IMG/VR virus record: IMGVR_UViG_3300045440_000165
Coordinates: 1-64,000 of that record
Reading direction: 5' to 3' (one strand)
Length of the DNA stretch: 64,000 nt
Source of the DNA: a virus
The notes beneath the pieces were generated by a model, which did no database searches, had not been told where the DNA came from, and saw only the letters and a program-made list of their open reading frames with translations. The translations under genes were made by a program, and so were the position numbers. This document shows, in pieces, positions 1 to 64,000 of this stretch (position 1 is the stretch's first letter; every line of letters begins with the position of its first letter).

Positions 1-226
1 CACCATCGATTGATGGGGCAACCTGCCCTTTATTATTCATTACTAGATACACCACTGGCATTGGCCTAGTCGCGGCCTCAATCGGTTGCCACGTTGTCGC
101 ATCCTTCTTCCCTTGCTCGTATGCTTCTGTAACTGCGGTTAAATAATCGCCATTTGCTACAAAACCACCTCGATCATTTGCTTGCACCAAACCTGTCCAT
201 TGTTGCGGAATCGTTAGCTTTGTCAT
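1..226 (-). CDS. hypothetical phage protein, runs off the window edge
   Basis: ATG at 226 abuts the upstream gene's stop at 227; open frame MTKLTIPQQW...TWQPIEAATRP to the edge; WQPIE motif is common in small phage proteins. Confidence 0.6.
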   Translation of the reverse strand, partial: MTKLTIPQQWTGLVQANDRGGFVANGDYLTAVTEAYEQGKKDATTWQPIEAATRPMPVVYLVMNNKGQVAPSIDG

Positions 227-1453
227 TTATAACCCCATAAAATCAAACGTACCAAACTCTTGATGTAACCCTACTTTAATAATCTCAACAGTATTAGCAT
301 CATACCCTACTTTTGCTACAGCTTCATATACTTTATCAGCATGTTCCCCATCCCATTGCATCGCTACAGATATATACTCAGATAGATCCGTCTTATTCGC
401 TAAAAAATCATGCGCTGAAGCTTCTACAAATTTTGCATCACTTGCTAATTTAATAAATTCGTTATAGATAGTACCTCTAGTTGCGCCATTATCTATCTGG
501 TCTGCCCACCAATGCAATCCACTCTCATCACCTTCACGATTAAACACTGACTTGTAAACAATTTTCATAAATTCATAATTTGATGTGTTTCCATACCAAT
601 GCTGGCCTTCTACAGAGTTAATTAGGGAATCAGAAATTGCAACTTTGTCTCCTCCACTCTCAACTTGCTTAGCCCACCATTGCAAACCACTAATCTCCGC
701 AGGGCGCTTTAAAATGCAAGCATATTGTTGTGCTACTAATTCTTTAGCTGATGTATATTCAAAATCCATCTTATTAAAACCTGTAGCCACTGTAGCTGAA
801 ATTAGATCAATACCATAAGGTTGATTTGCAGGATTAACACCGGGAATCTCCGAGAATGGAATCTTTCCATGACCATTAACACCCCAACCAGTCCATGAAT
901 TGAGCACGTTATAGCTCTGAGTAGACCAATCAACGCCAGTTATTACATATGCATGAGCACCCACCATCGGTGATCCAATACTGTTGCCATTTCCAAATTC
1001 ATTATGTACAAACGCTGTGATCACAACTGGCTTTCCTTGCGACAAATATTCTGTAATCTCTGTAGCAAATCCTGTAGATCCTTGATACATATTTAACCAT
1101 TTATACCCACTAACTTTCTGAGTTGCTGCAAGGTAGTGCACCGATTCGCTTGGCTTGACAAACAGGTTGTGAGAGCCGTAATTAAATGCAGATTCAGGGG
1201 CGATTCCTGTTGTTTTGGCTACGCTCCAAGCAACATCTATATTTGAACCGCCGTCACTTGTGAATTTATTCATCAATATGCGCGTATCATTATAACCTTG
1301 TTGCCGTGATAAATTTTCAACTGGATTGCTCGCAATTTTCGACATCATTTCAAGTACGGAAGGGATGGCATTCCAAACACAAGAATTTTGCCCCCCTTGA
1401 TCATGTGCTTTTGGCATAAGCCAAGATAAATCTACTTTAGTTAGTTTGCTCAT
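227..1453 (-). CDS. papain-like (C1 family) cysteine peptidase fused to a C-terminal DUF4214-like (S-layer-type) domain
   Basis: DQGGQNSCVWNA (Gln/Cys), GAHAYVITG (His), VLNSW (Asn); C-terminal YACILKRPAEISGLQWW and VYKSVFNREGDESGLHWW repeats. Confidence 0.8.
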   Translation of the reverse strand: MSKLTKVDLSWLMPKAHDQGGQNSCVWNAIPSVLEMMSKIASNPVENLSRQQGYNDTRILMNKFTSDGGSNIDVAWSVAKTTGIAPESAFNYGSHNLFVKPSESVHYLAATQKVSGYKWLNMYQGSTGFATEITEYLSQGKPVVITAFVHNEFGNGNSIGSPMVGAHAYVITGVDWSTQSYNVLNSWTGWGVNGHGKIPFSEIPGVNPANQPYGIDLISATVATGFNKMDFEYTSAKELVAQQYACILKRPAEISGLQWWAKQVESGGDKVAISDSLINSVEGQHWYGNTSNYEFMKIVYKSVFNREGDESGLHWWADQIDNGATRGTIYNEFIKLASDAKFVEASAHDFLANKTDLSEYISVAMQWDGEHADKVYEAVAKVGYDANTVEIIKVGLHQEFGTFDFMGL

Positions 1454-1454
1454 G

Positions 1455-1883
1455 TTATTCCTCTTTTAGTTTTCCATAGTAACGATACCAATTAGGCTTC
1501 ATAGCAATCTTCTCAGAAATACGCTGCCGAATGATAGTAAGAGCTTCTTGTGTAGGGTTGTAATCCCCCAGAAACACTGAATTGCTCTCATACACTCCAT
1601 TAGGATCTAACTCAGACCACTCGTTAAAGTTTCTACCACGCTTACGCAACTCTTCTCTGAGATCATTAAACCTCTGGAAAAGATATGCACCTTTATTATA
1701 AAAGAAGCACACATGCCCAGTGTTAAGAGTGAATACTTTTGGTATTCTTGAAGATACTCCTACTACTCCATAAGCTGTAATCGATCTTGCTAAAGCTTTA
1801 GGCACCATTTTAATCTCACGAAACTCTGCGAATAAGTGTTGATCCATAAGCTCAGATGGTGGTACTAGGTTTATTCTGGTCAT
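1455..1883 (-). CDS. denV: pyrimidine-dimer DNA glycosylase / endonuclease V
   Basis: MTRINLVPPSELMDQHLFAEFREI, FTLNTGHVCFFYNKG and KPNWYRYYG closely follow T4 DenV. Confidence 0.95.
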   Translation of the reverse strand: MTRINLVPPSELMDQHLFAEFREIKMVPKALARSITAYGVVGVSSRIPKVFTLNTGHVCFFYNKGAYLFQRFNDLREELRKRGRNFNEWSELDPNGVYESNSVFLGDYNPTQEALTIIRQRISEKIAMKPNWYRYYGKLKEE

Positions 1884-1946
1884 AGTGTTTAGCTCCCTTT
1901 GATGTAATATTCGCTGCTATGCTAGTATTCTAAAACATTTCTGAGC

Positions 1947-2408
1947 TTAATACAACCATAAAGTAGCGTCTGAATCAGAAAATATCTCAATAAAATTCTC
2001 TAGCAATACATCCCTATCCCCGTTAGCTAGTCCACCACCAATTAACGGGAGATGAATATGCATATCTGGGGCTTTATATTTTTGATACCCTGCTAGATCC
2101 TTCATAGTCCCAAAAACGCTTGGGTAGTCTACGTATGTAACAGTAGGATCTCTTCCGTAGCCCAACTGAGTAATACAATTAGCAATTAGAATATTATTAT
2201 TCTCGTAATAGTAACTAACAATTTCACCTAAGTAAAGTCTTAGAAATCTATGCCGAGCCTTATAATACTCATATGCTTCTGGAAATAGCTCTTTTAGCTG
2301 CTTTGCAAACCCGCTTCCCATAACACCTTTAGCATTACAGCCATGAGCGATAATACAATCACTAGTGGCATGTGCAAATAAATCACCGCGTTTAATTTTC
2401 AAAGACAT
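1947..2408 (-). CDS. macrodomain protein (ADP-ribose hydrolase-like)
   Basis: GDLF, IIAHGCNAKGVMGSGFAK and LPLIGGGLANG macrodomain motifs. Confidence 0.88.
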   Translation of the reverse strand: MSLKIKRGDLFAHATSDCIIAHGCNAKGVMGSGFAKQLKELFPEAYEYYKARHRFLRLYLGEIVSYYYENNNILIANCITQLGYGRDPTVTYVDYPSVFGTMKDLAGYQKYKAPDMHIHLPLIGGGLANGDRDVLLENFIEIFSDSDATLWLY

Positions 2409-2477
2409 AACATTCTTTCTTTATTTTCATGTTGTTACTAAGTATATGAGCCTATAACATGTCGCTAAAAATGAAAA

Positions 2478-2873
2478 TTAACGACATGTGCAATTACTAC
2501 AAACTTCCTTTAGAATAGTTTTAGTACAAACATCATACCTTAATCCAGCATCTTTAACCCATTCTGCCATCCGTTCATTCTCGGCTAATAGCTTTTTATT
2601 CTCTCTTTCAAGTCTTTTTTCTGTGCTACTTTTTTTAAGGCTACTTTTGGTTTTTATTGTTGGCTTTTTCCAAGACTCCATTAATGCCTTAGCTTTGATT
2701 TCGCCATACTCCCACACTAGCCAATCTTTCCTAGCTGCATGATGTGATGAGCATCCTAATACAGGACTAGAAGGATCGTATTCGAGATACCACCCTACAT
2801 GCCCTACAATATCTCCCTGTCGCTCTTCGTAAGTTACAACTCCATGCTCTTTTGCAAATTTCTTTAGGTTCAT
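2478..2873 (-). CDS. hypothetical protein
   Basis: 131-aa ORF with AAGGAGAG RBS, co-oriented with neighbours. Confidence 0.7.
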   Translation of the reverse strand: MNLKKFAKEHGVVTYEERQGDIVGHVGWYLEYDPSSPVLGCSSHHAARKDWLVWEYGEIKAKALMESWKKPTIKTKSSLKKSSTEKRLERENKKLLAENERMAEWVKDAGLRYDVCTKTILKEVCSNCTCR

Positions 2874-2890
2874 CGAATTCTCTCCTTATT

Positions 2891-2979
2891 CATTTAAAGC
2901 TCCTATAAGCTGTTTTATTAGTGCTAGGCTACGCTGGTATTACTTTTCAATTTAAAACGCTTGTAGCCCTGTTATAATG
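2891..2979. repeat. ~90-bp intergenic element with imperfect inverted arms, copy A
   Basis: arms CATTTAAAGCTCCTATAAGCTGTTTTA and TAAAACGCTTGTAGCCCTGTTATAATG; resembles 4669-4756 and 6662-6747. Confidence 0.5.
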
Positions 2980-3000
2980 GCTTTGACGAGCCTTTTAAGT

Positions 3001-3273
3001 TTAATCGGTATTCCAAGGAAGGCCATTAGGTGGGAGATCCTTCGTATGCATCTCCTTCGGAAGTATTTCCTTCGCCTTAGAACGAACAACCTCTGTGTAT
3101 GCTACAAGTTTAAACTCCGCTGTAGACCTCTTACATTCCGTGCATTGCGTATATCGAGAATCCCCACACCTATACATGTCCTCAACATCTCCCTCTGTAG
3201 CTACAAACTCTGCCTCGCATGTAGGGCATTTACCCTTCCAACGCAGCTTCTTACCTTTCTTAACGCATTCCAT
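3001..3273 (-). CDS. small zinc-ribbon protein
   Basis: CPTC and CTEC pairs; AAGGAGGGG RBS. Confidence 0.7.
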   Translation of the reverse strand: MECVKKGKKLRWKGKCPTCEAEFVATEGDVEDMYRCGDSRYTQCTECKRSTAEFKLVAYTEVVRSKAKEILPKEMHTKDLPPNGLPWNTD

Positions 3274-3360
3274 ATCCCCTCCTTGTGTCTAATAATGATA
3301 CGTAGCATAGCAAAGAAATCCTAATAATGCTACTACATTCTAAAATATATTTTTCATTTG

Positions 3361-3389
3361 TTGACAAACTTAACATTCTATGTAATAAT
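3361..3389 (+). promoter_or_regulatory. sigma70-type promoter firing into a non-coding structured region
   Basis: TTGACA (3361-66), 17 bp, TGn-AATAAT (3384-89). Confidence 0.65.
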
Positions 3390-3395
3390 CGCGTT

Positions 3396-3620
3396 TGTGT
3401 AGAAATACATGGGGCCGACGGGTGGCGAGCTGGATCATTCGACCGAAAGTGCTAGAAGAATAAAAATAACTATTCTTTGTGCTTGAGACGAGATATTCTG
3501 CTGCTTCTTCATAAGTTCTCTACCTCCAGACAGGCGTATAGACTAACCGTTTATGCAAAGCCGTGGGGGTAGGGGGCCTATGGAGAAGCGGCAGAATATT
3601 CTCTCTCAAGTGCTAGTATT
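3396..3620 (+). ncRNA. putative structured non-coding RNA of about 220 nt
   Basis: long imperfect inverted repeat 3481-3528 / 3564-3611 whose mismatches are mostly U-G on the + strand; TGTA-GAAA-TACA hairpin at the 5' end; no ORF. Confidence 0.55.
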
Positions 3621-3930
3621 ATATATACAAGTAATAATATATAATAAATATATATTAATAAGTAATAATGTAAGTATCTACTTTAATATCTACTGAAGTA
3701 TTTATTTATGTATCTCCTACAATATCTACTTAAGTATAGTTTAAGTATAATCTTAAGTATCATCTTAAATTACTACATTTATCTATTTATCTAAGAAGAA
3801 TAAAGAACTTAAGTATTATCTTAAGTATATAACTTTAGTTTCTCTACGCTGCATTGTCTGTAGCTTATAACATACATTACAACAATAACTTAATCAATGT
3901 TATTATTATAAACATGTGTTATACATCATC
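3620..3930. repeat. very AT-rich tract with phased TTAAGTAT repeats (candidate replication origin)
   Basis: TTAAGTAT at 3730, 3741, 3753, 3809 and 3821 (11-12 bp spacing within clusters) plus TATCTAC variants. Confidence 0.55.
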
Positions 3931-3934
3931 CTTC

Positions 3935-4309
3935 TTATTCAATTAATTTATAAATATCATCAATAATTGATTGTCTATAATTCCAATACTCTTCCTTCAC
4001 ATCCTCATCATACCTCTGCGCTGTAACCATTTTATACCACTCCCATACGTTGCAAAGCTTCTCTGCTGTACAATATCCAAGTTCAGTGTTTCCATGTATT
4101 TTCTTTACTTTAGTCCGATGTTTAACAATCCTGAGTGTTGCAATAGCTCCCTTTAAAACATCATCATCGTCGTAGAATACATATTCAACTTTTACATGAT
4201 GTCCACGGATGTTAGCTAGTACAACACCAATCATCCCCCTACACAATTTCCCATCTTGAAATAAAATTACTCTATCTCCGCGTTTCATTACACTTCTCCT
4301 GTAGCACAA
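3935..4309 (-). CDS. hypothetical protein
   Basis: ORF track; probable start at the internal MKRGD after AGGAG. Confidence 0.65.
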   Translation of the reverse strand: MCYRRSVMKRGDRVILFQDGKLCRGMIGVVLANIRGHHVKVEYVFYDDDDVLKGAIATLRIVKHRTKVKKIHGNTELGYCTAEKLCNVWEWYKMVTAQRYDEDVKEEYWNYRQSIIDDIYKLIE

Positions 4310-4470
4310 TAAATATCAAACATTTCCCACCATAGGCCATTATTATCTTCGTCAAAGCTTAATGGATAGCCTTCAGGGTTGCTAAGATGCTTTTCATAAT
4401 AAGCAGTTTTGAATCCCTCTATATCAACCTCAACTTCACAAACAAAATCAAATAAGCTAAGCATATTCAT
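4288..4470 (-). CDS. small acidic hypothetical protein
   Basis: ORF track, co-oriented and overlapping the next gene. Confidence 0.6.
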   Translation of the reverse strand: MNMLSLFDFVCEVEVDIEGFKTAYYEKHLSNPEGYPLSFDEDNNGLWWEMFDIYCATGEV

Positions 4471-4531
4471 CCTTAAATATCAAATTTTAAAATATTAAAT
4501 TTCAGAATTAGGATTTCAAAAGTATAGGTTT

Positions 4532-4660
4532 TCAAATTCCTATGTTTTCATCTGAGGTCAACAAACCCTTCGCAATAGCATATGCGGTTATTAGCGGCAA
4601 TCGCTTTCTAAGTCGCCAGTTTGCACATACGTACATTGCTGCATAATCTCGCTTTCTCAT
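4532..4660 (-). CDS. 42-aa hypothetical protein (below track cutoff)
   Basis: AAGGAG RBS; MRKRDYAAMYVCANW...ENIGI*. Confidence 0.55.
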   Translation of the reverse strand: MRKRDYAAMYVCANWRLRKRLPLITAYAIAKGLLTSDENIGI

Positions 4661-4668
4661 GTCACTCC

Positions 4669-4756
4669 TTGTTATAGCCCCTTAGAGCCATTATTTACTA
4701 TCTAAGCCACATCCCTATTAAATTATAATTTAAAGAGCTTGTAGGGGGTTTAAAAT
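4669..4756. repeat. ~90-bp intergenic element, copy B
   Basis: GTTATAGCCCCTTAGAGCCATT ... TAAAGAGCTTGTAGGGGGTTTAAAAT. Confidence 0.45.
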
Positions 4757-4785
4757 CACTCTACTAAGGTTTTTAAGCAAGATTT

Positions 4786-5310
4786 CTAATCTGTGTATAA
4801 CCAATATGATAGAAAATTAACTACGAAATCCACAGATACACATATTTCCCCTTTATTTTGTAAATCATTCCTATCTTCAATAAACATTTCTTTTGTTGGA
4901 TTTTTTAAAATTAAAGTAGACATATCTGAAATTATTTTTGGTAACGGTTTATTTGTCTTTACTTGAAAAACTTGTACACCACCTTTCAGTATAAACATTA
5001 AGTGGTATGTATCCTGCGGCGTATCCTGCGGCGTATCCTGCGGCGTATCCTGCGGCGTATCCTGCGGCGTATCCTCCAGAATATCCTCTTGATATTCCAC
5101 TTCTTTAATCATAGCTTTAAATGCAGCTATCGTACTTCTTACGCCATGCATGAAAATATCTCTTGCTGTGCTTCCATTTCCCCCTCCATACTCCACTGCT
5201 GAACAACATTGTATCTCAGCTTCTTTTAAATATTCTTTATTATCTTCGATAGTTATGTTATCTAAAGCGGATATTAGCGCATCGTAGCTTGTGTATTTTC
5301 CAGTATTCAT
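4786..5310 (-). CDS. hypothetical protein with (DTPQ)5 linker
   Basis: ORF track; AAAGGAG RBS. Confidence 0.75.
   Translation of the reverse strand: MNTGKYTSYDALISALDNITIEDNKEYLKEAEIQCCSAVEYGGGNGSTARDIFMHGVRSTIAAFKAMIKEVEYQEDILEDTPQDTPQDTPQDTPQDTPQDTYHLMFILKGGVQVFQVKTNKPLPKIISDMSTLILKNPTKEMFIEDRNDLQNKGEICVSVDFVVNFLSYWLYTD
5009..5075. repeat. perfect 12-bp tandem repeat GTATCCTGCGGC, five full copies plus a partial
   Basis: units start at 5009, 5021, 5033, 5045 and 5057. Confidence 0.95.
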
Positions 5311-5311
5311 A

Positions 5312-5734
5312 TTATTCTCCTTTAATTATCAATTTACCTTCTAGACCATGCTTAGTAATATACTCTTGTAAATATTTATTGTGCTCTTCTATGCTAGTGT
5401 GTTGAGAATTAGCTAATTCCGCTTCCTCCAATTCCAACCTTTCCTGCAGGATAATTTCGTCAAAAGTGCTCTTACGGTGATAGAAAGCTTCAACAGAGAA
5501 TAGCAAGTCATCACTATAATCAAAATCTGTCTCTACATTAAATTGTGCTCCACTTCTGCATTCTTCAGGAATAGCTTCCAGCATATCTTTTAATGTAATA
5601 ACAAATTCTTCAAAGTAATGAGCATCGCAAGGGCCAGAAGCTATTACTACTTTCGTTGTATATGGGTGGCTATATGTTTTCATTCGAATTCTCCTATATC
5701 CAGATTCCCTATATTTACTTGTGCTAAGTAGCAA
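5312..5734 (-). CDS. hypothetical protein
   Basis: ORF track; probable start MKTYSH at 5683. Confidence 0.7.
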   Translation of the reverse strand: MLLSTSKYRESGYRRIRMKTYSHPYTTKVVIASGPCDAHYFEEFVITLKDMLEAIPEECRSGAQFNVETDFDYSDDLLFSVEAFYHRKSTFDEIILQERLELEEAELANSQHTSIEEHNKYLQEYITKHGLEGKLIIKGE

Positions 5735-5916
5735 ACACTAGAGATAACAACACTTTGCCCACGTCTATATGCTGGTGACATAACCATCACTGCGCTATCT
5801 CTATTCTCTTCGGGAATTGACTCCAAAGCAGCTTGCAGTTTTGCAATATAATGCTCTAAATTAAGAGCAAGAAATGTATCCTCTTCCCGAAACACTGTCT
5901 TCCTTCTCTTTGTCAT
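5680..5916 (-). CDS. hypothetical protein
   Basis: ORF track with ATGA overlaps; LESIPEENR resembles LEAIPEECR in the downstream gene. Confidence 0.7.
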   Translation of the reverse strand: MTKRRKTVFREEDTFLALNLEHYIAKLQAALESIPEENRDSAVMVMSPAYRRGQSVVISSVCYLAQVNIGNLDIGEFE

Positions 5917-6158
5917 TTTATTTCCTTAAGTTTTTTATAAATATAAGTTCTAGACACTTTGCAAAGAGTGGCAGCTTGTGAGATTGTTAGCCCTGCCTGC
6001 TTGTGCAGATATGTTGCTAGCATTATAGGATCTATAATTAAGTTTAGGTTAATATTAAAAGCTGCTGCAAGTTCCTCTATGTTGCTATGCTGTAAGTCAT
6101 TACCGCTTTTAACATTACAACGTATCATAGCGGACTCTAAGTTTGTTGGTGATGTCAT
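5913..6158 (-). CDS. helix-turn-helix DNA-binding protein (candidate early repressor)
   Basis: C-terminal GLTISQAATLCKVSRTYIYKKL HTH pattern. Confidence 0.75.
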   Translation of the reverse strand: MTSPTNLESAMIRCNVKSGNDLQHSNIEELAAAFNINLNLIIDPIMLATYLHKQAGLTISQAATLCKVSRTYIYKKLKEIK

Positions 6159-6337
6159 ACCTTTCCTTTCATAAGCTCTAATTCAAGTTTTATTGCATTA
6201 CGTAATTCTGTAATCTCATTGATAGCTTGCATGTGACTATTAAATCGCAATTGTGCAACATTATCAAAGTAAGTTAAATCCCTATCCAGCAAATTGTTCA
6301 TTTTATTAATTAATGTTTCTTGGCGTTTATTGAGCAT
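6155..6337 (-). CDS. hypothetical protein
   Basis: first ORF after the leftward operator-promoter; GGGAG RBS. Confidence 0.65.
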   Translation of the reverse strand: MLNKRQETLINKMNNLLDRDLTYFDNVAQLRFNSHMQAINEITELRNAIKLELELMKGKV

Positions 6338-6367
6338 TTTATTCTCCCGTTGTTTGTTAGTGTTAAT

Positions 6368-6396
6368 ATTCTACGTCTAATTTTTGTACATTGCAA
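6368..6396 (-). promoter_or_regulatory. early-class promoter with operator-like spacer (leftward)
   Basis: TTGCAA-TGTACAAAAATTAGACG-TAGAAT on the minus strand. Confidence 0.8.
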
Positions 6397-6661
6397 GTAA
6401 ATGATAAAAATAAATCTGTTATTTTAAAACATGCCCACTATGATTTCAAATCTGAAAATGGCTAGAAAGTCTCCCATTTTTTTACCTTCCTTCTTAAGGG
6501 ATTTTTCCCCATTCCTAACAAAAAGATAACAATTGCTTAAATCATAATATGTCAAAAAGATAATATTAGCTATTCTGCAATATTTATTTATTGCAATAAT
6601 AAAGAAATAACAACAAATTATATTACTTACATTGTGTTTATATAAATATCCTCTGATAAGC

Positions 6662-6747
6662 TATTAAACGAGTTATAAGCCATTTTATTAATTCGCCTAG
6701 GTTTGGTATTAACTTCTGAAAATAATCGATTCTAGAGTGGTTTAAAG
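6662..6747. repeat. ~90-bp intergenic element, copy C (most diverged)
   Basis: TTATAAGCCATTTTATTA...TGGTATTA...TTCTAGAGTGGTTTAAAG. Confidence 0.4.
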
Positions 6748-6804
6748 CGCTTGCTTGCCTCGCATTCAGTGTTAAAATTCAGCTAATTTAAACTCTAAAG
6801 ACGC

Positions 6805-6885
6805 AAAAAAGCACTCACGGCAAGAAATTGTGCCTATGAGTGCTAATATATTAATGCTCGAATTGTGGAGGCATTTTGCGCCTCA
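6805..6885 (-). ncRNA. putative small RNA of about 80 nt
   Basis: TTGCAA-16-TAAAAT promoter (6919-6892); 5' hairpin GAGGCGCAAAATGCCTC; terminator AGCACTCA...TGAGTGC-TTTTTT. Confidence 0.55.
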
Positions 6886-7048
6886 GTTAGAATTTTACAT
6901 GATTTTTTAGACTTTGCAAAGAATTTTTGAGGAATGTCAAATTTAAATTTTTATTGTGGCGTAAGCTTACTAGTGTTGTTAAACACAATTACTGTTGTAG
7001 CACGAATTTATTAATTTATTCACTCACCCACTTAAAGGAATTTTTATC

Positions 7049-7402
7049 ATGTCGCAAATTTTGTGCAGATTAGACAGTCAATTATCCCCAGTGGTTTTTA
7101 TATCTGACAGCATTGACGATAATAAAATATTAGCTTGGAAGAATGGTAATAAAAGTGCTGAAATTGTTAGTCTTGATTATTATAAAACTACTCTACCCTT
7201 AACTATTGCAGATAGTAAATTACTCGCTAAAAAATACAGCGAAGCCACGGGCGATAATGATATAGAGATTCGTCAACGATTGCCAAGACTTTACAAACAG
7301 AAAGATATATTGCAAGATAAAGAACTTAAAAAAGATATTGACCAACAGAAGATTGATGAGCTTGCGCATAAAATCGCTAAGATTATAGCGGAATACCTTT
7401 AG
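7049..7402 (+). CDS. early-region hypothetical protein
   Basis: ORF track; AAAGGA RBS. Confidence 0.75.
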   Translation: MSQILCRLDSQLSPVVFISDSIDDNKILAWKNGNKSAEIVSLDYYKTTLPLTIADSKLLAKKYSEATGDNDIEIRQRLPRLYKQKDILQDKELKKDIDQQKIDELAHKIAKIIAEYL

Positions 7403-7533
7403 TAAGTATCCCCAGTAAAACAGCTTTAAAATTCTTTTTAAATTTATTTTCAAAATTCGCTTGCGTATCTAAACTACTTTTGATATATTGAGGGTCTGGA
7501 CGGGGCAAGCGAAAGAAGTAAATAATTTTTTAC

Positions 7534-7562
7534 TTGCAATGTCTAATAATTAGACATATAAT
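7534..7562 (+). promoter_or_regulatory. early-class promoter with perfect palindromic spacer
   Basis: TTGCAA-TGTCTAATAATTAGACA-TATAAT. Confidence 0.9.
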
Positions 7563-7594
7563 TAGCTAGGCTTACAAATAAGGGAGTGTTAATC

Positions 7595-8149
7595 ATGCTT
7601 GACAGCATAACAATTGAGAAATGCGGATATTCTTTTGATGTGATTATGGAACAAGATTGTCATATGTCGCCCCCTTGGTTAGATTTTGATGGTCATGGCG
7701 TTATTGTTGACAAAGGTTTGTTTAATCATAAAAAACCAAGCGAATTAAAACTAGGGAGTTATCATTTTTATGATTTTAGATTATCAATGCAAAAAGCGTT
7801 AACTGAATCGTGGAGCATTCCTGAGGATTTAAAGTTACAGCTTGAATTTAAAAAAGGAGCTAATCTTACAAAACGAGAAATTGCGCACCATGCTGTAATG
7901 CAGGATTATAAATATCTATCAGATTGGTGTGATGATAGATGGACATTTGCTGGAATTAGAGTCAAATGCGGGGAAAATGAAAAAAGTTTATGGGGAGTGG
8001 AATATAAATATTTTGTTGATATTGAACAACAGAGTTATTTAATGTCTACAATTCATGATGTAATTGATGAACTTGTGTATACAGTGACTAAGGAGCAACA
8101 GGAAGTTGAATTTTGGAATATGCGCGATGTTGTAACATGCGTTTTATGA
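7595..8149 (+). CDS. early-region hypothetical protein
   Basis: track ORF 7586..8149; ATG at 7595 follows AAGGGAG. Confidence 0.8.
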   Translation: MLDSITIEKCGYSFDVIMEQDCHMSPPWLDFDGHGVIVDKGLFNHKKPSELKLGSYHFYDFRLSMQKALTESWSIPEDLKLQLEFKKGANLTKREIAHHAVMQDYKYLSDWCDDRWTFAGIRVKCGENEKSLWGVEYKYFVDIEQQSYLMSTIHDVIDELVYTVTKEQQEVEFWNMRDVVTCVL

Positions 8150-8226
8150 CATGCGTTTAATATTGGCTTATTCTGTTATGTTAGAATAAGGTAGTGTTTA
8201 AAAATTACTTAAATAAAGGAAATAAA

Positions 8227-8568
8227 ATGCCTAAAAAAGAACCTTATGAATACTTGCAAGAACTTGAAAATTCGGCATGGTCTAGAGCTGAATCTTTTAT
8301 AATTATCGATCCTAAAAATAGCCCACTTAGCAAGCATGGCAAAATAAAAGTAGCATACCCCGCGAAAGGTGAAGGGAAATTGCAAGCGTTTGTATGGGAT
8401 ATATTAGGGCATCCGGTGCAACGTGGAGTTGCTAGAGGTTATGGGTATGATAAGTTAAGCTCTGCATTAGCAGGGTTAAAATTTGATACTATCACTTTCA
8501 CGGATCATCCGACAAATTGGGATACGCGATTAAGAGGTGCAGGATATATAATTATTCGCGCAATGTAG
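8227..8568 (+). CDS. early-region conserved phage protein (GYGYDK motif)
   Basis: track ORF 8194..8568; ATG at 8227 after AAAGGA; ARGYGYDKLSSAL. Confidence 0.75.
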   Translation: MPKKEPYEYLQELENSAWSRAESFIIIDPKNSPLSKHGKIKVAYPAKGEGKLQAFVWDILGHPVQRGVARGYGYDKLSSALAGLKFDTITFTDHPTNWDTRLRGAGYIIIRAM

Positions 8569-8879
8569 GGTTTTAAAATTACTTAATAAAGGAATAAGCA
8601 TGTCAGTATTTAAATTAACAAAAGAACATCAAGCCAAAATTAAATGCGAGGTTTATAGTTTTTTAAAAACTATTTGCCCAAAAGTAGATAGGAAATATTA
8701 ATCGTGTATAAACTAATTAGATTTTGCGCATGGTATCAAGTAGTTTTAGTATCTAACAATAAAGTTATGTTTCAATCAATTAATAAACGACGAGCGCAAG
8801 AATGGTTAGATATTAATTCGATTAATGCAGGGTAGTCTTTGTTACTACGCGCTAACTGCAATTTTAAATAGGTGATATT

Positions 8880-9053
8880 ATGCATATAAATGTAAGATTT
8901 TTTATATATTGCGGTAATAATGAGGAATGGGAGGTTGTAGAGTGTACAGAATCGGAATTTCTCAATGCTGAAGGGGTGATTGAGTATGAAAGGAATACAG
9001 CGTTTCAAAACGGGGTGAATCAAATCTGTCTTACTAAAAATCCTTTTATTTAA
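8880..9053 (+). CDS. 57-aa early hypothetical protein
   Basis: AGGTG RBS; MHINVRFFIYCGNNEEW...NPFI*. Confidence 0.6.
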   Translation: MHINVRFFIYCGNNEEWEVVECTESEFLNAEGVIEYERNTAFQNGVNQICLTKNPFI

Positions 9054-9066
9054 TCGTAGAATTTAC

Positions 9067-9095
9067 TTGTGTTGTCCACTTTTTAGACTTATAAT
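9067..9095 (+). promoter_or_regulatory. early-class promoter with operator-like spacer
   Basis: TTGTGT-TGTCCACTTTTTAGACT-TATAAT. Confidence 0.8.
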
Positions 9096-9127
9096 TAGTT
9101 GTACTATTAAATTTAAAGGGGAATACT

Positions 9128-9277
9128 ATGCTAGATGAATTATTGTTTGAGGATATTAGTTTTAGCACTAAAATTGTATTGGCAGGGTTTATTTTGTTAG
9201 CTCCTGTATTATATGCCAGTGATAGTATTGTAAATTATGCTATCGCAAATTTTGCTATTTTACATTTTTTATTTTAA
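9128..9277 (+). CDS. 49-aa hydrophobic (membrane) protein
   Basis: AAGGGG RBS; two hydrophobic stretches; first ORF after the promoter. Confidence 0.55.
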   Translation: MLDELLFEDISFSTKIVLAGFILLAPVLYASDSIVNYAIANFAILHFLF

Positions 9278-9287
9278 GGGGGATATA

Positions 9288-9536
9288 ATGGAAGATTACT
9301 ATATTTTCTTTGTCGCAGAGTGTTACTTAAGCGCTATTATTAACGACGATTACTCAGGGATTGAGGACGATGCAGAGCGTATGAAAGTGAGTGATTTTAT
9401 TGTGGAGTGTCACAGACTAGGTAGGGGACATTTCAGCGTAGACTTAGAATATAGCGAGAATTTCAGGAGGTGCTACATCAGTGGCTTATTCGCGGATTGT
9501 GAGGAATTAAGATATTATGTAAGGAGTAAGGCTTAA
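9288..9536 (+). CDS. acidic early hypothetical protein
   Basis: track ORF 9237..9536; ATG at 9288 after AAGGGGG. Confidence 0.7.
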   Translation: MEDYYIFFVAECYLSAIINDDYSGIEDDAERMKVSDFIVECHRLGRGHFSVDLEYSENFRRCYISGLFADCEELRYYVRSKA

Positions 9537-9556
9537 TATTTATTTTGCTTGTGTGC

Positions 9557-9585
9557 TTGCAATGTCTGAAAATTAGATTTACAAT
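9557..9585 (+). promoter_or_regulatory. early-class promoter with operator-like spacer
   Basis: TTGCAA-TGTCTGAAAATTAGATT-TACAAT, followed by a 28-bp leader identical to 7564-7591. Confidence 0.85.
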
Positions 9586-9617
9586 GCAGCTAGGCTTACA
9601 AATAAGGGAGTGTTATT

Positions 9618-9773
9618 ATGTCGTACGAACAAAGGTATAATTTTACAATGTATTCACCATTGGTAACACTTGCGCCATTGCTAAGGTATAGTCTTGCAAA
9701 CGATGATTTTGGTAATCTTGTCATTGTATCGGCTATTTCGTGGCTGTCAGCTCATTATTTTGTTAATAATTAA
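9618..9773 (+). CDS. 51-aa early hypothetical protein
   Basis: AAGGGAG RBS; MSYEQRYNF...DDFGNLV. Confidence 0.6.
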   Translation: MSYEQRYNFTMYSPLVTLAPLLRYSLANDDFGNLVIVSAISWLSAHYFVNN

Positions 9774-9787
9774 TTAAGGGATATATC

Positions 9788-9991
9788 ATGTCTAAACATA
9801 CGCCAGTGCATATTATTAGCGCGCATATAACAACTAATTTAAAGACTAACATTAAGACTTACTATTTAAATAGCAAACGAGTATCTAAGGACGTGTATAT
9901 TCTAAAGGAAATAGCAGCTAAAAGTTTTTATTGCTTATATAGAACATGTTCAAAAACCCACTGCAGGGATTATAAGACTTTTATTTATTGA
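9788..9991 (+). CDS. early hypothetical protein
   Basis: ORF track; AAGGGA RBS. Confidence 0.6.
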   Translation: MSKHTPVHIISAHITTNLKTNIKTYYLNSKRVSKDVYILKEIAAKSFYCLYRTCSKTHCRDYKTFIY

Positions 9992-10001
9992 AAGCATTAT
10001 T

Positions 10002-10229
10002 ATGAGTATATACGAAATTTGGATTAAGCACGATAAAATTCATAGAAAATACAGAAAGTTATCGGTTACAATGAAAGAACCTATGTTTAGTGTTGCAAGC
10101 TTATATGCGGATCAATGGGCGATTGATAACAATCAAAATAGAGATTTAATAGCGGTAAAGATTGTCAATTCTGACACTAGGTCTGAATTTATAATGTGTA
10201 GCAAGGCTACTTTTAGAATTGAAAGTTAA
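10002..10229 (+). CDS. early hypothetical protein
   Basis: ORF track. Confidence 0.6.
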   Translation: MSIYEIWIKHDKIHRKYRKLSVTMKEPMFSVASLYADQWAIDNNQNRDLIAVKIVNSDTRSEFIMCSKATFRIES

Positions 10230-10271
10230 ATTAGAATTTTTAAAGGCTAAGAAATAAAGAGATAAATTTGC

Positions 10272-10300
10272 TTGTAATGTCCACTAATTAGACATATAAT
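10272..10300 (+). promoter_or_regulatory. early-class promoter with operator-like spacer
   Basis: TTGTAA-TGTCCACTAATTAGACA-TATAAT. Confidence 0.85.
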
Positions 10301-10336
10301 TAAATACCTTCTTAAATTTAATAAAGGATGTTTCTT

Positions 10337-10504
10337 ATGTTAAAACTAGCATTAGTACGCAAAGCTATAAAGTTATTTCCTGTTGTTGATTACACTAATA
10401 AAGATAATGTTAAACATGCGCGTAAGGAGTGGATAAAGGCGCAATATTATTTAAGAGATAATAAGTTGTCTATGAAGCCGTTGATTAATATCAAGGGAAA
10501 TTAG
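10337..10504 (+). CDS. 55-aa basic early protein
   Basis: AAAGGA RBS; MLKLALVRKAIKLFP...KGN*. Confidence 0.6.
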   Translation: MLKLALVRKAIKLFPVVDYTNKDNVKHARKEWIKAQYYLRDNKLSMKPLINIKGN

Positions 10505-10505
10505 T

Positions 10506-10787
10506 ATGAGAACATGGACAAAAAGAGATGAATCCAAGTTAGAATATTTAGGTTTAATAGAATTTAAAATTAATAACGAGTGGCATAATTTTGAGATTAT
10601 GCACGACAATGAGTATGTTGTGTTTGGTAGTGCTACGAACACGGGGTTTTTGCAAAGTGGCTATATGCTAAAAGATGAATTCTTAGCATTAGACGAGAAC
10701 TTACAACAGTTACTAGAGGAATTAGAGACGTATTACCATCTAGGTAAAGAATATTGTTCTAGCATTGTCACTAATGAAAGGATGTAA
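10506..10787 (+). CDS. early hypothetical protein
   Basis: ORF track. Confidence 0.7.
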   Translation: MRTWTKRDESKLEYLGLIEFKINNEWHNFEIMHDNEYVVFGSATNTGFLQSGYMLKDEFLALDENLQQLLEELETYYHLGKEYCSSIVTNERM

Positions 10788-11190
10788 AACCATGAAAAAA
10801 GCAATTAAAATCACAGATAGTAATAAAGATGTAATAGAATCTTTATTAAAACAAATCAATGGTCGAAGTGTAACACATGTATATTCATCATTTAAAGATG
10901 TGGAAAGTATTGTAAGTCATGCAGAAAAGCAATTGGCATCTTTACGACTTCCTAAGAAAATGTATAAGGATGCAAAATATACGAGCGTATCCGGTGATAG
11001 TGTTGCAAGCGCGTATAAGTATGGCAGAAATGCAACTGAAATTGTAATTGTTAGAAAATCCGCTGCATGGTATGTTGAGAAGGTTAGAAGTGTAAATGTC
11101 TTTGCAAGCGGCGGAAATGATAGACTTTACTTGACAGAAAAGCAAGATATAGAAGTGGTTAAGAAAGTTAGACAATTATATAATGTGTAA
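10765..11190 (+). CDS. early hypothetical protein
   Basis: ORF track; probable start at MKKAIK. Confidence 0.7.
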   Translation: MSLMKGCKTMKKAIKITDSNKDVIESLLKQINGRSVTHVYSSFKDVESIVSHAEKQLASLRLPKKMYKDAKYTSVSGDSVASAYKYGRNATEIVIVRKSAAWYVEKVRSVNVFASGGNDRLYLTEKQDIEVVKKVRQLYNV

Positions 11191-11224
11191 TTCATACTAT
11201 TTGCTGGATAAATAAAGGAAATAT

Positions 11225-11521
11225 ATGTCTAATTTAAAAGATAAAATGCCTCCCAGTAATATCAGTACTGAAGAATTCTTTAAGTATTATTGCAAGGATG
11301 ATAATGCTATATTGTTTTACGAGCAAGCTAGAGATTCTCAAGACAATGCAGAAAGAAGAATTAAACCTTTAGAAAATGAAAACGAATGTATAAGGGAACA
11401 ATTAAATTTTGCTTTAGACGCTATCAGAGATATGGAAATTATGCTTGATAGAGTAACAAGATTGACAGAGTATAAAAAAGAGTTTATTAGAATTTTAGAT
11501 GATAGCTATTTGGAAAGATGA
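11225..11521 (+). CDS. early hypothetical protein (coiled coil)
   Basis: ORF track; AAAGGA RBS. Confidence 0.7.
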   Translation: MSNLKDKMPPSNISTEEFFKYYCKDDNAILFYEQARDSQDNAERRIKPLENENECIREQLNFALDAIRDMEIMLDRVTRLTEYKKEFIRILDDSYLER

Positions 11522-11533
11522 GAGGGTGTCACA

Positions 11534-11989
11534 ATGAACGAAAATATAATCATAGCAAGTAAAGTAGCCGCAATTAATCAAATGCATAGCTTTATTAATG
11601 GGATAGTTCCAAAGCTTATTGATATGCTAAAACAAGGGTATAAATGTAAAAAGGATGGAAGTTTGTTCGATAAGGATGCAAGGGATTTACAGGGAATAAT
11701 TAACAATGGCAGTGTGAAGTTACATTCTGCATTTGTCGATAGTAATGGGTATTCTGTTGTCTTGAGAGTTAAGAATGCCTATAAAACGGGGGAGTATAGC
11801 TGCAATTACGTAGAGCGTTCTGTGTGGCTATGTTCTTATGAACGAATTTTCGAGGAATTTACTCCATTTTGTGAGAACATGACAGAAAGTTATTATAAGA
11901 ATATTCAAGATATAATAGAAGAAAAGCAAGAGATGATTGATAAATTGCAAGGTGAGATAATGACAGCTAAAAGGGAAATATATTTATAA
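11534..11989 (+). CDS. early hypothetical protein
   Basis: ORF track; GAGGG RBS. Confidence 0.7.
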   Translation: MNENIIIASKVAAINQMHSFINGIVPKLIDMLKQGYKCKKDGSLFDKDARDLQGIINNGSVKLHSAFVDSNGYSVVLRVKNAYKTGEYSCNYVERSVWLCSYERIFEEFTPFCENMTESYYKNIQDIIEEKQEMIDKLQGEIMTAKREIYL

Positions 11990-11998
11990 AGGGAGTGT

Positions 11999-12319
11999 AT
12001 GATACCAACAACTGATAGAGTGCTATTCTTAGATGCTTACATTGAGTGTGCGGAATGGGCAGACGAGGAGTTACTTGCATACTGCGACACTGAAACATTT
12101 ATGAAAGATGCAATAGAAGATTGCAATTCGTTTATAATAGCTAATGAGGAATTATTAACAGAGTATTGCAATCGCGGCTATGATTTAAGTCAAGCTGGAC
12201 ATGACTTTTGGCTAACACGTCAAGGGCATGGGGCGGGTTTTTGGGATAAAGGCATGGAAGAACTAGGGGAACAATTGACAGCGATTGCCGAAGCATACGG
12301 GAGTTATTGCAATTTATAA
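11999..12319 (+). CDS. acidic early protein with GHDFWLTRxGHGAGFWD motif
   Basis: motif recurs in phage early regions; function not known to me. Confidence 0.75.
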   Translation: MIPTTDRVLFLDAYIECAEWADEELLAYCDTETFMKDAIEDCNSFIIANEELLTEYCNRGYDLSQAGHDFWLTRQGHGAGFWDKGMEELGEQLTAIAEAYGSYCNL

Positions 12320-12342
12320 TAAAAGGAGTATGTTAGGATTAT

Positions 12343-12368
12343 AAGCCACTCTAACCGGTGGCTTTTTT
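12343..12368 (+). terminator. intrinsic terminator closing the early island
   Basis: AAGCCAC...GTGGC-TTTTTT. Confidence 0.8.
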
Positions 12369-13780
12369 ATTGCCTATTTATTTGTGCGGCTATGCTATGG
12401 CAATGCTATATTGTATTATAACAAAACATTATTGTGTAATAGGAATATAATGGGAGTGATAATACAAAAGTGGTTTCTAATACTACATCTAGTAGTTTGC
12501 CAGTGTTTTGTTAGTAGCTTATTAGCAGCTTAGTATCAGGGTATTATTATAGTGTTAGTAATATATTATTAATCGAGTAATAGCTTACTAAAGTGTGCAA
12601 GTGTGCGGAAAGTACCCTTCTAGTGTACTGCCAAGGGATAACACACAAGGCATTGAGGGGGATGCCAAGGAGTATTCAAAAGAGTGTCTTCGAGAGTATC
12701 CCCAGTGTAGGGGAGGAATAATTTGATGTGAAACAAAAAAATGTTGCCCTTCTTAGGTAGAACGGCATAAAATAGCGCGATAGATGTAAATCACAGCATA
12801 AAATATCAAATCATCAACATAAACATTACAATAAATGCTATCGTAGAGTGATGATAGCATTCAATCCTGCAGCATCCCGTATAATCCCTATATAAATCAA
12901 TGACTTACGTGTGGTCAGTGTATGTCTACCCTCTACCTATGTGTAAGATGCCATTGTTCATTGACTCTTTATACGATGCCCATAGATGCCCCTAAAACCC
13001 CACGAGTGGCTCCAGCACTGGGTTTGAGGGTAGAGTACCAACAGAGGGCTATTAACGCCATGGTGATATTTTAGACTAGGAAATGAGGGATTTTAGGGAT
13101 ATGCGGTGGCCGTTACACCCCCCAAATAGAAATTTCCTATACATTTCCAAGGGTATTTCTAGATATTTTCAAGGATTTCTAAGGTATTTCTAAGGGTTTT
13201 ACGGGGATTTTATATATGTTTTACAGCCGCTATCCGATAATTTTACAGCCGCTAATAGCTTTTTGATATTTCCCACTATCACTAATTAATAGCCAATTTA
13301 AAATGGAAAATAGCCTAAAAATTTTAGCCTGAAAAATATTAAGGGAAGGAGATGATAGATATAGTAGATATATCAAAGTTACTGAATGTTACTTATAAGC
13401 AATGATATTTTGAGTGATATTTTGGGAGAGTTACTGGGTATAAATATTGAATATAAACGCTAGCAATAGACACTAAGTATTGACACTAGATATAGTATAA
13501 TAATTATGTAATATTATTTTGCACAAATGAATATATAAATATTTACATATTACAAGGTTTATAAGCTACAGATTGTATTGTGAGAATATAACCTATAACT
13601 TATAAATGGATATGAGGGATTACTTAGGAACGTGGACACGAGGTATTCGCTAGTAGGTACGAGCTACCTGAACGAAGTGATTATCTGCGAATGCTAGCGA
13701 ATTACATGCGCAATAGCGAATCCTACGAACGTAGTGAGGTATCGATGAGCGATAGCGAGTTACCATCTGGTAACAATATC

Positions 13781-14500
13781 CTACCACCTTGTGGTAATAT
13801 TCGCCACAGTCTTAGCATACCATTTCCCTCCCCGTTGAGTTTTATTACCATGTAAATTTAACTCTTCAGCTATAGCATGAAAGCTCATCCCATCTTTACG
13901 CATACGAGAGATTGTAGGTTTCATGAACAATGCAAAATTATCAGCTTCTTGCTTATTAGCAATTACACTTTGCTTGTTAGCTTTATGAGCATGAGCGGCT
14001 ACAGTTGGAAGAGACATTCCTAATGGCTCCCCTCTGGCTTTCTTAGCAGCGAAAGCAGCTTTAGTCCTCTCACCAATCTTCCTACGCTCCTCTTCTGCAA
14101 AGGAAGCTCTCAATTGAATTTCTAGAGGAGATACATCTATCCCGCATTCAGCTACGATAAATTTGGCAGAGCCATATTTGGTAGAAGAGTCCATGAGATT
14201 GAATATAAAGCTAGCTTTCCTAGACAGCCTATCAATCTTAGAAATTAGAATAGAAGCTCCTATCTTCTGAGCATCTTTGAAAGCTTGCTTTAGTATGGGC
14301 CTTCTATCAAGATCATATTTACCAGATACTATTTCTACCCTAGTATCAATTATCTCAATACCGTGGTAGCTTGCAAAGCGCTTCATATCTTCTATTTGAG
14401 CTTCCACCCCTAATCCTGATTTCCCTTGCTCTGTAGTGGAAACACGAGCATAGGCTATTACTTGCTTGCAAGCTATAGCTTGTTTAGATATTGATTTCAT
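13781..14500 (-). CDS. serine recombinase (resolvase/invertase family)
   Basis: AYARVSTTEQ catalytic Ser motif, RP.L, KIDRLSR, and C-terminal IAEELN...TQRGGKW. Confidence 0.93.
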   Translation of the reverse strand: MKSISKQAIACKQVIAYARVSTTEQGKSGLGVEAQIEDMKRFASYHGIEIIDTRVEIVSGKYDLDRRPILKQAFKDAQKIGASILISKIDRLSRKASFIFNLMDSSTKYGSAKFIVAECGIDVSPLEIQLRASFAEEERRKIGERTKAAFAAKKARGEPLGMSLPTVAAHAHKANKQSVIANKQEADNFALFMKPTISRMRKDGMSFHAIAEELNLHGNKTQRGGKWYAKTVANITTRW

Positions 14501-14526
14501 GCATCCTCCAGAAAGTAATGAAATAT

Positions 14527-14555
14527 AGTGTACAGGGATTAGGGGTAGTGTGCAA
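14527..14555 (-). promoter_or_regulatory. promoter of the recombinase gene
   Basis: TTGCAC-17-TACACT on the minus strand. Confidence 0.6.
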
Positions 14556-14571
14556 TAATTTATTTAAAAAT

Positions 14572-14877
14572 TTATTTCTTTACCATTAGAGTGAAATATA
14601 TCTCTTCCTCTTTCGATGTCCAAGTCCTAAAAATCCCCTCTTTAGAATCAAATATAATACCAATACTATCTTCTAATTTAAATCCATATAACATATAAGG
14701 GGGTGTATTACTTGGCTGCAATAAATCACTACTTGTCAAGCTGCTACTAAAATCCCAATAATATAAAATCTCATCATCTTCCACAGATAGTTTATTCCTA
14801 ATTATCTCTATTAGAATATTTAATAACCCATAATCCACTTGTGGGTAATCATAGAATCTGTATTTTGCATTATGCAT
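14572..14877 (-). CDS. hypothetical protein
   Basis: ORF track. Confidence 0.6.
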   Translation of the reverse strand: MHNAKYRFYDYPQVDYGLLNILIEIIRNKLSVEDDEILYYWDFSSSLTSSDLLQPSNTPPYMLYGFKLEDSIGIIFDSKEGIFRTWTSKEEEIYFTLMVKK

Positions 14878-14927
14878 TTAATACTTTCCCTTGATAAATA
14901 AATTAACACTTGCTTTTAATGAATAGC

Positions 14928-15125
14928 TTAATGCTTTGCATTAATGAATTCGCTAATAGCGGTCTCCGTAAGTGTGCAAATAGTCTTACAAAATAAATAA
15001 ATAGACATTACAGTAAATAACAATGTCACCATACTAATAGAGAATACTAATAATATCGTCATCTTTACTAGCTCGTATGGAAATAGTAATACTGAAGCTA
15101 TTGCACTACGTTTCTTCTTATACAT
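14928..15125 (-). CDS. small membrane protein
   Basis: long hydrophobic stretch. Confidence 0.55.
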   Translation of the reverse strand: MYKKKRSAIASVLLFPYELVKMTILLVFSISMVTLLFTVMSIYLFCKTICTLTETAISEFINAKH

Positions 15126-15181
15126 GTAATACCCTTTTTAAAATATGTTTTTATTAAAAATACCCTTTTTAAAATAAATTT

Positions 15182-15400
15182 TCATTTAGGAACAAAATAA
15201 CTAATTTTCAAATAACTATCCACCACCCTACTAAAGTCAGCTAAAAGCTCTTCTGGTGTTTTCCCTATATACATTACAACATCTTCTATCCCTTGCACAT
15301 GTCCAAATAGCATATTACGGTAGAAACACACTTTGATATTTCCTTTGAATCCTTTGTAATACAGAGTTTGCCCTGAAGTCAGTGTATCGCTATTAGTCAT
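15182..15400 (-). CDS. HicB-like antitoxin domain, orphan, lacking a DNA-binding C-terminus
   Basis: YKGFKGNI...LFGHVQGIEDVVMYIGKTPEELLADFSRVVDSYL follows the HicB N-terminal pattern. Confidence 0.7.
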   Translation of the reverse strand: MTNSDTLTSGQTLYYKGFKGNIKVCFYRNMLFGHVQGIEDVVMYIGKTPEELLADFSRVVDSYLKISYFVPK

Positions 15401-15849
15401 TCTCTATCTCCATAAATTGCAACTTTAATTAGCTTAGAAACAAATAGATAAGCTTCTTGATAGTCTAAGTAGCTTACATCCCCATACTCATCTATATCCC
15501 CACTTATAAACCCTCCATGCACCAATGGGCTAAATAAATCATACTCCCAGTCAGAATTACCAAAGGGGCGTCTACCGCTAAAACTTTCTTTCGTATCCCA
15601 CAGCTTATCTAGTAACATGAACAGGTAGTCTCTGATAGATATTTCATCATCTGCTGCATCACAATAGAATCGTACATTTAATGCAGCTTCATATTTATTA
15701 TCTGTCTCTAGTTCTACAAGCGGGGTGTATTGCACACCATCAATCATTATTTGCATATAGTGCTCCTTGCATAAGATGCTCCTTAAGTAATTAGAATACA
15801 CTTCATTGTTTCCCTTATATCCTAAACAATAGCTAAATTGTTCTTTCAT
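15397..15849 (-). CDS. hypothetical phage protein
   Basis: ORF track; FSGRRPFGNSDWEYDL motif; probable start at MQIMIDG. Confidence 0.7.
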   Translation of the reverse strand: MKEQFSYCLGYKGNNEVYSNYLRSILCKEHYMQIMIDGVQYTPLVELETDNKYEAALNVRFYCDAADDEISIRDYLFMLLDKLWDTKESFSGRRPFGNSDWEYDLFSPLVHGGFISGDIDEYGDVSYLDYQEAYLFVSKLIKVAIYGDRE

Positions 15850-15916
15850 ATAACATACTTTCCGCTATACACCGAATAATTAAGAAGGGAGCCGAAGAAT
15901 CCCCTTACAGTAGATT

Positions 15917-16159
15917 CTAGTATGGAAGATACTCCCATTGATAATCTATCATAATTTGTTTTATCTTGCTAATAACATATTCTTCATCTTGCGTATAATA
16001 GAATGTTAATAGCTCCTTGTGTAACTTATCTGTAGGATCAATATCTCGTAAATAAGTATTATAAAAGAATTGTCCTAATCTAAGCTGTGCAGGTTTGATG
16101 CTGCGTAGTGCTACAATGAATTCCTCTAGTGACATAGGGCCTTGTATCATAATCACCAA
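15917..16159 (-). CDS. hypothetical protein (RLGQ motif)
   Basis: ORF track. Confidence 0.65.
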   Translation of the reverse strand: MVIMIQGPMSLEEFIVALRSIKPAQLRLGQFFYNTYLRDIDPTDKLHKELLTFYYTQDEEYVISKIKQIMIDYQWEYLPY

Positions 16160-16431
16160 CCTCTGGGACTAAGATATACTCTAGCATCTTGCCCTGTAAT
16201 TCTCTTGAATTTACATTTCAATGCTTCAATTACATCAAGATCAATATTAATTTCTGTAGCACAGAAATCTCCACTACTCTCGTAAGTAAATCCAGCAATA
16301 GCATCATCTTCTCCGTCACCATCGTAATAGGGGGAACATACATCTAGTTCCTCATCCTCAATCAAATCTTGATGTGTTACTTCTCCGCGAGGAAGTCCCA
16401 CCATAATGCTGGCTGCGTAACATACTCCCAT
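16153..16431 (-). CDS. hypothetical protein
   Basis: ORF track; AAAGGA RBS. Confidence 0.7.
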   Translation of the reverse strand: MGVCYAASIMVGLPRGEVTHQDLIEDEELDVCSPYYDGDGEDDAIAGFTYESSGDFCATEINIDLDVIEALKCKFKRITGQDARVYLSPRGW

Positions 16432-16445
16432 TATATTTCCTTTAA

Positions 16446-16955
16446 TTATTTATTGATCATTATTTCATGTACATCTTCCAGCGTTAATAGCTTCTTATGT
16501 ACATCCCATCCTACATCCAAACATTTCCCTGTAACACCACTATCTCTACCATGACAATGTCCATGTAACGAATATGAGCCATAGTGCTTCCTATTCCAGC
16601 TTGCAATAGGGAAATGAAACATACACACATGCTGCTTATCTGAAGTAGGAGTTTTAAAAGGTTTTTCTAGGTATAAATGAAACTCTGATACTTCTTTCTT
16701 CAGTTCCTCGTTAAATTTATCATGATTCCCTTTAACGAATATCTTACTACCATTCAATGTACGAAGTAAGTGCAACGTAGTGTCTGTCTTATGGAAACTA
16801 AAATCTCCTAAAATATACACCATATCTGAAGGAGCTACTTGAGAATTCCATGTAGCTTTCATATGTGCATCCATTGCAGGAGTATCTGGAAAGCCCCTCA
16901 TTTCCGCCATAGCTCGATGACCAAAATGTAAATCTGAAGTAAAGAAGATTGTCAT
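16446..16955 (-). CDS. calcineurin-like metallophosphoesterase
   Basis: SDLHFGH, LGDF, GNHD and LHGHCH motifs. Confidence 0.92.
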   Translation of the reverse strand: MTIFFTSDLHFGHRAMAEMRGFPDTPAMDAHMKATWNSQVAPSDMVYILGDFSFHKTDTTLHLLRTLNGSKIFVKGNHDKFNEELKKEVSEFHLYLEKPFKTPTSDKQHVCMFHFPIASWNRKHYGSYSLHGHCHGRDSGVTGKCLDVGWDVHKKLLTLEDVHEIMINK

Positions 16956-16959
16956 AATT

Positions 16960-17280
16960 TTATAAACCTACAAAACGTAGCATACATGCATCGCTACACA
17001 GTGCATATCTTCCGTGCGTAATTGCATCCTCTTCTAGCACTCTGCTTCCACAGTTATCACATGTGCATACCCCATTAAATTCTGTATACACTCCATCCCC
17101 TTTAGACGGGAATTGATCTTTAGTAGCATCTACAATAGTACCATCAATTTTCTCACACCACCAATGTTGCTGATCACCCCAGATATAGTCGAAATAAATA
17201 CCCCGAACTAACCGTAGCGATGCATCCTTGGAGCAAAGTTCTTCTGATATTTCTTTACACTTCCCTCTTAGTGGGTGCAT
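16960..17280 (-). CDS. small transglutaminase/papain-fold-like protein with a C-terminal Zn finger
   Basis: GKC...HWW...IVDATKDQF putative Cys-His-Asp triad; CDNC...CSDAC. Confidence 0.5.
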   Translation of the reverse strand: MHPLRGKCKEISEELCSKDASLRLVRGIYFDYIWGDQQHWWCEKIDGTIVDATKDQFPSKGDGVYTEFNGVCTCDNCGSRVLEEDAITHGRYALCSDACMLRFVGL

Positions 17281-17346
17281 ATTTTATTCCATTAGAGTGT
17301 TAAAAAGGCAGGCACTTAAGCCCACCTAGTGTTATGCAAGAGCATG

Positions 17347-18066
17347 TCAATGTAGGTCAGTCTTCTTTTTCCTACGCACAGGTTTTTTAGCAATAGAATT
17401 ATTATCCGTAGGATTATTCTCCACAGGTTTAATACTATCCAAAGCCTCTTCCTCTCCCGCCATTTCTTCAATAATAGAAGCTACAAGTTCTTTCCTAGCT
17501 TCCTCTCGTTTATCATACCTTTTATCAAACTCATCTTTCCCCATGTAGAAGTCTTTCCCTGAAAGCATAGCTGATATTTCATGCTCTGTAAAGAAATCTT
17601 TATACATTTCATGGATAATAGCCTTACTAGCTTTTAGTGTATGCGCTACATGACTCTCTACGCTGCTACCAGCACCACCACTACCAAAAGACACTTGGTG
17701 GAACATTAGAGTGATATAAGGGTTGACATACACTTCATCTGCAGCCATGAGTAAGAATGTACCAGCGCTAGCAACATCACTAACAGCATGTACTCCTACA
17801 ATAGCTTTAGTACGTCGCATAGAGTTTAATAACGGTAGGATAGCATGTAAAGCCCCCCCGTTAGTGGAAAGTTTAATATCCATAAAATCTCCCTCACTTG
17901 CAGCATCTAGTACAGTTACAATATCTTCGAATTGTCTTACACTCTCGAAGTCTTCATCAATAGACACTTTATAGGTCATATTGTTAGCTGTGCCAGACAC
18001 TTGAAATGGCTCAGGTTTATTGCTAAGAGCTTCCAACCATTCTTCTGAAAATTTACTCATGCCCAC
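17347..18066 (-). CDS. ClpP-like serine protease
   Basis: LSTNGG, VASAGT (Ser) and LMFHQ (His). Confidence 0.85.
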   Translation of the reverse strand: MGMSKFSEEWLEALSNKPEPFQVSGTANNMTYKVSIDEDFESVRQFEDIVTVLDAASEGDFMDIKLSTNGGALHAILPLLNSMRRTKAIVGVHAVSDVASAGTFLLMAADEVYVNPYITLMFHQVSFGSGGAGSSVESHVAHTLKASKAIIHEMYKDFFTEHEISAMLSGKDFYMGKDEFDKRYDKREEARKELVASIIEEMAGEEEALDSIKPVENNPTDNNSIAKKPVRRKKKTDLH

Positions 18067-18109
18067 TCCTTTGGTTATATATAATTTTATTAAGGTTAGT
18101 ATAACAATA

Positions 18110-18922
18110 TTATTGGTGGTAGTATAGCTTTACAATAGCCTTACAAAACCCGCTTCGTAGAATATCATCCGGTGTGAAATGCACCACTCCCACACTATCT
18201 TCCAAGCTATCAAGATCACCATCATCTAAATAATCTGGGCAATCTTCAAGAGCCTTACTGATCATTTTAAAGGTACTATCCAATCCGCTACTCTGCCCTT
18301 TATTCACTTGCCTAGTGTCTCCAGTGATAATTAGCTGGCATCCATCCCCGATACGAGATAGTAGTGTTTCATACTCCTCCTCTGTAAGCCCCTGCCCTTC
18401 TTCTAGGATTACTAAAGTATTTTCATAAGATTGCCCACGGATGAATTCAAAAGCTCTAGTAACAATAATTTCTTTATGTTGGCAATAGGAAAGATAGCCA
18501 GCTCCTAAGAATTTCCTAAAATGATCCATAGTTTGTACAAAGAAAGGTGCAAGCTTCTCTTGTTCATTACCAGTAAGCAACCCGATAGTTTTACCATTAA
18601 GTACATTAGGTCTGATCAACACTACTTGATCTACTTTCTTTTGCTTAAGTTGAGAAGAAGCCCAGAAAGCTGCAATAAGACTCTTCCCTGTTCCGGCAGA
18701 TCCTATCAATGCCACCACTTGCTTACCAGCGCGAAGGTAGGCTAGTGCTAATTTCTGATTCTGAGTTTTAGCATCAAACTTAGGCATATTAGGTTGCACT
18801 TGCTCTGCAAATACAGTGAGTCCTCCGTTGCTATCAAACTTTGGCTTTTGTATAGGCTTCTCTCCTTCAACAATTTTATTATTACGAGTTTTGCGTACAT
18901 GCCTTGTTGCAGATTTTGACAT
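18110..18922 (-). CDS. phoH: PhoH-family ATPase
   Basis: GSAGTGKS, EFIRGQSY, LEEGQ, SRIG, GDTRQ, DILRSG. Confidence 0.93.
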   Translation of the reverse strand: MSKSATRHVRKTRNNKIVEGEKPIQKPKFDSNGGLTVFAEQVQPNMPKFDAKTQNQKLALAYLRAGKQVVALIGSAGTGKSLIAAFWASSQLKQKKVDQVVLIRPNVLNGKTIGLLTGNEQEKLAPFFVQTMDHFRKFLGAGYLSYCQHKEIIVTRAFEFIRGQSYENTLVILEEGQGLTEEEYETLLSRIGDGCQLIITGDTRQVNKGQSSGLDSTFKMISKALEDCPDYLDDGDLDSLEDSVGVVHFTPDDILRSGFCKAIVKLYYHQ

Positions 18923-19088
18923 TGTCTTCCTCGGTTATAGTTCTAAGTTCATTAATATATCGCTCTAAGTCACGTATCTTCAATTCACAGTCTCTTATCT
19001 TATCTTGCAACCTCCTAATAACGCGTTCTTCGTTAGTTGAAAACATCTCTATCCTTTATTATTTGTATGCACAATTGAATGAGCTACA

Positions 19089-19328
19089 TTACTTGCGTTT
19101 ATAATTGTCACAAACATCCCGCACGTTGGTTACAGGTATTTTGCCTACTAGAGTCATATACGTTTCCTTATGGGAAGTGATGCAAGTAAAGTCTTCTTTC
19201 CGCAAGGTGATAGTGGGAGAATTAGCTGTAGCAACTGCTAAATAGATAAGAAAAACTATAAGACTACCTATCAGTGTAGCTATAGCTTTTTTTATGAAGC
19301 ACATACTACACCTCAAGCCACACAACAT
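19089..19328 (-). CDS. small membrane-anchored protein
   Basis: N-terminal TM segment. Confidence 0.6.
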   Translation of the reverse strand: MLCGLRCSMCFIKKAIATLIGSLIVFLIYLAVATANSPTITLRKEDFTCITSHKETYMTLVGKIPVTNVRDVCDNYKRK

Positions 19329-19515
19329 CAGTCGATAGAATCACTTCCCGCGTTTTAAAAGGAGTAGTAATTTCTAAAGTCACCACCTTATCTTCCTCAT
19401 TAACAAACTTAAATCCATTTATGTGCCCATACTCTCCCCATTTAGTGCCGACTACTGTTCCTATCTTTAGCTTCCAAACTGGTACTCTTGCATTGAACAT
19501 TGTTACGATCATCAC
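19306..19515 (-). CDS. hypothetical protein
   Basis: ORF track. Confidence 0.55.
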   Translation of the reverse strand: MMIVTMFNARVPVWKLKIGTVVGTKWGEYGHINGFKFVNEEDKVVTLEITTPFKTREVILSTDVVWLEV

Positions 19516-19717
19516 ATTCCTTTAAAGCGTTAATAAATTTCCTACCTCTGACAGCATACAAAACTTGAGTTAAGTCTGCTACTTCGGGCATATCCCCTGT
19601 TAGCAAAGCATTTAGACATGAGTGAACATAATCCAACTCACCTTTATACCAAGCCAACTCTTTCTCCAGATCCACTACCCTACCTTTTAATGTTACTAAG
19701 TATTCTGTTTCTGCCAT
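19442..19717 (-). CDS. hypothetical protein
   Basis: ORF track. Confidence 0.55.
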   Translation of the reverse strand: MAETEYLVTLKGRVVDLEKELAWYKGELDYVHSCLNALLTGDMPEVADLTQVLYAVRGRKFINALKECDDRNNVQCKSTSLEAKDRNSSRH

Positions 19718-19719
19718 AC

Positions 19720-19908
19720 TTATTTCTTCGCTTTAGGTTTACTAGCACTCTCTTCCACTTCTTTCACCATATAGATGCAATATTGAAATCCCATTTGAAA
19801 CGGAGCTTCTTTCGGATCAAGAATATACCCATCTTTGGCATAGCTTACAGCTTGCATTACAGCAACTTCCCATGATGGCTCTAGGATCGTAATATTATTA
19901 TTTGTCAT
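19720..19908 (-). CDS. hypothetical protein
   Basis: ORF track; AAGGA RBS. Confidence 0.65.
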   Translation of the reverse strand: MTNNNITILEPSWEVAVMQAVSYAKDGYILDPKEAPFQMGFQYCIYMVKEVEESASKPKAKK

Positions 19909-20082
19909 ACGTTTTATTCCTTATAAATTAAATATTTTAAATTGCATATTTTAAATTACATACTTAGCGGGTCGTTATCATCAATTTCAAATCCTGCTCG
20001 CATTGTGGCAGATTCTAAATCAACATATCCGGTGTCTTCGTAGTGAAGGTATTCTTCGGAATCTTGGTATTCTAGGGTGCTA

Positions 20083-20310
20083 TTACTCATCATCTCTCCA
20101 GTAGTTTTGTAAATCAATATAATACACTTCGTTAATAAAGTCTAGATAGCTATCTAAGATATTATGTAGTTCCTCCCGCTTGGTTAAAATTTCATTAGTG
20201 TTAGCTATTTGACAAGCTACTTCAAACAGGCCGATAGTATTAAGCATCTTCTTTTCTGTAGCTTTTACATTTAGTGCCGCGTATTTACGCTTAGTGTCAG
20301 GGGATGTCAT
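20083..20310 (-). CDS. hypothetical protein
   Basis: first ORF after the leftward promoter. Confidence 0.6.
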   Translation of the reverse strand: MTSPDTKRKYAALNVKATEKKMLNTIGLFEVACQIANTNEILTKREELHNILDSYLDFINEVYYIDLQNYWRDDE

Positions 20311-20357
20311 TTAGCTCTCTTTGGGTTATTGCACTTTGTGTACGGCACATGCTTTCT

Positions 20358-20386
20358 ATAGTATATGAGGGGTTTTATAAAGTCAA
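20358..20386 (-). promoter_or_regulatory. leftward sigma70 promoter
   Basis: TTGACT-17-TACTAT. Confidence 0.65.
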
Positions 20387-20415
20387 GCGATTATTTTAGG
20401 AAGATTATTACAAAG

Positions 20416-20444
20416 TTGACAAATAATACTTGACATGTTAGTAT
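20416..20444 (+). promoter_or_regulatory. structural-gene promoter
   Basis: TTGACA-17-TAGTAT with extended TGn. Confidence 0.7.
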
Positions 20445-20566
20445 CCCTAGTATTCTAAGTGTACGTTTTACAGGTAACTCCTAAATTTAACGACGCTAAG
20501 TGTGCTTTAAATACTACAGATAATGGTATCTCGGTAGTATTGTTATAACAAATACAAGGAGAAATA

Positions 20567-21025
20567 ATGGCTCGCGGTGATGTAAAACTTTTTGCAGAAT
20601 TCATATTAAAATCTAAAGCTGGTACGGGATTCAATTTAACTTCCGACACGCTTAAACTAGGTATTGTGGGCAACGGTGTTACACCTTCCGTTTCAACTAC
20701 AGATCCACGTTGGGGTGTTGGTGGTACAACAGATTTTTCAGCTCAACAGGTGGCTACAGGTACAGCCTACACAGGCCCTGTCACACTTACTAGCGTTGGC
20801 TATACACGTTCCAGTGGTGTGAACACAATAACAGCAGCAAATATTACCATATCTCAAGATGCCTCTGGTTTTACCACAGGGTATTGGGGTATTTTATACA
20901 ACGATACTGTTGCAGGTAAATTTGCAATTGGTTTTGTCGATTTAGGCGGCCCCGTATCCATCGTTGGTGGCGCACTAAACATCAACTGGAATGCTTCAGG
21001 TATTGCAACTGAGACAGCGAGTTAA
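20567..21025 (+). CDS. putative virion appendage/fibre protein
   Basis: Thr/Gly-rich; SDTLKLGIV and GFVDLGG motifs typical of phage structural proteins; AAGGAG RBS. Confidence 0.6.
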   Translation: MARGDVKLFAEFILKSKAGTGFNLTSDTLKLGIVGNGVTPSVSTTDPRWGVGGTTDFSAQQVATGTAYTGPVTLTSVGYTRSSGVNTITAANITISQDASGFTTGYWGILYNDTVAGKFAIGFVDLGGPVSIVGGALNINWNASGIATETAS

Positions 21026-21027
21026 TT

Positions 21028-21912
21028 ATGTTAGCTAACTGGGTTAAAGAAACTAGCACTACAACAGGCACTGGCACTTTGACACTAACATCGGTGCCGG
21101 GATTTCCACGCTTCAGCGAAGCATTTGCGGTTAATGAGCTTGTAAATTACGCAATATTAACTGACGATTCTCCCCCTAAACCATTGGAGTGGGGTATTGG
21201 TACTATCGGTGCAAGTAACACCTTGGCACGTTCTGTTGTTCTTGGCACTTATGCTGGTAGTGTATTAGAGACGGGATCTCCTACAGCAGTAAGTTTATCT
21301 GCTGGTACTTATAATATTATTTGTACTCAGGTAATGGGTAGCACAGTACCGGGAATTATCGGTGTAGACTCTACTAACGGTAGCGGTGGCATTCTCGTCC
21401 CGTTTCCGTGGATGACGTCAGGTAGTGCTGGCGGATTAGGCACAACTGCTGATAGACTTTATTTGTGCAACTTTAGGGTTAGTACACCGCGTAAGATTAC
21501 AAGTATAAAAATGCGCGTGGGAATTAGCATAACAGGCAATTGTAGGATGGGTATTTACAAAGTTAAAACTGATGGTACTGCGGGTGAGCTTCTATATTCA
21601 TCTGAGGATATATCCACTACAGCGGGCGGTGTTATTTCATGGACTTTTTCTCCTGCTAAGATTTTACCTCCGGGTTGGTACTATTTTGGTTTTGCACCAA
21701 AGGGTATCGCTCCTAACATGAACGTGTTTTCTTACAATGCTACTTATTCAGCCGAAACATTGGTTGGTACAGATTCTACAGCGGTGCAAGGGATTATTTA
21801 TAAATATGCAGCCCTTTCAGGTGGATGGACAACTTTACCAAATCCTGCACCTACTAGCCTAACGGCTGTGAATAACTCAGCCCCTCCAGCATTTGGCTTG
21901 ACGTTAGGATAA
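21028..21912 (+). CDS. putative fibre protein with a C-terminal beta-sandwich
   Basis: N-terminal VKETSTTTGTGTLTL...EWGIGT fibre-anchor motif. Confidence 0.6.
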   Translation: MLANWVKETSTTTGTGTLTLTSVPGFPRFSEAFAVNELVNYAILTDDSPPKPLEWGIGTIGASNTLARSVVLGTYAGSVLETGSPTAVSLSAGTYNIICTQVMGSTVPGIIGVDSTNGSGGILVPFPWMTSGSAGGLGTTADRLYLCNFRVSTPRKITSIKMRVGISITGNCRMGIYKVKTDGTAGELLYSSEDISTTAGGVISWTFSPAKILPPGWYYFGFAPKGIAPNMNVFSYNATYSAETLVGTDSTAVQGIIYKYAALSGGWTTLPNPAPTSLTAVNNSAPPAFGLTLG

Positions 21913-21914
21913 TC

Positions 21915-23255
21915 ATGAGTATAGGACTAGAATCATTAGGTTTAATTCCAATTGGTTTGCCGTCCACTAGTCAAGCCAGTAATGCAACTACAGTCAGTTG
22001 TACTACTGGCGCTATGGCAATTGGTGGATTAACCGCGACTGTAGGAACATCTACAACTATTTCATGCTCTGTGGCTTCGTTAAGTGTAGCCGGACTTAGT
22101 GCAAACGTTCAATTTGGCACTATTACGATAACAAGTCCTGTCACTTTTCAAACATTCCAAAGAGATGGATCTAATCAAGCTAATATTGCAATAACAGGTA
22201 CATACACAGGTTCCCCAACGTCTATTCAAGCTAGTTTTAACGGGGGGGCTTGGGCTAATATCGTGGCATCTCCAGCAGGCGGGACTTTTTCAGGTACATT
22301 GTCAGCTCAGTCTATGGGGCAGGGTACCTTATCTGTGAGATTCGGTAATGATACGTCTGTTGTTGCAACTAAGTTAAAAGTTAAAATTGGCGACATCTAC
22401 ATAGTAATGGGGCAATCAAATCACGTTGGTCAAGCACCCAACTATGTGAATCCATCTACTGCAAATGGTAATGCATCAATTTGGGGTGTAGACGGGACTT
22501 GGCGGGAGTTGCTAGAAACAACTTCCGATAGATTTAGTACACGTGCTAATGGCGTGCAATGTAGTGCGATGAATCAGTTGGTAGTTGACGGTCAAGGCTC
22601 GTATTTCGGTGCTTTGGCGACATTGATCATGGCTGCGGGTGTGCCTGTTGCATTTGTGCCGTGCGCGATTGGTAGTTCTGCTATTTCAGGGTGGCAACCC
22701 GGTGGCACACATAATAACCCGGCCACGGCTTACGGCTCAGCATTAACACGTGCTCAATCTGTTGGTAATTTTAAGGCCGCGTTATGGTATCAAGGTGAGA
22801 TGGACGGTCTTTTAGCTACTACTTACGCGACTTATGTATCTCTACTAAACTCATTGATTGATAGCTGGTATGCAGATACCGGCAAAAAGGTAGTTGTTTA
22901 TCTTACTAATCGAACAGGTTCCGGCACATTGTCTGCAGCTCAGACAATCCAGAATGCTCAATTGTATGTTGGTAGGAGTAATGCAAACGCTATTCCCGGA
23001 CCAAACATGGATTTACTGTGGAGTAGCAATGTCCACTACCAAACAGCAGGGGATATAAATGCTGTTGCTTCAAAAACATTTGATGTGTTATCAGCTCAAT
23101 ACTACGGGGGAACTGTAGTCAGTTGCAGCGCAGCTTCCATACCGGATATTGGACTATCATGCTCGATTTCAGCTTCTGGTGGCGCAAGTGCAGCCGTACT
23201 ACCTCACTGGAACCCTCCTCTTTTCTCAAAAATGAACGGAAATTTTCAAGGCTAG
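21915..23255 (+). CDS. virion-associated SGNH esterase (sialate O-acetylesterase/CE6-like)
   Basis: GDIYIVMGQSN, LWYQGEMD and C-terminal NVHY; flanked by shaft-like repeats. Confidence 0.8.
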   Translation: MSIGLESLGLIPIGLPSTSQASNATTVSCTTGAMAIGGLTATVGTSTTISCSVASLSVAGLSANVQFGTITITSPVTFQTFQRDGSNQANIAITGTYTGSPTSIQASFNGGAWANIVASPAGGTFSGTLSAQSMGQGTLSVRFGNDTSVVATKLKVKIGDIYIVMGQSNHVGQAPNYVNPSTANGNASIWGVDGTWRELLETTSDRFSTRANGVQCSAMNQLVVDGQGSYFGALATLIMAAGVPVAFVPCAIGSSAISGWQPGGTHNNPATAYGSALTRAQSVGNFKAALWYQGEMDGLLATTYATYVSLLNSLIDSWYADTGKKVVVYLTNRTGSGTLSAAQTIQNAQLYVGRSNANAIPGPNMDLLWSSNVHYQTAGDINAVASKTFDVLSAQYYGGTVVSCSAASIPDIGLSCSISASGGASAAVLPHWNPPLFSKMNGNFQG

Positions 23256-23258
23256 AAT

Positions 23259-24143
23259 ATGTTACAAACATTTAAAAATGGGCAGGGTTCTGTCGTACTA
23301 AGGGTAAAGTTGCTAGATTCTTCTGCAACAACTGGGGCCGGTCTAACCGGCTTAACAAGCGCATCATCTGGTCTTATTATCTCTACAATTGCAGATAATG
23401 AGGCAACAGCGGTGGCATATACTGTGGCAGGGGCTACTATAGAGACAATTACAACTCTAGGTACTTACGCTGCCCCTACAGCTTCGAAATGCCGATTTAA
23501 GGAAGTGGATGCAACAAACCATAAAGGTGTATATGAGATTCAAATCGCAGATGCTAGATTCGCTGTTGCAAGCGCTAAAAGCCTCATAGTTAGCATTGCT
23601 GGTGCTACGAATTTGGCACAAGCGGATTTTGTAGTCCAATTGCAAAGTGATGATCCGTATATTGCAAAGCCAACTAACTATGCATCTTTGGTTATCGATG
23701 GTAGTGGTCGTGTGGATGTTAGCAAAATTGCTGGTACTGCACAGACAGGAAGAGATATTGGAGCAAGTGTCCTTGTATCTTCTGGTACAGGTACAGGACA
23801 AATTAGTATTACTTCAGGTGTTGTTAGTAGTAATATTACGCAAATCGGTGGTAGTGTTCCTGCACTTACAGGCTTCAAACAAGCAGTTCTTGGTAACGTT
23901 GTTGGTACTGTTGGCTCTGCAAGTTCAACTACTAGTATTGTAACTTCTGCTTTAACTCCTGCTGGCGCTGCAACAGACCAATTTAAAGGTAGGATTATTA
24001 CTTTTGATCAGGCAACAACTACAGTAGCTCTTAGAGGTCAGTCAACAGACATTACAGCAAGTACAAACTCTGCTACTCCTACATTCACAGTTACAGCTCT
24101 TACTACAGCGCCTGTTTCTGGTGACACGTTTAGCATTACTTAA
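23259..24143 (+). CDS. putative virion structural protein
   Basis: Thr/Ala/Ser-rich; EVDATNHKGVY; ends APVSGDTFSIT. Confidence 0.6.
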   Translation: MLQTFKNGQGSVVLRVKLLDSSATTGAGLTGLTSASSGLIISTIADNEATAVAYTVAGATIETITTLGTYAAPTASKCRFKEVDATNHKGVYEIQIADARFAVASAKSLIVSIAGATNLAQADFVVQLQSDDPYIAKPTNYASLVIDGSGRVDVSKIAGTAQTGRDIGASVLVSSGTGTGQISITSGVVSSNITQIGGSVPALTGFKQAVLGNVVGTVGSASSTTSIVTSALTPAGAATDQFKGRIITFDQATTTVALRGQSTDITASTNSATPTFTVTALTTAPVSGDTFSIT

Positions 24144-24145
24144 TC

Positions 24146-24436
24146 ATGGCTATCACTAGGGTTAGTTCTGGCGGGTTTGGAGCTAGAAGGTCTGGCAGCT
24201 TTGCTAGTAAATACGTAGCCCCTGTGGTAATTAAAACTAGACTCGGCTCTTCTGGATTTGGTGTTCGCAGGTCTGGAAGTTTTGCTGGTAAAACAGCATC
24301 AATCACTTCCTCGTTAAAGACAAGGTTGGGTTCCGGTGGTTTTGGCGTTAGAAGAGCTGGTAGTTTTTTAAGTAAATCACAGACAGGAAGTATTTTAGCT
24401 TCATGTTTAACAATAGTGCGTAGACGCAGGAGATAG
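24146..24436 (+). CDS. basic protein with three TRxxSxGFGxRRxGSFxxK repeats and an RRRRR tail
   Basis: repeats visible in the translation, diverged at DNA level. Confidence 0.7.
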   Translation: MAITRVSSGGFGARRSGSFASKYVAPVVIKTRLGSSGFGVRRSGSFAGKTASITSSLKTRLGSGGFGVRRAGSFLSKSQTGSILASCLTIVRRRRR

Positions 24437-24438
24437 AT

Positions 24439-24834
24439 ATGGCAGTAAGAAGTGTTTCTAGAGGTTTAGTAGGGTCATCAAGCGTTAGCCTTGAAGATGG
24501 CTCCAAGATATTTGATGATGAACTAGGAAGAGTTGTCACTATCTCTTGGAGCGGTTTGCTCAATGGTGACTCAGGGGAGCCTGCTAATTTAGCAGAATTC
24601 TCAGATAGAAGTATACAGATTGCAGGTACGCTAGGCACAGGTGGAACAATAGTAGTGGAAGGATCTAATGATGGTACAACTTATTATACGTTAAAAGATC
24701 TATTTGGTACATCCTTATCTACTACTTCTCTAATATTAGCTGGAATAGCTGAAATTACAAAATGGATACGGGTGAGGGTAACAGCAGGTAATGGTTCTAC
24801 AAATCTACAAGCTATTATTGTAGCACGTAGATAG
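24439..24834 (+). CDS. putative virion beta-sandwich protein
   Basis: VVEGSNDGTTY...WIRVRVTAG motif. Confidence 0.6.
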   Translation: MAVRSVSRGLVGSSSVSLEDGSKIFDDELGRVVTISWSGLLNGDSGEPANLAEFSDRSIQIAGTLGTGGTIVVEGSNDGTTYYTLKDLFGTSLSTTSLILAGIAEITKWIRVRVTAGNGSTNLQAIIVARR

Positions 24835-24870
24835 TATCAAATTAGTAGTATAACTCTCGGCAGGAAAATT

Positions 24871-25212
24871 ATGACAAAACCTAAAATAGCTGTCAAAGAA
24901 CAGCCACTCTTTTTTAAAAAGAAACATGAACTAGCTAAACTCCTTAAGGAAATTGAAAAAGGCAGCGAAGAAAGTGTGCATCTTTTACTCACTACCATGA
25001 GGGATGAAAAGACAGATTTAAAAACCAGAATCTTAATTGCTGAGAGTATTATCACAATGCAAACAAAGATTGCAGATCAAATTAGTAGAGATACATTGAA
25101 CAGACAAATTGCTGAAATCAAGATTAATGGGCTTTCAAAGCCGCTATCAATAGATGAAGATCAGCCAAGGGTTATGCCGATGATTGATTTAAATAATATC
25201 CGAGAGGTATAG
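24871..25212 (+). CDS. putative terminase small subunit
   Basis: position before terL; helical composition. Confidence 0.45.
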   Translation: MTKPKIAVKEQPLFFKKKHELAKLLKEIEKGSEESVHLLLTTMRDEKTDLKTRILIAESIITMQTKIADQISRDTLNRQIAEIKINGLSKPLSIDEDQPRVMPMIDLNNIREV

Positions 25213-25216
25213 AAAT

Positions 25217-25245
25217 TTGACAAATAATAAGTTATAAATTATACT
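25217..25245 (+). promoter_or_regulatory. promoter upstream of terL
   Basis: TTGACA-17-TATACT. Confidence 0.75.
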
Positions 25246-25444
25246 TTACAAGTAAATAACACATTTACAAATTATAGTAACCCTACCAGACAGAGTTCAA
25301 ATCGGGTTACTTCACTGTTAATGCTACTCCGCGTAGTGTTGATAGATTAGAGGAGAGGGTACTAAGTATTGTAGTACCGCGTTACGGGGCAGGAAGGGTA
25401 GCCCCTGACAAGAATAATTAAAGCAAATAATAAGAGGATTACAG

Positions 25445-26881
25445 TTGACAAAAGAACAAGCTCCTGTGTTCTCTCCCAGTTCAGAGTGCCATAGGATATT
25501 TCTAAACTGTAAGAGTAACTTTATCATATTTGGTGGTGGCGCGGGGTGCGGGAAAACGCATCAAGCCCTAATGCTCATCTTGAAATATAAAGATGATCCT
25601 AATTTCAGAGCTGTATTCATCCGAGAAACATCTACGCAGCTATCACAAGCGGGTGGTTTGTTCCAAGAAGCACAAGCTATGTGGAAATATTTTGGCGCGG
25701 TATTTAAATACATGCCAAATATGAGTGCCACATTTCCTTCAGGTGCTCAAGTACAGTTTAAAGTGTGCGGTGCTGATAGAGATATTTCAAACTACGACGG
25801 TGGACAATACTCATTAGTAATTTTTGATGAAGCTCAAAACCACTCAGAAGTGCAGGTACGTTATCTAGAATCTCGTATCCGCTCTAAAGCTAAAGGCCCA
25901 CACCAGTTAATAGCAACATGTAATCCAAAGTTTAATTCTTGGCTATTGCCATTTGTTCATCCTTACCTAGATCCTGATTCTGGTATTCCTAATCCGGATA
26001 TGTTCGCTAAGGAAATGTACTATGGCTCCTACGGCGGTAAGATAGTAATTGGCAGATCAAAAGAAGAGCTAATAGCTCAATATCCAGATATAAGCTGCCA
26101 AAGTTATACCTTCATTGCAGCTACAATCGCAGATAATCCTATCATGCGAAAGCTCAACCCAGAGTATGTAAAACGACTTGAAGGCTTGAAGCGAGTAGAA
26201 AGAGAACGATTATTATTAGGCTCATGGTTTGCTAAAGAAAACAATTCATCCTACTTTAAACGAGATTGGGTAGAAATAATAGACAAGCCTCCTACTAATG
26301 CAGCTATGCGCGTTAGAGGTATGGACTTTGCAGCAACACTCCCATCGGAGAGTAATCCTAATCCAGACTGGACAGCTTCTGTTCTAGTTAGTAGAACTCC
26401 AGACTTCTATGTTATCGAGCATGTCGAGCGCTACAGGAAACTTACTAACAGCGTTCTTGAACATATTGTAGAGACAGCTAAAGCTGATAGAGGGTACTCA
26501 GGTGATGTACCTGTCTATTTCCCTAGAGATCCCGGCGCTGCTGGTGCTCAGTCTAGCATGTTTTTTATTAAATATCTAGTGGAACATGGGGTGATAGCCA
26601 AAGCTGAAAAAAGCTCAGGGCATTCGGGTAAGTTATCTAGAGCACAGCCATTCTTAAGCTTATGTGAAGCTGGCTTGGTTAAGGTTGTTAAAGGAGATTG
26701 GAACGCTGATTTCTTTAACGAGCTAGAAGAATATGTAGATGGTAAGCGAGGACAGAAAGATGATATGTGGGATGCTTGTGCTACAGCGTTTAAAGCTGTT
26801 ATGAAGCAGAATACATTACCTTCATTTTCACTACCTTCTGGTATGACTCAAGCTAGTCCTATACCAACTATACATGGATAG
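25445..26881 (+). CDS. terL: terminase large subunit
   Basis: GGGAGCGKT Walker A, IFDEA Walker B, ATCNP, RGMDFAAT nuclease motif, KDDMWDA. Confidence 0.95.
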   Translation: MTKEQAPVFSPSSECHRIFLNCKSNFIIFGGGAGCGKTHQALMLILKYKDDPNFRAVFIRETSTQLSQAGGLFQEAQAMWKYFGAVFKYMPNMSATFPSGAQVQFKVCGADRDISNYDGGQYSLVIFDEAQNHSEVQVRYLESRIRSKAKGPHQLIATCNPKFNSWLLPFVHPYLDPDSGIPNPDMFAKEMYYGSYGGKIVIGRSKEELIAQYPDISCQSYTFIAATIADNPIMRKLNPEYVKRLEGLKRVERERLLLGSWFAKENNSSYFKRDWVEIIDKPPTNAAMRVRGMDFAATLPSESNPNPDWTASVLVSRTPDFYVIEHVERYRKLTNSVLEHIVETAKADRGYSGDVPVYFPRDPGAAGAQSSMFFIKYLVEHGVIAKAEKSSGHSGKLSRAQPFLSLCEAGLVKVVKGDWNADFFNELEEYVDGKRGQKDDMWDACATAFKAVMKQNTLPSFSLPSGMTQASPIPTIHG

Positions 26882-26894
26882 AAATGTGTAGTAT

Positions 26895-26923
26895 TTGACA
26901 TATAATGTTGCCTATGTTATACT
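26895..26923 (+). promoter_or_regulatory. promoter upstream of the portal gene
   Basis: TTGACA-17-TATACT with extended TGn. Confidence 0.75.
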
Positions 26924-26968
26924 TCAGAAATTCGAAATAATTGCAACAATACAATATAAGGGTGTTTT

Positions 26969-28474
26969 ATGGCTAGAAAAGCCCAATCGAAAGATAATGC
27001 GGCTAATTTGGCTGCAGATGCCGATGCCAGTATTCCACGAATATCTCTAGGAGAGACAGGCTTCACTGGGCTACGTGTCACTAACAAGCAGATAGTAGAA
27101 GAGTCTAACAGAGTATTCAGATACCCTAGCACGCTTAAAGTGGTATCTGAGATGAAAGTAGATCCCACTGTAGCTGCAGCTCTAAATATCTATAAAATAA
27201 TGATAGGCCGAGTTAAGTGGACTGTCAAGCCACCTGAAGATGCAACAGATAAAGAAATTGCTAGAGCTAAGTTTGTAGAGTCTTGCATGGATGACATGGA
27301 TAGCACTTGGAATAACTTTATTAGTGAAGTTACTTCATATCTACCTTATGGATTTGCAGTCATTGAAAAAGTGATGCGACGCAGGCTTAAGCGCAATGGT
27401 AGTAAATTTAACGATGGGCTTGTAGGTCTTGCAAAGCTAGCTCCTCGTGGTCAGGATACAATTAAAAATTGGTATTTCTCCCCTGACGGACGAGAGTTTC
27501 TTGGAGTGGGGCAGTCAATTGCTAATCTAGAAAATAGCTACAGATATGTCAATGTCACTAATGCTGAAGATGGATTAGTAACTATCCCACGCGAGAAGTT
27601 TCTATTATTTTGCGCAGATAGTGAAAAAGATAATCCTCAAGGCAGATCAATTCTAAAATCCGTATATCTCCCTTACAAGCAACTCACCTTACTAAAAGAT
27701 CAGTTGATGCTAGGTGTTAGTAAAGATTTACAAGGGATTCCAAAAGTTGGTATGCCAGTTAAGTATTTTGACACCAACGCTAGCGCAGAAGACAGAGCCG
27801 TATATCAAGGATTTAAAGACATTGTAGATGGATTAGCTGCAGGTACTAGAAGCGGAATTATGTATCCGCTAATATTCGATGAGATTTCAAAGCAGCCTTT
27901 ATTCTCTGTAGACTTGCTAGAAGCTAAGGGTGGTAAAGCTTTTGATATTCCGGGCATTATTAAGTCTCTCCAGAATGACATTCTAACAGCTCTTAATGTA
28001 GATATTATCAAACTTGGTAGCGATTCAAAAGGTAGTTTTAGTCTTGCAGATAGCAAAGAAAATCTGTTAGCTATGGCACTAGAGTTTAGGTTACAAGAAA
28101 TTCGTGCTGTGCTTAATAAAGATTTGATGGTTGATCTATTCCGTCGTAATGGTTGGGATATAGAAAGATTACCAACATTTGAATTTGGTGATCTTGTAGA
28201 CATCGATACAGAAGCTTTCTCCAAGTTAATTCAACGTTGTGCTAGTGTAGGTCTTGTCAATGCAGATAAAGATATTATTAATAAAGTGCGTGAAGTTATT
28301 GGCGTACCTATTATACCAGAAGATCAAGAAATAGACAGAGATACGTTAATAGGCTCTACAAGCAGATCTGGAGACGGAATGGCTGCAGGTAAATCTGGTA
28401 ATGGTACATCGGATATTGGTGGAGATAGTAATAAGCAAGATGCTTCTGCTGCAAATGCAGACAATAAAGCCTAA
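26969..28474 (+). CDS. portal protein
   Basis: 501 aa directly after terL; NPQGRSIL and GSFSLAD portal motifs. Confidence 0.9.
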   Translation: MARKAQSKDNAANLAADADASIPRISLGETGFTGLRVTNKQIVEESNRVFRYPSTLKVVSEMKVDPTVAAALNIYKIMIGRVKWTVKPPEDATDKEIARAKFVESCMDDMDSTWNNFISEVTSYLPYGFAVIEKVMRRRLKRNGSKFNDGLVGLAKLAPRGQDTIKNWYFSPDGREFLGVGQSIANLENSYRYVNVTNAEDGLVTIPREKFLLFCADSEKDNPQGRSILKSVYLPYKQLTLLKDQLMLGVSKDLQGIPKVGMPVKYFDTNASAEDRAVYQGFKDIVDGLAAGTRSGIMYPLIFDEISKQPLFSVDLLEAKGGKAFDIPGIIKSLQNDILTALNVDIIKLGSDSKGSFSLADSKENLLAMALEFRLQEIRAVLNKDLMVDLFRRNGWDIERLPTFEFGDLVDIDTEAFSKLIQRCASVGLVNADKDIINKVREVIGVPIIPEDQEIDRDTLIGSTSRSGDGMAAGKSGNGTSDIGGDSNKQDASAANADNKA

Positions 28475-28486
28475 TAAGGATATTTA

Positions 28487-29341
28487 ATGAGTAAAAAACT
28501 ATTAAGGCTTACAGAAGCTTTGTATTCTCAGCCACATTTAATTTCGCAAACAGGGTTTAATACAATTAGTCAATACCTCAGCAATCGTAACAGGTTTGGC
28601 TTAATGAATCCATCGGGGAATATGCTCAACGAGGAAGATGACACTCCAGAGGATTTAGATGATTTCTCTGTAGAGCTTGGCATCGGAGTTGTGCAAGTAC
28701 AAGGAGCTTTAACATATAAACCTGTTAATAGTATGTGTGCTGATGTTGGTTGCAGCTACGAAGACATCTTAGAGCAAGTTGGGGAAATGATTGACGCTGG
28801 TGTAAAGACTATCGTTTTCAATTGTGACTCTCCCGGTGGTGAAGGATACGGTGCATTTGAATGTGCTGATGAAATTCGTAAGATGTGTGATGCAACTGGT
28901 GTATACACAATAGCTTATAACGATGGATGTATGGCTTCAGCTTGCTACGCGTTAGCTTGTCAATGTGATGAAGTAGTATCAAATCCAGCAGCAGAAACTG
29001 GCAGCATTGGTGTCTTGATAGCTTTGCACAATGATAGCAAGATGTTAGAAGAAATGGGAATAGCTCGCAGCTTTATCTCTGCAGGAGAACAGAAGATTCC
29101 TTTCACGGAAGACGGAGCTTGGAAGCCAGAGTTTATTGCAGATTTACAAAATAAAGTAGATACAATGTATCAATCATTCTGTGAGCATGTATCTAAGTAC
29201 ACAGGACTTTCTGTTGACAGTATCAGAAGTACGCAAGCTAAATGTTTTCTTGCTGATGATGCTTTAGCGTTAGGGTTAGTAAACAGTGTGATGACACGTT
29301 CTGCTTTTGTTGAATACATCTTATCAAAACAGAATAAATAG
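28487..29341 (+). CDS. S49-family prohead protease
   Basis: DSPGGE, MASACYALA and GSIGV. Confidence 0.92.
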   Translation: MSKKLLRLTEALYSQPHLISQTGFNTISQYLSNRNRFGLMNPSGNMLNEEDDTPEDLDDFSVELGIGVVQVQGALTYKPVNSMCADVGCSYEDILEQVGEMIDAGVKTIVFNCDSPGGEGYGAFECADEIRKMCDATGVYTIAYNDGCMASACYALACQCDEVVSNPAAETGSIGVLIALHNDSKMLEEMGIARSFISAGEQKIPFTEDGAWKPEFIADLQNKVDTMYQSFCEHVSKYTGLSVDSIRSTQAKCFLADDALALGLVNSVMTRSAFVEYILSKQNK

Positions 29342-29349
29342 GAGTAGGA

Positions 29350-29892
29350 ATGTTAGACAAATTAAAAAAAGCAGCTAAACAAGTTTTCAATACACAAACG
29401 GATGAAGTTATGCCAATTTTAGCAGAAGTAGTTAAGGAAGATATTAAACTAGATTTTGATGGTATGCAAGCAGAACTTTCAAATCTTAAATCTTCTTACG
29501 AATCTCAAACTTCCGTTCTCGGAAAATTAACAGAAGAGTTTTCAAAGCTGCAAGCAGAGGCTAGTAATTACAAGCAAGAGTTGGATGCGGCTTTAGGTCT
29601 TGTAGCATCTTTGCAAAAAGAAAACAAAGATGCAAAGATGTCAGCTAGGAAGTCTGCAGTTGAAGCATCTATTGGTACAGAAAAAGCTGATGCATTCTTA
29701 GCAGCAACAGAAGGCTTGGATGACGAAGCATTTACCGCTATTGCAACTGCTCTAGCAAGCTCTATGGAAGTGGAAGCTAATTCTCCCATGTTCAAAGAAG
29801 TTGGTGTCACAGGTAAGACAGAGAGTGAACATTTAGCTAATGAAGAAACACCAGAAATGAAAATCCTCAAGAAAAAGTATCCCAAGAAGTAG
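29350..29892 (+). CDS. capsid scaffolding protein
   Basis: acidic coiled coil between protease and capsid genes. Confidence 0.7.
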   Translation: MLDKLKKAAKQVFNTQTDEVMPILAEVVKEDIKLDFDGMQAELSNLKSSYESQTSVLGKLTEEFSKLQAEASNYKQELDAALGLVASLQKENKDAKMSARKSAVEASIGTEKADAFLAATEGLDDEAFTAIATALASSMEVEANSPMFKEVGVTGKTESEHLANEETPEMKILKKKYPKK

Positions 29893-29932
29893 TAAGAATA
29901 TTATCAAGAAGTTAAATTAAAAGGAATATAAA

Positions 29933-30625
29933 ATGAGCGTAATTGCTACAAGCACTAATGTTTTCTCAACTGTTATCAAGCACGAATATGAGCCAAGCGT
30001 AGGTTTTTGCCGCGAAGCTGTCACCGTGTATGATTCAGCTAGCACTTTCACACCGGGATCTGTTCTTGGTCGTTTCTTGGCAAGCCCTGTTTGCACTCCA
30101 GCAGCAGTAGTAGGTACTGGTAACGGTAGTATCGGCACTGTCACAGGTACAGGTAAAGCTATTGTTGGTACTTACACATTGCGTATCGTGTTGGCAGCAG
30201 CTAATGCAGGTAACTTCGAATTGTTCAACCCTAATGGTGTATTGGTTGGCGTAGGTACTGTAGGTACAGCATTCGTATCTCCAGACATGACTTTCACTTT
30301 AGCCGATGGTTCCACAGACTTTGCTCTCGGTGACACTATTGCTATCGCTGTAACTGGCACCTACAAATACAAACTTGTAGAAGCTACTGCAACTGATGGC
30401 ACAGCCGTTGCTGCAGGTATTTATATTGCTGATGCGTTGGGTAATTCTGGTGATGTAGCTATTGCAGCTAACACAGATACCACTGTCTTGGCAATCGTTC
30501 GTGGCCCTGTTGTGTACTCAAAAGATGAGCTTTCTTTCGGAGCTTCTGTTGATACCACTGCAGAGAAGAATAAAGCGTATGCAGAATTGGCGGCTCTTGG
30601 TATTGTTGCTGCTACCACAGCCTAA
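29933..30625 (+). CDS. head decoration protein
   Basis: precedes MCP; REAVT...GSVLG and IVRGP...LAALGI; internal GTGNG...DFALGD insert. Confidence 0.8.
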   Translation: MSVIATSTNVFSTVIKHEYEPSVGFCREAVTVYDSASTFTPGSVLGRFLASPVCTPAAVVGTGNGSIGTVTGTGKAIVGTYTLRIVLAAANAGNFELFNPNGVLVGVGTVGTAFVSPDMTFTLADGSTDFALGDTIAIAVTGTYKYKLVEATATDGTAVAAGIYIADALGNSGDVAIAANTDTTVLAIVRGPVVYSKDELSFGASVDTTAEKNKAYAELAALGIVAATTA

Positions 30626-30660
30626 TTAACAATACTATAATAAATAAATAAGGAAATATT

Positions 30661-31686
30661 ATGATCGTCAGAAGTTTTGCTAATGGTTTTGAGCTACAAG
30701 ATTGGACACAAGAAGTAAATGTTATCCCTAACACATGGGGTACTATTGGACAACTTGGTATTTTTGATGTAGAGCCTGTAGCCGAGCATACAGTGGTATT
30801 TGAAGAAATCATCAAGAACGGCGCATTGATTGTTGATCGTGTGCGTGGTGATCGTGGTAGCGTAGGTAAGGATGCTGTTCGTAAGCTTCACTCTTTCGCT
30901 GTACCTCACTTCCCATATGATGACTACATCTCTCCAAGTGATTTGCAAGGTAAGCGTGCTTATGGTTCTGCTTCTGATGCCGAAACACTTGAGAATGTCC
31001 GTACTCGTAAGATGGAAATCGCTCGCCGTAACCATGCTATGACTCTTGAAGCTGCTCGTGCTCAAGCTATCGTTGCTGGCACTGTATATGCTCCAAGTGG
31101 CACTGTATCACAAAACTGGTTTACTGAGTTTGGCAAGACACAAACTTCTGTAGATTTCTTGTTTGGTACATCTACTACCGAAGTTATGGGTAAGATTGAA
31201 ACTGGCCTTGCTGCAATTCAAGACAATGCTGGTAGCTCAACGTCTATGTCTGGTGTAGTTGCTTTGTGTTCCCCAACATGGTTTGCTAAGTTGATTTCTC
31301 ATGCAACTACTAAAACCGCATATTCTTCGTACTCAAGTATGCAAGAGCCATTGCGCCAACGTCTAGCTGCTGGTGGTAGTGCTACAGTGTTGCGTCGTGA
31401 ATTCTATCATGGTGGTGTGCTCTTTATCGAAATGCGTGATGCGTATAACGGTACTCAGTTGATCACTGCAGGTAAAGCTTACATGTTGCCACAAGGTACA
31501 GATGCATTTAAGACATACTTCTCTCCAGCAAATCGCTTTGGCTTGACTAACACATTGGGCGAAGAAGTTTACATGTTTGAACATGCAGATCTACGTGGCA
31601 CAAAGATTGAGATCGAAACTGAATCTAACTTTGTTAACGCTTTGCTCCGTCCTGAGTTGGTAATCGAGTTGACAAGCTCTAACTAA
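30661..31686 (+). CDS. major capsid protein (lambda gpE-like)
   Basis: 341 aa; VIPNTWG, VPHFPYDD, ETESNF...RPELV; followed by a terminator. Confidence 0.92.
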   Translation: MIVRSFANGFELQDWTQEVNVIPNTWGTIGQLGIFDVEPVAEHTVVFEEIIKNGALIVDRVRGDRGSVGKDAVRKLHSFAVPHFPYDDYISPSDLQGKRAYGSASDAETLENVRTRKMEIARRNHAMTLEAARAQAIVAGTVYAPSGTVSQNWFTEFGKTQTSVDFLFGTSTTEVMGKIETGLAAIQDNAGSSTSMSGVVALCSPTWFAKLISHATTKTAYSSYSSMQEPLRQRLAAGGSATVLRREFYHGGVLFIEMRDAYNGTQLITAGKAYMLPQGTDAFKTYFSPANRFGLTNTLGEEVYMFEHADLRGTKIEIETESNFVNALLRPELVIELTSSN

Positions 31687-31707
31687 TCTTAATAAGTTAG
31701 TAAATTT

Positions 31708-31731
31708 AATAGCCCCTCTTGGGGCTGTTAT
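31708..31731 (+). terminator. hairpin terminator after MCP
   Basis: AATAGCCCC-TCTT-GGGGCTGTT. Confidence 0.65.
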
Positions 31732-31785
31732 TTAAAGCCATTTACAATATCGTAGATAGCTTTAAATAATATCAGGAGAAGTAGA

Positions 31786-32226
31786 ATGGCAAATATTGAC
31801 CCTACAACAAGTATTGGGAAACTAAGACTACGTTGTGGCGATTTCATGGACATACCTATAATGCCAGACTCCGTATATCAGTCTGCATTAGATGACAACG
31901 ATGGCAATCTACCTAGAGCTTCTATTCTGATGGCTCAGTATATTTTGGCTAGCCTCACATGCCAAGTACGTCAGAAACTGGCTCAAGTGGAAGTGTATGG
32001 GGATCAATGGTATTCACAATACTTATCATTTATTAAAGCAACATTGTTAAATCCTAACTTCATGCAGATAGCCCCAATACCTTATGGCGCTGGTATCACT
32101 GTAACACACCCTCTGCAGCAATTTCAAGAGGATTGGAATAATAATTACTCAAGTGGTACTCAATCGCAAGATATGAATCTATCCGCTATAGGGGGATTTA
32201 CAGATGGCACAAATTACGGCTATTAA
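31786..32226 (+). CDS. head-tail adaptor
   Basis: position after MCP; KLRLRCGD motif. Confidence 0.7.
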   Translation: MANIDPTTSIGKLRLRCGDFMDIPIMPDSVYQSALDDNDGNLPRASILMAQYILASLTCQVRQKLAQVEVYGDQWYSQYLSFIKATLLNPNFMQIAPIPYGAGITVTHPLQQFQEDWNNNYSSGTQSQDMNLSAIGGFTDGTNYGY

Positions 32227-32614
32227 CCAATTGGATAGAGTTGTTACCAATCTGATGAATAGATACGGAGTTGCTGCAAAAGTGTTAGTAGCTGGCAATC
32301 CTGTTTATGACCATGATACTCAAACTGTAACTTCAACAGATGTTGAATATACAATAAATGCTATGTTTTTCGATATGACACGGCAGATGAATGGTATTAG
32401 GGATATTGCTAATAGCTTGGTGCAAGAAGGTGACAAGCAAGTGTTTATTCAGCCTACAGAAAAAGCTAGTGTTGCATCGGCAGCAATGCCAATCCCGCAA
32501 GCCAATAAAGATAAAGTGCAAGTAGGGAACAAGATTTACAAGATAGTGACAGTGAAGCAACTAAATACAACAATGGACAATTGTATATTTTACGAATGTT
32601 ATTGCAGGGAATAA
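32204..32614 (+). CDS. head closure/stopper protein
   Basis: position; LVQEGDKQV and YKIVTVK. Confidence 0.7.
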   Translation: MAQITAINQLDRVVTNLMNRYGVAAKVLVAGNPVYDHDTQTVTSTDVEYTINAMFFDMTRQMNGIRDIANSLVQEGDKQVFIQPTEKASVASAAMPIPQANKDKVQVGNKIYKIVTVKQLNTTMDNCIFYECYCRE

Positions 32615-32639
32615 CTACTAGCGTAGTATAGTCGCTAAT

Positions 32640-32668
32640 TTGACAACATTATTTAGCAATGTTATAAT
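32640..32668 (+). promoter_or_regulatory. promoter of tail genes
   Basis: perfect TTGACA-17-TATAAT with extended TGn. Confidence 0.85.
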
Positions 32669-32686
32669 TCAAGTCAAAAGGGAAAT

Positions 32687-33121
32687 ATGGGATCTTTTAC
32701 AGCTTCCTTAGAGAAGAATATAAACAAGGCTTTAGCAGAAGTAAATGACAAGTGTTACATAATTGCATTCGATTTGTTTACTACAGTTGTTTCTCTATCC
32801 CCTACTCAACCTTCAGCTAAGTATGCTAAAGGGCATTTCATAAATAATTGGTTTTCTGCTGCCAATACTTACAACTTCTCCACCACACCAGCTATTAGCT
32901 ATGACGGTATGGCTAGTCTTTCTAACATTGCAGCTTTAAAAGCTACAAGAGTATTTCATGGGAATGATGGCTTTGTTAGCCTAAGCAACTCCCTAAGCTA
33001 TGCCAGAAATGTAGAGTATGACGGGTGGAAACAAAGTGAGAATCCAAGCTGGTCTGGCAACGTAGGGCCATATGCTCCTGTGAGAACAGCGTTACTAATG
33101 ACAGCACCAAAGTATAGGTAG
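32687..33121 (+). CDS. tail completion / HK97 gp10-like protein
   Basis: GHFINNW and SNSLSYARNVEYDG. Confidence 0.7.
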   Translation: MGSFTASLEKNINKALAEVNDKCYIIAFDLFTTVVSLSPTQPSAKYAKGHFINNWFSAANTYNFSTTPAISYDGMASLSNIAALKATRVFHGNDGFVSLSNSLSYARNVEYDGWKQSENPSWSGNVGPYAPVRTALLMTAPKYR

Positions 33122-33130
33122 GAATGGCAT

Positions 33131-33526
33131 ATGAGTATTAAGACAGAGCTACAAAAGAGGGTAACAGATTTTGCCACTGCTCAAAGCATCCCTGTAGCCT
33201 TACCAAATGTTCCTTTCACAAAACCTTCGATTTCAACAGGTAAGTTTTTAGAAGTAATATTTTTAGGATCTGTAACAATTAATCCAGATATAGGGGCAGT
33301 GAGTGAACGAGAAACTGGAGTTATGCAAATTAATGTATGCGTTCCTTTGGGGCAGGGTGACGGGATTGGCGATTCATTGGCAGCCAATATTAAAAACCTT
33401 TTTCCAGTAGTACCAAAGACAGGGACAGTGAGCATAGAACGCCCTGCAAATATAGCACAATCAATTACAAGAGAAGATGGTTGGAGAGTAATCCCTATCA
33501 GTATCTCTTATAGACAAGAACGTTAA
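33131..33526 (+). CDS. tail terminator
   Basis: PVALPNVPF, GVMQINVCVPLGQG and IPISISYR. Confidence 0.75.
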   Translation: MSIKTELQKRVTDFATAQSIPVALPNVPFTKPSISTGKFLEVIFLGSVTINPDIGAVSERETGVMQINVCVPLGQGDGIGDSLAANIKNLFPVVPKTGTVSIERPANIAQSITREDGWRVIPISISYRQER

Positions 33527-33548
33527 TTAACTCAAAAGGAAATGTAAT

Positions 33549-33902
33549 ATGGCAGTTATCACAGAAACAACAGTAACAGGCGTAAATGGCGTAGTTACTC
33601 TTGCTAGCACAACACTTGGAGCTAGCGACACATTGGTGTACTCCTCCGGCACAGGTCAATATTTGGAACTGAGTAATTCCACAGGTGGCTCTCTAACAGC
33701 AACTATCACAGGGTCTTCTGCTACTACTATTGCTCCAGATGGCTTAGGCGGTACAGTTTCTGTTGCTGGCGGCTATGCTATCACAGTAGCTGCAGGTGCT
33801 ACCAAGATTATTAAACTTGATAAAATTTCAGCATATCTTGCTGGTACTATTACTGTTACAGGTGCAGCAACCTTGACAGCTCGTTTGTTTGCTGCTAAAT
33901 AA
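33549..33902 (+). CDS. small tail-associated structural protein
   Basis: Thr/Gly-rich; lies between terminator and tube genes. Confidence 0.6.
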   Translation: MAVITETTVTGVNGVVTLASTTLGASDTLVYSSGTGQYLELSNSTGGSLTATITGSSATTIAPDGLGGTVSVAGGYAITVAAGATKIIKLDKISAYLAGTITVTGAATLTARLFAAK

Positions 33903-33915
33903 TAAGGAATTATAA

Positions 33916-34359
33916 ATGACTACTAACTCTTTTACAAGTGCTGGCTCAACTGTATCTATCTCTGCTGGTGTACCTGCAACAATTGACTCTGCTGGCTTTG
34001 GCGCTCTTACCTACACAGCTATTGGTGAAATCACTAGCGCTGGTGAATTCGGTAAATCTTTTACTCTCGTAACACACAACCCTCTTGGTGATCGTAACAC
34101 ATACAAGAAAAAAGGCTCCTCTAATAACGGTACTATGGCTTTGCAAATGGCTCGCGTACCTTCAGATGCAGGTCAAGTATTGTTGCTTGCAGCTCTTGCT
34201 TCAGATGCTAACTATGCATTTAAAGTTGTATTGCAGAATGGTACTATTGAATATTTCCAAGGTGTTGTGATGAAATATACAACTAACATTGGCTCTGTTA
34301 ATCAAATCACTGCTGCTGCTGTTGATATTGAAATTACTGGCGCTATCGTTGAAGTGTAA
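33916..34359 (+). CDS. major tail tube protein
   Basis: YTAIGEIT..GEFG...VTHNPL...KKKGS...DAGQ siphovirus tube pattern. Confidence 0.85.
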   Translation: MTTNSFTSAGSTVSISAGVPATIDSAGFGALTYTAIGEITSAGEFGKSFTLVTHNPLGDRNTYKKKGSSNNGTMALQMARVPSDAGQVLLLAALASDANYAFKVVLQNGTIEYFQGVVMKYTTNIGSVNQITAAAVDIEITGAIVEV

Positions 34360-34617
34360 TAACAAGTAGTGTAACGCAAGCGTAGCGTAATCCTAACGGA
34401 TTGTAACACAAAATGGAAGTGTAGCAAGAGGCACTTCCTTAAGTTTATTCGCTATTGCGTATGTATATTCGCTATTCGCAAATAGCATATGCACATATGC
34501 AATGGCAAATGAGTTTAAGGAAGGCTTCTAAGAATACCACGAAAGCCCTTAAATAGTCAAAGAACTATACTTGGCAGTAAACATTAATAACATATAAAAT
34601 ACTATAGGAACTCTACC

Positions 34618-35016
34618 ATGTTTGATTTAGCATCATTAGCACCAAAAGATACATTTGAATTGCAACTTCGTCACCCTGTAACAGAAGAATTGTTATTCGC
34701 AGATGAAGGTAAAACTAAACCTGTTGAGATTATTCTGTGGGGTACTAGCTCCAAAGCATATCGCAAAGCTCTCACCAATATGCAAAACCGTAATCTTAAG
34801 CGTAGCGATAAACAACGTACTGCTGAAGTGATGCGCGAAGAGGGTGTTGAGTTGCTTGTAGCTTGCTCACAAGGCGCTAAAAACCTTGCACTTAATGGCG
34901 TAGATATTAGCTCTGCAGATGACTTCCGTAAGTTGTATAGCGATGATAAATTTGATTGGCTTAAAGCGCAAGTAGATAAAGCTTTGGGTGATGTTTCAAA
35001 TTTTATTCAAGCGTAA
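34618..35016 (+). CDS. tail assembly chaperone (G)
   Basis: LRHPVTEELL; between tube and tape measure genes; ends at a slippery site. Confidence 0.85.
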   Translation: MFDLASLAPKDTFELQLRHPVTEELLFADEGKTKPVEIILWGTSSKAYRKALTNMQNRNLKRSDKQRTAEVMREEGVELLVACSQGAKNLALNGVDISSADDFRKLYSDDKFDWLKAQVDKALGDVSNFIQA

Positions 35017-35525
35017 CAGATGCATTAGTCTTAAGGGTACGGCAGTTAGCATGGTATTCTGCCATCCCTGAAGGACAAAAAGAAAGTAGATTAGAGTCTT
35101 TTAAGAATAGAATAAAAGCAAGAAGTAATAACCCAGACTCTAATCCAGACAATTTAGCAGAAGAAGTCCCTCAAGAGGCTCAAGAGATTCCATTACCGGA
35201 CATTCCGAACGGTGCTGAATATCTTGAGTCTTTTTTGTTTTCTGCTGGCACTGCTACGCAAACAGGGATGGGATTAGTACCGTTAAGCTGGACAGAGATA
35301 AAAGCATGGGCGGATTGTAGTGGATTTGCAGATACCGTATCTCCTTGGGAATTAATACTAATAAGAAAACTAAGTGAAGAATATTGTGCAGAATACCATA
35401 GAGCCTCAGATGTAAGAAGGCCGGAGCCATATCTTCCTGTTATAGAAAATGTAGAAGAAGTAAGAGATAAAGTAGCAAATCAATTAGCAAGCATATTTAG
35501 CGGCTATAAGAAGATAAAAGGATAA
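34998..35525 (+). CDS. -1 frameshift extension (T part of the G-T chaperone)
   Basis: in-frame A-AAT-TTT at 34998-35004; the -1 frame is open through track ORF 35235..35525 (PLSWTEIKAW). Confidence 0.85.
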   Translation, partial: KFYSSVTDALVLRVRQLAWYSAIPEGQKESRLESFKNRIKARSNNPDSNPDNLAEEVPQEAQEIPLPDIPNGAEYLESFLFSAGTATQTGMGLVPLSWTEIKAWADCSGFADTVSPWELILIRKLSEEYCAEYHRASDVRRPEPYLPVIENVEEVRDKVANQLASIFSGYKKIKG

Positions 35526-35530
35526 TAGGT

Positions 35531-38500
35531 ATGAGCATAGATGTATCAACCTTGGCAATTGAGGTACGATCAACAGGCATTAAACAAGCTGCTGAAGAAC
35601 TAAAGCAAATAGCCACAAGTGGAAAAGCGGCTGAAGATAGAGTTAAAACACTAACCGAGTCTATTGGCAAACTATCGAAAGTATTTACAGAAGGCGCTGG
35701 TACTGCTGCAGCTTTTAAACAAGCTATGCAAGGAATAGACACATCTATAGGTGCTCAGGGAGCTTCTATGTCTATGCTTGGTAAGTCTATGAAAGAACTA
35801 AACTCTAGCACATCTGTGCTAAATTCTGGCATTAGCGGGTTGAGTCCTAAAGTGAGAGATAGCAATGTAGCTATCATGAGCAGTGCTAAAGTAATGGACA
35901 CAGCTCATGCAGCAGCTAGAGGTTTATCTGGCAGCTTAGGTGCTCTATGGATAACCTACGGAAACTTAGTGCCGATGATGGCAGGTATTGCTGTGGGTGC
36001 TTCACTGAAGGGTATTGTAAGTGTAGGTAAGGAAGTAGAGAATACCCTAGAGAATGTACGTATCATGGGGCAATCTACTACTGAGCAAGTCAATCAGATG
36101 CGAGAGGCTATCTACAATTTAGGCACTGGCGTTAAAGGGCCAAAAGATGTAGCAGAAGCTTTCCAAGTGTTAACCTTGGCAGGTTTGAATGCTAAAGAAG
36201 CTATGCAGGGTATTGGTGCAGCTTTAAACTTATCTATTGTCGGTGGTGTTAGTATTGAGAAAGCTTCAGAGGTATTAGTGCAAGTAGGTACTTCGTTAGG
36301 TTATACAGCAGATGGCTTTGCTCACGTAGGTGATGTTATTGCTAAAACTGCAGCAGTGTCTATGTCCTCTGTGGCGAGTATTTCTGGCGCTTTTAAATCT
36401 GCAGCTTCGGTAGGTGAATTGTACGGAGCTTCATTGCAAGATATTGGTGTCAGCTTGGCAACACTATCTAACTTAGGTATCCAAGATACTGCTGCAGGTA
36501 CTGCGTTGAAAAATTTCTATGGGGATTTATCTAAGAGCACTGATAAAGTTAGTGTAGCTTTTAAAGCTATGAAAATGTCCTTAGCTGATTTAAAAGATGC
36601 TGACGGATATTTCCTTCCTATCGTAGAAGTGGTTACAAAGTTGGATAAAGGTCTTAGCAACCTAACTGGCCCTGAGAGACAGAAAGCAATGACCATGCTG
36701 TTTCAAGAGCGTGGTGTTAAAGATGCTACAGGGTTGTTTAAAGCTTTAGATACAGCCTCTACCGAGCTAAATGAAAAAGGTGAGAAGTACGCCACAAAGC
36801 TAGAAGAAATCAACGATAGAATCCACAAGAGCTACGGCTTTGCAGCACTAGGTGCTATAGCAATGTCCCAAACAACTCAAGGGCAATTGAAAGCTGTAGC
36901 CAACACTCTAGAAACGACATTCCTAAAAGCATTCCAAGAAGTAGAGCCTCAAATTGGAAGTGTAGCACGAGCATTATCTGCAGCGTTTAAATCTGATGAA
37001 TTTGTTAGCGCTATTAAGAATATTGCAATAGCTGTAGCCGACCTTACCAAGTGGATAGTTGATCACTACAATTGGATTGAAAAATTAATACTAGCCTATA
37101 TCTCTTTCAAAGGGATAGGCATGGTTGCGTCTCTAACGCAAATGGGAGTAGCTTTCGGAGCTACAACAATTGCTGCTAGAGGATTTGCATTAGCGTTAGG
37201 GCCGATAGCTGTTGGTATTGCTGCTGTATCTGCCGCATGGTTGTATTTCTATAATCTTAAGAAAAGTACGGAATCTACTTTTGATGAGAGTTCTGTAAAG
37301 GGTTTTGAAGCTCAAGTTGTTGCAATGGAAGAAGCTAATGCTGCCCTCACAACACAAATTGAGTTGCGCTTGAAAGGTGAGACAGAACAAAGTATTGCTG
37401 CAAAAATGGAAGAGAAGCGGCAGCAACAAAGTATTAGCAGAGCTAGGGAAGCTTCTGCAGCTAGTGTTAAAATTCTAGAGCTAGAGCTGGAGAAGAAGAA
37501 AATAGCATTAAACGATTACGAGCAAGGTAAGTTGGACAGGCTAAATAAAGGGGAGAAAGTAGGAACTATACCTTCTAAAGTTAAGGCTGTTATCGATGAG
37601 GAAAAGAAATTAACCGAAGCACGAGAATTGAATATTAACCTCCTCAAAAGATCAGAAGCAGTTCAAGAAGGTATTATAAATAAATCTAAATACTTAGCTG
37701 ATGAGCAAGACAGGATAGCTAAAGCTGCAAGAATTAAAAACACAGGCTCTGACAAGATTCCTACAAAAGACTCAGAAGGGTCTGAGAAAGCTAGTTTCCT
37801 CAAAGCTGAAAGATTAAACTTAGAGAAGTTACTAGAGACATACCGCGAGCGTACCATAGCTGTGCAAGAGTCTGCTGATAGCGAACTTCGGGTAATGGCT
37901 AACGTAGAACAAGCGAGGGTTACAGCTAATTTTAACAATAACAAATATGCAAGTGAGAGAATTTACCAAGCAGAGTTGGAATTAGCAAAGCTTGTTGATA
38001 TAGCTAAGTTTGAGCAACAAAAAGCTAACGCAATAGCGGAACAAAAGAACAAGATTACTGAAATTATCCGTCGAGAAGAAGCATACCAAAAAGATGCTGA
38101 AAACTCTGGAGGCACACGTCTAGGTCTAATAGAGAAGCAAACTATCGCTTTATTTAGATTCAATGGTGAGTCGGAAGAAAGTATTAAAAAGTGGAGAGAA
38201 ATGGCAAAAGTCTCTGATGAGATGGTTGCTAGTGAAGCTGCTCGCGCTAAAATGAAAACAGCTACAGAGAAACTTAATGTAGACACTGGCAGCTTGAAGC
38301 AACAAGCCGATGCTCTATTTGAGTTAGGAACAGCAGGTAAGAAATCTGAATTAGCTATCGCTGAATTGCAAGTTGCTGAAGGTAAGTTTGCTGGTGCAGC
38401 AGATGAGTTTATGACTAAGCAATACCTGAAAGCTGCAGCGTCTAAAGACTCGGCTAAAGCATATCTGGATGCAGCTAAGATTGCTGGCGAATTGATAGAC

Positions 38501-41500
38501 GAGCAATTAAACAAAGAGCAAGCACTATTGGATGCTACATTAGGCATCGAGCAAGCTAAAGTGTCTGCTATAGCAAGGTCTAAAAATGCCACCATTGATT
38601 TAGCTATGAAGGGGATAGAAGCGGAGATAGCTTACAATAATGCTTTTGAAATATCTTCCACGTCTCAGATTGAGCAACTAAATAAACTGGCAGATTTAAA
38701 AGAGAAGTTTGCTGTAAAAACTTCTGAAAATTTCAAGATAGCAGGTTTAGAAGATACTGGCACAGTGCTTGAAAAGATGAGTAAATCTGTAGGTAACTTA
38801 GGTAACTCTTTCTCAGGTGCTGGCAAAGCATTAAAAGGTTTTGCAGAATCTTTTAAAGATATGGCTGCGATTGAAAAACAGACAGCTAAAGATGGTAATA
38901 AGAACTTAGAGGGTAGGGTAGCTGTCTACGGCAATATGGCGGGAGCTGCTAAGAATTTCTTTAAAGAAAATACTACAGGATATAAACTACTCCACAGCCT
39001 AGAGACAGGGCTGCATGTATTCCAAATGGCTATGCAAGCTGAAAAACTTGTAACTAGCTTAACGACTACAGCAGCCATAACAACAGCAGAAGTGGCAAGT
39101 CAGGGGGTAGTAACTGCTGCAGTAACCACAGGGGAGACAGCGAGGAATGCTGCCAAAGTTCCCGGAGTATTTATGTCTTTTCTATCATCCCTTGGCCCTT
39201 GGGGTATGGCTGCTGCTGCTATTGCTATTGGCGCTGTTTTGGGAGGTGCATTTAGCGGAGGTGGTGCTAGTGTGGATGTGGCAAAACAACGCCAAGAAAC
39301 TCAAAGCACAGGAACAGTATTAGGAGATGATACAGCTAAATCCGAATCTATTGTTAATTCCTTAGACAAGCTGGTAAGCGACTCTAACATAGCTTTATCC
39401 CACTCTTCGAATATGCTAGTAGAGTTACGTAGCATCCGTGATGGTATTTCTGGTATGGCTTCATTTGTATCTCAATCGTCAGGGTTACGTGGCACAGCGG
39501 CTGACGAAAGATCTGCTGGTGTTGGAAGCTCTAGAACATTCTTAGGGTTTTCTTCTAGTTCCAGAGAGTTAGTAGATTCTGGTATTGTCTTTGATAAGGT
39601 AACAACAGAAGCTAATAGCCTTGTCAACAAAGCTATAATGGAGAAGTATAAAAAATCTATAGAAGAGTTTAATGCTAACATAGCAAAGTCAAGCGATGAA
39701 GAATCTCAGTATGCATACATCTATGCCCCACAGAAACCCGAGTTACAGAAGTCTTCTCAAACTGTAGGCAGTGTAATGGATCAAGGTGTATCCGCTCGTG
39801 GGTATCAAGATATTTACGAAAAGAAATCATCATTTTTTGGATTGTTTAATAGCTCTTCTAATAAAACTGAATTCTCAGATTTGAAACAAGGGTTGAAAGA
39901 CCAATTTGGAAAAACTGTATCTTCCATGTTTTCTTCCATTGTTGAAGCTGCAGCTTTCTTAGGTAAAGACAAAGGTGTGATGTCTGAAGCATTGAAGTCT
40001 ATTTCATTCGAGCAAGCAGGATTGGATAAGATTAGTCTTAAAGGGTTATCTGGTGCTGATATAGAAAGAGAATTGCAATCTGCATTTAGTATGCTCGGTG
40101 ATAAGATGGCAGAAGTAGCAATGCCTGCAATAGCACAATTCCAGAAAGTTGGAGAAGGATTATTCCAAACTTTAGTAAGAGTGTCAAGTGGTGTTGAGTC
40201 AGCTAGATTTGAGTTAGATAAGTTGAATATTGCTTCTATCGATTACACAGATATTATCAACAAGCAAGGTGATACATCGACAGAGATAGTTAGAGACAGT
40301 ATTATTGCATTTGAAAGAATGAATAACTCTGCTGAAGGTATTAGCAATATTATTAGAACTATGGATGGAGTTGCGCAAGATCTAGCATCAACTTATAAAG
40401 ATCTATCAGTTGTTAGAGAAATGATGAATTCTAACGGGCTGAATGGTAATACATTATCTAGTGCCACTATCTGGGGTGCTGGCGGTATTGATAACCTTAA
40501 ATCTGGAATTCAAGATTATTTCAAGGGATTCTTTACAGATGTAGAACAGAATGCTTCTAAGCTATCGGCACTAACTAAAGAGTTTAACAGCATGGGTTTA
40601 TCTATCCCTGCAACTAAAGCTGAGTTTAAGTCTTTAATACAATCTTTAGATAACGGCTCAGAGAGTGGCAGCAAAATGGTAGGTAAGTTGTTAAGTATGT
40701 CTGGAGCGTTTGCTGATGTCTCTGATGCAATAGATGCAGCTACTAAGGTGGCAACTGAAGCAGCTAAAGAAGCGGCAGATGCAGCAGCTAAAGCTAAAGA
40801 GGAAACATTAAAGCTTGCGCAAGATGGTGTTAATGATGCTTTGTCTGTATTAACTAAATCGGTTAATGCTCAAAAGAAAGCTGTGCAAGATAAGGCAGCG
40901 TTAGACAAAGCAGCAGCGCAAGTGCAGCTTAAAGATGCTACAGATTTGTTATCTTCATTAACAGGTATTTCTAACATCTTCAAAACTAGCTTGGCTGCAT
41001 TAGATCCAATGTCAAGAAAGAGTGCTCAAGATTTGCTTAACTCTGCATTGTCAGTTTCTAATGGTGGTGGGGATATTTCTAAGATTAAAGGATTACAAGA
41101 TGCTGTATCTGCAGTAGGTAAGCCAAGTGAACAGATGTTTGCAAGCTTATTTGATTTCCAGAAAGATCAGCAGCAAACTATTAACACTATTACTAGCCTG
41201 AAAGCTAATACTGACAAGCAAGTTTCAGAACAACAATTGACAGTAAATGCTATCAATGATACAATAAAGGCTATTGAAGATAGCACAACAAAAGAATTGG
41301 CAAGACTGGATGGTATTGTTTCTTCAGCTCAAGCTCAAATCGATGCTATCAATGGTGTTACTAACGCTGTCCTCACTGTGCAAGAAGCTTTATTTAATCT
41401 GGCGGATGCTTTGGGAGTGTTAAAAGCAGCTAAAGGCCCTCAACCTACTGTAGCTATTCCGGGGTTTGATTCTAAGGAATATAAAGATTCCACTAGCAAA

Positions 41501-42052
41501 TTAACAAACAGAGTTCAAGATTATGGCTCACAGCATGGCGGTGATGCTTACTTCTTGATCAAAGGTGTTAATGATTATGCTGCAAAGATGGCTAATGCTG
41601 AGAATCTAGTAAAGCAATTAGGTGGCTCTGACCCTTCCAAGTTTGGCACTATTTCTGACGCTATTCTAAATACAACAGGTAAAACTCAAGGGTATTGGGC
41701 AGAAGTTCAAAGGCAATTTGACTCCGGTATGAATCCGACAACAAGCTCTATTCCGGGTTTTGCTGTAGGTACTAATTATGTCCCACAAGACATGCTAGCA
41801 AATATTCATGCTGGTGAGCGCATCATTCCTGCAGCAGATAATGCTGAATTAATGAATAGACTTCGTAACCCACAGCAAGGTAGTGAAACATTGATAGCTG
41901 AAATAAAGAACTTGCGTCAAGAGCTTTCAGATATTAAAGCTACAATTGTTGCTGGTGATGTTGCTAATGTACAAGCTACTAAGGAACAAGTTAAGATGTA
42001 CAAGAAGTGGGATTCCGATGGACTTCCTGACGTAAGAAATATTACCGCTTAA
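35531..42052 (+). CDS. tail tape measure protein
   Basis: 2173 aa, Ala-rich and helical; TP901-type core; C-terminal GFAVGTNYVPQDMLANIHAGERIIP. Confidence 0.95.
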   Translation: MSIDVSTLAIEVRSTGIKQAAEELKQIATSGKAAEDRVKTLTESIGKLSKVFTEGAGTAAAFKQAMQGIDTSIGAQGASMSMLGKSMKELNSSTSVLNSGISGLSPKVRDSNVAIMSSAKVMDTAHAAARGLSGSLGALWITYGNLVPMMAGIAVGASLKGIVSVGKEVENTLENVRIMGQSTTEQVNQMREAIYNLGTGVKGPKDVAEAFQVLTLAGLNAKEAMQGIGAALNLSIVGGVSIEKASEVLVQVGTSLGYTADGFAHVGDVIAKTAAVSMSSVASISGAFKSAASVGELYGASLQDIGVSLATLSNLGIQDTAAGTALKNFYGDLSKSTDKVSVAFKAMKMSLADLKDADGYFLPIVEVVTKLDKGLSNLTGPERQKAMTMLFQERGVKDATGLFKALDTASTELNEKGEKYATKLEEINDRIHKSYGFAALGAIAMSQTTQGQLKAVANTLETTFLKAFQEVEPQIGSVARALSAAFKSDEFVSAIKNIAIAVADLTKWIVDHYNWIEKLILAYISFKGIGMVASLTQMGVAFGATTIAARGFALALGPIAVGIAAVSAAWLYFYNLKKSTESTFDESSVKGFEAQVVAMEEANAALTTQIELRLKGETEQSIAAKMEEKRQQQSISRAREASAASVKILELELEKKKIALNDYEQGKLDRLNKGEKVGTIPSKVKAVIDEEKKLTEARELNINLLKRSEAVQEGIINKSKYLADEQDRIAKAARIKNTGSDKIPTKDSEGSEKASFLKAERLNLEKLLETYRERTIAVQESADSELRVMANVEQARVTANFNNNKYASERIYQAELELAKLVDIAKFEQQKANAIAEQKNKITEIIRREEAYQKDAENSGGTRLGLIEKQTIALFRFNGESEESIKKWREMAKVSDEMVASEAARAKMKTATEKLNVDTGSLKQQADALFELGTAGKKSELAIAELQVAEGKFAGAADEFMTKQYLKAAASKDSAKAYLDAAKIAGELIDEQLNKEQALLDATLGIEQAKVSAIARSKNATIDLAMKGIEAEIAYNNAFEISSTSQIEQLNKLADLKEKFAVKTSENFKIAGLEDTGTVLEKMSKSVGNLGNSFSGAGKALKGFAESFKDMAAIEKQTAKDGNKNLEGRVAVYGNMAGAAKNFFKENTTGYKLLHSLETGLHVFQMAMQAEKLVTSLTTTAAITTAEVASQGVVTAAVTTGETARNAAKVPGVFMSFLSSLGPWGMAAAAIAIGAVLGGAFSGGGASVDVAKQRQETQSTGTVLGDDTAKSESIVNSLDKLVSDSNIALSHSSNMLVELRSIRDGISGMASFVSQSSGLRGTAADERSAGVGSSRTFLGFSSSSRELVDSGIVFDKVTTEANSLVNKAIMEKYKKSIEEFNANIAKSSDEESQYAYIYAPQKPELQKSSQTVGSVMDQGVSARGYQDIYEKKSSFFGLFNSSSNKTEFSDLKQGLKDQFGKTVSSMFSSIVEAAAFLGKDKGVMSEALKSISFEQAGLDKISLKGLSGADIERELQSAFSMLGDKMAEVAMPAIAQFQKVGEGLFQTLVRVSSGVESARFELDKLNIASIDYTDIINKQGDTSTEIVRDSIIAFERMNNSAEGISNIIRTMDGVAQDLASTYKDLSVVREMMNSNGLNGNTLSSATIWGAGGIDNLKSGIQDYFKGFFTDVEQNASKLSALTKEFNSMGLSIPATKAEFKSLIQSLDNGSESGSKMVGKLLSMSGAFADVSDAIDAATKVATEAAKEAADAAAKAKEETLKLAQDGVNDALSVLTKSVNAQKKAVQDKAALDKAAAQVQLKDATDLLSSLTGISNIFKTSLAALDPMSRKSAQDLLNSALSVSNGGGDISKIKGLQDAVSAVGKPSEQMFASLFDFQKDQQQTINTITSLKANTDKQVSEQQLTVNAINDTIKAIEDSTTKELARLDGIVSSAQAQIDAINGVTNAVLTVQEALFNLADALGVLKAAKGPQPTVAIPGFDSKEYKDSTSKLTNRVQDYGSQHGGDAYFLIKGVNDYAAKMANAENLVKQLGGSDPSKFGTISDAILNTTGKTQGYWAEVQRQFDSGMNPTTSSIPGFAVGTNYVPQDMLANIHAGERIIPAADNAELMNRLRNPQQGSETLIAEIKNLRQELSDIKATIVAGDVANVQATKEQVKMYKKWDSDGLPDVRNITA

Positions 42053-42065
42053 TTTAAGAGGATCA

Positions 42066-43220
42066 ATGAAAATAATTAGACCTGTTAATGTAGCGGATAG
42101 TACATTAACATCGTCTACCATATTAGAGAATGACTATGCAGCGCACTCGGTATCCACCGTTTATGCTGCTGGTGATTTTATAATGGAAGTAGATACAAAT
42201 GTCCATAAAATTTATCAATCTTTAGTTGGGGTGAGGGCTACAGTTACTTTAACAATAGCATCCCCTTGTGTTGTAACATTTTCCGGTACAATCCCTGCAG
42301 CAGACACTCCCGTAGTATTTACAACGACAGGGGCTTTGCCTACAGGAGTTTTGCCCGGCACTGTCTACTATGTAAAATCTCCCACAACTACAGGCTTTAA
42401 TATTAGTGCTACAGTTGGTGGAGCTAATATCAATACTTCAGGTTCTCAATCTGGGGTGCATACAGCCGTAGCTTCAGCAAACTATAATAAAGATATTACC
42501 AATACAACATATTGGATAGACGCTGGAGCTACCAATCGTTGGAGGATGTTCGATTCTAGCATAACTTCCCAAACATCCGCAAGTGATGAAATAGAGGTGG
42601 TGTTTGATTTAGGTGAGAGAGTGGATACAATAACCTTACTCAACATTAGTGCTAAAAGTGCTAGGGTTGTTGTTGAGGATGCTGTGGATGGTGTTGTTTA
42701 TGATAGTACAGCAAATCTTATAAGTTCAGGCGGTATTACTGATTTATATTTGTATTTCTTCGAGCCTGTAGAACGAGTAGCAGATTTTGTGTTTGAAGAT
42801 CTTCCCCCTTATGCCAATCCAACTATCACTATAACTCTAGAAGATCCTAGCAACACTGTGTTATGCGGAGGATGTGTACTAGGACTCTCCAGAGATTTTA
42901 GTGACGATGGTATGGGAGTGGAAAGAGGTGCTAAAACAGGTATTCAAGACTACTCTATTAAACAGAGAGATACTTTCGGGAATTATACCATCTTGGAAAG
43001 AGCTTTTAATAAGCGAGCTGATTTCACCGTCTATGTACCGTCAGACTTAACAGAGGCATTACAAACTACCCTCTCCCGTTACAGAGCCACCCCTATTGTT
43101 TACATAGGGCATGTAGAACATAAGACAACAATAATATATGGTTTCTACAAAGACTTTAGCATAGAGATTGCATACCCTACCTTCTCTGTTTGCACTATTT
43201 CACTAGAAGGCTTAACATAA
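42066..43220 (+). CDS. tail tip / distal tail protein with an inserted module
   Basis: first gene after TMP; WIDAGATNRWRMFD and DYSIKQRDTFG. Confidence 0.7.
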   Translation: MKIIRPVNVADSTLTSSTILENDYAAHSVSTVYAAGDFIMEVDTNVHKIYQSLVGVRATVTLTIASPCVVTFSGTIPAADTPVVFTTTGALPTGVLPGTVYYVKSPTTTGFNISATVGGANINTSGSQSGVHTAVASANYNKDITNTTYWIDAGATNRWRMFDSSITSQTSASDEIEVVFDLGERVDTITLLNISAKSARVVVEDAVDGVVYDSTANLISSGGITDLYLYFFEPVERVADFVFEDLPPYANPTITITLEDPSNTVLCGGCVLGLSRDFSDDGMGVERGAKTGIQDYSIKQRDTFGNYTILERAFNKRADFTVYVPSDLTEALQTTLSRYRATPIVYIGHVEHKTTIIYGFYKDFSIEIAYPTFSVCTISLEGLT

Positions 43221-43233
43221 TTAAAAGTAAAAT

Positions 43234-45249
43234 ATGACAATATCTGCACTACCTACAATACCGTCAAGGAATCAAGATCCTGCTACATTTGTAGCGAATG
43301 CTGACGCTTTCCTTGCTGCACTACCTACTTTTCGCACAGAGGCTAACGCTTTAGCTGTCACTGTCGATGCGAATACAACATTATCTACAACTAACGCGAA
43401 TACATCAACCACTAAAGCTGCTGAGGCTGCTGCTAGTGCTGTTGCTGCTATCTCTGCGGCAAATGTTGCTGTATGGGTTAGTGGTACAACTTATGCGCAA
43501 TACATTTGTGTAATTAGCCCTGCTAACTACCTTACATATCGCAGGAAAGTAGCTGGAGCTGGAACTACAGATCCTTCTGCCGACGGTACAAACTGGGTAG
43601 TGGTGGCTAATAACACCGGACTTGGTGGTACTGCAATAACAGGTAATGTCACGCTTACATCTTCTAGCGATGCGGCTATGACAGTGACTCCTTCAACTCA
43701 TGGCCTATACATTACTCTCCCTGCCGCAACTACATGCGTGGAGGCTAGTTTATTATTTAGCATTTACAATGCAGGGGATTATGACTATGGAGTGAAAGAT
43801 AGTGCAGGTACTCAGCTCGGTTGGATTAGACCAAGAACTGGAGCGGTAATAGGATTGTCAGATAGTAGCACATCTGCAGGGGTGTGGGCATATTACGGGC
43901 TTGAGAAGGTGGGAATTACAGCCTCGAAGATTACGAGTAGTCTTACAGGGGTGGATGCAGGAATAATTGCAGTGGAGCTTGATAGTGATAGAACATGCTA
44001 TTTGTTCGGGCAAACAAATTGCTATGGTATTGTTTATAATTCCGCTACCTGCACATGGGGGTCAGCATCCCTAATCCGAGCGACTATTCAAGCTGTTGCT
44101 TATAGAGCAATACTGAGCACAACAGATCAGGTGCTTGTAATTAGTAGCAACACAACAACAGGGGTGGAAGCTGTAACATTGACGATTAGCGGAACTGGCA
44201 TCACTGTAAATTCAGGGACTAAAGCAACGGCAACGCTGGCAGGGAATTACGCAGCTTTTAGTCAGCTTGTATCCGTTCCTGCACAGTCCGCTTTTGTTAT
44301 TGGGTATGGACGGGCAACAAATATGAGTGCAATACGAGCAATCACCATCTCAGGTACAACACCGACAATTAGCTCAGAATTGGCTCTGCTAACAACAACT
44401 GCAGAAGCACCTATTATGTTTGTATCTGGATCTGTAGTTAGGACAGTGAATGCAACTAGCACACTACTGACTGCAACTCCAGCAACCATTTCAGGATCGT
44501 CAACACCTGTCGCAGGAACACCAGTAAACGAAACAACTACAGCAGCAAACATACGAGCAACAATTAATGGTAATGGTAATATCGTATGCCAGTATATTAA
44601 TACAAACCATTGCGCTGCTATATTCAAACTTACAGGGACAGTGGAAGCAAGCAGCACAGCCATACTTAACGGTGTATCTGTGCCTTCTGTAACTACCTAC
44701 ACAGATTACGCACATATAGGTAGTAATAAAACTGTCTTTATAGCTTCCGTAAATAATGCCTTCTGGTATGCTAATATTTTAACAGATACTGCCGGTACAG
44801 TAAGCGTTGGAACTCAGATTACAGGGCCGTGGACTGCATCTGTTAGCACAAATGCACATATAGGGACATCAGGGAACAATGTGAGGTTTGCAGTGGGAAC
44901 GACAGCCAGTTTGGGGCAAATAACCTTAGACTGCTCCAGCACGTCTCCTGTCTTATCCTCAGTTAGTTCTCTCTACAGCGCTGGAGTATCTTCCCCCTTA
45001 CCATCTGATAAGTATGGCGTGATGGGTACTAGGCAGCTATCCACTGGATCTACTTTCTACACGATTGGCGGTGCAACCTATAGAGATGCTACGTTCACTA
45101 CCAATACTATTCAAACACGTAATCCTGTGAGTGTAGGTGCAAACGTTACCAGCGGGGATGTTGGCTATCACGCGAACAACAAGAAAAGTTACAGTGGTGG
45201 GATTGGTTCTAGCGCATTTGTAATAACTAGAGTGGAGGCTGCAGCATGA
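43234..45249 (+). CDS. tail fibre / receptor-binding protein
   Basis: N-terminal LPTIPSR..DPATF..ADAFL anchor; beta-rich C-terminus. Confidence 0.75.
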   Translation: MTISALPTIPSRNQDPATFVANADAFLAALPTFRTEANALAVTVDANTTLSTTNANTSTTKAAEAAASAVAAISAANVAVWVSGTTYAQYICVISPANYLTYRRKVAGAGTTDPSADGTNWVVVANNTGLGGTAITGNVTLTSSSDAAMTVTPSTHGLYITLPAATTCVEASLLFSIYNAGDYDYGVKDSAGTQLGWIRPRTGAVIGLSDSSTSAGVWAYYGLEKVGITASKITSSLTGVDAGIIAVELDSDRTCYLFGQTNCYGIVYNSATCTWGSASLIRATIQAVAYRAILSTTDQVLVISSNTTTGVEAVTLTISGTGITVNSGTKATATLAGNYAAFSQLVSVPAQSAFVIGYGRATNMSAIRAITISGTTPTISSELALLTTTAEAPIMFVSGSVVRTVNATSTLLTATPATISGSSTPVAGTPVNETTTAANIRATINGNGNIVCQYINTNHCAAIFKLTGTVEASSTAILNGVSVPSVTTYTDYAHIGSNKTVFIASVNNAFWYANILTDTAGTVSVGTQITGPWTASVSTNAHIGTSGNNVRFAVGTTASLGQITLDCSSTSPVLSSVSSLYSAGVSSPLPSDKYGVMGTRQLSTGSTFYTIGGATYRDATFTTNTIQTRNPVSVGANVTSGDVGYHANNKKSYSGGIGSSAFVITRVEAAA

Positions 45250-45665
45250 AACAATTAAATACAGCAATTGGTATTTTCAGTGGCTTTTCAAACATTGAAA
45301 CTTTAGAAGATCGTTACCGTTGCGACGGTGTTGATTACCAATTTTCAGTAGTGGGGGAGGCAACAATAGAAGATTATATCCCCCCTCCTCCTGTAGCTCT
45401 AGCACCTACTATCCCAGAAAAAACTAGTAGGCTATGTGCAAGATTAACTCTATTACATGCTGGCAAGTGGAATTTAATTCAACCTGCTATAGATCTACTA
45501 GAAGAACCTCAGAAATCTGTAGCACAAGCTTTCTTTGAGGATGCTGAATACTGGTATAGAGATGATCCATTTGTAGCTCTACTAGCACCTGTGATAGGTA
45601 TGAGTGAGATGGAAGTGGATGAGTTGTTTATAGCTGCAGAAATTCTTCGTAGCTCACGGCAATAG
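45246..45665 (+). CDS. tail fibre-associated/assembly protein
   Basis: follows the fibre gene; RDDPFV...EVDELFIAA motif. Confidence 0.6.
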   Translation: MKQLNTAIGIFSGFSNIETLEDRYRCDGVDYQFSVVGEATIEDYIPPPPVALAPTIPEKTSRLCARLTLLHAGKWNLIQPAIDLLEEPQKSVAQAFFEDAEYWYRDDPFVALLAPVIGMSEMEVDELFIAAEILRSSRQ

Positions 45666-45673
45666 GAATTCTT

Positions 45674-46177
45674 ATGAAATATTCTGACATAAGAGATGAT
45701 ATTCGTTCGGGGGATATTATAGCACTTAGTCATAGCTCATGGAGTAGTTATCATGACTTAGAAGTGCAAGCTGTGCGAACAGCTACACAAAGCGAGTATA
45801 GTCATATATGTGTAGCTTGGGTATTTGCTAACCGGGTGTTTGTCATAGAAGCTGTAAATCCCTTAGTAAGAATCATCCCTCTGAGCAATATGAAAGAGGA
45901 AGGTTTCTACTGGATACAATCTCAAAATGAGATGTCTAATGAAGAGCTAGAGTTTGCAATGGGTAAGGTGGGGTTGGAAGGATATTCTAAACTACAAGCT
46001 ATTGCAGCTCAATTCAACATGCTTGACATTGGCGAAGATAGGCTGTGGGAATGTGCAGAACTTGTTATTGCTATGCGCAAGCTATCAGGATGGGACTTAG
46101 GTAATAAAGCCACCCCTGCTGCTTGTATTAAAGAAGCTCTACGGCAAGGGTATTCTTTAAAGTTTGTAGAGGCTTAA
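45674..46177 (+). CDS. permuted papain-like NlpC/P60 (YiiX/YaeF-like) enzyme
   Basis: IRSGDII, YSHI (His), VIEA and WECAELV (Cys). Confidence 0.75.
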   Translation: MKYSDIRDDIRSGDIIALSHSSWSSYHDLEVQAVRTATQSEYSHICVAWVFANRVFVIEAVNPLVRIIPLSNMKEEGFYWIQSQNEMSNEELEFAMGKVGLEGYSKLQAIAAQFNMLDIGEDRLWECAELVIAMRKLSGWDLGNKATPAACIKEALRQGYSLKFVEA

Positions 46178-46180
46178 TAT

Positions 46181-46681
46181 ATGCTGTATGCAGAATTACT
46201 AAGCCAACTATCTCTGGACGAATTAATAAAAAACGATATAGGAAACACTCAGATGGTTATTAACCTAACATTTCTTCAGTTATTAGCCATACTAGGCACA
46301 GGTGTAGTAGTAGCTGCAGGATTCATAACATGGCTAACAAAGCAAGTGGCTACAATAACACACAAATGGACAGTGTTCGAGACAGCATTCTCTGACATGA
46401 AAACTGACTTGGATAGCGTTAAAGATAGCAGGCAATCTAATGATGAGCTACTAAAGAAGATGGTGGAGCGTATTGTGGCACTAGAAAACCATGCAGAGAC
46501 AGCAGCATTGCGCCATGAGATTATGATTATCAAGAGTCAAATGGTGGGTTGGGATACTCTCACGCGTATAGAACGTACATTAGCTTTAATAGCATCGTCA
46601 GGTAATGGCAACCAAGCTATGGGTGCTGTATCAGATGTATTGAAAGCTGAAAGGGAAAGTAGGGAGGGGACACGTCAATGA
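46181..46681 (+). CDS. single-TM coiled-coil lysis-region protein (holin or inner spanin)
   Basis: one TM segment then coiled coil; ATGA-coupled to the endolysin. Confidence 0.5.
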   Translation: MLYAELLSQLSLDELIKNDIGNTQMVINLTFLQLLAILGTGVVVAAGFITWLTKQVATITHKWTVFETAFSDMKTDLDSVKDSRQSNDELLKKMVERIVALENHAETAALRHEIMIIKSQMVGWDTLTRIERTLALIASSGNGNQAMGAVSDVLKAERESREGTRQ

Positions 46682-47217
46682 TTGTTCAAAAGATTATAAA
46701 TGACATCATAGAAGTGGAAGGGGGGTATTCGGACAACCCTAATGACACTGGTGGGAAAACTAAGTATGGCATCACCGAAGCTGTAGCTAGAGCTAATGGG
46801 TGGGCAGGGGATATGAAAGACTTAACTAAAGAGTTTGCATATCAAGTGTATCTCAATCAATACTACAACATCCCTCAGTTTAACAAGGTAGCAGAGTTGT
46901 CAGAAGCTATAGCTGCAGAGTTAACAGATACAGCAGTTAATTGTGGTGTGCCTACAGCCTGCCCTATGCTGCAAGAAGCTCTCAATCTCTTGAATAGGCA
47001 AGATAAAGATTATACAGATGTATTGGTTGATGGGCATATCGGTAGTAACACTCTTGTGGCCCTAGCCAAGTACTTGCAGAGACGAGGCAGTGAAGGTGAG
47101 AAAGTGATGTTAAAAATGCTTAACATTATGCAAGGGAGTCATTATATCAAGATAACTAAATCTCGCCCTGCTAACGAACAATTCATCTACGGATGGATAG
47201 CTAATAGGATTGGATAA
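46678..47217 (+). CDS. GH108 endolysin with C-terminal peptidoglycan-binding domain
   Basis: EGGYSDNPNDTGGKTKYGIT, DTAVNCG, VDGHIG and FIYGWIANR. Confidence 0.93.
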   Translation: MIVQKIINDIIEVEGGYSDNPNDTGGKTKYGITEAVARANGWAGDMKDLTKEFAYQVYLNQYYNIPQFNKVAELSEAIAAELTDTAVNCGVPTACPMLQEALNLLNRQDKDYTDVLVDGHIGSNTLVALAKYLQRRGSEGEKVMLKMLNIMQGSHYIKITKSRPANEQFIYGWIANRIG

Positions 47218-47219
47218 TT

Positions 47220-47618
47220 ATGTTTGGTAAATTAAAAGCATTCTACGCTGTATTTCAAGCTGGTAAGTCTGTAGCAAATCCAGAAGCTTGGAAGCGTGGG
47301 CAAATAACAGCTACTATCCTAGCTGGTGTGTTTATTGCATTACTGCAGCTTGCAAAGGTGTTTGGGTATGATATTCCAATGGATGAGAATACAGCAACTA
47401 GCATTGCTGCTGGTGTTATTGCCCTTATTAACTGGCTGCTCACTGTTGCAACAACAAATAAAATTGGACTACCCTCTGGAGTGCAAGCAGAGCCACTTCC
47501 AACAATTGTGCCTGAGCTTACAGAAGGTTCAAAGCAATCAAGTGTGCAAGAGGTCAGCAAAGATGCTCAGGAGAGTAGGGCAGAACAATGGCTCAGAGAA
47601 CATACGACAATTGGCTAA
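47220..47618 (+). CDS. two-TM holin-like protein
   Basis: two hydrophobic helices and a hydrophilic tail; directly after the lysin. Confidence 0.65.
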   Translation: MFGKLKAFYAVFQAGKSVANPEAWKRGQITATILAGVFIALLQLAKVFGYDIPMDENTATSIAAGVIALINWLLTVATTNKIGLPSGVQAEPLPTIVPELTEGSKQSSVQEVSKDAQESRAEQWLREHTTIG

Positions 47619-47694
47619 CACAAATAAAGAAGCCGTCCAAGATTATATAGAATCTATAGACGGCTTAACAATATCTGTAACTTGCAATGTATAA
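47383..47694 (+). CDS. nested +1-frame lipoprotein (outer spanin-like)
   Basis: MRIQQLALLLVLLPLLTG-C lipobox within track ORF 47326..47694. Confidence 0.6.
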   Translation: MRIQQLALLLVLLPLLTGCSLLQQQIKLDYPLECKQSHFQQLCLSLQKVQSNQVCKRSAKMLRRVGQNNGSENIRQLANTNKEAVQDYIESIDGLTISVTCNV

Positions 47695-47738
47695 TTTTAC
47701 TTTGCTCTTGGTGTATTTGCTCTTGGTAGAGAGCTTTT

Positions 47739-47772
47739 AGAGACTACGCTTAATTGCCTAGTCTCTTTTTTT
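47739..47772 (+). terminator. terminator at the late/middle convergence
   Basis: AGAGACTA...TAGTCTC-TTTTTTT. Confidence 0.75.
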
Positions 47773-47774
47773 AT

Positions 47775-48089
47775 TCAACTTGGCGTTGCTTCCAACACTT
47801 GCGCTGTTTTGGCAGCTTTATTGCGGCTCTTAAACCATTTTACATCATTGTAGAAGAATACAACAGCAGAGATGATTTTTGTAATAGCTGCTTTTAAATC
47901 ATTGAATGGTACTTTAGGATTTGTAGTTTCGTAATATGTCTCTAGCAAAGCCAATGCAAAGTTCAATTTCTGAGATCCTGTAGGATTCTCTTCTTGATTT
48001 GCAATTGTCGCTGCCTCTACAGATCGTACCACCTGAAAGATCTTGGGCATAATTTCAAGCAATGTAATACTAACGGATGCAACACTCAT
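47775..48089 (-). CDS. hypothetical protein, weakly LL-H-holin-like
   Basis: VVRSVEAA...TGSQKLNFAL pattern. Confidence 0.55.
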   Translation of the reverse strand: MSVASVSITLLEIMPKIFQVVRSVEAATIANQEENPTGSQKLNFALALLETYYETTNPKVPFNDLKAAITKIISAVVFFYNDVKWFKSRNKAAKTAQVLEATPS

Positions 48090-48100
48090 TTTATATTCCT

Positions 48101-48364
48101 TTAATTAAGAGCTTCGTTTAAAACTTCATAGAGATTACCTTTTGCAACAACACCTTCATGCTTCTCTGTAAAGCGAGATTTAAAATATCCAGCTACTTCT
48201 GTTTTTTTAATTCCAGTTGTATTTTCAACTGTCTCTACCAACTCTTTAAACTCTTGTTGAAGCACTTCAATATTTCGCAGGAGTGTCTGAGCTTCTTGGT
48301 TGTAATGTCGAAACACTTCTGTGTCAATTGTCGCATCATTCAAACTGATAATTGTGCCTGCCAT
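48101..48364 (-). CDS. small helical protein, possibly T4 DsbA-like dsDNA-binding
   Basis: size and helical pattern recalled from T4 DsbA; unverified. Confidence 0.5.
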   Translation of the reverse strand: MAGTIISLNDATIDTEVFRHYNQEAQTLLRNIEVLQQEFKELVETVENTTGIKKTEVAGYFKSRFTEKHEGVVAKGNLYEVLNEALN

Positions 48365-48453
48365 AAAATATTTCCTTTTCTGTTGTTTTCACACGTCAAT
48401 TGTAAATGTGATAGGTGTTACAGATACGATAGGTATCATAAATGCAGTAGCTA

Positions 48454-48702
48454 TCATAAATACCCCATCACTGCTCCAATGCAAGGAATAAACACCCCTG
48501 CAACTTTTACTATCAATACCCCTGTTATTTCTGTTATAGCTTTTAGTGTGTATAAGTGATATACATTGAGTACATAACCTACTATTCCAAAAACTACAAT
48601 AACTTTTTTGAATATTGTGTACATGTTGTACAAGATGTCAAGAGCAACTTGAGGAATAACACTCTTGACAATACTCACTACTATATCATTAATTCCATTC
48701 AT
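48454..48702 (-). CDS. membrane protein
   Basis: two hydrophobic segments. Confidence 0.6.
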   Translation of the reverse strand: MNGINDIVVSIVKSVIPQVALDILYNMYTIFKKVIVVFGIVGYVLNVYHLYTLKAITEITGVLIVKVAGVFIPCIGAVMGYL

Positions 48703-48856
48703 AACGCTACTCTTCGAGATAAATACTACTGTTCATCGGCTTTACTACGGCTGCTATGTTGCAGCTTAAGATAACAAGGGGCTTATACCTCCCCCTGTTA
48801 TTCGTTACTTTAGCACATCAAACAAGAGTAGGCTAGGAATATTTTAATTTAGAATG

Positions 48857-49813
48857 TTAATATTCCCATTCACCTACTAAGCTATTCTTACTGTAAGCTG
48901 TAATAGTGCTTTCAAAGAAATTACCAAACACACCATCTCCTGTTATTTCTTCGATAAATGGCAGAGGGTTTTTATCAATCCCAAATTGGGACTTAAAGCC
49001 TAGCTGCTGCATACGGTAGTCACATACAAAGCGAATATAGTTTTTTAAGTCTTGCTTAGGCATCTTAGACATATCCTCAATGCTATAGCACAAGTCAATA
49101 AACTCGTCTTCCAATGCTACTATAGTACGTGCAGTGTTATAGATACTCTTTTTAAACTCTTCATTAATAACTGAAGGGTGTTCTTCAATAAATATCTTAA
49201 ACAACTCTGTCAACCCTTCTACGTGCAAACTTTCATCAATAACACTCCACTGATTAACACTCACCATTCCGGGTAGGATGCCATGCCTAGAGAAATTAAG
49301 AAGCATAGCAAACGGAGCGAATAGGCTTACACCTTCCATTAACACTTGCTTTGCTAAATACTCTGCAATACCTTTATTAGAGCGCATATTAGATTCTTCA
49401 ATCATAAAGCTATGCTTATCTGCCATAGCTTTATAGTCTAGGAATTCAGACATGAATGCTTCGCTATCGTAGCCTAGGGTGTCGTTAAGTCGCTTATAAG
49501 CTTTTATATGGATCGATTCTCTGTCCGCAAATGACAATAACATCATCCTAGCATCGGCATTTTTGAATACAGGTAGCAACCTCTCTACGTAGCTACTGCA
49601 TACGTTAGTGTCAGCTTGTGTGAATAGGCGTAACACCATCTTAATAAACTCTTTACGCACTTCGCTAATAGCTCCACTCTTCCATTGTGTCACATCTTGA
49701 GACATGTCCGCTTCATCTGGAACCCAGTGACTGCGAGTATGTTTGTCAAAAATGTCTTGTAACTTGTGGAATTTAGGTACAAAAATTTCCGTTGCTTCTG
49801 TAATTTTACTCAT
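48857..49813 (-). CDS. nrdB: ribonucleotide reductase class I beta subunit
   Basis: WVPDE, FTQAD, RESIHIKAY, EGVSLF, DESLH and NFFE. Confidence 0.95.
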   Translation of the reverse strand: MSKITEATEIFVPKFHKLQDIFDKHTRSHWVPDEADMSQDVTQWKSGAISEVRKEFIKMVLRLFTQADTNVCSSYVERLLPVFKNADARMMLLSFADRESIHIKAYKRLNDTLGYDSEAFMSEFLDYKAMADKHSFMIEESNMRSNKGIAEYLAKQVLMEGVSLFAPFAMLLNFSRHGILPGMVSVNQWSVIDESLHVEGLTELFKIFIEEHPSVINEEFKKSIYNTARTIVALEDEFIDLCYSIEDMSKMPKQDLKNYIRFVCDYRMQQLGFKSQFGIDKNPLPFIEEITGDGVFGNFFESTITAYSKNSLVGEWEY

Positions 49814-50380
49814 TCAATTCTTCCCGTGATTTTCTGTGTAGTTTGCGCCACTTAGATTTAAAAGTTTAATGTTTTCTAACCTGCAATCCACTGCAGCTTT
49901 AAACGCAGGCAGTAACCCCATCTTCTTGACAGAAAACCATCGAGAAACACCCTTCCGATTAATTTTCCAATGAGCTACACAATAAGTAATACTACTCTTC
50001 TGCATAATTGATACGCCAGTAGTGCCTGATGTATTGGCAGAAGACATTCCCCTATTTTCACTATTTGTCTTTTGTGAACAAACCTTTAAATTAGATACCT
50101 TATTGTTTTTAGTATCTCTGTCTATATGGTCAACTTTATCCTTTTCCGTTAATGATATACCGTTCAGTAGGCATACTAACCTATGGCACCTATACTTCTT
50201 ATTTTGTACTTGGACATTGAAATATCTACCTTTAAACCCCCCAGCAACCTGTCCTATAAAAGTCATTGGCCTACTATTGCCGCTTGTCCGTATTTTATTC
50301 CACCTTAGACAACTTGGACTGGATTCATCATAAATAAAGTTTTCCAAAACATCTTGATAACTTAGTTTCTGCATGAGCAT
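49814..50380 (-). CDS. free-standing HNH homing endonuclease with AP2-like domain
   Basis: HRLV...VDHIDRDTKNNKVSNL; NTSGTTGV...FSVKKMG; ATG overlaps the nrdA stop (TAATG). Confidence 0.85.
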   Translation of the reverse strand: MLMQKLSYQDVLENFIYDESSPSCLRWNKIRTSGNSRPMTFIGQVAGGFKGRYFNVQVQNKKYRCHRLVCLLNGISLTEKDKVDHIDRDTKNNKVSNLKVCSQKTNSENRGMSSANTSGTTGVSIMQKSSITYCVAHWKINRKGVSRWFSVKKMGLLPAFKAAVDCRLENIKLLNLSGANYTENHGKN

Positions 50381-51330
50381 TATCCTTCGCAGCTTAAACA
50401 AGTTGACTCAGTAGAGTTGCTTATATCCCAATCCTTGAGAGCTTTGCGTTCAATATCTTTTACGATATTAATATCCCCCTCCCTCTCAGTTCTAAAATAA
50501 TACATAGTAAGTACATTAGGGCTATTTAAAAACTTCAAATGAACACTATTGCTATACTTCCTACTGCTACCATACGGGAAGAACACATTCAATGATTGTG
50601 CTTGACAAACATATTGTCCACGATGCTCTGCTTGCTCAATAATCCAATGTTGATCTAGCTCCATCGCTGTAGCAAATACAGCCTTCTCACGCTCATCTAA
50701 AAAATCTAAATGGCTTACACGTCCTTCATTCTTTCTAATACTTTCCCACACTTCAAAAGTATCTTTTCCTTTAGACTTTAGCAATGTCTCTAAGTGCCTA
50801 TTCTTCACTGTAAAATTACCAGCTCTACTACTCTGCAAAAATATATTCCTAAAGTATGGCTCGATGCTAGGAGATGTATCAAGAATACTAGCGCTATTTG
50901 AGTTAGGTGCAATAGCCATCAATCTACTATTACGCAACCCTGTGCCAATCATATCCTCTGGCTCTCCGCGCTCGATAGCAAGCCTCCTACTTTCTTCCGT
51001 AGCCCTCCCTTTGATTAGCGCAAAGATTTTATTAGTGTGTTGAATAGCACTATTAAATCCCCCGCCTTCAAATGGAATAAGCTTACTTTGCAAATACCCA
51101 TGCCATCCTAAAGTACCTAAGCCTAATGCTCGTTCTGCTTTAGCTGAAAATCTAGCTTTGGCAAGCTCCGGTGGTGCATTGTCAATGAAGCTTTGTAATA
51201 CATTATCCAAGAAGCGTACTAAATCTGCTACGATAGTGGTGTCTTTCCATTCTTCAAATTTCTCTAAGTTCAAGCTACTAAGGCAACAAACGAATGTTCT
51301 GAATTCGTCAGTAGGTAATGTTATTTCACT
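50380..51330 (-). CDS. nrdA: ribonucleotide reductase alpha subunit, exon 2
   Basis: SEITLP, VCCLSSLNL, RALGLG, AIAPNSNS, QAQSLN, YYFR and C-terminal CLSCEG. Confidence 0.93.
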   Translation of the reverse strand, partial: SEITLPTDEFRTFVCCLSSLNLEKFEEWKDTTIVADLVRFLDNVLQSFIDNAPPELAKARFSAKAERALGLGTLGWHGYLQSKLIPFEGGGFNSAIQHTNKIFALIKGRATEESRRLAIERGEPEDMIGTGLRNSRLMAIAPNSNSASILDTSPSIEPYFRNIFLQSSRAGNFTVKNRHLETLLKSKGKDTFEVWESIRKNEGRVSHLDFLDEREKAVFATAMELDQHWIIEQAEHRGQYVCQAQSLNVFFPYGSSRKYSNSVHLKFLNSPNVLTMYYFRTEREGDINIVKDIERKALKDWDISNSTESTCLSCEG

Positions 51331-51717
51331 CGTTGTGTTCAAGATTGGTCGCTAATCAATCCCCGCTCTAATTGGTACACGATGACTACGTATCTCCCCT
51401 GCTTGAAGCTGTGCAGGGCTAGGGCATTACTCCTAGTATTTTCCAATTGCAAGCTGCTACATATCCCTATATAGACCAGACTATATCATCAACCATTTTA
51501 CTCTAGTAACTCCAGCATAACACTGGCAGATGGTTGCTTACCGCTTCGTACCGCTTGGTACTACTCCCTTTTGAGGATAGTCGTTGCTCTTTCCAGATAT
51601 ACCGCTAACTTAGCGCATTCAATTTTATTCTGGCTTAGATCAGGATTACGTGTTCTACGCTTCCCCTGAGTTCAATAAGTTTGCAATATACATTACTGTA
51701 TAAGGGTGCTATTACTA
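51331..51717 (-). ncRNA. group I self-splicing intron, 387 nt, no ORF
   Basis: P1 GUGU|UA-GUAA-UAGCAC with U-G at the splice site; P AACTCAGGGGAA, Q AATCCTGA, R GCAACGACTA, S GATATAGTCT; terminal G; splicing restores GSNLC|SEI. Confidence 0.92.
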
Positions 51718-52686
51718 ACACAAGTTGCTTCCACGAATCTTCAACCCTTTAGCCCTCTGAGTTTCTGGCATCTTCCGATTAGCCTCATCAATCTTCAGCA
51801 GATATGGCTCACCTGTCAACGCTCGATTCTCAAGAATATTCTCCCATACTTCCCGCGCTCTAAGCTCCTCATAAACTTTCCCGCTATGAGGACATACTAG
51901 CGGATAGGTAGTGTTATTCTTAACCGCCTCAATAAACTTATCTGTAATATTAACAGCACTATGATATTGCTGCCTATTATCACTTCGCCTTTTAGCATCT
52001 CCCCCCGGCTTACGGAAATTAATATGCTCTACAATATCAGGGTGATCTACATTCAAGTATGATGCAATAGCTCCACGTCTATTCTGCTGCCTGAAATATC
52101 CAATAGCACTATCCATAACTTTCTGATACGGGATATTACCTACAGCCTTGCCTCCCACTCCACGAATAGAAAGATGTGCTCCAGTACCACCTCCAGACAT
52201 AGAGAGCGTAGCAAGCTCTTGAATAGCTTCTACTTGCCCTTGTGCTGTATCTGGTACATTGAATGCAAAGCAGCTAATAGGAAGTCCATGTTGCTTCTCT
52301 TCTGCAATGAAAGTAGATGTGTACCAATAGTGCTTCCCTTGCTTAGCTTCATCTTCCACCCATCTCCCTTTAGTTGCATTACTAAGCACAGGGGAAGCAT
52401 ACATGAACCAACCATTGTAAACATAGTCATAAATACGTTGAGCTAATTCATAATCCCCGTAGCAGAAAGCAGTAGCAGGGCGAGCTAGAGCTTTAGAAAT
52501 ACTCTCCCCTTCTCGTTTATAAAATCCATCGAGTAATGTCTTAGAAAACTCCGTAATATATGCCGGATCATTCTCATAAATCATAATACCATTGTAGGGT
52601 ATCTTCGTACCATTCTTAGGTACTAAAGTACCTAAATAGGGTACTTTTTCTGCTGAGTTACACACTTCACTAGCATTATTAGACAT
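51718..52686 (-). CDS. nrdA: ribonucleotide reductase alpha subunit, exon 1
   Basis: ASPVLSNA, LPISCF, GGGTG, RRGAIASYL, TGEPY; ends GSNLC. Confidence 0.93.
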
Positions 52687-53248
52687 TCTTCAGCTTTCTC
52701 CGTTTAGTTCTAAATTGAATTTTAGGCTCTTCTACATGATAATCAATAGCCATCTTATACCCACCATCTTGCTTATATTGATTACCTCTAATCTCGTACA
52801 GCAGCTTTTCTAATAACGCTATCTGCTCTACAATATATCTTTCTTCATCACTCTCAATAATAGAATAATCTTGTACTTTAGTGTCAGCTTTTTCAGCATT
52901 GAAAGCTGCATAGTCTAAAGAGTTATTCATTAATGATGCCATCTCAATACACAAGCTTTGATCGTAATAACTAGCTGCTACCAACTTATCGTACACTGTA
53001 GCCCATACACTTGTTAAGTGTTTACGATTAACAGATACTTCCCCTCGGATAACATACCCAATAACAACCTTATTAGCTAATGTCCTATGCTGGCTTGTAG
53101 TGTACATTAGCGGATATTCCAGATCAAAGCCAAGCTCTTCTAACACTGGCAATACTAAGTGATCATACTCAGGGGACACCATCTCAAAATAGTTTAAATG
53201 GGCTAACGTACTTACTAATTTTAAATCGTAAACACTAATCGCTTTCAT
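52679..53248 (-). CDS. hypothetical protein
   Basis: ORF track; GAGGGG RBS. Confidence 0.75.
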   Translation of the reverse strand: MKAISVYDLKLVSTLAHLNYFEMVSPEYDHLVLPVLEELGFDLEYPLMYTTSQHRTLANKVVIGYVIRGEVSVNRKHLTSVWATVYDKLVAASYYDQSLCIEMASLMNNSLDYAAFNAEKADTKVQDYSIIESDEERYIVEQIALLEKLLYEIRGNQYKQDGGYKMAIDYHVEEPKIQFRTKRRKLKNV

Positions 53249-53318
53249 AATGCCCCTCGCTATCTTTTGAATATTTTGTTTTAAATATAAAACTATTATA
53301 ATTCATACTATCATCTCT

Positions 53319-53570
53319 TCATATTTGAAATGGATTTTGTAATTTTTGTTGCTGCAACCATTCTAACATATCTGGATTATCTTTGTAAGAATATCTACAA
53401 TTATATTGGTAAGATTCTCCTTTAATGGTGATTTCTTCGTTACTAATAATTGTATCTCCTTCAATAATAGTTGCAAATTGTTGCTGAGGTGCTAGGAAGG
53501 CTATTGTCCCGTCCATGATGCAAGCTAATTGAATAGGGAGATTACCTATTGGTACTTGTATGTGCTGCAT
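53319..53570 (-). CDS. hypothetical protein
   Basis: ORF track; TAATG coupling. Confidence 0.6.
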   Translation of the reverse strand: MQHIQVPIGNLPIQLACIMDGTIAFLAPQQQFATIIEGDTIISNEEITIKGESYQYNCRYSYKDNPDMLEWLQQQKLQNPFQI

Positions 53571-53731
53571 TATAAACCCCTACGTAGCAAGTCATCCACT
53601 ATTACCCACGTCAAGGCACATCCGGCGAGAAGAAGTAGAATAATAACGTACACTTTAGGTGCGATACAAGCAAATAACACACCTGCTAAAAATCCCAAGA
53701 CAGCTAAAATTTTAATTAATGTATTTTTCAT
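53570..53731 (-). CDS. small two-TM membrane protein
   Basis: C-terminal part of track ORF 53570..53932; MKNTLIKILAVLG; start uncertain. Confidence 0.5.
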   Translation of the reverse strand: MKNTLIKILAVLGFLAGVLFACIAPKVYVIILLLLAGCALTWVIVDDLLRRGL

Positions 53732-53897
53732 GCTTCGTATAACTCCAATATAATACCTGTAAGCATCCATAAACAAGCGCAGACAACTATGCCCAATACA
53801 CTCACAGCCGCGTAGGGGTATATCCTTGCAAACAAAACAAATACCCCTGCAAATACCATTATAGTTAGTAACAATAAGATGCGTAATAGTATATTTC

Positions 53898-54761
53898 TCA
53901 TAACGGAAACGCTTCCAAAATAGGAACACCATCGATAATCAACCCGCAGCCAATGACAGGGCGTTTTAAATTTACATTGTTATAAGCAAAAGCATAACTA
54001 TCATCATCAATAAGACATCCCACCTGCATACTAAAATAAAGTCCAAGACTATTACCCCAATATTGAATGTTAAATTTTTCATGGTAATGCCCTTGTACAG
54101 CACTCATACCCATTGTCTGTGATAGCTTCAAGCCATCTGCAGCTTTACCATGATGGAAGAATACATGCTGGCCTGTAGGTAGTAGCAATGTTAAGTCATT
54201 GTGCCATTTCCATCCGTCACCTACACCTAGAATTTCATTATAGGATTTAATGCAATGCAGAGGGATTCCATGATGCTTTGCTTTCCTATACACAAGACTT
54301 CCGTGATTACTATCTATTAAGTCTACAACTGGAAACATCTTTTCTATTTCTTGAATAACCTTAATTGCCTCTTTAAGTTCATCGCCAGCAGATAGTAAAT
54401 CGGGATGGGAATCGTGAAAAGAAATCTGGTGATATTCAAGTTCATCTCCGATAATTACAACCCTAGTAGGATTATGCTTATCCTTCAATCTTTGCAAGAA
54501 TTCAATCAGTCCGTTTACATGATAAGGAATATGCATATCGCTAATAACTAAGATACTAGCATTCCTAGCAACTTCATCATCCACATCATCATTCTTCATC
54601 GCTTCATACTTGCGCAAGAAATCCGACACTGTAGAGCGAGGGACATCTAACACTCTTGCAATATCTCTCCAAGATAATACTTCAGATTTGTGAAGTGCAA
54701 TAGCATCTTTCTGCCAATCGCTTGCAGATGTTTGTTTGTTATTTTTCAAATTAGCTCCCAA
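53898..54761 (-). CDS. HTH-fused metallophosphoesterase
   Basis: SWRDIARVLDVPRSTVSD HTH; SDMHIP, GDE, SNH, HG and GHYH. Confidence 0.85.
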   Translation of the reverse strand: MGANLKNNKQTSASDWQKDAIALHKSEVLSWRDIARVLDVPRSTVSDFLRKYEAMKNDDVDDEVARNASILVISDMHIPYHVNGLIEFLQRLKDKHNPTRVVIIGDELEYHQISFHDSHPDLLSAGDELKEAIKVIQEIEKMFPVVDLIDSNHGSLVYRKAKHHGIPLHCIKSYNEILGVGDGWKWHNDLTLLLPTGQHVFFHHGKAADGLKLSQTMGMSAVQGHYHEKFNIQYWGNSLGLYFSMQVGCLIDDDSYAFAYNNVNLKRPVIGCGLIIDGVPILEAFPL

Positions 54762-54763
54762 TA

Positions 54764-55045
54764 TTATTTATTGTAAAGGTCAACAAGCTTATTCACATCA
54801 CTTACAGGTACAAATCCAAATCTACTAAATCCTTCATTATTAGTTATCACTACTTCCACTGTCTCCCAAGGGCCAATATTACTTTTAGGAGAACACTCAT
54901 GTACGAAAGAAGCATTGACAGTTACTAAATACCCATTCTTGCAAGTGATAGGGGGAGCTACACAGTGGATAAAATTACAAGTAATATCTGGATCGCTGTA
55001 GTCTCGTGTTTGTTCTAAATATGTGTTAGTGCAAAAGTTACTCAC
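54764..55045 (-). CDS. hypothetical protein
   Basis: ORF track. Confidence 0.65.
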   Translation of the reverse strand: MSNFCTNTYLEQTRDYSDPDITCNFIHCVAPPITCKNGYLVTVNASFVHECSPKSNIGPWETVEVVITNNEGFSRFGFVPVSDVNKLVDLYNK

Positions 55046-55599
55046 GTATTGCTCCTTTTGTTTAATATTACTGTTAATACTTCTCTTCGCTGCTTTGCAT
55101 TTGTAAGACCACTATACCCGTGCTTTTTAAATAGTGCAAGCATCTCTTTACTATTCTCTTTCTTTAGTAGTCGAATCACTTCTTTCTCTACTTTAGCTTC
55201 TTCAAAACTTATCCCCATGTTTTGAGCATGAGAGACAATCTTATGACAAGGTTTACATAAAGCTCGCAAGTCTTTCAAAGAGATTATTAACAACCTTGTT
55301 ACAAACTCTTTAATGTCTTCTAGCTTATTCAAACTACCTGCAGGAGTCTTATGATCAATTTCAATATCAGATTGTAAGAAATCTTTCTTGCATATTTCAC
55401 ACTTCATTCCCCATACTTCAGGGAACTTAGTAGCACTTTTAGCATTAGGATTCTTTATTCGCTTTCTGTTTAGCTTTATGTACTCTAGCTTGACAGGGGC
55501 TTTGCTCCACCCTTTGCGAAATACCCCCCTAAGCCAATTCCAGAAAGCTGACTCTGTCTTCCAGACATGACTTAACTCTACCCAAGGCTTATTGTTCAC
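55042..55599 (-). CDS. HNH/His-Me endonuclease
   Basis: CEIC...IEIDH...LCKPCH. Confidence 0.8.
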   Translation of the reverse strand: MNNKPWVELSHVWKTESAFWNWLRGVFRKGWSKAPVKLEYIKLNRKRIKNPNAKSATKFPEVWGMKCEICKKDFLQSDIEIDHKTPAGSLNKLEDIKEFVTRLLIISLKDLRALCKPCHKIVSHAQNMGISFEEAKVEKEVIRLLKKENSKEMLALFKKHGYSGLTNAKQRREVLTVILNKRSNT

Positions 55600-55906
55600 C
55601 TATCAGCCTTTCTCCTTTTACATCTGCACCGATAGGTATCAGCTTAAATTTCTTAAGTATGACCTGTATGTCCTCATTAAAATCCTCTATTTCTGGTAGC
55701 ATCTCACATATCACTGTAGGGGTTTCTCCTCCTTTAAATTTAATTGTCAGAGATGTTACTAAGTTTGCATCTAACCCTAAGCACTTACACATCTGCGTTG
55801 CTAATTCTGAGTGCATTTCCAATATTCGCTCGTGTTCAGTTTTCTCAGGTACTTTATGACTACTCAACTTAAATAAGTCTTCCCAGTCTATTTTACTACT
55901 CATCAT
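55589..55906 (-). CDS. hypothetical protein
   Basis: ORF track. Confidence 0.65.
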   Translation of the reverse strand: MMSSKIDWEDLFKLSSHKVPEKTEHERILEMHSELATQMCKCLGLDANLVTSLTIKFKGGETPTVICEMLPEIEDFNEDIQVILKKFKLIPIGADVKGERLIGEQ

Positions 55907-56897
55907 ATACCCCCAATCTCTTCAACACATTAGCAATATTAAGCCTATCCCCTTCCCATCTCTGCATAAACGCACAGTCAGCATACATCTGCATAATTTC
56001 TAACCATGACTTAGTGTGCCTCTCACCCTTCCAACACTTATACGTAACAGGGGTAGGATACCAAGATTTATACTTAGCTACTATTGCTTCTAATGCTTCC
56101 TTATCATTTGTTGCATTCTTAAGGATGTCATAAGCTCCTACATCTCCTAATTTACCTTTAGCAATCTCGCAAGGCTTATAGCAATCTACAGGGTCGCCAT
56201 ATAGCAATTGAAACCAAAGGAATGCTCTACCTTTCCCTTTAATACTCTTACTATACGTAGGCTCACCATTAGCTTTCTTTACTCCCGCGTCCTTCAAGAT
56301 ACACTCAAGACCACCATACCCTTCGATAAGCTCTGGCTCATCCATCGTAGTCCAATTAAGCAACCATCCGGGGCCATGAGTAGCATCCTTATCAATACTA
56401 GCTTGCACAATGTATTCTTTATCTCTATACCCTTGATACATATACCCTGTAAGAATATCATCAGCTTCTACACCTTCGGATATTTCTGCATTGTGTGTAA
56501 AAATAAGATAATCTTTACAAGCTTGTAGCTGCAATGGCTTCGAACTATCCTTCCTATTATCTTTATAGCGCGTAGGGAGTGGTAAATCGAGCCTAAAATT
56601 ATCCTTACCAGATATAACAATGTGATACCTATTACATTTTGCTTTAGCTAATATAGAGTCAATTGACCATTTAATCCCTGCTAGAGCATTTGCAATAGGG
56701 GCAGCTTCTTGCTTAGGTGTTAATGTGTATTCATCTACCTTATCTTCTGCCCACTCTTTAAAGCTAGTAGCTGTGTTAAATACAAATTCTTCTAGAGTTT
56801 CTTTGTGTGTTGCTACGACTGTTCTTTTCTCGTTAGCTGCTGCACATCTGTATGCTAACAAATCTCCATCTATAACGCATAGCTTGTTTCCTTTCAT
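55896..56897 (-). CDS. 5'-3' exonuclease (FEN/T7 gp6-like)
   Basis: IDGDLLAY, NFR...YKDNR, EADD, SIDKD and GDPVD. Confidence 0.9.
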   Translation of the reverse strand: MKGNKLCVIDGDLLAYRCAAANEKRTVVATHKETLEEFVFNTATSFKEWAEDKVDEYTLTPKQEAAPIANALAGIKWSIDSILAKAKCNRYHIVISGKDNFRLDLPLPTRYKDNRKDSSKPLQLQACKDYLIFTHNAEISEGVEADDILTGYMYQGYRDKEYIVQASIDKDATHGPGWLLNWTTMDEPELIEGYGGLECILKDAGVKKANGEPTYSKSIKGKGRAFLWFQLLYGDPVDCYKPCEIAKGKLGDVGAYDILKNATNDKEALEAIVAKYKSWYPTPVTYKCWKGERHTKSWLEIMQMYADCAFMQRWEGDRLNIANVLKRLGVYDE

Positions 56898-56964
56898 ACA
56901 TCTCTCCTGTCAGTTAATAAAAATCCCCACCGTAATTTCTAGGGTGAGGATACTATGGAGATGC

Positions 56965-57642
56965 TTAATCGAATGGAAACTCTTCATCCTCTTCGGAATC
57001 TTTGGCTTCTTTCTTAGCTGGAGCTTTAGGTTTCTTTGGTGCTTCTTGTTTAGGCTCTTGTTTTTTAGCTTCCGGCTTCTTATCCTCTGCTTCTTCATTA
57101 CCATCTTCAAATTCAGATCCGGCAGTGTAGCTAGATTCTGTTCTGACATACTCTTTCAAATCTGTAACAAGGATATTCTTCAAGTATAAAGATGCACCAC
57201 CAGAGTCACGTTCAAACTTGTCAATACTAATAACACCGTAGCTACCATTACCTACTAGCTTTTCATAGGTAATATCAACATGGGTATTCTTCACTTTATG
57301 GAATACGCGAGGACGGAAGATTTCAGGTACAGGTTTTCCAGTCTTACCTAGCTCCACACTCTTGCGTAGAGTTAGAATCCATACATTCTTTCCAGCACCT
57401 TCTGGCAAATCACATTTATAGGTTTCCTCAAACGTGGAAGACTTTACTTTTTTAATAGAGAGTAGTGTATCGAGAGACTTACCATACTCTTCCAATTCAT
57501 CCACGAAGTCTTCATCTGTCAGCACAACAGAAGCTTTCCATTCATCCGGCTTCTTTGGTGTACCCGGCTTAACATAAGCTTTAACTGACTCTTGCACTTG
57601 CACGTAAACAAGTGTACCTTCAATTTTATCAAAATTTGGCAT
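56965..57642 (-). CDS. single-stranded DNA-binding protein
   Basis: LVGNGS motif; acidic tail EEDEEFPFD. Confidence 0.75.
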   Translation of the reverse strand: MPNFDKIEGTLVYVQVQESVKAYVKPGTPKKPDEWKASVVLTDEDFVDELEEYGKSLDTLLSIKKVKSSTFEETYKCDLPEGAGKNVWILTLRKSVELGKTGKPVPEIFRPRVFHKVKNTHVDITYEKLVGNGSYGVISIDKFERDSGGASLYLKNILVTDLKEYVRTESSYTAGSEFEDGNEEAEDKKPEAKKQEPKQEAPKKPKAPAKKEAKDSEEDEEFPFD

Positions 57643-57794
57643 TACTAATTTCCTTAATTAATATTTTTAAATAAAGTACACACCTTGTTAAAAGCTTGTA
57701 CGCAAAATCCACCTACTACTACACCAACTAACACTAAACATATTTCAGATAAATGTGACACTACAAACATATAAATCCTATTTGGATGCTAATC

Positions 57795-58214
57795 CTATTT
57801 GGCTATCTTAGGCAAAGGGAATGGAACTACTTCCGGCTTCTGACAATGCCCATCCTGCTCCGCAAATGGCTTAGACTTAAACTCAGAATCTAGCAAGCAT
57901 CCCGTGGCTCCTGAGAATGTTGAGCACTTCAATACCACTGTGCGACTAGCATCTGGTGAGAATAGCTTGATAGTGGCCCATCCATCTCCTTGAGGGCAAT
58001 TAGGCATCTGCGTAGAGTCTCCATTAGAAACTGCTGTAAAATCTCGCACAGGAGGGTTTTCTGCACGATAACGTTGAGCATTGAATAGCGCATTATCTCG
58101 TGCCATCTGTTTGGCTTCTTCGAGGGTATTAAAAGATACCTCTTTGCTTCCACATGCTGCTAAAATAATAGCTACGCTTGTAGCTGCCATAATGTTTTTA
58201 AATTTCATCTTCAT
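57795..58214 (-). CDS. lipoprotein
   Basis: signal peptide with LAA-C lipobox; four further Cys. Confidence 0.75.
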   Translation of the reverse strand: MKMKFKNIMAATSVAIILAACGSKEVSFNTLEEAKQMARDNALFNAQRYRAENPPVRDFTAVSNGDSTQMPNCPQGDGWATIKLFSPDASRTVVLKCSTFSGATGCLLDSEFKSKPFAEQDGHCQKPEVVPFPLPKIAK

Positions 58215-58223
58215 CCTTTTTAT

Positions 58224-58457
58224 TTAAAGTATCAAGTCTGCGAGCTGGCAGCTCATGCAAGAGCAAAAATCGATAATTGCCGCGATCATGTGTGTAGTGA
58301 TATACACACCAAATACAACCCACACTTCACTGGAAGCTCCCGCTGCTTGCAAAATATAACTCATCAAATAAAACCACAAAGGGAGCGCTACAAGTAATGT
58401 TAAGGCTCCAGCTATTGTGTTTAGTGTGTGTTTATTGCTCATAAAATACCTTTGCAT
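58224..58457 (-). CDS. small two-TM membrane protein
   Basis: hydrophobic segments. Confidence 0.6.
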   Translation of the reverse strand: MQRYFMSNKHTLNTIAGALTLLVALPLWFYLMSYILQAAGASSEVWVVFGVYITTHMIAAIIDFCSCMSCQLADLIL

Positions 58458-58550
58458 TACTTACGTTTAAAAAACTTCATTACTTTATATAAAGCAAATA
58501 CCACAGATGAAGCTGCCATAGCCAAAGCCACTCGCGCTGCTGCCAATGCA

Positions 58551-58763
58551 TTAACCATTATTACGTCCTCGCTTTTTAGCTGCTTTCTTAGCTGCTTTGC
58601 CTGCTCTAGCACGTAATGAGTTTAGATAAGTCCCTTTCATAAGAGAATCCCAAACCAATGTTGTTAGCTTACTTTGCACAAATACTTTAGCTGACATACG
58701 CCTAGCTTTGTAATCCTCAAATGTTTCGTTTTCTGCTCTAGCGGGGTTTAACAGGTTATTCAT
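58551..58763 (-). CDS. small basic hypothetical protein
   Basis: PARAENETFEDYKARR motif; AAGGAG RBS. Confidence 0.7.
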   Translation of the reverse strand: MNNLLNPARAENETFEDYKARRMSAKVFVQSKLTTLVWDSLMKGTYLNSLRARAGKAAKKAAKKRGRNNG

Positions 58764-58982
58764 TTTTTCTCCTTGGCAATTAAAAATATTTTTTAGTAAG
58801 GATTTTGCTCAAGTATTTCTGAAATATATTTCAGCTCTCTCGCTTCTTCCTCTAAAAACTTTACATCTGATCTTGAAGACTCGTTGATATTTACTATGAA
58901 ATCAGATCCTTCACATTCAAAAACATGTTGAGCATATTTTTCAAGTAATACTTTGTAATCTATCACACTTCCTCCGAATTCT

Positions 58983-59058
58983 TGGTGCTCCCCGCAGGAT
59001 TCGAACCCGCGACCTCCTGATTACAAGTCAGGTACTCTACCAACTGAGTTAGAGGAGC
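58983..59058 (-). tRNA. tRNA-Thr (anticodon UGU)
   Basis: GCTCCTC acceptor stem; CCTGA-CTTGTAA-TCAGG anticodon arm; GGTTCGAATCC T-arm; encoded CCA; 76 nt. Confidence 0.96.
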
Positions 59059-59104
59059 ATTTCAGTAACGCTTATTATACTACATCTAAAATAAAAAAGT
59101 AAAA

Positions 59105-59323
59105 CTATTTTGTAGCGCTATTAAAAATACTATCAAACCCATCTACTATCTCAACTTCCGCCCAAGCAGCTATGTGATGTACATTGCCATCCTTATCGGT
59201 ACAGAATGAATACATACCGTCAAGATGGTCAAATAGTAGCACAGATTCTCCTACACGGATATAAGTATTTCTAGGTATTCTATATAGCTCTTTAGTTTTT
59301 ACGCTTGTGTGTTCCATAATCAC
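59105..59323 (-). CDS. hypothetical phage protein
   Basis: FDHLDGMYSFC motif. Confidence 0.7.
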   Translation of the reverse strand: MIMEHTSVKTKELYRIPRNTYIRVGESVLLFDHLDGMYSFCTDKDGNVHHIAAWAEVEIVDGFDSIFNSATK

Positions 59324-59586
59324 ATCCTATGCCATTCTAGTAATTCATCTTCAATCAATTCATAATCGTAAGGAGATAGTAGCTGGCTAACATCCTTATT
59401 ATCATACCACACTCCAACAACCTCTACACAATCCGGCTCTGCTGGTGAGTTTAATGTCTCTGGAAACCCTTTATAGTAGGAATATTTAACTTCTAATGGT
59501 GTCTCTTGCACTTCATAGATAGCGTCTAGTTGGAAATCTACAACAGCTATAAAATACTTAGGTAGCTTGCCACGCGGAGTAATCAT
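59320..59586 (-). CDS. hypothetical protein
   Basis: ORF track; PAEPD motif. Confidence 0.65.
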   Translation of the reverse strand: MITPRGKLPKYFIAVVDFQLDAIYEVQETPLEVKYSYYKGFPETLNSPAEPDCVEVVGVWYDNKDVSQLLSPYDYELIEDELLEWHRM

Positions 59587-60086
59587 AGCTCATCCATCCT
59601 TGCAATTAAGTTATACTCTTCTTCTGTCATACCCATCCTATCTAAAGAATTAATATTTCTTTCTAGCGAATACGCAGACATAAGAATCATCGTTGTATTG
59701 TGTGTGCTATACCCTTTCTTATACAGCCAATCAAGAAGCCATCTACTATTTACCTTGTAGGTGTTGGTAGTAGCTGTTCTTTCTACTATAGTACCTCTAG
59801 GCCAATCCTTGCTAAGCTTCACAAAGTAGGGGAATGTTATCAGCACTCTCGGTTCTTTGTTGATTATAGCAGCAGTGGCTAGAGTTACTAGCTTCTTATA
59901 ATCTTTCTTTGTAGCTTTCTTAGTCTTATCTCTTAGTTCCTTCGAAGCTTTATAACGAAATCTAGGCTTGCTAGATGGGTGTATAGCTTCGCTATGAATT
60001 TCTACTTCTGAAGGATGTACCTCTAAAAGCTCTTCTATGTTTTCTTCCATGTTAATTATTAATAAGCTCGTTAATATAATTAGCAT
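59583..60086 (-). CDS. hypothetical protein
   Basis: ORF track; probable start at MEENIEE. Confidence 0.7.
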   Translation of the reverse strand: MLIILTSLLIINMEENIEELLEVHPSEVEIHSEAIHPSSKPRFRYKASKELRDKTKKATKKDYKKLVTLATAAIINKEPRVLITFPYFVKLSKDWPRGTIVERTATTNTYKVNSRWLLDWLYKKGYSTHNTTMILMSAYSLERNINSLDRMGMTEEEYNLIARMDEL

Positions 60087-60222
60087 CGTGGCTGTTTAGC
60101 TCTAGTTCTAATAGCTCATGGTAATGGATAAAATCTGAAATTGAAATCTCCCCGTTTTCGAGCATAGAATTTAGAGATGCAACGCCTTGATTGTATTCTT
60201 CTTTAGTAATCATGCTAGCTCC

Positions 60223-60756
60223 TTATGGAAAAATATAGTTTTGTGAAATGTGCTTCCAGTTTTGACGGCGTTTAATACTAGATACCCTACCATGATTATA
60301 TCCCATATCTCTGATACTAGCAGCAGAATATCCAGCAGCTAGTAGCTCACAAATTTCTATAACTGTTTTTTCAGAAGTAAAGGCTCTCGCATTATTTTCT
60401 CCTGTTGCAGAACGTCTCTTTGTATCGTAAGAATATTTAATATTATCTCCGTGCGATAACCATTCTAGGTTACTGACATGGTTATTATTCCTAACACAAT
60501 CTTTGTGGTTAACGTCAGACAAGTTATCGGGGTTAGGAATCCAAGCTAGCGCTACTAATCTGTGCACAGATACAGAAGTCTTTTTACCATCGCGCACTAG
60601 AGATACAATTACATACCCTTTTTCAGTTGTATGTTGTAATACTTTCTCCCCATTTAATTTAGCCACTATGCCGCATTGCGATACTAGCAAACCAAATATA
60701 GGTTTAAAAACAACACCGTTAAACACTTTCTCTTCATTTAGTGACACTCTGCCCAA
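60223..60756 (-). CDS. HNH homing endonuclease
   Basis: KGYVIVSL, VHRLVALAWIPNP, VNHKDCVRNNNHVSNLEW. Confidence 0.9.
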   Translation of the reverse strand: MGRVSLNEEKVFNGVVFKPIFGLLVSQCGIVAKLNGEKVLQHTTEKGYVIVSLVRDGKKTSVSVHRLVALAWIPNPDNLSDVNHKDCVRNNNHVSNLEWLSHGDNIKYSYDTKRRSATGENNARAFTSEKTVIEICELLAAGYSAASIRDMGYNHGRVSSIKRRQNWKHISQNYIFP

Positions 60757-63329
60757 TTCCTTCCTATTATATACCCTGCGGTAAGTTTTACATTTAAATT
60801 ATAATACTCTCCAGCTTTATTGGCGGACAAGGATGCTATCTCCCCAACTCTACTATAAGCTACATAATAACCCTTATTGCTGTGCCCTATATCACTCCAT
60901 ATCTTATCTGTTTGTGCATTTTTAAACGTTTTGGCCATATCTTCCGCTGCTTTCACGTCTTCTTGATTATTCCAGTCCAACACAGGAAATATTTTAAATT
61001 TTACAAACGCTTTAGAAACTTCATCCTGAAATTCATCGTGCGACATTATCAACTGTTGCGAGAATTTTCTTTCTAGTCTGTCTTCTGTCCAAAAGTCAAT
61101 AGTAAATCCCTCATCTCTTAGCATTCTATCTTTTATAACCATAGCCCGCTTTGCCGAGATATTACCAGCAGATTGAAACAAGCTGTTAATAAGAGCACTA
61201 GCAGACCTAGTAGGAATTTTTCTACCATCAATCCCTATAATAAACTTCTTACCTCCTGAAGTCTCCCAAAAATGAGTAATCTCCTCCATCAACAACGCCA
61301 AAGGTTTTGCAGCCTCCCAAAAAGCATTAAACACCTTTTCACCCATAGCTTCAGAGCATCCGATAGTTTTAGCAATACGTTTAGGTCTAGCTCCATAGCT
61401 CGCAGCGTATTTCACGTTTTTAGCTGGTGTTCTGGCAAAAGGTTCCCCAATAACTTCAGAGATTTTTTTAGCTGTAAGCGTATGAATGTCGTTAGGCTTT
61501 TCTCCAAGCAGCGATTTACAATATGGCTGACCGTCTTCATCAAATTTGTGACAGTAGTGTCCTTCAATCCTAGCCTCCAGTCCGTCAAAGTCCGCACCGA
61601 TCTGTAAAAATCCCTCTTTAGCATTAACGCCGAACAAGCTACGCATCTCTTTACCATATAGTGACGAAACGCGTGGCACGTTAACAACAATCCTGTGTTT
61701 CATCCTAGTCGTAGCAGCCCCACAAGTATCCGCAGGAGTGGGAATTCTATGATCCTCTGCAATCCTATCATTACTCAGCCATCCCTTACTAGCCTCTTCA
61801 TCTTCATCATCCAAATCCTCAGGATCAAAGCCACCACCTAAGATACTATTCCTTCTGTGACTATATGTAAGATAATCCGATACATCCTTAGCATGTGCAA
61901 ACTTATCTGACATTTCTAATAAAGCTGGATCAATCTCTTTCTCCATGCCCACTGTCAGCGTAGGGTTGGTATAAACTTTCATTGGTCGTTTAGTGTGATC
62001 ATGCCCTAGTAGTTTCTTGCGTAGAGATTTCTCATCCACTACTTCCAAATACTCTAGCCTATCCTTCTTAAATGGACTAGCTATAGTTTGTGCAATATAT
62101 CTCTCACATGTCTCAACATACTTATCAAACTCCAGCTTCTTCTTGCGAGAGTCTACAGTAAGATCCCTCTCTTTGTAAGCTGTAGGATTCCATCCGATAG
62201 ATACAAGCCATCCTTTGATATGGGTGGTGTCTCTGATAGTAGCTGGAACATGCGTTACTATAGGCTCTTGTGGGATTGGTAGCTTATATTCTTTATCAAA
62301 TAACTTGGCATAGTAATCTCCCTCTTCAGTCTTAGTAATACTCCCACCATGCTTCTCCACCCATTTCTCAATATTACTACTAAGCTCACCATTCTTCTTA
62401 AATTGCACCTTAGAAGGGATATAATCCTTAGCTGCTGTCTTGCCTATTGGTTTAGGAGGAATCAATGGCTCTACAATAGCTTTTAACACAGCCATCTTCT
62501 CATCCAAGTCCTTCACACATTCAATAGCCAAATCAGTATCAAAATAAAACCCTCTATGCTCTTGGCGAGTGATAATCTCAGCTACAGCTTTCTCTAGCTG
62601 GTATGGTTCATCCCAAGGCCAATCTCCCCATTCCTTCAGGAGAAATTGCCATGTCTTATAGTTTGACATTACATCCTGAGCATTATAGACAAGCATCTCA
62701 GGGTGATATATTTCAAACTCTGCACCTTTAGGAGCATTCTTATCAATAATCCCTAGCTCGATAGCCTTAGCTCTCCAATCAATCTTCTCGGAGCCATGCA
62801 TCTTGCCGAAATATTCCAAGCTGTGCATTAAGCGATCAGGGTTGAGAGTTTTAGATAATACTAGAGTATCTGTAATTGTGATAGGCTTATAAGTGCCAGT
62901 AGCAACATCCCCAATGCTATCCTTATTACGAGAATAATACTTGGTTTTAGTTCCATCGTACACTCCAATCTTATAATCCAACCCTGCAGCAGCTTTTAAC
63001 ACTAGCAAATCATAATTGATAATGTTATGGCCGATAAGCTCCGTAGCGTTACCAAGAATAAAATTCTTAACTGAATAGTAGAAATCTTGTAACGAGTGTA
63101 AAACTTTTGTAATTACTTCCAAGCAACCTTGCACTATCGCTTTAGCTGGTGTTTTTTGTTGCTCATTGTTTGCATCGTAAACAAACCTGTACATTAGCTT
63201 TGTATCAATGTCAAAAAACACAGCACAATGTACTTTAAAATGGTCTTTAAGGCGATAAGGTGAAGAATTATAGTCAACAGTTGTAGAATTTAATAATCCA
63301 TTAGCTTCTATATCAAATACTAAACGCAT
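60738..63329 (-). CDS. family A DNA polymerase with 3'-5' exonuclease
   Basis: FDIEANG, GHNIINYD and YNAQD (exo I-III); ADFDGLE (A), RTPAKNVKYAASYG (B), SHDE (C); GRNWAECH. Confidence 0.96.
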   Translation of the reverse strand: MRLVFDIEANGLLNSTTVDYNSSPYRLKDHFKVHCAVFFDIDTKLMYRFVYDANNEQQKTPAKAIVQGCLEVITKVLHSLQDFYYSVKNFILGNATELIGHNIINYDLLVLKAAAGLDYKIGVYDGTKTKYYSRNKDSIGDVATGTYKPITITDTLVLSKTLNPDRLMHSLEYFGKMHGSEKIDWRAKAIELGIIDKNAPKGAEFEIYHPEMLVYNAQDVMSNYKTWQFLLKEWGDWPWDEPYQLEKAVAEIITRQEHRGFYFDTDLAIECVKDLDEKMAVLKAIVEPLIPPKPIGKTAAKDYIPSKVQFKKNGELSSNIEKWVEKHGGSITKTEEGDYYAKLFDKEYKLPIPQEPIVTHVPATIRDTTHIKGWLVSIGWNPTAYKERDLTVDSRKKKLEFDKYVETCERYIAQTIASPFKKDRLEYLEVVDEKSLRKKLLGHDHTKRPMKVYTNPTLTVGMEKEIDPALLEMSDKFAHAKDVSDYLTYSHRRNSILGGGFDPEDLDDEDEEASKGWLSNDRIAEDHRIPTPADTCGAATTRMKHRIVVNVPRVSSLYGKEMRSLFGVNAKEGFLQIGADFDGLEARIEGHYCHKFDEDGQPYCKSLLGEKPNDIHTLTAKKISEVIGEPFARTPAKNVKYAASYGARPKRIAKTIGCSEAMGEKVFNAFWEAAKPLALLMEEITHFWETSGGKKFIIGIDGRKIPTRSASALINSLFQSAGNISAKRAMVIKDRMLRDEGFTIDFWTEDRLERKFSQQLIMSHDEFQDEVSKAFVKFKIFPVLDWNNQEDVKAAEDMAKTFKNAQTDKIWSDIGHSNKGYYVAYSRVGEIASLSANKAGEYYNLNVKLTAGYIIGRNWAECH

Positions 63330-63405
63330 AATTCTTCTTCCTTAGTTGTTAATTGCAATACTGAAAACTACTTTATATTTGCTTCAAGCTATTTGCTAGA
63401 CAAGC

Positions 63406-63672
63406 CTATGTGCTAGCCATAAACCCTTCAAAATCCCCCACAAGATCCATGCCAATAGCTAGAGCTGCTAGCCTATCAAAATTTAATACTTGGCATATTT
63501 TAACAGAATCTCTAGTTAAAAACATCTCTGTAGCATCTCCATTGAATCCTACAGCAAAACCATACTTATGCAAAGTGTTATTTACCCACGCTATTGCAGC
63601 TTCTGTATCATCCACTTTTAATACAGACTGTTCATAGCTTATAGTTGAATGCTTCATCCCTAGTTGTTCCAT
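63406..63672 (-). CDS. hypothetical protein
   Basis: ORF track. Confidence 0.6.
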   Translation of the reverse strand: MEQLGMKHSTISYEQSVLKVDDTEAAIAWVNNTLHKYGFAVGFNGDATEMFLTRDSVKICQVLNFDRLAALAIGMDLVGDFEGFMAST

Positions 63673-63716
63673 ATTAACCCTTAAGTGAAAAATTATTTTC
63701 CGAGTGAAAATTATTA

Positions 63717-63983
63717 TTAATTTCTATGTAAAAAATTATGATGTAGCCAAGTGCTAAATAGCGATCCTAGCCCACCACCAAGCCCAATAGGTAGTACAAT
63801 CCATCCCCATCCATTGTGAGCTGTAGTAGATATAACATACACTTCACAAATAGCCATTAGCATTGATGTTGGCAATATGAGATAGTAGTGCTTAAATACT
63901 ACGTGTAGCTGCTGTGCGCTTTTCAACGCAATAAAGATAAAAGAGGATATAAAAGCTAGACCATAGAGCACGTAGCTTTCCAT
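63717..63983 (-). CDS. small multi-TM membrane protein
   Basis: three hydrophobic helices; GLGGGLG. Confidence 0.7.
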   Translation of the reverse strand: MESYVLYGLAFISSFIFIALKSAQQLHVVFKHYYLILPTSMLMAICEVYVISTTAHNGWGWIVLPIGLGGGLGSLFSTWLHHNFLHRN

Positions 63984-64000
63984 ATCATTCTCCCCTAGCA

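What the first reader, a model, noticed from the sequence alone, without database searches (positions are those of the whole stretch)
227..1453. Phage-encoded papain-like protease fused to an S-layer-type (DUF4214-like) domain
Seen: an intact C1 catalytic set (Q..C, H, N-S-W) followed by two Y..(I/V)(L/F).R.(A/G)(E/D)..GL.WW repeats and a helical tail (FLANKTDLS...VAKV). Established: DUF4214 occurs in proteobacterial surface and S-layer proteins and resembles the LPS-anchoring N-terminal domain of Caulobacter RsaA. Inference: the phage captured a surface-targeting module to position a protease on the host envelope. It might cut the S-layer or receptors (escape, or exclusion of competing phages). 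I see no Sec signal peptide, so it would have to act after lysis or use a host secretion route. I do not know this fusion from characterised phages.
Basis: partly seen in the sequence, partly recalled or inferred. Interest (0 to 1): 0.8.

Follow-up and report, generated by a model that had tools for sequence, protein, structure and literature searches.

The report
Phage papain-like protease with DUF4214 anchor
An uncultured freshwater phage encodes an apparently active papain-type protease fused to a helical module that bacteria attach to secreted and surface-bound enzymes; the fusion is real and belongs to a mostly phage-borne gene family that moves between unrelated phages, but what it cuts is unknown.

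Summary
Window 227-1453 (minus strand) is a real 408-aa gene.

- **Family:** at least 56 clusters at 50% identity share the whole architecture. The ESM Atlas cluster is 78% viral. No cultured phage carries it.
- **Mobility:** copies 73-76% identical sit in otherwise unrelated phage genomes, either at the end of early or recombination operons or between tail-fibre and lysis genes. It behaves as mobile cargo.

My best reading (about 0.4) is a protease made in the cytoplasm that is freed when the cell lyses. The DUF4214 module would then hold it on an envelope glycan, where it cuts surface proteins. I rate it a new variant of a known kind, of moderate interest.

The parts
227..1453 (-). Complete CDS of 408 aa plus stop codon (227-229): C1 peptidase, two DUF4214 repeats, helical cap
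   Evidence: ORF listed. AAGAGG ribosome-binding site and coordinates. Homologues of 73-79% identity. AF2 model with pLDDT 94 and pTM 0.92.
764..1453 (-). Papain-family (C1) peptidase domain, residues 1-230. No propeptide.
1379..1381 (-). Codon of the catalytic nucleophile Cys25. The oxyanion-hole Gln19 codon is at 1397-1399.
   Evidence: At least 90% conserved in 56 family members.
953..955 (-). Codon of the catalytic His167
   Evidence: Invariant in alignment A2. Coordinates.
893..901 (-). Asn185-Ser186-Trp187 (the papain N-S-W motif)
   Evidence: At least 90% conserved in A2. Coordinates.
629..751 (-). DUF4214 repeat 1, residues about 235-275 (Y244, R250, G256, W259-W260)
   Evidence: Second Pfam PF13946 stretch. 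Y244, R250 and G256 at least 90% conserved. Helices 235-248, 254-265 and 270-279.
440..628 (-). DUF4214 repeat 2, residues about 276-338 (Y300, R306, G312, W315-W316)
   Evidence: Best PF13946 stretch, 276-334. Y300, G305 and R306 at least 90% conserved.
230..439 (-). Helical cap or tail, residues 339-408 (conserved N353 in the NKT motif). The last 4 residues are disordered in the model.
   Evidence: Helices 345-364, 372-380 and 386-399 with pLDDT above 90. It co-occurs with DUF4214 pairs in giant bacterial proteins, e.g. P0015, whose best stretch matches query residues 216-395.
1455..1883 (-). Upstream gene in the same operon: T4 endonuclease V-like pyrimidine-dimer glycosylase. Its stop lies 1 nt before the protease start.
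   Evidence: Pfam Pyr_excise 1.6e-13 and PHROG 1183 3.3e-43.
1947..2408 (-). Next gene upstream: PHROG 335 'phosphatase' family protein of 153 aa
   Evidence: 7.6e-34. No Pfam hit.
2..226 (-). Downstream ORF. It starts directly after the protease stop and runs off the contig end. Function unknown.
   Evidence: No Pfam or PHROG hit. A near-identical contig in run X3 continues 445 nt beyond window position 1.

Best explanation
The gene encodes a soluble two-part enzyme: an active papain-family endopeptidase joined rigidly to a targeting module made of DUF4214 repeats.

The protein is made in the cytoplasm of a Gram-negative freshwater or estuarine host. It has no signal peptide, no inhibitory propeptide and no disulfides. 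It would therefore reach the envelope only when the phage's own holin, endolysin and spanin system opens the cell.

Once outside, the DUF4214 module would hold it on a surface polysaccharide, such as the LPS O-antigen or a similar glycan. This is the way related modules hold RsaA, Psh and many secreted enzymes on the cell surface. The protease would then cut surface or outer-membrane proteins (S-layer, receptors, adhesins) on debris and on neighbouring cells. That would free progeny phage or expose receptors. It would be a protein-directed counterpart of the soluble polysaccharide depolymerases that phages release.

**Shown:** the domain identities, the intact catalytic residues, the family-wide lack of export signals, the mostly viral distribution, and the movement of the gene between phages.

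**Inferred:** glycan binding, the time and place of action, and the substrate.

For: 2. The C-terminal module is DUF4214 (63 bits). Its predicted-structure neighbours are DUF4214 modules fused to exported or envelope-active enzymes: HemolysinCabind+CAP, serralysin M10, Amidase_2, Glucosaminidase, Peptidase_M23 and 5'-nucleotidase.

3. Another viral contig carries a GH113 glycosidase with two DUF4214 repeats (L003). A phage C1 peptidase fused to Cu_amine_oxidN1 (L025) and one annotated 'Peptidoglycan binding-like' show the same layout of a catalytic domain plus an envelope-binding domain.

5. A preprint reports that the RTX-DUF4214 protein Psh acts at the cell surface and proposes that it binds the O-antigen. 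DUF4214 proteins were also found in a Serratia secretome.

6. In relatives the gene sits in the late region. In L016 the order is TMP, tail, two tail-fibre genes, protease. In L017 it is tail fibres, protease, lipoprotein, endolysin. In L002 and L006 the gene converges on holin, endolysin or spanin-like genes.

7. The phage has its own lysis cassette: a GH108-type endolysin, Rz-like hits and an ORF with a lipobox. This points to a Gram-negative host and gives the protein a way out of the cell.

8. The gene is 73-76% identical between phages whose neighbouring genes are unrelated. That is typical of a self-contained accessory function under selection.
Against: - In this phage, and in L011, L015 and L006, the gene lies in or at the end of an early or recombination-type operon. 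It sits next to denV, or RecT/exonuclease/SSB, or Erf/primase, rather than among late genes. Minus-strand promoter-like sites near 6400 head that block.
- A propeptide-free C1 protease made early would be active in the cytoplasm.
- No glycan binding by any DUF4214 domain has been shown biochemically. The Psh O-antigen link rests on genetics and modelling in a preprint.
- The RsaA-like fold match is middling, from a weak model, and tied with PBS linkers, which bind proteins.
- RsaA_NTD (PF19198) does not match by sequence.
- The host is unknown, so nobody knows whether it has an S-layer.
Confidence: 0.4

Rival explanations
1. It is an intracellular host-takeover or counter-defence protease. The enzyme acts in the cytoplasm early in infection, and the DUF4214/PBS-linker-like module recognises a protein, or a cytoplasmic glycan intermediate, rather than the cell surface.
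For: - The family has no signal peptide, no propeptide and a median of two cysteines, so the protein folds and is active in the cytoplasm.
- In the window it is translationally coupled to a denV-like repair gene, in a block headed by early-type promoter-like sites.
- L011 and L015 place it after RecT, exonuclease and SSB.
- PBS-linker domains, which bind proteins, match the fold as well as RsaA does.
Against: - The bacterial fusion partners of DUF4214 are overwhelmingly exported or envelope enzymes.
- In L016 and L017 the gene is in the late operon, between tail-fibre and lysis genes.
- Canonical endolysins also lack signal peptides, so that feature does not discriminate.
Confidence: 0.2
2. 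It is an auxiliary lysis enzyme. The protease would cut peptidoglycan stem peptides, or the protein tethers between outer membrane and cell wall (Lpp/OmpA-like), during lysis, with DUF4214 acting as the cell-wall-binding domain, as in a modular endolysin.
For: - It has an architecture of enzymatic domain plus binding domain and no signal peptide.
- It lies next to holin or endolysin genes in L002 and L017.
- In Actinomycetota, DUF4214 is fused to Amidase_2, Glucosaminidase and M23 wall hydrolases.
Against: - Every phage context already has an endolysin, and this phage has spanin-like genes as well.
- In four contexts the gene is not in the lysis cassette.
Confidence: 0.15
3. It is a virion-borne enzyme. 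The protein would ride on the tail or fibres and clear a proteinaceous surface layer during adsorption.
For: - In L016 and L017 the gene directly follows two tail-fibre genes on the same strand.
Against: - There is no N-terminal adaptor or trimerisation domain. The protein begins at the first strand of the protease fold.
- In the window, L006, L011 and L015 it is far from structural genes.
- The slot between tail fibres and lysis genes is a common cargo site.
Confidence: 0.1

Closest known systems
Xylellain (Xylella fastidiosa C1A cysteine protease, PDB 3OIS) and Legionella Lpg2622 (6A0N)
   Different: Xylellain has an N-terminal pro-region (chain residues before 55) that the phage protein lacks. 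Neither protein has a DUF4214 module, and both are bacterial.
Cwp84 of Clostridioides difficile (C1 protease that matures the S-layer protein; PDB 4CI7)
   Different: Cwp84 is secreted with a signal peptide and a propeptide, and is anchored by cell-wall-binding repeats rather than DUF4214. It is a Gram-positive host protein, not a phage protein.
RsaA N-terminal domain (Caulobacter S-layer anchor bound to LPS O-antigen; PDB 6T72/7PEO; Pfam PF19198)
Psh of Pseudomonas putida (RTX + DUF4214, T1SS-secreted, proposed O-antigen binder that blocks phages; bioRxiv 10.64898/2026.09.02.748959)
   Same: It carries the same Pfam domain (DUF4214), and the preprint assigns that domain a role at the LPS surface.
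   Different: Psh is a bacterial defence protein with RTX repeats and a dedicated exporter. The phage protein has a protease instead and no export route. O-antigen binding by Psh is inferred from genetics and modelling.
Phycobilisome linker domain (Pfam PF00427; PDB 3OHW, 3OSJ, 3PRU, 2KY4)
   Different: There is no Pfam PF00427 hit. PBS linkers bind phycobiliproteins in cyanobacteria, and nothing here points to a cyanobacterial host.
Modular phage endolysins and soluble depolymerases; baculovirus V-CATH (viral C1 cathepsin)
   Same: All share the logic of a catalytic domain plus a cell-binding domain, made without a signal peptide and released at lysis. V-CATH is a virus-encoded C1 protease that breaks down host barriers late in infection (my own knowledge).
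   Different: The catalytic domain here is a protein endopeptidase rather than a muralytic or glycan-cleaving enzyme, and the binding module is DUF4214. V-CATH is made as a proenzyme in an animal virus.

Membership tests
Peptidase family C1 (papain; Pfam PF00112) | Match to the family HMM or profile | tested here: met
   The window protein alone gets no PF00112 hit at E<1. However, 46 of 56 full-length relatives hit PF00112, best 9.5e-24. The family profile hits solved C1 enzymes at 7e-37 to 1e-13.
Peptidase family C1 (papain; Pfam PF00112) | Catalytic Gln-Cys-His-Asn set in papain order | tested here: met
   Q19, C25, H167 and N185 (plus S186, W187) are present. H167 is invariant and the others are at least 90% conserved in 56 sequences.
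Peptidase family C1 (papain; Pfam PF00112) | Papain two-lobe fold | tested here: met
Peptidase family C1 (papain; Pfam PF00112) | Proteolytic activity sensitive to E-64 | not testable with these tools
   Needs the purified protein.
DUF4214 (Pfam PF13946) | HMM match above the gathering score | tested here: met
   63 bits against a cut-off of 23.2, in two stretches. 66 bits on residues 226-408 alone. 55 of 56 relatives also hit.
RsaA_NTD (Pfam PF19198; LPS-binding S-layer anchor) | HMM match | tested here: not met
   A six-frame search of the whole 75.7-kb phage record found no match at E<=10, while the Caulobacter control scored above the cut-off. No PF19198 hit at E<=10 on the C-terminal fragments either.
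RsaA_NTD (Pfam PF19198; LPS-binding S-layer anchor) | Same three-dimensional fold | tested here: inconclusive
RsaA_NTD (Pfam PF19198; LPS-binding S-layer anchor) | Ca2+-dependent binding of O-antigen | not testable with these tools
   Needs a binding assay with host LPS.
Phycobilisome linker domain (Pfam PF00427) | HMM match and fold | tested here: inconclusive
Type I secretion (RTX) substrate, as RsaA and Psh are | RTX/HemolysinCabind repeats before a C-terminal signal | tested here: not met
   No HemolysinCabind hit in this protein or in any of the 56 relatives.
Phage endolysin (catalytic domain plus wall-binding domain in the lysis cassette) | Muralytic catalytic domain and a place in the lysis cassette | tested here: inconclusive
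   The catalytic domain is C1A-like, and no CHAP, NlpC/P60, amidase or glycosidase is listed among the top matches. The gene adjoins lysis genes in L002 and L017 but not in the window, L011 or L015.

The most novel reading that the evidence does not exclude
Tailed phages of aquatic Gram-negative bacteria trade a self-contained 'surface sheddase': a propeptide-free papain-type protease that an RsaA-NTD-like DUF4214 module parks on the LPS O-antigen. After lysis it would strip S-layer, adhesin or receptor proteins from debris and neighbouring cells. That would make it the first protein-cleaving counterpart of phage polysaccharide depolymerases and receptor-destroying enzymes. It would also be the first assigned function, glycan anchoring, for DUF4214 in a virus.
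Probability: 0.3. Interest if true: 0.75.

Novelty: new variant of a known kind. Interest (0 to 1): 0.55.

Why it matters
Phages are known to carry enzymes that cut cell walls and polysaccharide coats. Proteases aimed at the protein part of the bacterial surface are essentially undescribed.

This family is intact, widespread in uncultured aquatic phages and exchanged between unrelated phage genomes, so it is probably useful to them.

- **If the DUF4214 module binds surface glycans:** the family would give a function to a very common domain of unknown function. This profile found more than 33,000 matching cluster representatives. It would also supply ready-made reagents: a surface-binding tag and a surface-protein-stripping enzyme.
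- **If the protease acts inside the cell instead:** it would be a new kind of host-takeover protease.

Either outcome can be tested with a single recombinant protein.

Tried and rejected
- **Alignment too diverse.** A2 was too diverse for the search for related loci.
- **Single-protein scans.** Scans of IMG/VR with P0083, P0013 and P0017 found nothing.
- **Genome relatives.** The genome search 'relatives' is not available for a virus record.
- **First structure prediction.** An alignment of 8 sequences gave a poor model with pLDDT 43.9. I used that model only because its sole confident part is the DUF4214 region.
- **C-terminal module alone.** Searches with the good model list only protease matches, which says nothing about the C-terminal fold.
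- **Sequence searches of residues 226-408.** phmmer against PDB sequences gave nothing meaningful. A word-based search for short stand-alone homologues gave none.
- **T1SS export.** Considered and set aside, because there are no RTX repeats.
- **Spanin substitute.** Considered and set aside, because the phage has Rz-like hits and an ORF with a lipobox.
- **Recent capture from a host.** Not supported: the best bacterial DUF4214 units are 30-36% identical.
- **Read laying.** The one RNA-library contig (X11) covers only 1465-1634, inside the denV-like gene, and may be DNA carry-over. It shows nothing about transcription of the protease. Parts of the stretch without cover in X4 and X6 carry no meaning.

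Full report
**What is there**

Window 227-1453 on the minus strand is a 408-aa ORF. An AAGAGG ribosome-binding site precedes it, and its start codon lies 1 nt after the stop of the upstream gene. That upstream gene encodes a T4 endonuclease V-like glycosylase (Pfam Pyr_excise 1.6e-13, PHROG 1183). The next gene upstream belongs to a PHROG 335 'phosphatase' family. A further ORF starts right after the protease stop and runs off the contig.

The window is bases 1-64000 of a 75.7-kb IMG/VR virus record with a CheckV completeness of 88%. The record encodes terminase, portal, major capsid protein, a 2173-aa tape-measure protein, a DNA polymerase and a GH108-type endolysin. This is a siphovirus-like tailed phage.

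**The protease domain**

This protein alone does not reach Pfam Peptidase_C1 at E<1. It gets only a weak C39_2 hit and PHROG 16701 'peptidase' at 3.7e-11. The family settles the assignment:
- Close homologues at 73-79% identity carry PF00112 plus PF13946.
- Of 56 full-length representatives collected from an exhaustive profile search, 46 hit Peptidase_C1 and 55 hit DUF4214.
- The family profile matches solved C1 proteases. Xylellain 3OIS scores 7e-37, and cathepsins, ficins and Lpg2622 score 1e-13 to 1e-18.
- Gln19, Cys25, Asn185, Ser186 and Trp187 are at least 90% conserved, and His167 is invariant.

The alignment starts at xylellain residue 55, so the phage protein has no pro-region. It has two cysteines in total, one of them the nucleophile. 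No family member has a hydrophobic N-terminal signal, and the family median is two cysteines. The enzyme is therefore built to fold, and probably to be active, in the cytoplasm.

**The C-terminal module**

Residues 231-408 contain two DUF4214 repeats. They score 63-66 bits against a cut-off of 23.2. Tyr, Arg and Gly are conserved in each repeat (Y244/R250/G256 and Y300/G305/R306). A three-helix cap follows, with a conserved Asn353.

The same unit, two repeats plus the tail, recurs 7-10 times in giant bacterial proteins of Oxalobacteraceae and other taxa. Identity there is only 30-36% per unit, so a recent capture from a host is not shown.

Instead I used the first, shallow model, in which only residues about 234-342 are confident.
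- Foldseek itself lists 3osj_C with prob 1.0.
- No other fold class matched this region.

The company the domain keeps is independent of that question. Predicted-structure neighbours of residues 226-408 are DUF4214 modules fused to HemolysinCabind+CAP, serralysin, Amidase_2, Glucosaminidase, Peptidase_M23 and 5'-nucleotidase. A 176-kb viral contig carries a GH113 glycosidase with two DUF4214 repeats (L003). A preprint puts the RTX-DUF4214 protein Psh on the P. putida surface and proposes O-antigen binding. DUF4214 proteins also appear in a Serratia secretome.

**Distribution and mobility**

- No cultured phage in INPHARED has the fusion. The only hit is 29% identity to the protease half, in a 595-kb uncultured phage.
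- BFVD has phage C1 peptidases and phage DUF4214 proteins separately, but no full-length match.
- The architecture is nevertheless common in metagenomes. About 57 of the best 150 cluster representatives are 380-460 aa and align from end to end.
- The ESM Atlas cluster has 139 members, 78% of them labelled viral.
- Full-length members occur in IMG/VR contigs with GC from 38% to 59%.

The genomic position varies:
- **Window:** after denV, in a minus-strand block headed by promoter-like sites near 6400. If the genome is circular, this block continues into the replication genes.
- **L011 and L015:** after RecT, exonuclease and SSB, with an integrase nearby in L015.
- **L006:** at the end of an Erf/primase block, facing spanin-like genes.
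- **L002:** facing holin and endolysin.
- **L016:** directly after the tape-measure, tail and two tail-fibre genes.
- **L017:** between tail fibres and a lipoprotein-endolysin pair.

The protease is 73-76% identical between the window phage and L002, L006, L009 and L011. The flanking 10 kb shares nothing, or only 27-41% identity in the tail and lysis proteins. The gene moves between phages as a unit.

**Host and habitat**

The closest capsid proteins belong to Limnohabitans phage DC31 (53%) and a Curvibacter phage (48%). The lysis region has Rz-like hits and an ORF with an LLTGC lipobox. A Gram-negative host is likely. Near-identical DNA occurs in freshwater metagenomes and in one run labelled marine, from other studies.

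**Interpretation**

The safest statement is that this is a modular, probably active C1 endopeptidase carrying a DUF4214 targeting module, and that it is a mobile accessory gene of aquatic tailed phages.

The most likely mechanism (about 0.4) is release at lysis, anchoring to an envelope glycan, and cleavage of surface proteins. The rivals are:
- an intracellular takeover protease (0.2), favoured by the early-operon contexts;
- an auxiliary lysis enzyme (0.15);
- a virion-borne enzyme (0.1).

None of the four readings can be decided by sequence analysis alone. The envelope-targeting story remains a reasonable but untested inference.

Noticed in passing
window 46181-47694: Lysis region. A 166-aa protein with one TM segment has a weak Rz-like spanin hit (46181-46681). 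A GH108-type endolysin follows (46678-47217), then a 132-aa two-TM protein (47220-47618). An overlapping ORF (47326-47694) contains a lipoprotein signal ending in LLTGC and has a weak Rz-like hit. This suggests a Gram-negative host.
   Followed up: partly
L003:8633-10453 (IMGVR_UViG_3300025435_001056, 176.6 kb): A 606-aa protein in a large viral contig combines a GH113 glycoside hydrolase domain with two C-terminal DUF4214 repeats (110 bits). It is a second example of a phage enzyme carrying this module.
   Followed up: partly
L025:9797-10873: A viral-contig C1 peptidase fused to a Cu_amine_oxidN1 domain. BFVD also lists a phage C1 peptidase annotated 'Peptidoglycan binding-like' (A0A6J5MXS7). 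Phage C1 proteases seem to pair repeatedly with envelope-binding domains.
   Followed up: no
L011 (VFKX01000059.1, binned as Candidatus Falkowbacteria): This 8.9-kb contig of a CPR MAG carries RecT, exonuclease and SSB genes of phage type, plus a 75%-identical copy of the protease. It is probably a phage or prophage fragment, and possibly mis-binned.
   Followed up: partly
window 1-230 and beyond the contig start: A near-identical contig in run X3, from a different study, extends 445 nt past window position 1. The contig end is therefore not a genome end, and the ORF at 2-226 continues.
   Followed up: no
window 1465-1634: A 170-nt contig from an estuary metatranscriptome library is identical to part of the denV-like gene just upstream of the protease. 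It may reflect transcription or DNA carry-over.
   Followed up: no
window 4786-5310: A 174-aa protein with five tandem QDTP repeats in its middle. Function unknown.
   Followed up: no
P0055 (1181 aa, metagenomic): A protein with three tandem C1 peptidase domains separated by zinc-ribbon-like CxxC pairs. It turned up among the profile hits and is unrelated to the DUF4214 fusion.
   Followed up: no
window 13781-14500: A serine recombinase or invertase-type gene (PHROG 95 and 125). The phage may be temperate or may carry an invertible segment.
   Followed up: no

What the first reader, a model, noticed from the sequence alone, without database searches (positions are those of the whole stretch)
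3361..3620. Promoter-driven ~220-nt structured RNA antisense to the surrounding operon
Seen: a TTGACA-17-AATAAT (extended -10) promoter points rightward inside a leftward gene block, into a GC-richer ORF-free segment. 3481-3528 pairs with 3564-3611 over ~45 bp, and most deviations from a perfect inverted repeat are U-G wobbles on the + strand, which points to selection on an RNA helix of that strand. There are also a GAAA-tetraloop hairpin, an AAGAATA/TATTCTT hairpin and a possible closing stem AGTGCTAG/CTAGTATT. I cannot assign it to a known RNA family. It could be a decoy or regulatory RNA, or a replication primer.
Basis: partly seen in the sequence, partly recalled or inferred. Interest (0 to 1): 0.75.

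Follow-up and report, generated by a model that had tools for sequence, protein, structure and literature searches.

The report
Ultra-conserved phage antisense RNA gene
An uncultured freshwater phage carries a promoter-driven, strongly folded RNA gene of about 225 nt that points against its early operon, has stayed 98% identical while neighbouring genes diverged to about 60% at silent sites, and overlaps a hidden 25-codon gene on the other strand, so it is most likely an antisense regulator, though no transcript data exist.

Summary
A near-consensus sigma-70 promoter (TTGACA-17-TGtAATAAT, 3361-3389) points rightward into a segment that folds far better on the + strand (-103.6 kcal/mol, z -9.45) than on the - strand (-70.4). 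The fold is a 5' GAAA hairpin, a loose 5' domain, and a three-way junction carrying a 48-bp bulged helix with 8 G.U pairs and 1 A.C.

New evidence comes from the single homologue found, a 1.8-kb JGI contig (L028). The RNA body is 220/225 identical, while third codon positions of the two flanking genes are only 54% and 67% identical. Both promoter hexamers and the TG are kept, but the 17-nt spacer has 6 changes. This fits site-specific selection better than recent transfer.

The segment is not ORF-free. The - strand has GGAGG-10 nt-ATG and a 25-codon ORF for a small hydrophobic peptide. The peptide is identical in L028, and both substitutions inside the ORF are synonymous.

There is no Rfam family, tmRNA, reverse transcriptase or other homologue. 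My best reading (about 0.42) is a cis-antisense RNA controlling the leftward transcript, with a type-I toxin-antitoxin-like (Sib/Ibs-like) layout. Rivals are a trans-acting or decoy RNA, an origin primer transcript, and a - strand leader. Expression is untested.

The parts
3339..3360 (+). A/T-rich stretch directly upstream of the -35, possibly an UP element
   Evidence: 22 of 22 positions identical in L028. The UP-element role is inferred.
3361..3389 (+). Sigma-70-type promoter TTGACA-17-(TG)t-AATAAT
   Evidence: Matches 11/12 plus TG. In L028 both hexamers and the TG are identical, the spacer is only 11/17 identical, and it is still 17 nt long. It lacks the TGTC..TTAGAC operator that fills the spacers of the early promoters at 6396, 7534, 9557 and 10272.
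3397..3410 (+). Predicted RNA 5' end and hairpin H1 (5 bp, GAAA tetraloop)
   Evidence: Mean pair probability 0.85. The start site is inferred from the -10 position. Identical in L028.
3411..3447 (+). G+C-rich 5' domain with a loose fold; candidate helix 3413-3418 / 3439-3444
   Evidence: RNAalifold selects this helix, with C3416-G3441 replaced by U-A in L028. Its thermodynamic probability in the window sequence is only 0.11. Three of the five differences lie here.
3448..3620 (+). Three-way junction: closing stem H3 (3448-3454 / 3614-3620), hairpin H4 (3455-3462 / 3471-3478), and long helix H5 (3479-3528 / 3564-3613) with an apical stem-loop (3533-3562)
   Evidence: Folds. Pair probabilities are 0.78 (H3), 0.95 (H4) and 0.97-1.00 (H5). 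Only 2 differences from L028: A3546U in the apical loop, and U3604C beside the C3489 bulge.
3435..3512 (-). 25-codon ORF (polar N-terminus, hydrophobic C-terminal half), stop codon at 3435-3437
   Evidence: the peptide is identical in L028. The two substitutions inside the ORF (3441, 3447) are third-position synonymous changes. 11 of the last 15 residues are hydrophobic, which passes the rule of PMC2887945. No Pfam or PHROG match.
3523..3527 (-). Shine-Dalgarno GGAGG, 10 nt before the ATG at 3512
   Evidence: Read from the sequence. Predicted to be fully paired in the - strand hairpin. About half of such motifs in this window are chance.
3622..3837 (.). Context: DNA of about 20% G+C downstream of the RNA, with clustered CTTAAGTA and TATCTAC repeats
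   Evidence: GC 0.195-0.24. Five of the eight CTTAAGTA sites in the window fall within 3727-3827. In L028, 3622-3665 is 93% identical, and the rest is 66% identical with 126 gap columns, though the motif recurs. No intrinsic terminator for the + transcript was found.

Best explanation
This is a gene for a non-coding RNA of about 225 nt (about 3397-3620, + strand). It would be transcribed by host RNA polymerase from a near-consensus promoter that lacks the operator seen in the early promoters. It lies inside, and opposite to, the phage's leftward early operon.

The RNA is by construction fully complementary to the leftward transcript. That transcript here carries a GGAGG-ATG 25-codon ORF for a small hydrophobic peptide, 161 nt upstream of the 90-aa zinc-ribbon gene.

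Proposed mechanism (inferred). The stable, bulged + strand hairpin gives a long-lived antisense RNA. It meets the weaker mirror-image hairpin of the leftward mRNA through the complementary apical loops and through its loosely folded 5' domain. The complex then blocks translation of the small ORF, or exposes the mRNA to RNase III, or both. This limits the peptide and possibly the expression of distal operon genes. The layout matches type I toxin-antitoxin pairs such as ibs/sib, where the small ORF lies wholly inside the antisense RNA gene.

Shown: the structure, the strand asymmetry, the conservation pattern, the promoter conservation, and the presence and conservation of the ORF. Inferred: transcription of either strand, translation of the ORF, any toxicity, and the pairing pathway.
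For: The + strand folds at -103.6 against -70.4 for the - strand, with z -9.45. The main helix has 8 G.U and 1 A.C. The RNA body is 220/225 identical to L028, against 101/168 identical third codon positions in the two flanking genes (Fisher p 3.5e-23). The -35, -10 and TG are invariant while the spacer is 11/17 identical at constant length. On the - strand, an SD, an ATG and a 25-codon ORF lie entirely inside the RNA gene, in the same orientation as the surrounding operon. The peptide is identical in L028, and both in-ORF changes are synonymous. The peptide passes the hydrophobic-stretch rule used to find type I toxins, and the ORF lies 422 nt from the upstream gene (PMC2887945). The SD and AUG are buried in the - strand fold, as in many type I toxin mRNAs (the comparison is from my own knowledge). 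The long helix is broken by bulges into runs of 10, 4, 20 and 14 bp. Bulged stems of this kind are known from the antisense RNA CopA (own knowledge).
Against: There is no RNA-level evidence for either strand (one search lists no RNA holder; one search failed). Only two lineages are known, so covariation is essentially untestable, and random sets of 5 substitutions are as stable as the observed set 29% of the time. The one compensatory pair lies in a helix with probability 0.11, and its 3' partner change is equally explained as a synonymous change in the ORF. The hydrophobic stretch is short (about 11-13 residues). The peptide matches no toxin family. About half of the GGAGG-N-ATG motifs in this window are chance. 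The segment of the RNA that is antisense to the RBS is itself locked in a very stable helix, which is awkward for fast pairing. No terminator defines the RNA's 3' end. Near-total conservation of both helix arms is more than an antisense function alone requires.
Confidence: 0.42

Rival explanations
1. A trans-acting structured RNA. It would be a decoy, sponge or protein-binding RNA, for example for RNase III or a host sensor of structured or double-stranded RNA, or a partner of a phage protein such as the adjacent zinc-ribbon protein. Its primary sequence is constrained by that partner, and the - strand ORF is a by-product of the hairpin's symmetry.
For: 98% identity across both arms of a 48-bp helix, with no compensatory drift, fits sequence-specific recognition better than simple cis-antisense pairing, which stays complementary whatever mutates. 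The strong operator-free promoter suggests high expression. The block of 124-aa gene, RNA and 90-aa gene is syntenic in both lineages, while genes beyond it differ. An SD plus AUG in one arm automatically produces a mirror image on the other strand, as read from the sequence.
Against: No partner is identified. There is no complementarity to other phage regions beyond chance. No Rfam family matches. The flanking proteins have no informative relatives. The two synonymous changes and the operon-matching orientation of the ORF would both be coincidences.
Confidence: 0.2
2. A transcription-activated replication origin. The promoter fires into the 20% G+C, repeat-bearing DNA at 3622-3837, and the transcript opens or primes the origin (own knowledge: T7 primary origin, T4 oriF/oriG, ColE1 RNA II). 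The folded RNA is the 5' part of the primer precursor.
For: A strong promoter is followed within 230 nt by the most A+T-rich DNA of the region (GC 0.195). CTTAAGTA repeats cluster at about 12-nt spacing. The motif and the composition persist in L028 despite large indels. No terminator separates the RNA from this DNA.
Against: In origins of this type the transcribed leader need not be conserved or folded. Here the RNA body is the most conserved part (97.8%), while the supposed origin DNA is the least (66%, 126 gap columns). No initiator, helicase loader or primase gene is adjacent. GC skew only follows gene orientation. The repeats could instead be promoters or regulator sites for the leftward genes.
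Confidence: 0.12
3. The functional molecule is the - strand. The hairpin is a translational-control leader, and the small ORF is an ordinary short gene of the leftward operon. The + promoter is fortuitous or serves only transcriptional interference.
For: The SD, ATG and ORF are conserved. The SD is sequestered by a C-rich 5' arm. The - strand fold is still significant at z -5.35.
Against: All wobble positions favour the + strand (10 G.U in the long hairpin become A.C mismatches on the - strand). The + promoter hexamers, TG and spacing are conserved across a diverged spacer.
Confidence: 0.1
4. There is no RNA function. A regulatory or recombination 'linker' cassette is kept near-identical by frequent exchange between phages (own knowledge: like the promoter-stem-loop cassettes of T4-type phages), or it is a small mobile element.
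For: Other intergenic blocks are also far better conserved than the genes: element A at 2884-2977 is 97% identical, and 3274-3360 is 92%. A 9-nt direct repeat AAGTGCTAG brackets 3456-3607.
Against: The element is single-copy in the 75.7-kb genome. It is absent from 15 relatives. A diverged promoter spacer sits inside the conserved block, which recent transfer would not produce. The direct repeat overlaps the helix and is part of the fold.
Confidence: 0.08

Closest known systems
ibs/sib (and other) type I toxin-antitoxin loci of enterobacteria (PMC2887945; details of Sib from own knowledge)
   Same: A very small hydrophobic ORF lies entirely inside an oppositely transcribed, highly structured sRNA gene of about 110-220 nt with a strong constitutive-type promoter. 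The locus is set apart from its neighbours by long spacers. The ribosome-binding site of the peptide mRNA is sequestered.
   Different: There is no sequence or family relationship. The setting is a virulent-looking phage early operon, not a chromosome or plasmid. The locus is single-copy, not tandem. The hydrophobic stretch is shorter. The antisense RNA is dominated by a 48-bp helix that is an inverted copy of the ORF's own start region. Toxicity is unknown.
CopA/CopT-tap of plasmid R1 and Inc RNA/repY of IncI plasmids (own knowledge)
   Same: A constitutive antisense RNA with a long bulged stem-loop targets the leader of an mRNA that contains a leader ORF of about 24-29 codons. Bulges interrupt the stem. 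Pairing starts with loop-loop kissing.
   Different: Those leader ORFs are translationally coupled to the next gene. Here the next gene starts 161 nt away, so coupling is unlikely. No replication initiator is identified. This RNA is about 2.5 times longer.
Phage antisense RNAs: P22 sar, lambda OOP (own knowledge); early antisense transcripts of Pseudomonas phage PAK_P3 (PMC4933390)
   Same: Host-polymerase-driven RNAs transcribed against a phage operon and used for temporal or level control.
   Different: sar and OOP are 68-77 nt simple hairpin RNAs with terminators. The RNA here is a multi-helix 225-nt molecule with no recognisable terminator and no homology to them.
Transcription-primed origins (ColE1 RNA II, T7 primary origin, T4 oriF/oriG; own knowledge)
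   Same: A promoter is followed by A+T-rich, easily unwound DNA. A structured or G-rich transcript sits upstream of it.
   Different: The conservation pattern is the reverse of what an origin predicts. No replication genes are adjacent.

Membership tests
Any Rfam 15 family | Covariance-model match at or near the gathering score | tested here: not met
   The only hits are generic miRNA-hairpin models far below threshold (36.5 bits against 96), and lysM-Prevotella at E 4.3.
Type I toxin-antitoxin (ibs/sib-like) | Toxin ORF under 60-70 aa with a hydrophobic, membrane-type stretch | tested here: met
   The ORF is 25 aa. 11 of the last 15 residues are I/V/L/F/C/M/A, against the rule of at least 10 of 15 in PMC2887945. 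The stretch is short for a full membrane span.
Type I toxin-antitoxin (ibs/sib-like) | Structured antisense RNA with its own promoter overlapping the toxin mRNA | tested here: met
   Met at sequence level only: a conserved promoter and fold on the + strand cover the whole ORF. The transcripts themselves have not been observed.
Type I toxin-antitoxin (ibs/sib-like) | Long spacers to neighbouring genes (at least 400 nt upstream, at least 250 nt downstream in PMC2887945) | tested here: inconclusive
   Upstream spacer 422 nt (met). Downstream spacer 161 nt (not met).
Type I toxin-antitoxin (ibs/sib-like) | Peptide is toxic when over-produced, and the RNA represses that toxicity | not testable with these tools
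   This needs expression experiments.
Type I toxin-antitoxin (ibs/sib-like) | Homology to a known toxin family | tested here: not met
   No Pfam or PHROG hit at E up to 10. The peptide pattern is absent from the viral and genome collections.
Retron ncRNA (msr-msd) | Adjacent reverse transcriptase gene on the same strand | tested here: not met
   No RVT_1 match anywhere in the 75.7-kb record, although the control genomes do match. There is no + strand ORF downstream.
tmRNA (the 5' domain resembles GGGGCUGA..CUGGAU..UCGAC) | tRNA-like domain with a T-arm and a 3' acceptor strand, plus a tag reading frame | tested here: not met
   ARAGORN and Rfam find no tmRNA in the window or the rest of the genome. 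No matching 3' acceptor strand exists.
Transcription-primed replication origin | Promoter directed into an A+T-rich unwinding region with repeats | tested here: met
   The layout is compatible with an origin but not specific to one.
Transcription-primed replication origin | Replication actually initiates here, or an initiator binds the repeats | not testable with these tools
   No replication data exist. The conservation pattern (RNA 98%, repeats 66% with indels) does not favour it.

The most novel reading that the evidence does not exclude
This could be the founding member of a new class of phage structured RNAs: a three-way junction with a 48-bp G.U-rich helix, whose whole primary sequence is frozen because it acts in trans on a host or phage machine. 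Examples would be a decoy for RNase III or for a defence sensor of structured or double-stranded RNA, or the RNA subunit of a complex with the co-conserved zinc-ribbon protein. Antisense control would then not be its function.
Probability: 0.15. Interest if true: 0.8.

Novelty: new member of a known kind. Interest (0 to 1): 0.55.

Why it matters
Structured non-coding RNAs of virulent-type, uncultured phages are almost unknown, and few candidates come with comparative support. In this case the promoter elements, and not the spacer, are under selection, and a 225-nt RNA has resisted change while silent sites next to it approached saturation. That makes it a well-defined target for experiment.

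If it is a type-I-like module, it would place such modules inside a lytic-type phage early operon, with an unusual design: the antisense RNA contains an inverted copy of its target's ribosome-binding region. If it acts in trans, it could reveal a new RNA-based phage-host interaction.

Tried and rejected
**Searches for a known family or further homologues (all negative)**
- Rfam, at both thresholds and on the 5' part alone, gave no family.
- tmRNA or tRNA-like identity of the 5' domain was rejected.
- Retron identity was rejected because the genome has no RT.
- A hammerhead-like core (CUGA..GAAA) was rejected by eye. Each lineage has only one of the two motifs.
- GenBank phages and PLSDB plasmids gave no match.
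- 15 IMG/VR relatives with about 70% terminase identity have no RNA by BLAST or by covariance model R1, and no flanking genes. The BLAST hits in L024 and L025 are chance matches in coding DNA.
- Pattern scans of viral contigs found nothing related. The hit L029 is an unrelated G-rich palindrome.
- Genome-contig scans and flank-protein loci in viral contigs found nothing.
- The metagenome scan gave the single homologue L028.
- Homologues of the flanking proteins number one each. P0004, from a 9.4-kb ENA contig, is identical to the L028 fragment, so it is the same lineage.

**Access problems**
- No RNA holder was listed among public runs.
Variants in the DNA runs could therefore not be read.

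**Tests without a useful result**
- The MFE-preservation test of the 5 substitutions was not significant (29%).
- A trans-target search within the phage found only chance-level 11-14-mers.
- ESM Atlas gave no informative neighbours for the flanking proteins.
- The + strand ORF starting at 3580 was rejected. It is cut from 38 to 17 codons in L028 and runs into A+T-rich filler.
- A - strand promoter for the 90-aa gene (TCAACA-16-TAGAAT, 3364-3337) is not conserved in spacing.

Full report
**Setting.** The window is the first 64 kb of a 75.7-kb IMG/VR virus record (88% complete, linear) from a freshwater metagenome. Genes from about 6.4 kb down to base 1 are all on the - strand, and so are the genes of the last 11.7 kb. 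The finding therefore sits about 3 kb into a long leftward (early-type) transcription unit. Its neighbours are a 124-aa protein of unknown function (3935-4309), a 90-aa four-cysteine zinc-ribbon protein (3001-3273), and then a 131-aa ORF, a phosphatase, a DenV-type pyrimidine-dimer glycosylase and a papain-like protease. GenBank phages hold nothing similar.

**The observation.** The promoter TTGACA-17-AATAAT with TG before the -10 (3361-3389) matches 11 of 12 positions. It is the best site on either strand in 2800-4800 and one of eight sites at 11/12 or better in the window. It lacks the TGTC...TTAGAC operator that fills the spacers of the early promoters at 6396(-), 7534, 9557 and 10272, so it is a different promoter class.

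From the predicted start near 3397, the + strand folds into the following:
- H1, a 5-bp GAAA-tetraloop hairpin.
- A G+C-rich 5' domain with no dominant fold.
- A three-way junction made of a 7-bp closing stem (3448-3454 / 3614-3620), an 8-bp hairpin (3455-3478), and a 48-bp helix (3479-3528 / 3564-3613) capped by an 11-bp stem-loop.

The fold energy is -103.6 kcal/mol, against -61.2 +/- 4.5 for dinucleotide shuffles (z -9.45). The complementary strand reaches only -70.4. In the 48-bp helix, the non-Watson-Crick positions are 8 G.U pairs, one A.C mismatch and two bulges. That 8:1 split has a one-sided probability of about 0.02 if the strands were equivalent (my arithmetic).

**Comparative evidence.** I found only one homologue. 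A metagenome scan with the 90-aa protein returned L028, a 1,812-nt JGI contig. It carries the same block: 124-aa gene, A+T-rich repeats, RNA, zinc-ribbon gene and a 90-bp element. An ENA protein (P0004) is identical to the L028 fragment, so this second lineage has been sampled twice.

The two lineages are well diverged:
- The zinc-ribbon proteins are 59-69% identical, and the L028 protein has a 15-residue insertion.
- Third codon positions are 54% and 67% identical in the two flanking genes.
- The RNA body, in contrast, is 220/225 identical with no gaps (Fisher p 3.5e-23 against third positions).

Within the promoter, the -35, the -10, the TG and the 22 nt upstream are all identical. The 17-nt spacer is only 11/17 identical yet is still 17 nt long. 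A recently exchanged cassette would be uniformly identical. This position-specific pattern is what selection on a working promoter and its product looks like.

The five RNA differences are:
- C3416U and G3441A. RNAalifold pairs these as C-G to U-A.
- A3447G, in a linker.
- A3546U, in the apical loop.
- U3604C, beside a bulge.

None disrupts a robust helix. However, five changes carry no statistical power, because 29% of random five-substitution sets are at least as stable. The helix holding the compensatory pair has a probability of only 0.11. So covariation is suggestive at most. The strong argument is the conservation contrast.

The - strand reads GGAGG (3527-3523), 10 nt, ATG (3512), then 25 codons to a TGA at 3437-3435. 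The peptide has a polar, lysine- and glutamine-rich N-terminus and a hydrophobic C-terminal half. Eleven of its last 15 residues meet the hydrophobic-stretch rule that Fozo et al. used for type I toxins under 50 aa (PMC2887945). The ORF runs in the same direction as the operon and lies wholly inside the RNA gene. Its peptide is identical in L028, and the two substitutions inside it are both third-position synonymous changes.

Several cautions apply:
- One of those two changes is also the 3' partner of the candidate compensatory pair.
- About half of the GGAGG-N4-11-ATG motifs in this window precede ORFs under 20 codons, meaning they are chance.
- No family matches the peptide.
- A hairpin automatically mirrors an SD plus AUG onto the other strand.

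The mirror ORF on the + strand (starting at 3580) is cut from 38 to 17 codons in L028, so I do not think it is real. In the - strand fold, the SD and AUG are fully paired with a C-rich 5' arm. That helix has about ten A.C mismatches and is much weaker than its + strand counterpart.

**Interpretation.** The best-supported statement is that a + strand RNA gene exists here. I put this at about 0.8. On function, I favour a cis-antisense regulator of the leftward transcript with a type-I-TA-like (ibs/sib-like) layout, at 0.42. In that model a stable, abundantly made antisense RNA faces a metastable mRNA hairpin that hides the ribosome-binding site of a tiny hydrophobic peptide. Contact through the complementary apical loops and the loose 5' domain would block translation or trigger RNase III cleavage.

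The helix is broken into runs of 10, 4, 20 and 14 bp. From my own knowledge, bulges of this kind in antisense RNAs such as CopA limit RNase III attack on the free RNA and speed up kissing.

Two points weigh against this reading. The near-frozen sequence of both arms is more than cis-antisense pairing needs. The anti-RBS segment is also locked in a very stable helix.

**Rivals.**
- A trans-acting or decoy RNA (0.20) explains the frozen sequence better, but it has no identified partner, and phage-internal targets are at chance level.
- A transcription-primed origin (0.12) fits the promoter, the 20% G+C DNA and the clustered CTTAAGTA repeats. But the supposed origin DNA is the least conserved part (66%, 126 gap columns) and the transcribed leader is the most conserved, which is the reverse of what that model expects.
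- A purely - strand leader (0.10) is contradicted by the wobble asymmetry and the promoter conservation.
- A recombination linker or mobile cassette (0.08) is contradicted by single-copy status and by the diverged spacer inside the block.

**Comparison with known systems.** The locus belongs to no Rfam family. It is not a tmRNA, despite an eye-catching GGGGC(C/U)GA...CUGGAU..UCGAC similarity at its 5' end. It is not a retron RNA, because the genome has no RT. It is absent from 15 relatives with about 70% terminase identity, from IMG/VR and GTDB pattern scans, and from plasmids. It works most like ibs/sib or CopA/tap, but it is not a member of those families.

**Limits.** As a result, the variants that appear to exist in several freshwater, marine and aquaculture DNA runs could not be read.

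**Verdict.** This is a real, unusually well-conserved candidate phage ncRNA gene of a known general kind (a cis-encoded antisense RNA, possibly type I TA-like) with an unusual architecture. It merits a direct transcript test. Interest 0.55.

Noticed in passing
window 2884-2977, 4669-4756, 6662-6747; L028:1355-1445: Three dispersed intergenic elements of about 90 bp share a common core (..TTAAAGC..CTATAAGC..TATTA..TTTAAA..GCTTGTAG..). Each has a + strand TTTAAA-16-TA(T/A)AAT promoter-like site. Copy A is 97% identical in L028 although the genes around it differ. They may be regulatory or recombination cassettes.
   Followed up: partly
window 3622-3837: A 20% G+C tract carries CTTAAGTA (5 of the window's 8 copies) and TATCTAC repeats at about 12-nt spacing. 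The motif persists in L028, but the tract is about 125 nt longer there. These may be iterons or regulator sites. Their function is open.
   Followed up: partly
window 3274-3340 (- strand): The conserved (92%) leader of the 90-aa zinc-ribbon gene has a 7-bp hairpin (GTAGCAT...ATGCTAC) and two copies of CATTATTAG. The predicted - strand promoter upstream of it is not conserved in spacing in L028, so the gene is probably read through from upstream.
   Followed up: no
window 25217, 26895, 32640, 41237 (+); 40187, 27228, 24896 (-): Perfect-TTGACA promoters matching 11/12 or better are about 8-fold enriched over my rough expectation. Several of them point antisense inside late structural genes, for example inside the 2173-aa gene at 40187, which has the same hexamers as the RNA promoter. 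No obvious structured RNA follows the two I inspected.
   Followed up: partly
window 6368-6396 (-), 7534-7562, 9557-9585, 10272-10300 (+): The early promoters TTG(C/T)AA-17-TA.AAT carry a TGTC..ATTAGAC operator-like palindrome in the spacer.
   Followed up: partly
window 51457-51727 (-): A group I intron (Rfam 68.3 bits) lies between ORFs 50380-51342 and 51715-52686, which are probably the two exons of one gene.
   Followed up: no
window 58983-59058 (-): A phage-encoded tRNA-Thr (UGU).
   Followed up: no
L029 about 6240, 6620 and 7010 (- strand): An unrelated 65.7-kb viral contig has repeated intergenic GGGGTAGGGG...CCCCTACCCC palindromes, each followed by an A+T-rich stretch and a TTGACA promoter. 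This looks like a terminator-promoter cassette family.
   Followed up: no
L028 1036-1353: The zinc-ribbon protein of the second lineage has a 15-residue insertion before a conserved C-terminal PP.GLPW.TD motif, which may be a docking peptide.
   Followed up: no

Follow-up and report, generated by a model that had tools for sequence, protein, structure and literature searches.

A symmetric 17-bp sequence in five promoter spacers and a candidate autoregulated repressor of early genes in an uncultured phage

Five putative host sigma-70-type early promoters in a phage genome carry in their -35/-10 spacers, and only there, a 17-bp sequence whose consensus is a dyad, GTC-N9-GAC. Most likely a small DNA-binding protein of the phage itself docks there, which would be a well-known type of switch in a phage lineage that is new, and quite possibly an autoregulated repressor of the Cro, Arc or Aca style shuts off early transcription at these sites. 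In this tentative scheme a two-fold symmetric operator with the core GTC-N9-GAC would be built into the spacer of each early promoter, and a phage-encoded dimeric DNA-binding protein would occupy the spacer sites once it had accumulated. The likeliest binder is an 81-aa protein with a C-terminal helix-turn-helix (HTH), which would be produced from the leftward promoter. The bound protein would hinder RNA polymerase, such that expression of its own operon would fall along with that from the four tandem rightward promoters, and negative feedback of the Cro, Arc or Aca type would end the early phase.

The window (the whole stretch of DNA analysed, 64 kb) belongs to a phage record of 75,734 bp. 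The phage, roughly 86 kb long, probably depends on host RNA polymerase; according to the cited text, distant relatives such as PAK_P3 use the host polymerase and many sigma-70-like promoters (PMC10914365). All five promoter-like sites proposed by the sequence-only reading were found with 17-bp spacers, including the perfect palindrome claimed for the promoter at 7534:

6368-6396, minus strand: P_L, leftward early promoter, ahead of the 60-aa gene, the HTH gene and those downstream; operator-like spacer 6374-6390, matrix score 21.2 bits, 4 of 8 dyad pairs
7534-7562, plus strand: P_R1, rightward promoter; spacer 7540-7556, a perfect 8-1-8 palindrome, 8 of 8 dyad pairs
7564-7591, plus strand: 28-nt leader of a leader/RBS unit duplicated between P_R1 and P_R3, identical to 9588-9615
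9067-9095, plus strand: P_R2, rightward promoter; operator-like spacer 9073-9089, 21.0 bits, 4 of 8 dyad pairs
9557-9585, plus strand: P_R3, rightward promoter; weakest operator match (9563-9579), 19.1 bits, 4 of 8 dyad pairs
10272-10300, plus strand: P_R4, rightward promoter; operator-like spacer 10278-10294, 24.4 bits, 6 of 8 dyad pairs

Each site consists of TTGNNN and TANAAT on either side of 17 bp that read TGT(C/A)-N6-TTAGA(C/T), a spacer length within the 17 +/- 1 bp expected of sigma-70-type promoters. Three of the five have hexamers that match the TTGACA/TATAAT consensus at 9-10 of 12 positions in a consensus scan. The pattern TTGNNN-TGT-N7-TTAGA-NN-TANAAT occurs five times exactly in the window and nine times with up to three mismatches, compared with a mean of 2.57 and a maximum of 6 in 100 shuffles, none of which reached nine, a statistic that is partly circular because the pattern was derived from the five sites themselves. 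With up to two mismatches, the whole record yields five matches to the promoter pattern (reversed control, 1) and no further site outside the five promoters. Three observations are independent of the pattern statistic. The sites are clustered within 3.9 kb; a start codon with a Shine-Dalgarno-like motif follows each of them at 30-36 nt, in agreement with the earlier claim that each promoter sits just before a ribosome-binding site and gene; and with a position weight matrix built on the 17-mer, the five score 19.1-24.4 bits, the next best match in the genome reaching 14.0 bits (at 3286).

Conservation among the five promoters is confined to the 29-bp core. Mean pairwise identity (10 pairs) in the -35 box, the spacer and the -10 box is 0.77, 0.73 and 0.88, respectively, and falls to random level in the 40 nt upstream (0.375) and downstream (0.345). 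The spacer is thus about as conserved as the -35 box, and the shared spacer consensus of the sequence-only reading holds. Random 17-mers have about 2.1 dyad pairs on average, and the chance of at least six is 0.0055. Symmetry is weak at the three sites with only four pairs (P 0.13 each), which counts against an operator. A two-fold symmetric site that overlaps the core promoter, as expected for a dimeric repressor, is nevertheless what the consensus describes, and the candidate operator fills the spacer. Four other sigma-70-like promoters of the same genome (3361-3389 and upstream of 20310, 26969 and 32687) have unrelated spacers. The sites differ in how well they match the consensus, but the graded operator affinity suggested earlier is unsupported, as nothing ties match to affinity.

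The source phage is uncultured and comes from freshwater, and its lineage is new and nearly devoid of relatives. The only relative recovered is a metagenome contig of 2.5 kb (L076), in which both observable promoters retain the TGT...AGAC core. The counterparts of P_L (1628-1656) and P_R1 (868-896, minus strand) each differ at 3 of 17 spacer positions. At P_R1 the changes affect positions at which the five sites themselves differ; at P_L they hit two positions invariant among the window sites, and the leftward site of the relative keeps only 2 of 8 dyad pairs, which speaks against the operator reading. Spacer identity between window and relative is 14/17 at both promoters, no higher than the regional 75-84%, so that extra constraint on the spacer is not demonstrated. 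In the relative, which lacks the 60-aa gene, the HTH gene immediately follows the operator-bearing promoter. The 81-aa protein is nearly an orphan, so that the co-occurrence of motif and HTH gene foreseen for relatives is seen in a single one, a limit that counts against the repressor.

These comparisons bear on a rather unlikely alternative, in which the promoters form a family that answers to no repressor. The units would have arisen from one promoter by cassette duplication and shuffling, the spacer would be kept for promoter strength or for contact with RNA polymerase or a phage RNAP-binding factor, and the HTH protein would act elsewhere. Promoter duplication had been named at the outset as a possible sole source of the likeness, and it finds partial support. 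The same 28-nt leader follows two of the promoters, homology between window and relative stops immediately after the -10 box, with genes gained or lost at promoter boundaries, and the spacers diverge from those of the relative at the background rate. In addition, the early promoters of KPP10 conserve the 3' end of the spacer without a known operator (6, 5, 6, 7, 4 and 8 of 8 at the last six positions). Against this, the spacer is conserved like the -35 box between flanks at random level, a pattern that argues against plain descent because plain descent would decay evenly. Moreover, the conserved bases form a dyad, an extended -10 TG is not marked at these promoters, and the other consensus promoters of the genome do not have the motif.

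The candidate repressor is encoded by the second gene behind P_L, within the leftward operon as had been claimed, and its gene overlaps both neighbors by 4 nt (start/stop):

5913-6158, minus strand: 81-aa protein, C-terminal HTH at about residues 50-79, candidate autoregulated repressor; sub-threshold Pfam matches
6155-6337, minus strand: 60-aa first gene of the leftward operon; no family match, absent from the relative
3935-5916, minus strand: further leftward small ORFs of 78, 123, 174, 42, 58 and 117 aa; no named function, 123-aa gene kept in the relative

Pfam HTH_23, HTH_28, HTH_3, HTH_17 and others match residues 50-79 of the 81-aa protein with E values from 8.5e-4 to 0.07. All of these matches fall below the curated cut-offs, which weighs against a repressor, and the HTH that had been read from the sequence is accordingly present but weakly held. 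Six-frame searches with three HTH models returned only two candidates, this protein and a 283-aa phosphoesterase fusion, and thus the former is the only small HTH protein found in the genome. Its sole homologue among 5.8 billion proteins is 68% identical, and fully so over residues 65-77, the predicted recognition helix.

Both protein and site have features that suggest, without going further, a Fis type. Like Fis, the 81-aa protein is small, with its HTH at the extreme C-terminus, and as in the Fis and NinH sites described in the cited text, the candidate operator has a G-N13-C signature and an AT-rich center (PMC7166090). Two NtrC-type proteins have HTH_8 ends that agree with residues 53-81 at 16 of 29 positions (55% identity), and language-model neighbors with Fis-type leads score 0.83-0.84, as leads only. 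An hhalign comparison with 15 Fis sequences gave a probability of only 36% (P 3.8e-4, 48 columns). Six-frame searches of the genome with HTH_8 (PF02954) and Phage_NinH (PF06322) were negative at E up to 10, HTH_8 is absent from the hmmscan of the protein at the same limit, and BLASTP of the protein against E. coli Fis or lambda NinH returned nothing at E up to 100. It is quite doubtful that in a virulent freshwater phage one tiny orphan protein with a Fis/NtrC-type recognition helix reads G-N13-C dyads in every early-promoter spacer and, as a sequence-specific Fis-like off-switch, gates the entire early set of about 22 orphan genes, arranged as two divergent arms. In that case host Fis might read the sites as well, coupling early expression to the growth state of the host.

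The same features raise the alternative that the operator is real and its binder a different one, either a nucleoid or global regulator of the host, for example Fis, or another orphan phage protein that the models do not recognize. This is unlikely, although four of the five window sites fit G-N2-Y-A-N5-T-R-N2-C (P_R3 fails the G-N13-C signature), and Fis and lambda NinH are described as preferring G-N13-C with pyrimidine-purine pairing at +/-4 and +/-3 (PMC7166090). A ribbon-helix-helix or other binder could also hide among the early ORFs because most of them are unclassifiable. However, the fit to the Fis pattern is weak evidence, as the generic pattern is common genome-wide and not enriched (55 matches vs. 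63.8 in shuffles), and sequence sharing among the five sites goes far beyond what Fis needs, the sites here being far more specific. Among the first leftward genes only the HTH gene and the 123-aa gene are kept in the relative.

One further gene of the genome bears on what the HTH protein might do:

13781-14500: serine recombinase, 239 aa

Its presence also tells against the apparently lytic lifestyle proposed earlier, which is otherwise plausible. Very improbably, the HTH protein binds the spacer to activate or remodel the promoter (MerR-like or by bending), or serves this recombinase as an accessory or directionality factor unrelated to promoters: it has weak matches to the resolvase-type HTH_7 and the excisionase domain TIGR01764 (NCBIfam) as well as the Fis-type leads, and Fis assists invertases, but the spacers have the optimal 17 bp, whereas those of MerR-type promoters are over-long (19-20 bp). 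The neighborhood of the recombinase has no operator-like site (14.0 bits at 3286 being the best non-promoter score), and in both phages the gene belongs to the early operon that follows an operator-bearing promoter. With a 17-bp spacer, the geometry of MerR-type activation is not needed. A MerR-type spacer-binding activator was rejected as a candidate on the 17-bp spacers, the C-terminal position of the HTH and the absence of MerR among the Pfam matches.

If the autoregulated repressor exists, its closest parallels are well-known phage switches. Lambda Cro is a small HTH protein from an early operon that turns down early transcription, its own included, through partly symmetric 17-bp OR/OL sites overlapping divergent early promoters. 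The present system would resemble it in the small HTH protein from an early operon and in the partly symmetric 17-bp sites at divergent early promoters. Unlike in lambda, there is here no CI partner, no tripartite operator and, with HTH_3 matching below the cut-off (E 0.0028), no membership of Cro/HTH_3 that could be detected, and each of five promoters has one site, exactly in the spacer. The Arc operator lies between the -35 and -10 boxes, and arc is the first gene of its operon. Arc of P22, acting at Pant/Pmnt, is described in the cited text as autoregulatory and as slowing open-complex formation rather than simply excluding polymerase, and the candidate would likewise be a small autoregulatory phage repressor with an operator overlapping the core promoter (PMC2724298). 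In contrast to the single operator and ribbon-helix-helix fold of Arc, five sites and an HTH are found here. Aca proteins are presented as HTH autorepressors acting on palindromes that overlap the core promoter of acr-aca operons, a likeness that extends to the candidate HTH autorepressor, its palindromes at the core promoter and the small, fast-evolving phage genes (PMC9410906). Unlike in acr-aca operons, the matches in Pfam, PHROGs and NCBIfam include no known Acr or Aca family here, the regulator gene comes first or second in a long operon, and one operator type would gate a whole early region instead of one short cassette. T7 Gp5.7, a winged HTH protein that also contacts polymerase (PMC5569994), and Gp36 of mycobacteriophage D29, a MerR-like protein that binds GC-rich direct repeats (PMC12266134), are described as small DNA-binding proteins with which lytic phages repress those of their promoters that depend on host polymerase, as proposed here; in the text cited, neither acts through a dyad that fills every promoter spacer.

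The repression logic is already well known from Cro, Arc, Aca and Gp5.7, and the gain would thus lie in the new lineage and the new protein family; the principle itself is not new. If confirmed, a single small repressor paired with a single 17-bp operator, an exact fit for a sigma-70 spacer, would make a compact, portable unit, would explain how the early phase ends in a phage without its own polymerase, and would single out about 22 unknown genes as an early set under common control that merits screening for host-takeover functions. That the early genes are uncharacterized was correct: named functions were assigned to 0 of 23 regulon ORFs (16 rightward and 7 leftward) in Pfam, PHROGs and NCBIfam. 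The anti-defense cargo suggested in the sequence-only reading is unsupported, with no named anti-defense match in these libraries, which are far from complete for such genes. The half-site of the promoter-like element at 6895-6923 is not retained in the relative. This element and the rightward block are as follows:

6895-6923, minus strand: another promoter-like site, the sixth (TTGCAA, 16 nt, TAAAAT), upstream of a candidate small RNA, with a strong half-site adjoining the -35 box
7595-12319, plus strand: sixteen rightward small ORFs of 33-184 aa behind the four tandem promoters; 'unknown function' families or nothing in Pfam/PHROGs
12343-12364, plus strand: terminator-like hairpin closing the rightward early block; 8 pairs, including 4 G-C, and then a T-run

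Five promoter-like sites of the early region share one build, in which a TTGNNN -35 box and a TANAAT -10 box flank a 17-bp, operator-like spacer, giving a 29-bp core. The sequence-only reading had proposed these sites together with a candidate autoregulated repressor, and each site was found exactly where it had been placed. By our own ORF call they belong to a small-gene block with two divergent arms, one reading leftward from 6337 and the other rightward over 7049-12319:

6368-6396, minus strand: leftward promoter P_L
7534-7562, plus strand: rightward promoter P_R1
9067-9095, plus strand: rightward promoter P_R2
9557-9585, plus strand: rightward promoter P_R3
10272-10300, plus strand: rightward promoter P_R4
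5913-6158, minus strand: ORF of an 81-aa protein with a predicted C-terminal helix-turn-helix (HTH), second gene of the leftward operon
12343: terminator-like hairpin that ends the rightward block

The pattern derived from the sites, TTGNNN-TGT-N7-TTAGA-NN-TANAAT, has five exact matches in the window. With up to 2 mismatches allowed, the whole 75.7-kb record adds none to these, and the reversed control pattern is found there once. At up to 3 mismatches it occurs nine times in the window against a shuffle mean of 2.57 (maximum 6; 0 of 100 shuffles reach nine), a statistic that is partly circular, the pattern having been built from these same sites. For this reason more weight is placed on three independent facts. 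All five sites fall within 3.9 kb. The -10 box ends 30, 32, 32, 32 or 36 nt before a start codon equipped with a Shine-Dalgarno-like motif. Under a weight matrix of the 17-mer the sites score 19.1-24.4 bits, and the best other position on both strands of the genome, at 3286, reaches 14.0. Behind P_R1 and P_R3, which differ in spacer and in the genes they drive, the 28-nt leader and ribosome-binding segments (7564-7591 and 9588-9615) are identical, which suggests either that the leader has a function or that promoter units have recombined.

Conservation is confined to the core. Mean pairwise identity over the 10 promoter pairs is 0.77 for the -35 box, 0.73 for the spacer and 0.88 for the -10 box, compared with 0.375 and 0.345 for the 40 nt on the upstream and downstream sides, respectively. 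The edges of the 29-bp core are thus a sharp limit to the similarity, and within it the spacer is conserved like a hexamer. Spacer positions 1-3 and 11-15 are invariant across all five sites, and the conserved bases form a dyad, with GTC at 2-4 and GAC at 14-16. The sites have 4, 8, 4, 4 and 6 of 8 complementary pairs about the spacer centre, whereas random 17-mers of the same composition average about 2.1 (P = 0.13 for 4 or more, 0.0055 for 6 or more), so that the consensus and two of the sites show the dyad clearly, and the other three only marginally. Other readings of the spacer were rejected: a MerR-type activator by the 17-bp length, an extended -10 element by the absence of TG, an opposite-strand ECF-type -10 box by the lack of a consistent -35 partner (by reading), and an RNA hairpin by the position of the site upstream of the expected start.

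Two controls bear on whether such a spacer is unusual. Within this genome, other sigma-70-like promoters (3361-3389 and, read by eye, those upstream of 20310, 26969 and 32687) have unrelated spacers, which points the same way as a special role for the 17-mer. The external control, the early region of the distantly related Pseudomonas phage KPP10 (locus L082, 47419-61847), counts in part against the operator reading. Among its eight promoters (TTGACx-16-TAGAAT), the pairwise identity of the spacers is 0.40 and they score 1, 3, 3, 5, 1, 1, 1 and 1 of 8 for the dyad, yet the final six positions of the spacer, adjoining the -10 box, are fairly conserved; some conservation at that end of a spacer can therefore be an ordinary property of promoters. 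Two of these KPP10 promoters are near-duplicates (14/16). A family of related promoters with no repressor behind it, for which the KPP10 spacers speak and against which the internal controls stand, is somewhat unlikely.

That the spacer site is an operator for a repressor is an evenly balanced proposition. Under the operator reading, the best supported of the accounts, the host polymerase would read an early regulon with a repressor site inside every spacer. One of the regulated promoters would supply a dimeric phage protein that binds the spacers and reduces initiation at all five, limiting its own synthesis and ending the early burst. The full statement, with the 81-aa protein as the binder, falls just short of an even chance. 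The logic is like that of lambda Cro. It also resembles P22 Arc at Pant/Pmnt (PMC2724298), the mode of action of Aca repressors (PMC9410906) and the lytic-phage repressors T7 Gp5.7 (PMC5569994) and D29 Gp36 (PMC12266134). PAK_P3, a distant relative, is described as wholly dependent on the host polymerase, with 78.7% of 75 mapped starts sigma-70-like (PMC10914365). The kind of system is well known, with close analogues in print for both lytic-phage early-promoter repressors and Aca proteins. What appears to be new here is the very sparsely sampled lineage with its orphan regulator, and a 17-bp dyad that makes up the whole spacer in an exact, register-constant placement.

The gene of the 81-aa protein shares 4 nt with each of its neighbours and is preceded by a good ribosome-binding site. 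The HTH attributed to its product from sequence alone is weakly borne out: Pfam HTH models (HTH_23 at E 8.5e-4, HTH_28, HTH_3, HTH_17, HTH_7 and others) match residues 50-79, all of them below threshold. NCBIfam gives a weak excisionase-domain match and PHROGs a weak match to the HTH of a terminase small subunit. Among 5.8 billion proteins there is one homologue, P0002 (68% identity), encoded on a 9,426-bp contig. A phmmer search of 1.84 billion representatives returned the protein itself and two weak matches in long proteins, and nothing was found in cultured phages at E <=1 (tblastn) or in the PDB at E <=10 (profile search). By these searches, the protein appears to be almost an orphan.

Among its language-model neighbours are small viral "putative transposase" clusters (0.91 and 0.88) and, at 0.83-0.84, Fis-type HTH_8, NinH and HTH_50 clusters, which serve as leads only. 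In a genome-collection scan, residues 53-81 share 16/29 identical positions with the C-termini of two NtrC-type sigma-54 activators from MAGs, a resemblance inflated by selection because the two were picked from 56 eight-residue word matches; that end of the NtrC-type proteins is an HTH_8 domain (E 3.6e-9). Direct tests of Fis-family membership gave negative or weak results: neither the HTH_8 nor the NinH model matches the protein, BLASTP against E. coli Fis and lambda NinH gives nothing at E <=100, and hhalign against 15 Fis sequences gives a probability of 36% (P 3.8e-4) over 48 columns corresponding to Fis residues 48-95. Fis and NinH sites prefer A/T at +/-3. Four of the five promoter sites fit G-N2-Y-A-N5-T-R-N2-C, matching the signature described for Fis and NinH sites in one study, namely G-N13-C with an AT-rich core and pyrimidine-purine steps at +/-4 and +/-3 (PMC7166090). 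This pattern, however, is a frequent one, and the genome shows no enrichment for it (55 occurrences vs 63.8 in shuffles). The protein is not assigned to the Fis family.

Binding of the spacers by another protein, of host or phage, is distinctly unlikely. Six-frame genome searches with HTH_3, HTH_23 and HTH_17 found only the 81-aa gene and a 283-aa fusion, a census of three models that ribbon-helix-helix and other DNA-binding folds among the orphan ORFs would escape. The fusion, encoded in the replication arm (53898-54749, minus strand), joins an N-terminal HTH_23, above cut-off, to a metallophosphoesterase (phrog_221). A role for the HTH protein as an activator or a recombination accessory is highly improbable.

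The IMG/VR record, whose bases 1-64000 form the window, spans 75,734 bp (estimated completeness 88%, G+C about 32-44%, one tRNA gene) and encodes a large terminase, portal, major head protein, ClpP-like protease, PhoH, exonuclease and a 239-aa serine recombinase. One further gene served as a query:

1455-1883, minus strand: DenV-type glycosylase (pyrimidine-dimer glycosylase)

In its family-A DNA polymerase the phage shares 46-52% identity with Aeromonas phages and with the Pseudomonas PAK_P3/KPP10 group. Several freshwater metagenome runs, and one labelled marine, contain near-identical DNA; in four DNA metagenome runs, short contigs are almost identical to the window, the differences listed being three single-base changes and one 3-nt deletion. 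Megablast with 5000-12000 found no cultured-phage relatives, and searches of IMG/VR with the HTH protein, a 184-aa early protein, the ClpP-like protease and two exact conserved DNA stretches found none there. A motif scan of IMG/VR gave one match in each of 70 loci, all of which lack a further operator-like site and any HTH homologue; they were treated as chance. The DenV query found 39 IMG/VR loci (L087-L125), 38 of them full- or part-length at 44-71% identity and one a 26-residue fragment. The phage's other early genes are absent from all 39, which were rejected as relatives; the glycosylase gene is mobile between unrelated phages.

The metagenome scan recovered a single relative, the 2,462-bp contig L076, with 75-84% DNA identity to the window over alignable parts. 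It carries two promoters of the same build:

L076 1628-1656: directly before the HTH gene, 33 nt to its start codon
L076 868-896, opposite strand to the first: precedes an extra small ORF, then the gene of a 182-aa protein homologous to the 184-aa one in the window

The expected co-occurrence of motif and HTH gene thus holds in the one relative available (1/1), with promoter-HTH gene synteny kept. Both L076 promoters retain the TGT...AGAC core, and each spacer differs from its window counterpart at 3/17 positions. The changes in the rightward promoter sit at positions also variable among the five window sites; two of those in the leftward promoter strike window-invariant positions. No conservation of the site beyond that of the surrounding DNA could be measured. 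Residues 65-77, in the predicted recognition helix, are identical in P0002, which fits the unchanged operator core. Relative to P0002, from another assembly, the L076 HTH gene has a 1-nt deletion in a T-run (~1780-1795), either an assembly error or a natural frameshift variant.

Compared with window 5680-7600, the gene content of L076 changes exactly at the promoter units: L076 lacks the 60-aa and 78-aa genes, and a deletion removes most of the 117-aa gene (7049-7402). Homology stops directly after the -10 box of the rightward promoter, so the promoters act as module boundaries for gene gain and loss, a role that fits the duplicated leader behind P_R1 and P_R3. Upstream of the 7534 promoter, L076 is identical to the window over about 50 nt (within 7424-7515), and this block holds a 9-bp inverted repeat, its arms about 38 nt apart, kept in both phages.

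The cargo comprises 16 rightward ORFs (33-184 aa) and 7 leftward ORFs, none with a named function. None matches Pfam above cut-offs; five of the 16 rightward ORFs match PHROGs families, all of "unknown function" (phrog_11104, 30347, 26599, 32809, 1915), and NCBIfam gave nothing meaningful among 20 ORFs, the 33-, 43- and 106-aa ORFs being left out. The 184-aa protein has homologues at 27-34% identity in early-type regions of KPP10/PAK_P3-like and other phages. An anti-defence role for the cargo, suggested earlier, is neither supported nor contradicted by any result. A 174-aa early protein (4786-5310, minus strand), without a family match, contains five tandem four-residue repeats (PQDT) in mid-protein.

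Two further elements were noted. A candidate small RNA (~6800-6890, minus strand; promoter 6895-6923) folds at -34.3 kcal/mol (z -5.7, 0/200 shuffles as good) and ends in a hairpin and U-run. Rfam on 6300-7620 gave no match except a sub-threshold iscRS (19 bits vs a gathering score of 40). L076 conserves the body of the small RNA, whose promoter has one strong operator half-site in the window that is absent in L076. A hydrophobic mini-ORF of 17 codons with a strong Shine-Dalgarno motif (6424-6477, minus strand; L076 1547-1600, plus strand) ends 27 nt upstream of the -35 box of the leftward promoter. It keeps 13/17 residues in L076 and could encode a leader peptide or a small membrane peptide.
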